From positions 2,250,001 to 2,282,000 of the forward strand of contig NC_014034.1 of NCBI RefSeq assembly GCF_000021865.1: DNA of 32,000 nt, in the 5' to 3' direction. Shown here piece after piece: positions 1 through 32,000 of the stretch. The DNA comes from Rhodobacter capsulatus SB 1003 (GTDB taxonomy: Bacteria > Pseudomonadota > Alphaproteobacteria > Rhodobacterales > Rhodobacteraceae). A model generated the notes under the pieces. The model was given only the letters and a program-made list of their open reading frames with translations, had not been told where the DNA came from and searched no databases. Made by a program: the position numbers and the translations under genes. Positions within the stretch are counted from its first letter, which is position 1. Each line of letters opens with the position of its first letter.

Positions 1-8000: not shown

Positions 8001-8222
8001 TCATGTCCCGGCGACCAGGGCGCGCACGACAGCGGCAATTCGCTCGACCGAAGCACCGGGTTCCAACCGGACGATGACCGCCCCCATCACGATCTCGGGG
8101 CCGGAGTTGCTCCCCGGCTGCGGAACATCGTTCTGCGGTGCCACCATCAGCGCCGCGAATTCCTCAGGATCTTCGGGGGCGGGCAAAACCAGCCGCCCCT
8201 GCCGGGCAAGTGTGTGCCACGA
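8001..8222 (-). pseudogene. IS66 TnpA (Orf1), C-terminal fragment
   Basis: ...WHTLARQGRLVLPAPEDPEEFAALMVAP...IVMGAVIVRLEPGASVERIAAVVRALVAGT matches the usual TnpA C-terminus. The N-terminus was removed by the IS407-like end at 8223. Confidence 0.7.
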
Positions 8223-8248
8223 TGACCTGCCCCCCGGTCGTCCCTCAG

Positions 8249-8596
8249 TCATAACGAGAGTCCTTGGGGTTGATAGTGGTCGGTTTCGGGTTGGGCAAGC
8301 GCGCCGGGCGCGGAGCCCTCAGATTGCTCAAGCGCTCGGCGCGCTTCTGCCGGGGTCTGATTGCCCAGCGAGGAATGCGGCCTGATGTGGTTGTAGTCGT
8401 AGCGCCACAAGGCCAAGGTGCGCCGGGCATCGGCGAGGCTGTCGAAGATCTCCTCGTTGAGGCATTCGTCGCGTAGACTGCCGTTGAAGCTCTCGATGAA
8501 GCCGTTTTGCTGCGGCTTGCCGGGGTCGATGTAGTGCCACTCCACCTTGTTGACGTTCGCCCATTTCAGGATGGCCTTGCTGGTAAACTCGGTGCC
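8249..8596 (-). pseudogene. IS407-group OrfB, C-terminal part (split by the IS110 insertion)
   Basis: [78 protein letters not shown] (rve domain with the DDE glutamate context). Confidence 0.85.
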
Positions 8597-8734
8597 ATAG
8601 CATGTTGGTAATGACGCGCCGTTGAAGGTTATGGCCGTCTGCGCAGCCTCCAAAATTGCGCGAGCCAGGCGGCCATAACCAGGGCTCAGGTCTCTATGGT
8701 GGTTTTGCGAACCACACCACAGAGGAGACCGGCT

Positions 8735-10018
8735 ATGGCCAAGGTTGAGCATACTTCGGATGCCCGTGTTCTGGTAGGCATCGACATTTCCAAACACCGG
8801 CACGAGGTGCTGATTGCCGTCCCGGGCAAGACGCGGCGCCGCCGGATGACGGTGCTGAACACCGCCGAGGATTATCGCCGTCTGATCGCTGCTTTGCTTG
8901 ATTATGGCCTACCGGTCACCATCGGCTTCGAGGCGACGGGCAACTACCACCGGGCGCTGATGTTCGCCCTCGGGGCCGCGGGATTCGATCTGAAGCTCGT
9001 CTCTTCCGTCGCTCTCGCCCGCACGCGAGAAGCGTTGCACAACAGCTGGGACAAGAACGATCCCAAGGATGCGCAGGTCATCCTGCGGATGCTGGAGATC
9101 GGGGCAGTTCAAGTCTTTCACGACCCGCTGGTCGTCGGCACTTGCGACATCCAGGAACTGTCAAAGACCTACGAGATGGTCGCGCGGTCGAAGACAGAAC
9201 TGTGGCATCGTATCCTGACCCATTACCTGCCCCTGTATTTTCCCGAGGCGGACCGGTTCCATCGCAGTTCTCGTGGAGACTGGTTCTTGGCGTTACTTGA
9301 GGCCTTTCCATCTCCTTACATGATCACCGCCATGGACAAGGACGCCTTCATAGAGGCTGCCTGGCCGGTGATTGGTCGCCGCGTCGCCAAGGCGGCGCTA
9401 TTGGCGGATATCTACGAGACATCAAAGACTTCCGTGGGTTTGCCCGTCGCGCCAGACTCCGATGCAATCCGGATGTTCCGTCTCGTTTTGGCGCAGGGAC
9501 GCAGCCTTGTTCAGCAGCGCAACGCCATTGAGGACCGTGCGACAGAGCTGCTGGCCGACCATCCAGATTATCAACTGCTGCGCACGATACCCGGGATCGG
9601 GCCTGTCAATGCGCTGGCCGTTCTGGCCGAAGCCGGTGATCTGCGCCGCTTTCGCCATCACCGCCAGTTTCTGAAGTTCTGCGGCATGGACCTGGCGACG
9701 GTGCAATCCGGTGTGTTCCGCGGACGAAGCAAGATCTCGAAGTATGGCAACGCCCGCCTGCGTCGCACACTCTGGCTGGCCAGTCAGGCCGCCGTGCTAA
9801 AGCCCGCCAACAGCTTCCGCGACAAGTTCGAGCGATACATCGCGCAGGACCGGCACAACCCGGATCTTCGGCGCAAGGCCTATACTGCCATCGCCGCCAA
9901 GATGGCGCGCACCATTCACGCCGTGATCAAGTCCGGCGAACCCTATCGCCCCTTCTTCGAGGGGGCGAGCCCAGGCGGAAGGACCCCTCTCTGTAGAGCC
10001 GTGGAGGCAGCTTCCTGA
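8735..10018 (+). CDS. IS110-family DEDD transposase (recombinase)
   Basis: MAKVEH...[27 protein letters not shown] and [12 protein letters not shown] form the DEDD/RuvC-like N-terminal domain. [22 protein letters not shown]...[20 protein letters not shown] is the C-terminal Tnp domain. The ATG at 8735 is preferred over the upstream start at 8696. Confidence 0.9.
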
Positions 10019-10272
10019 CCTCGTAGATAATGTTCGCCATCGTCGGGGAAACGATCCCCCGGATCGTTCCCTGATCCTCCTCTGTCCGCTTGGGATTTCG
10101 GATCTCGTCTTGAGGACGGTGAGGGCGGCAATCAGGCCGACCCTGTATTTGCTATGGAAGAGACCACTTCTTGACGGCGGAGCCCGCCTGGGCAACTATT
10201 CAACAGGTATCCGGTCGCTCGGATGCCCCGTGATCTGATGCCTCAAACGGCAAATCGTTCCCAACATAGGAC
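10019..10272 (+). ncRNA. Candidate IS110/IS1111-type guide (bridge / seek) RNA region in the 3' noncoding end
   Basis: The call rests on position only. A 254-nt structured noncoding segment lies downstream of the transposase, as in the IS1111 subgroup. It contains TGCTATGG, which matches the reverse complement of the left-end junction (catGCTATGGcacc). It also contains a family C hairpin at 10040-10083. Confidence 0.3.
10040..10083 (+). repeat. Hairpin element, family C
   Basis: TCGTCGGG-GAAACGATCC-CCC-GGATCGTTCC-CTGATCCTCCTC. Both flanks are shared with the reverse complement of 5700-5745. The stems differ but stay complementary. Confidence 0.65.
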
Positions 10273-10770
10273 GTTGTCAGAAACGATGCAGGCGGGTTTT
10301 CCATAGATCCGGACCAAGGCGTCCAATTCGCGTGCGACCCGTGCGCCGGAGATGCTGGTGTCGGCAATCAGGGCGAGGTTTTCGCGGCAGCAGTCGTCGT
10401 TCACGGCGAGGATGCGGAACTTTCGGCAGGCCCCGAACGTGTCGGACATCGAGCCATGGGAACGCCACCGGTCCGAGTGACCATGGCGAGGGTCCAGCGA
10501 CCCGCGCTGGTTCGGCCGCAGCGGCACCGGCATTGGTGTGCGGCTGCCACGTGCCCGTTTGCGAGCACGACGGCGTCGCACCGACAGGCCTTCTTCCCGG
10601 TAAATCCGGTAGAGCCCTCCGCCCTACAAACGATCCCCCGGATCGTTTGCTTGACGGGCTACGATTTCGTTCATGATCATGCCCTTGCGCTCGAGCAGGA
10701 TGCCGACGCGCCGATAGCCGAAGCGACGGCGCTTCTCGACGATCTCGTGCATCGCCTCACGGATTTCCGG
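10273..10770 (-). pseudogene. IS407-group OrfB, N-terminal/middle part, lacking its first ~55 codons and broken by a hairpin insertion
   Basis: PEIREAMHEIVEKRRRFGYRRVGILLERKGMIMN / LYRIYREEGLSVRRRRARKRARGSRTPMPVPLRPNQR.SLD...SDTFGACRKFRILAVNDDCCRENLALIADTSISGARVARELDALVRIYGKPACIVSDN. Confidence 0.85.
10615..10668. repeat. Hairpin insertion related to family C (same stem-loop core, different flanks)
   Basis: It carries the perfect 10-bp stem CAAACGATCC-CCC-GGATCGTTTG (10627-10649). It replaces about 3 codons between GMIMN and LYRIYREEG and introduces a TAG. It shares AACGATCCCCCGGATCGTT with 10050-10068. Confidence 0.65.
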
Positions 10771-10811
10771 CCTCGCCATTGGGCTTGAACCAATGGCGCC
10801 ACAATGGCTCG
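10771..10811 (-). repeat. Hairpin mini-insertion, family A (CCATTGG/CCAATGG subfamily)
   Basis: The reverse complement is CGA-GCCATTG-TGG-CGCCATTGGTTCAAG-CC-CAATGGC-GAGG. It lies just after ...LVADVMLD of OrfA, at the same site as the copy at 12481-12521. Confidence 0.8.
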
Positions 10812-11083
10812 ATCCAGCATCACATCCGCCACCAGGCGCTTCAGCTTCGCGTTCTCGGCCTCGAGCTGCTTGAGCCGATTGGCGTCCGAAAGGTCCATCC
10901 CGCCATACTTGGCCTTCAGCTTGTAGAACGTCGCAGGGCTCAAACCGTGCTTACGGCAAAGCTCGGAGGTCGGCAAACCGGCCTGCTGCTCTTTGATCAT
11001 CCCGATAATCTGTTCGTCGGGGCTTACGCGGCCCCATCAGGGGCCACGGTCCCCTCCTCATCGGTGAAACGGCTCTTTCGCAT
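10812..11083 (-). pseudogene. IS407-group OrfA (copy 1), interrupted after codon 7 and at its 3' end
   Basis: MRKSRFT / DEQIIGMIKEQQAGLPTSELCRKHGLSPATFYKLKAKYGGMDLSDANRLKQLEAENAKLKRLVADVMLD. Confidence 0.85.
11017..11060 (+). repeat. Hairpin mini-insertion, family B
   Basis: TCGGGGCTTACGCGGCCCCATCAGGGGCCACGGTCCCCTCCTCA. TCGG recurs at 11061-11064. Removing the insert restores ttcaccgacgaacag (FTDEQ). The copy in IS407 copy 2 lacks this insert. Confidence 0.85.
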
Positions 11084-11150
11084 TCGTCTGCTCCTTAAGG
11101 TTGGGCAGACTCTACATCAGATTGAGGGAACTTCCGGGAGGCAGGTCACA

Positions 11151-11596
11151 TCGAAAAGGAAATCCGCGGCCGTGACCCGGCCACGCGCGTGAAAATCCGG
11201 CAGAGGTTCTCCAGGCCGATCGTCGAGGCCCTGCGGCCTTGGCTCGAGGGCTGCCTGCAGCAGCTTTCCTCGACGAACGAACTGACGCGGCACATCCGAT
11301 ACGGTCTGAAACGTTGGGCGGGGCTGACCCGGTTCCTGGACGACGGTCGGCTCGAAATGGACACCAACGGCGTCGAAAACGCGATCCGTCCGATTCCGCT
11401 GACGAGGAAAAACGCGCTCTTTGCGGGCTCCGATGACGGGGCGAAAACCTGGGCCCGCATCGCCTCGCTGATCGGCACCTGCCGCCTCAATGGCATCAAC
11501 CCCGAGGCCTATATCGCCGCCACGCTCCGCAAGATCCTAGACCAGCACATGCAAAGCGATATCGCCGCGCTGATGCCCTGGAACTTCCGAGAATAG
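11151..11596 (+). pseudogene. IS66 TnpC, C-terminal fragment
   Basis: The sequence is as described for the copy B fragment. The 5' part is missing because the IS407 copy 1 end abuts at 11150. Confidence 0.8.
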
Positions 11597-11634
11597 TCAA
11601 GCCGCTAGGCAAAGGGTGATGAGCGGGCGCTTAC
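11151..11634 (+). mobile_element. IS66-family right-end fragment (tnpC 3' part plus terminal repeat), copy B
   Basis: The TnpC C-terminus is IEKEIRGRDPATRVKIRQRFSRPIVEALRPWLE...TNGVENAIRPIPLTRKNALFAGSDDGAKTWARIASLIGTCRLNGINPEAYI. It ends with the IS66-type terminus ...GGGCGCTTAC at 11634. Confidence 0.8.
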
Positions 11635-11813
11635 GAACAGATACACCGCGCCATTGTAGGGATCGTGGCCGAGCACGTTCTGCACGACCAGCGCGAGCCC
11701 CGCGTGTTCCTCGGGCTTACGCGGCCCCACCGGGGCCACGGTCCCTCGTCATTGCGGAAGTCCACCGGACGCGTCGCCAGATAGGCGCGGGTGACCCCGC
11801 CCGGCAGGATCAC
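11635..11813 (-). pseudogene. IS66 TnpB, N-terminal fragment with a family B insertion
   Basis: MILPGGVTRAYLATRPVDFRK / EHAGLALVVQNVLGHDPYNGAVYLFVS, then truncated. Confidence 0.75.
11711..11751 (+). repeat. Hairpin mini-insertion, family B
   Basis: TCGGGCTTACGCGGCCCCACCGGGGCCACGGTCCCTCGTCA. Removing exactly this segment restores gacttccgcaag|gaacacgcg (DFRKEHA). No target duplication is visible. Confidence 0.85.
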
Positions 11814-12271
11814 GACGATGTCTCCCGCAGCGCCGCAACCACCCGGCCAAGATGCGCCGCGTCGAAGCCGGTCGGCACAAGGATCCGCACCCCGACAATC
11901 TCCAGCTGCAAGCTGGTCTCGGGCCGATCACCCGGTACGGCGCCCCCGCTCACCACGATCGGCACAAGCCCGAGGGCATCATCCTCCGGCATCGGCAAAA
12001 GCCCCTCGCGCGCAGCCCGACGCCAGGCATGCAATTGCGGCGCCGAAACCCCATGACGCCGCGCCACGTCGGCCACCGTCACCCCGTCCCGAAAGGTCTC
12101 GAGCACCATTGCCGCCTTCACATGTTCGGGCCAGCGACGGCGACCGGTCGGCCCCGTCACGATGTCGATACGCCCGGCGTATCCAGGATCATCACTGTGA
12201 GAACTTACGTAAGTTTGTATGTCGCTATCCATCGACGCCTCCGTTGTTACGGGCGTCATCTCGGATGACAT
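11810..12271 (-). CDS. IS66 TnpA (Orf1)
   Basis: RRRWPEHVKAAMVLETFRDGVTVADVARRHGVSAPQLHAWRRAAREGLL...LVPIVV...LQLEIVGVRILVPTGFDAAHLGRVVAALR matches the canonical Orf1 layout. The stop overlaps the tnpB start. Confidence 0.7.
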   Translation of the reverse strand: MSSEMTPVTTEASMDSDIQTYVSSHSDDPGYAGRIDIVTGPTGRRRWPEHVKAAMVLETFRDGVTVADVARRHGVSAPQLHAWRRAAREGLLPMPEDDALGLVPIVVSGGAVPGDRPETSLQLEIVGVRILVPTGFDAAHLGRVVAALRETSS

Positions 12272-12335
12272 CGAGCCTCAAGCAACGAGGGCGATGGCCG
12301 GGCGCTTACGGATCTCCGGATTGTCGGGCGGGTGT

Positions 12336-12749
12336 TCACGCCGCACCGTCTTCGGATCGACACCGATCAGGACGCAGGCCCGGCGTTGAGAGATCGGATG
12401 CCCCTTCATCGCCCGCAGCACCGCGTCCCGCCGTTGCATCGGCGTCGTCAGGGCTTTCCCAAGAGATCCTTCGGCACGACCCTCGCCATTGGGCTTGAAC
12501 CAATGGCGCCACACTGGCTCGATCCAGCATCACATCCGCCACCAGGCGCTTCAGCTTGGCGTTCTCTTCCTCAAACTGCGTCAGCTGCTTGGCATCGGAC
12601 AAATCCATCCCACCATACTTGGCCTTCAGCTTGTAGAAGGTCGCGGGGCTGAGCCCATGCTTCCGGCAAAGCTCGGAAGTCGGCAAACCGGCCTCCTGCT
12701 CTTTGATCATCCCGATGATCTGCGCCTCGGTGAACCGTCTTTTCCTCAT
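12336..12749 (-). pseudogene. IS407-group OrfA (copy 2) with a family A insertion before the frameshift window; the orfB N-terminus follows in another frame
   Basis: MRKRRFTEAQIIGMIKEQEAGLPTSELCRKHGLSPATFYKLKAKYGGMDLSDAKQLTQFEEENAKLKRLVADVMLD / insertion / VVPKDLLGK. The OrfB frame then reads ALTTPMQRRDAVLRAMKGHPISQRRACVLIGVDPKTVRREHPPDNPEI. Confidence 0.8.
12481..12521 (-). repeat. Hairpin mini-insertion, family A (CCATTGG/CCAATGG subfamily)
   Basis: It differs from 10771-10811 at 1 of 41 positions and occupies the same position in OrfA. Confidence 0.8.
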
Positions 12750-12915
12750 TTAGTCTGCTCCTTCTCAGGTTGGGCAGACGCTACATCACGGCGAGGGAAC
12801 TTCCGGGGGGCAGGTCACAAATTTTAGCAAAATCTCGACTCAGTAAAGGAACAAAGGACGCGGGTTATTTTTAAAAATTTTGACCCACCTAAATCACAAA
12901 AGCTGCCAGCCTAAT

Positions 12916-15216
12916 TTACAAAGCTTTAACCTTTGCCATCAAAGATGAAGTGGAAGTGTTTGGACCATTGATGATCGCAAGCGCATCGGCGTTTTTGGTT
13001 CTATTTGGTATAAGAATTGTGCGGCGATCAATATAAACATCCTGAGCGTATCCTTCTGCTTTTATTACAACGACAATCGGCTCGACATGTTTTGTCAAAC
13101 TCGCAGGAAGCCCCCGACGCAAGGCGCTGTACTGTCTTCCAGTTCCACTTTGTATGAAAAGTTTTCGCAATATAGTAAGCAAGACTTTAACTTCGTCTTT
13201 GAGCGGCGAGCGCATCACGGCATCATTCGTAGCGGTAAATGTCGCGTACTGCTCAACCGATGATGTGCCGGTCAAAATACCAGCAGGAACATCGCTCTGG
13301 GATGCCGCCCCCTCAATCTTTCCGATAAGACAGTCGTGGAACCGAGGGAAATTGCTTGCATCTTTTGCCGCACTCGATCGACCGAGCTCTATGGTGTCAA
13401 AAATACACCTCGCGAAGGATATCTTTGAGAAATCCAACTCGGGATCCACAGTTACAGTTCCAAAGTTCGCATCTTGGATAGTTAACGGTGCCCCGCTATA
13501 GCTAAGTTGGTGATCCATTAAGATCGAGATTAGGTCTGCGCATGTCGTCGCCAACTCAGAACGGTCACTTGCTTTAAGCAACGCAATCGAGACCCTGGAA
13601 ATAGCATCATCTGTGCGCGACGCAACCATCTCCCTCCCGAGTTCGCGCAAAGCCACCGACACATTATCCAAAGATGATTTCATAACGAAAGGAGCTTCGA
13701 TGTAACGGCTTAGATCACCACTCGCTGCTGCATCAGCAAAATCAGCATCAATAAACTCGCGGGCTCCGGGACGTCCAGGAACTGACCCTAGCCCAGGCAA
13801 ACGACAAGTTAAAAGATTGGCGGGTTCATCCGTATCACGTCCAAAAACCTTCCTGAATACGCTTCGCAAATCGCTATCTTGCAGACCACGTCCATCTGGA
13901 GACTTGCGAGCACGTGTCGCCAAACCTTCAATGAAAAGACGGAGATCACTAGCTTCAAAGCCTACCCCCCATACTTGGCTAACTTCGCGAGCGCATACTC
14001 GATGAAGCATCTGCTCCCAGCCGCTACTGGGTGAAAGCGCTAACGCCTCGTCCTCTCCCTTTAGTAATCCGGCATTCGCTAGGTAGCCTAACAAGAGTGG
14101 GCGAGTAGGAAGCCAACCCGGCAACATAGTTCCTTTGGCCTTAAGAAATTTTTCAATATCACTATCTGTAAAGCCGGCGAGATCAAATACTTGCGAGGCT
14201 GAATTGTAACCAAGTGCACTCTTGGCTTCTTCACGTCCATCAAAGTAGCTTTCTCGTCCGGCAATGATAATAGGAGCCTCAGAAGGGGTTTGCTCTATAA
14301 ACCTCCGAACGAGTTCAACTGCAAAGCGGCGCGCTTGTCGAAGCGTGAGAGCTGAAGATGCAAACTGAGGTGGCGTTAACTCGTCGAACCCATCGAGGAA
14401 CAAAGTAACGAAGCCTGCACGCCAAGCGGATATCAAGCTGTGGGGTTCAGGGAAGCCGACTTTCTCTGCATGTCGGTAAAGTGCCTCATCAGGTTGAGTT
14501 TGCGCGATATGCTCCCGAAGATTCAAGTAAATTGGGCATCTGATAATATCTCCAGACGCAAATCTATCGCGAACTCTAAAATATATATCGCGCAGCGTCA
14601 TGCTCTTTCCGGAACCGTAGTCTCCATAAATCACATACTGCCCACCACTTTCTATTCTTGCAGCTAGGTCCGATGCACGAATGGATTCTCCAGTATTTTC
14701 ACGACTTAGCGCTGTAGGAATGTACTCAGAGGGTGGAACCCTGTGATCAGACTCGTTCGCTGGATTTCTAACGCTGCCGAACGAGTGATCGCCACGGATT
14801 CGAATGTAATGTCTGGCATCAAACAACCTTGAAAATAATGTCGTGAATGATATTATCTCTTTTGGGCAACCAGCCTTCGCTGACTTTACATGAGCAGCTT
14901 GATCTGCGGTGGGGTCTTCCGCGGTCACAAGCATGATACGGAAATTATATTCAGAAAAATTATTTGAACCTCGGAGTTTTTTGACGAGATCGATACTTTT
15001 GCTCAAGTCGTACTCAGTCTTCGATAGCTTTCTAGACTGCGTCGCCTCCACTACGATAAGTTCGGTTCCGGTGTCGATTATTTCATCACGTTCTCGCCCG
15101 TCGAGCTTGATGGAGCCAGTTGAATCGCTATGCCTATAAAGCTGTCGTGTGACCTGTCGGACCGACGCCTCAAATTCAGTGGAATTCTGTGTATCACATA
15201 CAAAATCAGGCATCAC
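12916..15216 (-). CDS. NACHT/STAND-type P-loop NTPase with an N-terminal nuclease-like module and a large C-terminal region (candidate bacterial NLR-like defence protein)
   Basis: - 766 aa.
- Walker A is GDYGSGKS.
- The NACHT-style Walker B is TLFLDGFDELT.
- The N-terminal ~130 aa has LDGRERDEIID...ELIVVEATQSRK, possibly a PD-(D/E)xK-like nuclease module.
- A GGAGG Shine-Dalgarno sequence precedes the ATGATG start.
- The gene is strongly AT-rich compared with all flanking DNA. Confidence 0.8.
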   Translation of the reverse strand: MMPDFVCDTQNSTEFEASVRQVTRQLYRHSDSTGSIKLDGRERDEIIDTGTELIVVEATQSRKLSKTEYDLSKSIDLVKKLRGSNNFSEYNFRIMLVTAEDPTADQAAHVKSAKAGCPKEIISFTTLFSRLFDARHYIRIRGDHSFGSVRNPANESDHRVPPSEYIPTALSRENTGESIRASDLAARIESGGQYVIYGDYGSGKSMTLRDIYFRVRDRFASGDIIRCPIYLNLREHIAQTQPDEALYRHAEKVGFPEPHSLISAWRAGFVTLFLDGFDELTPPQFASSALTLRQARRFAVELVRRFIEQTPSEAPIIIAGRESYFDGREEAKSALGYNSASQVFDLAGFTDSDIEKFLKAKGTMLPGWLPTRPLLLGYLANAGLLKGEDEALALSPSSGWEQMLHRVCAREVSQVWGVGFEASDLRLFIEGLATRARKSPDGRGLQDSDLRSVFRKVFGRDTDEPANLLTCRLPGLGSVPGRPGAREFIDADFADAAASGDLSRYIEAPFVMKSSLDNVSVALRELGREMVASRTDDAISRVSIALLKASDRSELATTCADLISILMDHQLSYSGAPLTIQDANFGTVTVDPELDFSKISFARCIFDTIELGRSSAAKDASNFPRFHDCLIGKIEGAASQSDVPAGILTGTSSVEQYATFTATNDAVMRSPLKDEVKVLLTILRKLFIQSGTGRQYSALRRGLPASLTKHVEPIVVVIKAEGYAQDVYIDRRTILIPNRTKNADALAIINGPNTSTSSLMAKVKAL

Positions 15217-15721
15217 ACCTCCAAACTCTGCTGTTCAGCATGCATGATCTTCAAGTTGAACGCAATGAGTCTGTACTTCTATTCAAATTATTATAAACCC
15301 CACATAGAGGATTAAGTGGCGCTTTGTGTGTAACTTTTCAAGCGCAATGAAACACACTAATTAACCAATTACTACTCCGCGCAGATAGGATGATCTTGCA
15401 AACGTTCGGCGTAACGCAAGCCTCGGGGACCTTGCCCTGTACCTGCTGCTGATCTCTCCGGTCCGCTCTGACTAGAGGCCGCCAGTTCCAACGACAGCTC
15501 CGTCCCGCATCAGCGACATTCGCCCAAGATTTTGCTGCGCTGAATGCTAGCCGACCGCTGTGAGGAAGCCGCACCGCCGCATAAACCCATTCTCGACCAG
15601 TCGGCAAGGGCCGACGACCTGCGTTTCATCATGATGGGCCAGCTGACCAAGCTGACGCCGACGCCACAAACGGCCTGATGCTCTCATGCTGGATTGTCGG
15701 CAGTAAGCTCTGCGTCGAGAT

Positions 15722-17368
15722 TCAGGGCGTACAGAAATCCGGCAAGGCCCGCTCAGGCAACATCACCCCGGACAGGGACAGGGCAATGATCGCAGTCGGC
15801 CCCGCAGTGTTGTCGCCCTCCGGCTTCGTCGGTAAGCGGATTTCCACCCTGGGCGCAAGGCCGGATCCCTCTGCCAAGGTCGAGAAGACATTGATCGATG
15901 CCGAGCCGGTGAAAGTCCGATTCCGATGCTTCCAGCCGCGATCCTGGACAAGTTCCAGAGCGACGCGCACCGAGGGTGCAATCCGGGTGGCCTCTCCGGC
16001 ACCGGCGTGCAGCACATATCCGCCCGCGGTGTTCGCCGCGGCCCAGTCGAAGACGATCTCCTCCGTTCCCAGCGTCAGTTTACCCCAAGCTTCCTGCTCT
16101 TCGCGCAGCCCCGGGGGAACCTCCACCGTCACGGTAATGCTCCCCACGACCTGGGGACGCAGTTGGTCCGGATCGGCGGGGATCGCCTGTTCCATCCCTT
16201 CGACCCATGGGGCCAGCAGGTGGTCCCGAGCTTGCGCCCGCAACCCTTGCTCCAATGCCGCAACCTGTGCCGGAGACCGTGCCTGAAGGTTGTCCCGCAT
16301 CCCGGTGTAGTGCACCAGCAGCGACCCGGCGGTCTTGCAGGCGAGTTGCCTGTCAGCATCCGCCAATTCGGACAGCGCGACCTCCCCCACCGCGACCTTC
16401 GCCGCGCTGCCACGCTCCTTCCCCCGCTCGGCCAGCATCGCTTCCAGCACCTTACGGGTCTCTGCCTTGTGCTCATCGATCAGGGCGCGCAGTTCCTTCT
16501 CGAAATCGTCGCGCTTGAGGTAATCCTCTAGCTTGATCATGGCGACATCCGTGCCGACCCAAGCGATCCCCGCCCCGATCAGGCCGCAGGCCGCCGCCCC
16601 AGGACCGGTCCAGGAACAGACGGCCGCACCGGTCCCGCCGCCGACCAACGTGGCCGCCCATTTCGTCCCGGTCTTGGCCGCCACTTTCGCCGCCAGCTTG
16701 ACGCCCAGTTTCGTGGCGAAAACCTTGGTCATGCCCTTCAGCGCAACCGCTTCCAGCGCCACCATGCCCCCTGTCTTCGTGATCCGACTCTTGCTGTCCT
16801 TCAGCGCCCCGGCGACCACCGGCCCGAGTGCCTCGGCTCCACCCGGCAGTCCTGCCATCGCCCTGTCCACCACGCCTAAGTATCTTTGATCGAATTCCCG
16901 GCCCAGATCCGCCGCAACCGAGTCCAACCGCTTGTCCAAGCCGGCGAACATGTACTTGTCCAGACCGGAGGATATCTCCCCGATTGCCGCCGCGCCCAGT
17001 TCCAGCCATTCGCCCTTCAGCGAATAGTGGAAATCCATATAGGCCGGGATCCCCGCATAGACCGGCGCATAGGCCTTATCCAGCATCGGGTCGATCTCGG
17101 CCCGGACCTTGGCTGCTTCCTTCCCCGCCATGGCAAACCAGTGTTCCACCTGCGTCGCCTTGGCTTCGGCTTCGGCGGCGGTCTGGCTGGCGGCCTCGCC
17201 TTCACCCTCGGCGCGCTGCTTTCCCAGTTGCAAGCGGGCCGCGAAGTGCAGTGCCAGCGTGATCATCAGAAGGACCGCGATGGTTCCCCAGAACCAGTGC
17301 GACGCCTTCAGCCGCTTCGCGGCCGGCCTGCCGGAAGCTTGAGCTGGGTCTTTCGGGTTCGTGTCCAT
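15722..17368 (-). CDS. Hypothetical membrane protein (N-terminal TM, coiled-coil, Lys/Ala-rich amphipathic segment, Gly-zipper TM, beta-rich C-terminal domain)
   Basis: 548-aa ORF with host-like GC. Predicted TM segments are WFWGTIAVLLMITLALHFAA and TLVGGGTGAAVCSWTGPGAAACGLIGAGIAWVG. Its start ATG overlaps the stop of the upstream gene (ATGA at 17368). I recognise no family. Confidence 0.6.
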   Translation of the reverse strand: MDTNPKDPAQASGRPAAKRLKASHWFWGTIAVLLMITLALHFAARLQLGKQRAEGEGEAASQTAAEAEAKATQVEHWFAMAGKEAAKVRAEIDPMLDKAYAPVYAGIPAYMDFHYSLKGEWLELGAAAIGEISSGLDKYMFAGLDKRLDSVAADLGREFDQRYLGVVDRAMAGLPGGAEALGPVVAGALKDSKSRITKTGGMVALEAVALKGMTKVFATKLGVKLAAKVAAKTGTKWAATLVGGGTGAAVCSWTGPGAAACGLIGAGIAWVGTDVAMIKLEDYLKRDDFEKELRALIDEHKAETRKVLEAMLAERGKERGSAAKVAVGEVALSELADADRQLACKTAGSLLVHYTGMRDNLQARSPAQVAALEQGLRAQARDHLLAPWVEGMEQAIPADPDQLRPQVVGSITVTVEVPPGLREEQEAWGKLTLGTEEIVFDWAAANTAGGYVLHAGAGEATRIAPSVRVALELVQDRGWKHRNRTFTGSASINVFSTLAEGSGLAPRVEIRLPTKPEGDNTAGPTAIIALSLSGVMLPERALPDFCTP

Positions 17369-18129
17369 TATGCCTCTCTATCGTAATGCGTGTCTATGAA
17401 ATTGGTGACAACCACGCCCGCCCGCGCGACAAGGAACCCGAACAATGCCGCATCGAGGTTGAACACCAGAGCAACCAGCGGATAGTCGCGCAACTGCACC
17501 ACTAGCCACAGCTTCGCCGCCTTGACCGCATAGCAGAAGGCCAGGACCTCGGCGATCCAGCCCGGCCTTTCCGGAAGCGCATCAAACCCCGACTGCACCG
17601 CCTCGGAAAACGTGGCATCGAGCATCGAAAGGGGAACGCTCGTCGTCCGCCAGGAAACAAGGAACAGGACGATGGCGAAAGGGAGACCGACCAGCCAGGC
17701 ACTGGACCCCAGGGTAAGTATCCGGTCGAACGGCGGCATGAAATGGCCACCGACGCCCCCCCTTGCCCAGAGAAACAGCCAGGCGCTCGAGTACACCAGC
17801 CCGAGCAGAATGGCTGCCTCGGCCGCCGACATGTTCAACACCTGCCAAGCCAGGAAGGGAACCAGCGCCCCCACCAGCAAGGTCGATGAGAAGAAGGCCA
17901 GGATCCGCCCGGACAACCAGCGCGACAGCCAGGACTCTGGCTTCAGCACGATCGCGCGTTCGGCCAGCCAGTGATCGATTACCAGCGACCAGTTCCCCAA
18001 GAAGATCATTGCGGCCAGTAGCAGAAGCCAAAGGACTGCCAGGTCCGAAAAGGCGTAACTTAAGCGCCAGAGGTAAAGCAGAAGCCCCGAAAGGAGAGAT
18101 GTCGCCAAGGAGATGGAAAGGTTTCTCAT
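17368..18129 (-). CDS. Hypothetical polytopic inner-membrane protein (about 6-7 TM segments)
   Basis: 253 aa, very hydrophobic (LLSGLLLYLW, LAVLWLLLLAAMIFL, ILAFFSSTLLVGALVPFLAW, ...). It is translationally coupled to the 548-aa ORF. I recognise no family. Confidence 0.6.
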   Translation of the reverse strand: MRNLSISLATSLLSGLLLYLWRLSYAFSDLAVLWLLLLAAMIFLGNWSLVIDHWLAERAIVLKPESWLSRWLSGRILAFFSSTLLVGALVPFLAWQVLNMSAAEAAILLGLVYSSAWLFLWARGGVGGHFMPPFDRILTLGSSAWLVGLPFAIVLFLVSWRTTSVPLSMLDATFSEAVQSGFDALPERPGWIAEVLAFCYAVKAAKLWLVVQLRDYPLVALVFNLDAALFGFLVARAGVVVTNFIDTHYDREA

Positions 18130-18284
18130 TCAACCAATGACCCAATTGCTCCCAAGGCCCGGTCATTGGGAGATCTTACAATGCAGCTTACGCGCGAGCA
18201 AATTCGGCGCAATAGTCTCTTTGGCCTGCTGCCGGTTCTGTCGACACGGATATAGGTCCGTAATCAAGGAACTGGAGAGACAGA

Positions 18285-18440
18285 ATGACGAGACGGAAGT
18301 ATAGCCTTCAGTTCTAACCTTAGGCCGCCAGACTGGTGACGGACCGCGATCGGACCCTCATCGTCGCTGACCGCCAGCTTTTCCCGCCCAACTGATCTGC
18401 TTGCCGGGTATTTGCGACGGAGCAAGGCAAACGGCGGCAT
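18285..18440 (+). pseudogene. IS3-family OrfA remnant with in-frame stops
   Basis: A GGAG Shine-Dalgarno sequence is followed by ATG and MTRRKYSLQF*P*AARLVTDRDRTLIVADRQLFPPN*. This resembles the usual IS3 OrfA start MTRRKYS.EFK.EAARLVT.... Confidence 0.45.
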
Positions 18441-18676
18441 TCGGGAATGCGGCCACGCAGCATTCGCCGAGTCCGACCGTCTGCTTTGGGCCGGATACGT
18501 CCGCGCTCCCCCCCGCCGGTCCGCCAGAGGACAACGCGCGATCCGCGGCCGGACGCGCGCCGCTTCGCCCGGACCGGGCCGTTCGATCGTCGCGCGCACC
18601 AGGTCTCCTCCTGCCCGCAGGATCGGGCGCCCCGCAGGAATGTCACACCCGCAGGGCGCCGCAGTCACGGTCGCGT

Positions 18677-19147
18677 TCAGGCCGCGTCGTAGTGGGCAAA
18701 GATCCGGGTTTGCCCGTCCGCCGTGATCAGATGCACGTCATAGGCCTCGCGTTGATCCTCGGGGCCCATGCCGGGGGCGCCAAGCGGCATGCCCGGCACC
18801 GCCAGCCCCAGCGCCGCGGGGCGCTCGGCCAGCAGGCGACGGATGTCGGCGGGGGGAACGTGGCCCTCGATCACATAGCCCTCGACCCGGGCGGTGTGAC
18901 ACGAGCGCATCGGCTCGGGGATGCCGCTTTGCCCCTTGAGCGCCTGCAGCGCGTCATAGTCGATCACCTGTGTCGTCACGGCAAAGCCGTCGGCGCGCAG
19001 AATATCGATCCAGGCCTCGCAGCAGCCGCAATCGGGGTCCTTGACGACAGTGATCGCCACTGGCGCGGCGGCGCGCAGCGGTGCGCTGGCAAGGCACCCG
19101 GCGACAAGGGCCAGAACGGTGCGGCGGGACAGGTCATGCTTGGTCAT
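18677..19147 (-). CDS. DUF411 / CopG-like periplasmic metal-binding protein
   Basis: 156 aa with a signal peptide, a DPDCGCCEAW cysteine motif, and AVPGMPLGAPGM. It lies directly downstream of the multicopper oxidase. Confidence 0.8.
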   Translation of the reverse strand: MTKHDLSRRTVLALVAGCLASAPLRAAAPVAITVVKDPDCGCCEAWIDILRADGFAVTTQVIDYDALQALKGQSGIPEPMRSCHTARVEGYVIEGHVPPADIRRLLAERPAALGLAVPGMPLGAPGMGPEDQREAYDVHLITADGQTRIFAHYDAA

Positions 19148-19160
19148 ATTCGTTTCCCCC

Positions 19161-20636
19161 TCAGGCGCTGACGACGAATTCGGTCATCATGCCGGTCGCA
19201 AGATGGCCCATGTGGTGACAATGCAGCATCCAGGGCGCGGCTTCCCCCGCATCCAGCGCCACCGTCACGCTGCCCATCGGCGGCACCGAAACGGTGTCGC
19301 GCAGCGCCCCCGCGATGCGGGTGCCGTTCACCGCGATCACCTGAAAGACATGGCCGTGCAGATGCATCGGATGCGCCATCATCGACATGTTGTGAAACAT
19401 CATCTCGACCCGCTCGCCCGATTTCGCCCCGATCGGACGGCGGTTATCCCAGCTGCGCCCGTCGATCGTCCATTGATAGGGCAGCATCGACCCCGTCAGC
19501 ATCACCATCGGCTGCGCCGTGGCAGGCCGGGGGGCGAGCGGCGTGACGGCGCGCAGCGCCATCTCCTGCGCCATGTCCCCCGAGACTGCCGGATGCGGCT
19601 CGTCAGAGACATCCGCGAGTTTCGGCACCGCGGCCCCTTTCGGCGCCAGGATCAGCCCGGTACGCTCGCGCGTGCCTTCACGCAGCGCAAGGATCGGCAC
19701 GGCAGTGCCGTCTTCGACCAAGTCGATCTCGATGTCGAGCCGCTGGCCGGGCGAGATCGCAAACCGCCTGCCGGGCAGCGGCACCACCGGGTTGCCATCG
19801 ACCGCGACAAGCCGTGCCGCAGCCGCGCCGGTGTCGATCCAGAAGGCCGTCATCGACGCCCCGTCGATCACCCGCAGCCGCAACCGGCCGCCGTTTTCGA
19901 CCCTCACCACCTCGGGATCGGCGAGCGTCCGGTCGTTCGCCAGATAGGCGTCGAATTCGTAATCGTTCAGATCCATCGAGAGGCCGCCCTCCATCGCGGC
20001 GTGCATCTCGGCCATGCCGGGAAGCGACATCATGTCCGCCATGCCGTCCATGCCCTGCATGGGCGTGGCGGAATGGTCCATGGCGCCGTGATCCATCGCC
20101 GTGCCGCCACTGACCGTCTCGAGCACTTCCTGCGGGGTCGCAAAGGCGAAATCATGCAAGAGCATCACCACCTCCTGCCGGTCCTCGGCCAGCTCTTCGG
20201 GGCGGCGCACGATCAGGGGCGCGGCCAGAAGACCGATTTCCTGATCGGGGATGTGGCTGTGCATCCAGAACGTGCCCGGGCGGGCCTCGAAATCGAAGCT
20301 GCGGGTCTGGCCCGGTTTCAGCATCGGGTTGGTGTTCGGCACGCCATCCTGGGCATTGGGCGGGATCTGGCCGTGCCAATGCACGATGGTCTCGATGTCG
20401 AGGGCATTCGTCAGATCGGTGCGGAAGCGCTGGCCCGGATCAAGGCGCAGGCCGGACCGGCCCTGCGCATCCAAAAGGCCCATCACCGTGGCGGCGCGGC
20501 CATTCACCTCGATCACCCGCGTCGTGGCGGTGAGCGAAAAGCTGTCGGCCGCCGCCCGGGCGCGGGCAGGCACAAGGGGGAGCGCGGCAAAGGCCGCAGA
20601 AGCGGCCAGAAAGCCGCGGCGGGAAAGCTGAGTCAT
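19161..20636 (-). CDS. copA: Multicopper oxidase (CopA/PcoA-type copper resistance oxidase), Tat-exported
   Basis: The Tat motif is MTQLSRRGFLAASAAF. The copper ligand motifs are HWHG, WMHSH, HPMHLHGH and HCHHMGHLATGMM. A Met/His-rich segment is also present. The start was chosen at 20636, preceded by a GGAG Shine-Dalgarno sequence. Confidence 0.9.
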   Translation of the reverse strand: MTQLSRRGFLAASAAFAALPLVPARARAAADSFSLTATTRVIEVNGRAATVMGLLDAQGRSGLRLDPGQRFRTDLTNALDIETIVHWHGQIPPNAQDGVPNTNPMLKPGQTRSFDFEARPGTFWMHSHIPDQEIGLLAAPLIVRRPEELAEDRQEVVMLLHDFAFATPQEVLETVSGGTAMDHGAMDHSATPMQGMDGMADMMSLPGMAEMHAAMEGGLSMDLNDYEFDAYLANDRTLADPEVVRVENGGRLRLRVIDGASMTAFWIDTGAAAARLVAVDGNPVVPLPGRRFAISPGQRLDIEIDLVEDGTAVPILALREGTRERTGLILAPKGAAVPKLADVSDEPHPAVSGDMAQEMALRAVTPLAPRPATAQPMVMLTGSMLPYQWTIDGRSWDNRRPIGAKSGERVEMMFHNMSMMAHPMHLHGHVFQVIAVNGTRIAGALRDTVSVPPMGSVTVALDAGEAAPWMLHCHHMGHLATGMMTEFVVSA

Positions 20637-20673
20637 GATGATCTCCGGTTCAAGAATGGGAACGTGGCGAAGA

Positions 20674-21030
20674 TCAGAGGCGGGGCGGCGGCCCCTCCGG
20701 TTCGGGGGAAAGCAGCGCCAGCCGCAACGGAACCGCAGGCGGAACAAGGCGCGAGATGCGCTCTGCCCTTGCGGCGGGCTGCATCGGTTCGGGCGTCAGC
20801 GAGGCGCCCAGACAATGCTGCAGGCAGCCTTCCGGCGCGAAGGTGGTGGTCTTGGGCGACGGTTTCGCATCGGGGACCATCGCATGATGGCCCGCGCCCC
20901 TGCCCTGCGCGCAATCGGCGCCGGGATGCGGACAGGCCTCCGGCGCGGCGACCACGGGCGCAACCGCGCCAAGCGCCGCCAGAAAGACGACGATCAGGCT
21001 GAGGCGAAGCAGGGCGCACAGAATCCGCAT
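20674..21030 (-). CDS. Hypothetical exported Cys/His-containing protein upstream of copA
   Basis: It has a signal-like N-terminus (MRILCALLRLSLIVVFLAALGAVAPVVAA) followed by CPHPGADC...GHHAM...CLQHC. The start is uncertain and no clear Shine-Dalgarno sequence is present. Confidence 0.45.
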   Translation of the reverse strand: MRILCALLRLSLIVVFLAALGAVAPVVAAPEACPHPGADCAQGRGAGHHAMVPDAKPSPKTTTFAPEGCLQHCLGASLTPEPMQPAARAERISRLVPPAVPLRLALLSPEPEGPPPRL

Positions 21031-21328
21031 GGGAGGAGCATGGCACGGGGCGGGGCCGTTGTCAGGTGACGATTTCAGGAGCGATGCGTTGCGGCAATCC
21101 CGGTTCCCTTCAGCCATGACGCCGCGGCATCACGGTCAGCCCCGGATCTCGCGCTGGTGCTGACCGGGGCGAATGCGGGCAAGGCTTCCCGCCGCCGTTG
21201 CGCTTGCCTCCGCTGGGTCCCCGAAGCTGGCCCCGGACCGAAACGTCGCAGGGGTGGTCCAGCCCTTACCGATCCTGCCGAATTGTGCCTAGCTTCGCCC
21301 CAGCCTGCACTGAAAGGGATGCACAGCA

Positions 21329-31099: not shown

Positions 31100-32000
31100 T
31101 CAGGCGTTCATGTCGCGCATGAGGCGGCCGTGTTTTCGGACTTCGGTGAGGACGGCGCCGAAGGTGGTCAGGCCGCGGGCCTTGAGGGCGGGCAGCAGGC
31201 GCAGGAAGGCCTCGGCCGTGGCGACCGTGTCGCCAAGCGCGGTGTGGCGGGCTTCCTCGGGGATGGTGATGCCCAGCCGATGCGTCAGCGCGTCCAGGCT
31301 GTGGCCCTCGGCGGCGCCGAAGACCACCGCCGACAAAAGCACCGTGTCGAGCACCGGATTGTCGAAATTCTTGCCGATCAGCAATTCCTTGCGGCGCAGG
31401 AATTCCAGATCGAAGGGCGCGTTATGGGCGACCAGCACCGCGCCCTCGGCGAATTTGTGGAACCGCCGCCCGACCTCGGCGATCGCGGGCGCGGTTGCCA
31501 CCATCGCCTCGGTGATGCCGTGAACCGCCGTCGAGGCCGCCGGGATCGGCCGCCCCGGGTTCACGAGCGTGTCAAAGACCTCGCCCGCCACCCGCCGCCC
31601 GTTGACGATCCGCACCGCCGCGATCTGCACGATCTCGTCGCCGCCGGTGGGAAAGAGCCCCGTCGTCTCGGTGTCGAAGACGACGAAGGTCAGCTTGTCG
31701 AGCGGGGTTTCGGCCAGCGCGCTTTCGCCGCCCCGCCCCAGCAGATCAAAGTCATAGACCACCTGGCGCGGCACCGGACGGGGCACCGGATGGGGATCCG
31801 GGCCGATCCGGCGTGCCTCGCGCAGCGGCAGGCAGAGCCGGTGCCGCCCCTCGTGCAGCCGCTCGGGCCACAGATCGGTCGCATGGACCGAGAGCACCCG
31901 CCGCCCGGTCACCTCGGCCTGGCCCACATCCAGCGGCTCGGAGAGCCACAGCTCCAGATCGGCAATCGCCACCGCCGCGCCGCGCCATTCGAGCGCGATC
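31100..32000 (-). CDS. DEDDh 3'-5' exonuclease domain protein (DnaQ/epsilon-like), C-terminal part of a larger protein; 5' end beyond the window
   Basis: The Exo motifs are FVVFDTETTGL, VAHNAPFDLEFL and HTALGDTVATAEAF. The frame stays open to nt 32000. Confidence 0.8.
   Translation of the reverse strand, partial: IALEWRGAAVAIADLELWLSEPLDVGQAEVTGRRVLSVHATDLWPERLHEGRHRLCLPLREARRIGPDPHPVPRPVPRQVVYDFDLLGRGGESALAETPLDKLTFVVFDTETTGLFPTGGDEIVQIAAVRIVNGRRVAGEVFDTLVNPGRPIPAASTAVHGITEAMVATAPAIAEVGRRFHKFAEGAVLVAHNAPFDLEFLRRKELLIGKNFDNPVLDTVLLSAVVFGAAEGHSLDALTHRLGITIPEEARHTALGDTVATAEAFLRLLPALKARGLTTFGAVLTEVRKHGRLMRDMNA

Follow-up and report, generated by a model that had tools for sequence, protein, structure and literature searches.

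A low-GC gene in a tRNA-linked island of R. capsulatus

The analysed DNA (the window) is a 32,000-nucleotide stretch of the Rhodobacter capsulatus SB 1003 genome. The gene of interest lies on its reverse strand, in an island marked by a tRNA gene and an integrase. The features of the locus and of the encoded protein are listed below, with the source of each assignment in brackets.

3547-3621, + strand: tRNA-Met (ARAGORN, Rfam)
3649-4746, - strand: tyrosine integrase adjoining tRNA-Met (Phage_integrase, 6.8e-11)
12481-12819, - strand: IS3-type left end, with the inverted repeat TGTGACCTGCC... from 12819 and an HTH_Tnp_1 orfA (sequence, profile)
12820-15400, no strand assigned: low-GC one-gene cassette within DNA of 60-70% GC (composition profiles; 36-56% GC per 100-nt window)
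12916-15213, - strand: complete gene, 765 aa plus stop, with putative restriction-endonuclease (REase)-fold domain, NACHT module and C-terminal region (ORF and homologues)
15218-15222, - strand: Shine-Dalgarno sequence GGAGG, preceding the ATG by 4 nt (visible in the sequence itself)
14764-15186, - strand: REase-fold (PD-(D/E)xK-like) domain, aa 10-150, putative effector (model, Foldseek, invariant residues)
14239-14643, - strand: NACHT nucleotide-binding domain, aa 191-325, with the putative sensor-1 R320 (Pfam, invariant motifs, Foldseek)
14602-14625, - strand: Walker A, G197-S204 (GDYGSGKS; key residues invariant)
14380-14394, - strand: Walker B, D274-E278 (LFLDGFDE; invariant residues)
13744-14238, - strand: aa 326-490, helical and winged-helix portion of the NACHT module (model secondary structure, NLR alignments)
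13234-13743, - strand: variable region, aa 491-660, candidate ligand-sensing surface (lowest conservation apart from a short linker)
12919-13233, - strand: conserved C-terminal domain of alpha/beta type, aa 661-765 (model secondary structure, invariant columns)

The first-pass annotation of this DNA, made from the letters alone, had described an ORF of 766 aa. Such a frame was found (12916-15216, - strand) when the gene was begun at GTG. The true start is almost certainly the ATG at 15213, which gives 765 aa, because the homologues, with which the protein aligned end to end, are also 765 aa long and because the spacing of the Shine-Dalgarno sequence favours ATG (4 nt from GGAGG to the ATG versus 1 nt to the GTG at 15216). 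The foreign composition suspected earlier was evident, with 48.1% GC in the gene and 64.2% in its flanks; the earlier value of about 43% applied to some 100-nt windows (range 36-56%) but not to the whole gene. The low-GC block of about 2.6 kb comprised the gene with about 190 bp of its upstream and about 100 bp of its downstream sequence. It had no flanking inverted repeats and the possibility that the cassette was itself a transposon was rejected. Promoter and terminator scans gave no signal above shuffled expectation and none upstream of the gene on the right strand, and no structured RNA was found near the gene.

The tRNA-Met/integrase pair, which agrees with the island reported earlier, forms its near border about 8 kb from the gene. 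A second copy of the tRNA-Met 3' end, which would define the far border, was not found within the window. The region 6479-12819 was filled by fragments of IS66, IS110 and IS3. The IS3-type left end directly abutted the 3' side of the cassette and was 88-89% identical to a second copy at 10771-11150. The description of the gene as hemmed in by IS debris was thus correct for the 3' side, whereas the 5' side was occupied by two unannotated genes of host-like GC content. These two upstream genes (548 aa and 253 aa) occurred in R. capsulatus only and were never found associated with the family at other loci. An identical protein in the same context was present in several complete R. capsulatus chromosomes, hence there was no sign of rapid turnover of the locus within the species.

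Domain structure of the encoded protein

The whole NACHT module extended over approximately aa 170-490. The P-loop NTPase with GDYGSGKS and the NACHT-style LFLDGFDE, both noticed in the first pass, was present: Pfam NACHT (PF05729) matched aa 195-358 with 30.8 bits against a cut-off of 26.7, and most homologues carried a precomputed PF05729 assignment. Residues G200, G202, K203 and S204 of Walker A, D274, G275, D277 and E278 of Walker B, as well as G319 and R320, were invariant in 49 homologues, and the key Walker residues were also kept in copies from a phage and a plasmid. Walker A fitted GxxGxGK[ST] and Walker B the NACHT type hhhhD-[GAS]-h-D-E. The following part, aa 326-490, was conserved at 41% and included an invariant P365-x-W-x-P-x-x-P372-LLL motif and an RLPGLG hairpin. 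In animal NLRs, a conserved winged-helix histidine contacts ADP (H443 of NLRC4). No invariant histidine was found between aa 370 and 490 of the 49 homologues, the invariant residues in this segment being W399, R409, E410, R436, R471, R485 and F487.

The full-length model had a pLDDT of 84. The structure search proposed earlier was performed with Foldseek against the PDB, and the top 34 matches of this model were all NOD2, NLRP, NLRC4 or NAIP (E 5e-12 to 2e-6), with NOD2, NLRP3, NLRC4 and NAIP5 as the best ones (E 5e-12 to 1e-8). The alignments to NLRs spanned 650-710 columns. ORC/Cdc6, plant NRC3 and MalT ranked behind the animal NLRs (E 2e-6 to 8e-6). By its motifs and predicted structure, the NTPase part is a true NACHT module of the STAND class.

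The N-terminal domain was modelled with a pLDDT of 85.9 and a topology of a-b-b-b-b-a-b-a-b. Its elements, a1 (11-25), b (35-58), a2 (63-82), b (90-97), a3 and a further b, contained the alpha-beta-beta-beta-alpha-beta core. In the Foldseek search of the PDB with this model, the small subunit of R.BspD6I led (7.6e-5), followed by Nt.BspD6I, MspJI, Card1, Can2, Cdn1, McrC, AF1548, XisH and Avs4. Nearly all the top matches were REase-fold nucleases, among them the defence effectors Card1, Can2, McrC and Avs4. At the sequence level, the N-terminal region had no Pfam family match at E<=10 beyond a spurious AAA_lid_13 (0.1), and a profile search of PDB sequences returned nothing significant. Judging by the model, the nuclease head represents a family of restriction-endonuclease-fold sequences that had not been recognised before. 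The early suggestion of a PD-(D/E)xK nuclease effector gained weight from this fold and from the invariance of four acidic residues and one lysine.

Residues E15, E41, D43, E56, T58 and K72 were invariant in the 49 homologues and in the phage and plasmid copies. In the model, E15 was located on helix 1, D43 at the start of strand 2 and E56 on strand 3. The lysine position of the (D/E)xK motif was taken by the invariant T58 (E56-A-T58), and K65 and K72 were located on the next helix. The D...E..K pattern read by eye from the sequence therefore stood for D43 and E56, whereas the lysine chosen then, K62 of 'SRK', was kept in only 22 of the 49 homologues as compared with 47 for K65 and all 49 for K72. 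With T58 in place of the ExK lysine, a lysine from another position, K72 or K65, would have to serve in catalysis. Relocated lysines are known within the PD-(D/E)xK superfamily.

The C-terminus had been described as about 400 aa of uncharacterised sequence. About 165 aa of it turned out to be the helical and winged-helix segments that complete the NACHT module, so that the stretch without a fold assignment is about 275 aa long. The proposal that the tail acts as a sensor is consistent with the region after the NTPase being the most variable part of the protein. The mean pairwise identity was 25-27% in aa 491-660 versus 41-48% in the nuclease, nucleotide-binding and helical/winged-helix (HD1/WHD) regions, and only the short inter-domain linker was less conserved. 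In the model, the variable region consisted of a helical bundle (491-570) and a beta-rich block (571-660). The terminal domain, aa 661-765, had a helix-helix-helix-hairpin-helix arrangement, winged-helix-like by the secondary structure of the model only. Its residues K684, Q688, R693 and G701 were invariant in the 49 homologues as well as in a set of 58 sequences, and were kept in the phage and plasmid copies.

Sequence searches of the C-terminal region against Pfam, PDB, NCBIfam and PHROGs gave no match, and no TPR or other repeat family of Pfam was detected. A pentapeptide-repeat identity of aa 571-660, for which the lead was non-significant PDB profile matches to EfsQnr and AlbG (E 0.18-7), was rejected. 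Alignment by hhalign to a protein annotated as pentapeptide-repeat covered only 8 columns, which fell outside the block, and none of the 58 C-termini was hit by a pentapeptide family of Pfam.

Distribution and genomic contexts of the family

At a threshold of E<=1e-30 and with clustering at 50% identity, the family comprised at least 398 clusters, nearly all of 750-770 aa and with a fixed architecture. Its distribution was patchy, with members at 30-36% identity in more than 10 phyla. The gene was AT-richer than its flanks in 74 of 75 loci (mean difference of -11.5 points, p=6e-14), and the GC gap between cassette and carrier reached 35 points at one locus (L006). A conserved partner gene was looked for by clustering 817 neighbour ORFs and rejected, as the largest shared neighbour family was present in 4 of about 80 loci. 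The family is a single-gene unit, and the gene moves horizontally as a one-gene cassette.

One copy, CDS0030, was located in the accessory region of the cultured temperate Pseudomonas phage Haddon, another occupied a slot between the lysis and tail genes of a gut prophage and a third, on an Erwinia plasmid, adjoined an integrase and a toxin-antitoxin pair. Two copies were embedded in type I R-M operons (L058 and L061), one directly followed hsdR (L029) and two were near R-M genes (L042 and L052). This association, 5 of about 75 loci, was compared with a published null of 1.5% (0.0153) and gave p ~0.006. Most family members occurred without any R-M system, the immediate neighbours across loci were mostly housekeeping genes, and many copies lay between ordinary chromosomal genes with no mobile elements nearby. 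The defence-island signal is real and modest. The generic hallmarks of defence genes were found for the family, namely carriage by phage, prophage and plasmid, embedding in R-M operons, patchiness and atypical composition.

The PADLOC run suggested earlier assigned no named defence family. No significant full-length match to a system protein model was obtained with PADLOC-DB v2; the best hits were mad8 (4e-5 over aa 169-218, at the level of the P-loop) and PDC-S60 (0.078). NCBIfam and PHROGs searches gave no match, and a literature search found no paper on the family. Neither the accessions nor the motifs of the family occurred in the available parts of the supplementary material published by Kibby et al. 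and by Lee et al.

Proposed function and relation to known systems

Taken as a whole, the gene is likely to encode a stand-alone NLR-like antiphage protein, and the protein is probably a single-gene antiphage NLR-like nuclease. From the architecture and contexts described above we infer its defence phenotype, nuclease activity, oligomerisation and type of trigger. In the resting state, the protein would be a monomer with bound nucleotide and the N-terminal REase-fold domain would be held inactive. During infection, the C-terminal region would recognise a phage-derived or infection-induced cue, through the variable aa 491-660 backed by the conserved winged-helix-like end. Recognition would release the NACHT switch (Walker A K203, Walker B D274/D277/E278 and R320), and the NACHT modules would oligomerise in an NTP-dependent manner, bringing the nuclease heads together. 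The heads would then cut phage and host DNA, using a putative metal site of E15, D43 and E56 with K72 or K65. Phage replication would be stopped, probably at the cost of the infected cell.

Three other explanations were weighed against this one. The nuclease head is closest in fold to the restriction enzymes R.BspD6I, MspJI and McrC, the C-terminal helix-helix-helix-hairpin domain carries the invariant basic/polar residues K684, Q688 and R693, and the gene recurs within type I R-M operons. These observations could point to a restriction-type enzyme dependent on NTP, with direct sensing of foreign DNA by the C-terminal winged-helix-like domain. The DNA bound would perhaps be modified or phage-specific, and NACHT would couple its binding to the nuclease, with neither a protein trigger nor suicide needed. 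We consider this unlikely, given that the characterised STAND/NACHT NTPases are oligomerisation switches and not DNA translocases (Kibby et al., Lee et al.), that the winged-helix assignment comes from secondary structure, with no supporting match in PDB or Pfam, and that block 491-660 resembles more a protein-recognition surface under diversifying pressure.

It is quite improbable that the protein is a non-defence STAND NTPase, either a regulator like MalT/AfsR or a housekeeping nucleic-acid enzyme in which the REase fold is a binding module. The mostly housekeeping neighbours, the stability of the R. capsulatus locus, the missing ExK lysine and the non-defence STAND clades that Lee et al. 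report interspersed with defence clades would suit such a role. Nevertheless, the nuclease core keeps four acidic residues and one lysine without exception across more than 10 phyla, the gene is not accompanied by a conserved partner or regulon, its distribution is patchy and its sequence systematically AT-richer than the host. Moreover, a temperate phage, a prophage and a plasmid each carry a copy, others lie inside R-M operons, and the structural similarity to MalT and ORC is much weaker than that to NLRs. The same phage, prophage and plasmid copies, together with the position of the window copy in a decayed integrase/IS island and the GC difference of up to 35 points from the carrier, could alternatively reflect service to mobile elements, i.e., superinfection exclusion, inter-element competition or an addiction-type toxin, with the R. 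capsulatus copy as a remnant. Such a role has very little probability in view of the many copies amid ordinary chromosomal genes away from mobile elements and of the intact R. capsulatus gene with all key residues kept. Since superinfection exclusion is a form of antiphage defence when a prophage exerts it, this explanation is largely a sub-case of the antiphage NLR-like nuclease.

Bacterial NACHT proteins are prokaryotic relatives of animal inflammasome receptors. To our knowledge, few bacterial NACHT subfamilies have been tested so far and triggers are known for very few. It can be suggested, tentatively and with considerable doubt, that the family constitutes a class of its own among NLR-like receptors, compact and very widespread, which systematic STAND surveys missed and whose small sensor may detect a different cue than Avs. 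It would have been missed because a sensor of about 275 aa is below the 400-aa cut-off of the main survey and because the nuclease head matches no Pfam profile. Possible cues are features of nucleic acids, small phage proteins or changes in host state, as opposed to the large phage structural proteins sensed by Avs. The family is large, its proteins are compact (765 aa from a single gene), and current defence-finding tools do not detect it. If confirmed as defence, it would add a common system to the defence catalogues, offer structural studies an NLR-type switch that is small and tractable, and possibly reveal how a short non-repeat sensor recognises infection. As temperate phage Haddon, which infects P. 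aeruginosa PA14, carries a copy, the sensor question is directly testable. A second entry point is R. capsulatus, a genetic model organism making gene-transfer agents.

Among the known systems, PrrC-type genes are similar in genomic context only, through the positions within or directly after hsdM-hsdS-hsdR (L058, L061 and L029). PrrC itself, an anticodon nuclease of ABC-ATPase-like type, is under the control of the R-M complex. Animal NLRs (NOD2, NLRP3, NLRC4/NAIP5) share the NACHT motifs, including the Walker B D-G-x-D-E, and are the best whole-model matches, but the LRRs and the CARD/PYD adaptor are absent here, with a nuclease head instead, and the sequence identity is 9-15%.

The nearest layout is that of bNACHT25 and bNACHT32 (clade 6; E. 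coli; WP_001702659.1), described by Kibby et al. as single-gene systems of about 750 aa that defend E. coli against DNA and RNA phages and lose function upon the D48A substitution of the nuclease aspartate. Their nuclease (2-178), NACHT (185-558) and short non-repeat C-terminus (575-747) correspond to 10-150, 170-490 and 491-765 of the R. capsulatus protein. In the comparison with the bNACHT25 sequence from the supplementary table, which covers the first 400 aa, only the NTPase core aligned (about 18% identity at an hhalign probability of 84-90%; in BLASTP, the P-loop alone at E 0.024) and the nuclease domains did not (probability 0.8%). The nuclease motif of bNACHT25 is an Mrr-like D...(I)CK, in contrast to D43...E56-A-T58 with K72 on the next helix, and its C-terminus is annotated as the all-helical NCH1, whereas the one described here is predicted to be helical, beta-rich and winged-helix-like. 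The motifs NLR[ED]H, GRERD and FGS[VI]R of the present family were absent from all the tested bNACHT sequences that were compared. Orthology was rejected on the remote, NTPase-only alignment and the lack of a nuclease alignment. On sequence grounds, bNACHT25 shares the layout and not the lineage, and its DnaJ dependence cannot be assumed for the R. capsulatus protein.

In clade 2 of Kibby et al. (REase/Mrr/SIR2+NACHT), compared by listed positions alone, the NACHT of the listed members starts at 235-289, as opposed to approximately 170 here. Clade 14 (bNACHT01/02/11/12/23) resembles the R. capsulatus protein in being short, with a small non-repeat C-terminal domain, and in its nearly identical Walker B, LLLDGFDEI. 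It gave the marginally best NTPase profile matches among the tested bNACHT proteins (remote similarity, E ~1e-8 over no more than 85-250 columns) but has no recognisable effector domain in place of the N-terminal nuclease-fold domain.

Avs/AVAST proteins, no profile of which in PADLOC matched the R. capsulatus protein, differ in having sensors of at least 400 aa, mostly TPR-like, in proteins of typically 1,000-2,000 aa, as compared with about 275 non-TPR residues after an NTPase that is NACHT-type by Pfam and fold. They nevertheless combine an REase-type nuclease, a STAND NTPase and a C-terminal sensor in one polypeptide (e.g., Avs4, PDB 8dgf), and the nuclease domain of Avs4 is one of the structural matches of the N-terminal domain. 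Their logic is trigger-induced oligomerisation leading to nuclease activation (Lee et al.). The effector-NTPase-sensor layout that the first-pass annotation likened to bacterial NACHT and Avs proteins is indeed common to bNACHT25/32 and the nuclease-bearing Avs.

The NACHT gene, its cassette and the surrounding island

The open reading frame at 12916..15216 on the minus strand, reported in the first-pass annotation as a compositionally foreign gene for a NACHT/STAND NTPase, was present as described in the ORF listing, with 766 aa if counted from a GTG start. Homologues are 765 aa long and begin with MP(D/E)F, and a GGAGG Shine-Dalgarno sequence (15218-15222) lies 4 nt from the ATG at 15213 and just 1 nt from the GTG. 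Homologue length and Shine-Dalgarno spacing therefore indicate that the real product has 765 aa (12916-15213). The gene is indeed foreign in composition (48.1% GC, flanks 64.2%), although the previously estimated 43% GC fits some lines of the sequence and not the whole gene. At 100-nt resolution the low-GC block extends from ~12,820 to 15,400 (windows of 36-56% GC), a compact one-gene cassette which takes in ~190 bp of AT-rich DNA upstream of the gene. The following features were located in the region:

3547-3621, tRNA-Met
3649-4746, tyrosine integrase
6479-12819, IS66, IS110 and IS3-type fragments filling the whole interval
12916-15213, minus strand, NACHT gene (from the ORF, homologue starts and Shine-Dalgarno spacing)

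The tRNA-Met, integrase and IS fragments agree with the proposed island, and a nest of decayed insertion sequences lies between the integrase and the cassette. The gene is not, however, hemmed in by IS debris as had been claimed, since the debris is confined to its 3' side, where the end of an IS3-type terminal repeat, at 12819, is 97 bp beyond the stop codon. On the 5' side, two unannotated genes with host-like GC are followed by copper-resistance genes. No att repeat marking the extent of the island was found. Several complete R. capsulatus chromosomes (3.7-3.85 Mb) encode the identical protein in the same setting, and the locus is thus stable within the species.

Within the nest, two partial IS3-family copies (left end and orfA; 10771-11150 and 12481-12819) are 88-89% identical and 1.7 kb apart, and the IS66 fragments are split around the IS110 insertion. 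The two genes immediately 5' of the NACHT gene (15722-18129, minus strand) overlap, with start and stop coinciding at position 17368, and encode a 548-aa protein with an N-terminal TM segment and a 253-aa multi-pass membrane protein. Neither protein had a match in Pfam or PHROGs, and the pair was confined to R. capsulatus loci, never accompanying the family in other loci. The copper-resistance pair just past them consists of DUF411 and multicopper oxidase genes (18677-20747, minus strand). A full-length cobalamin riboswitch (24440-24656, plus strand; RF00174 in Rfam, 123.7 bits, E 7e-31), unrelated to the NACHT finding, presumably controls the downstream plus-strand gene.

Domain architecture of the protein

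The Pfam NACHT profile matched the central module with 30.8 bits (curated cut-off 26.7). In an alignment of 49 sequences ranging from 100% down to 31% identity, the Walker A residues G200, G202, K203 and S204 and the NACHT-type Walker B D274-G275-F-D277-E278 were invariant, in accordance with the GDYGSGKS and LFLDGFDE motifs noticed earlier. Also invariant were G319-R320, after the next strand past Walker B, and the P365-x-W-x-P-x-x-P372-LLL motif. The full-length AlphaFold model built from this alignment was confident (pLDDT 84.1, pTM 0.71) and its best 34 PDB matches were exclusively animal NLR NACHT proteins, with NOD2 (5.5e-12) ahead of NLRP3, NLRC4 and NAIP5, and with ORC/Cdc6, plant NLR and MalT well behind. 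The profile score, invariant motifs and model matches bear out the assignment of the central part as a genuine NACHT module.

No sequence match in Pfam or PDB was obtained for the N-terminal 150 residues. A separate model of this part (pLDDT 85.9) showed the alpha-beta-beta-beta-alpha-beta core of the restriction-endonuclease (REase) fold, and Foldseek returned almost exclusively REase-fold nucleases: the R.BspD6I small subunit (7.6e-5), then Nt.BspD6I, MspJI, Card1, Can2, Cdn1, McrC, AF1548, XisH and the Avs4 nuclease domain. Invariant E15 (helix 1), D43 (start of strand 2) and E56 (strand 3) occupy positions matching those of the catalytic residues of this fold. The model core, the Foldseek matches and the residue placement together establish the REase fold. 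E15, D43 and E56 may plausibly form a metal-binding acidic triad. The canonical lysine two residues past E56 is replaced by invariant T58, and K72 (invariant) and K65 (near-invariant) lie on the helix following strand 3; the predicted active site would belong to a variant type in which the lysine is relocated. The nuclease pattern suggested earlier held for the fold and for D43/E56, but not for its lysine, K62, kept in just 22 of the 49 sequences.

The NACHT module, with NBD, helical and winged-helix parts, ends at ~aa 490, leaving ~275 residues:

aa 491-570, helical bundle
aa 571-660, beta-rich block
aa 661-765, final helix-helix-helix-hairpin-helix domain with invariant K684, Q688, R693 and G701

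Across 32 divergent family members, the mean identity between pairs was 44% in the nuclease, 48% in the NBD and 41% in HD1/WHD, and 27%, 25% and 39% in the helical bundle, beta-rich block and C-terminal end, a profile as would be expected if a conserved effector and switch were linked to a recognition surface that evolves fast. The fold search of the tail reached no assignment, and a weak pentapeptide-repeat lead failed follow-up tests. A gene annotated as encoding a pentapeptide-repeat protein (7610-8185) lies ~800 nt upstream of the NACHT homologue on Erwinia persicina plasmid NZ_CP146502.1 (locus L091); no sequence relation between its product and the NACHT C-terminus was found, and the proximity is probably a coincidence.

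Distribution and genomic contexts of the family

When 1.84 billion representative proteins were searched exhaustively, 809 relatives passed E<=1e-3 and 398 passed E<=1e-30, almost all of 750-770 aa and matching end to end; the architecture is fixed. A scan of species-representative genomes gave 113 relatives, the best 80 of which were all full length (30-36% identity) and came from Alpha-, Beta-, Gamma- and Deltaproteobacteria, Acidobacteriota, Chloroflexi, Planctomycetota, Verrucomicrobiota, Actinomycetota, Bacteroidota, Spirochaetes, Nitrospira and others. Genes that move horizontally typically show such a patchy spread. Clustering of the 817 ORFs located up to 6 kb from the gene at these loci gave no neighbour family in more than 4 of them; no conserved partner was found and the unit is a single gene. 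The gene was AT-richer than its flanks in 74 of 75 loci (mean -11.5 points, Wilcoxon p=6e-14), and the composition signal of the first-pass annotation therefore characterises the family as a whole.

The most extreme GC gap in the family (35 points) was seen for P0112, a member from a gut-metagenome prophage (loci L006-L009; gene 8001-10241, 30.5% GC in 65.3% GC). It is very common (151 blocks in the index) and many members of its cluster are truncated fragments. The proteins most similar to the one from R. capsulatus (73-83% identity) are mostly encoded on contigs of 2.5-3.7 kb, about the cassette size, such as a 2961-nt contig (L010) with 4.7x coverage binned into a Planctomycetales MAG. Assemblies thus seem to be interrupted at the cassette borders, by repeats or the composition shift, and the taxonomy assigned to such bins calls for caution.

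One member, 32% identical and frequent in gut metagenomes, is located inside a prophage, between lysis and tail-tube genes. A full-length copy (E 2e-101), annotated as 'hypothetical protein', is encoded by the temperate Pseudomonas phage Haddon (host PA14), in its accessory region, with the excisionase/putative-integrase end on one side and the lysis genes on the other, and on a 37-kb Erwinia plasmid a copy adjoins an integrase and a Phd/RelE pair. The putative catalytic and NTPase residues are retained in every phage, plasmid and prophage copy. A phage-encoded NLR-like protein in BFVD (A0A8S5V3T3, Siphoviridae sp. cteDy1, 822 aa) matched the whole model of the NACHT protein (E 1.9e-14, 733 columns), which shows that full-length structural analogues exist in phages besides Haddon.

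Three loci had the gene orders hsdM-NACHT-hsdS-hsdR (L058), hsdM-NACHT-hsdS (L061) and hsdM-hsdS-hsdR-NACHT with a 33-nt gap (L029), and in two others (L052, L042) HsdR or an N6-methylase lay within 3 kb. Defence genes classically occupy positions within type I R-M operons. Most neighbours of family genes are housekeeping genes, and the proximity statistic is modest: 5 of ~75 loci were defence-linked, p ~0.006 against the chance of 0.0153 given by Lee et al. for a random gene within 5 kb of a defence system.

Proposed mechanism and relation to known systems

Given the observed domains, conserved residues, single-gene organisation and contexts, the protein may act as a single-protein NLR-type switch. 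The C-terminal region would detect an infection cue, the NACHT module would then exchange or bind NTP and oligomerise, and the clustered nuclease heads would turn active and degrade DNA, aborting the infection. Defence, nuclease activity, oligomerisation and the trigger are predicted because bNACHT25/32 and Avs proteins (nuclease-bearing STAND defence proteins) behave so. The main rival, compatible with these data, is a restriction-like enzyme sensing DNA directly via its winged-helix-like C-terminal end. A non-defence role or one purely serving mobile elements is less likely. The genomic contexts point to defence. The first-pass observation was thus confirmed with minor corrections, and its reading of the protein as a candidate NLR-like antiphage sensor is supported as far as computation reaches.

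PADLOC, NCBIfam and PHROGs did not recognise the protein, and no paper on the family was found in the literature. None of the tested bNACHT sequences tabulated by Kibby et al. contained the family's invariant motifs, and neither did the examined part of the Lee et al. seed list. The largest STAND survey left sensors <400 aa out of structural clustering and detected effectors by CDD profiles, and for these reasons the family would be hidden from it.

By layout, the closest tested system is bNACHT25/32 (clade 6; 752 aa, REase 2-178, NACHT 185-558, NCH1 575-747), whose defence depends on the nuclease. BLASTP, however, aligned only the P-loop (E 0.024), profile comparison only the NTPase core (probability 84-90%), and the nuclease domains did not align (0.8%), ruling out membership of the same family. 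Seven of the nine tested bNACHT proteins compared were equally remote (probability 80-95%, E 1e-5 to 1e-8), and the remaining two, bNACHT27 and bNACHT30, were barely alignable (~22%). By its predicted function, the gene would join a known class, the antiphage NACHT/STAND proteins of bacteria that carry nuclease effectors; the family introduces no new principle and stands out within that class by its size, compactness, unrecognised nuclease head and the copy on a cultured PA14 phage.
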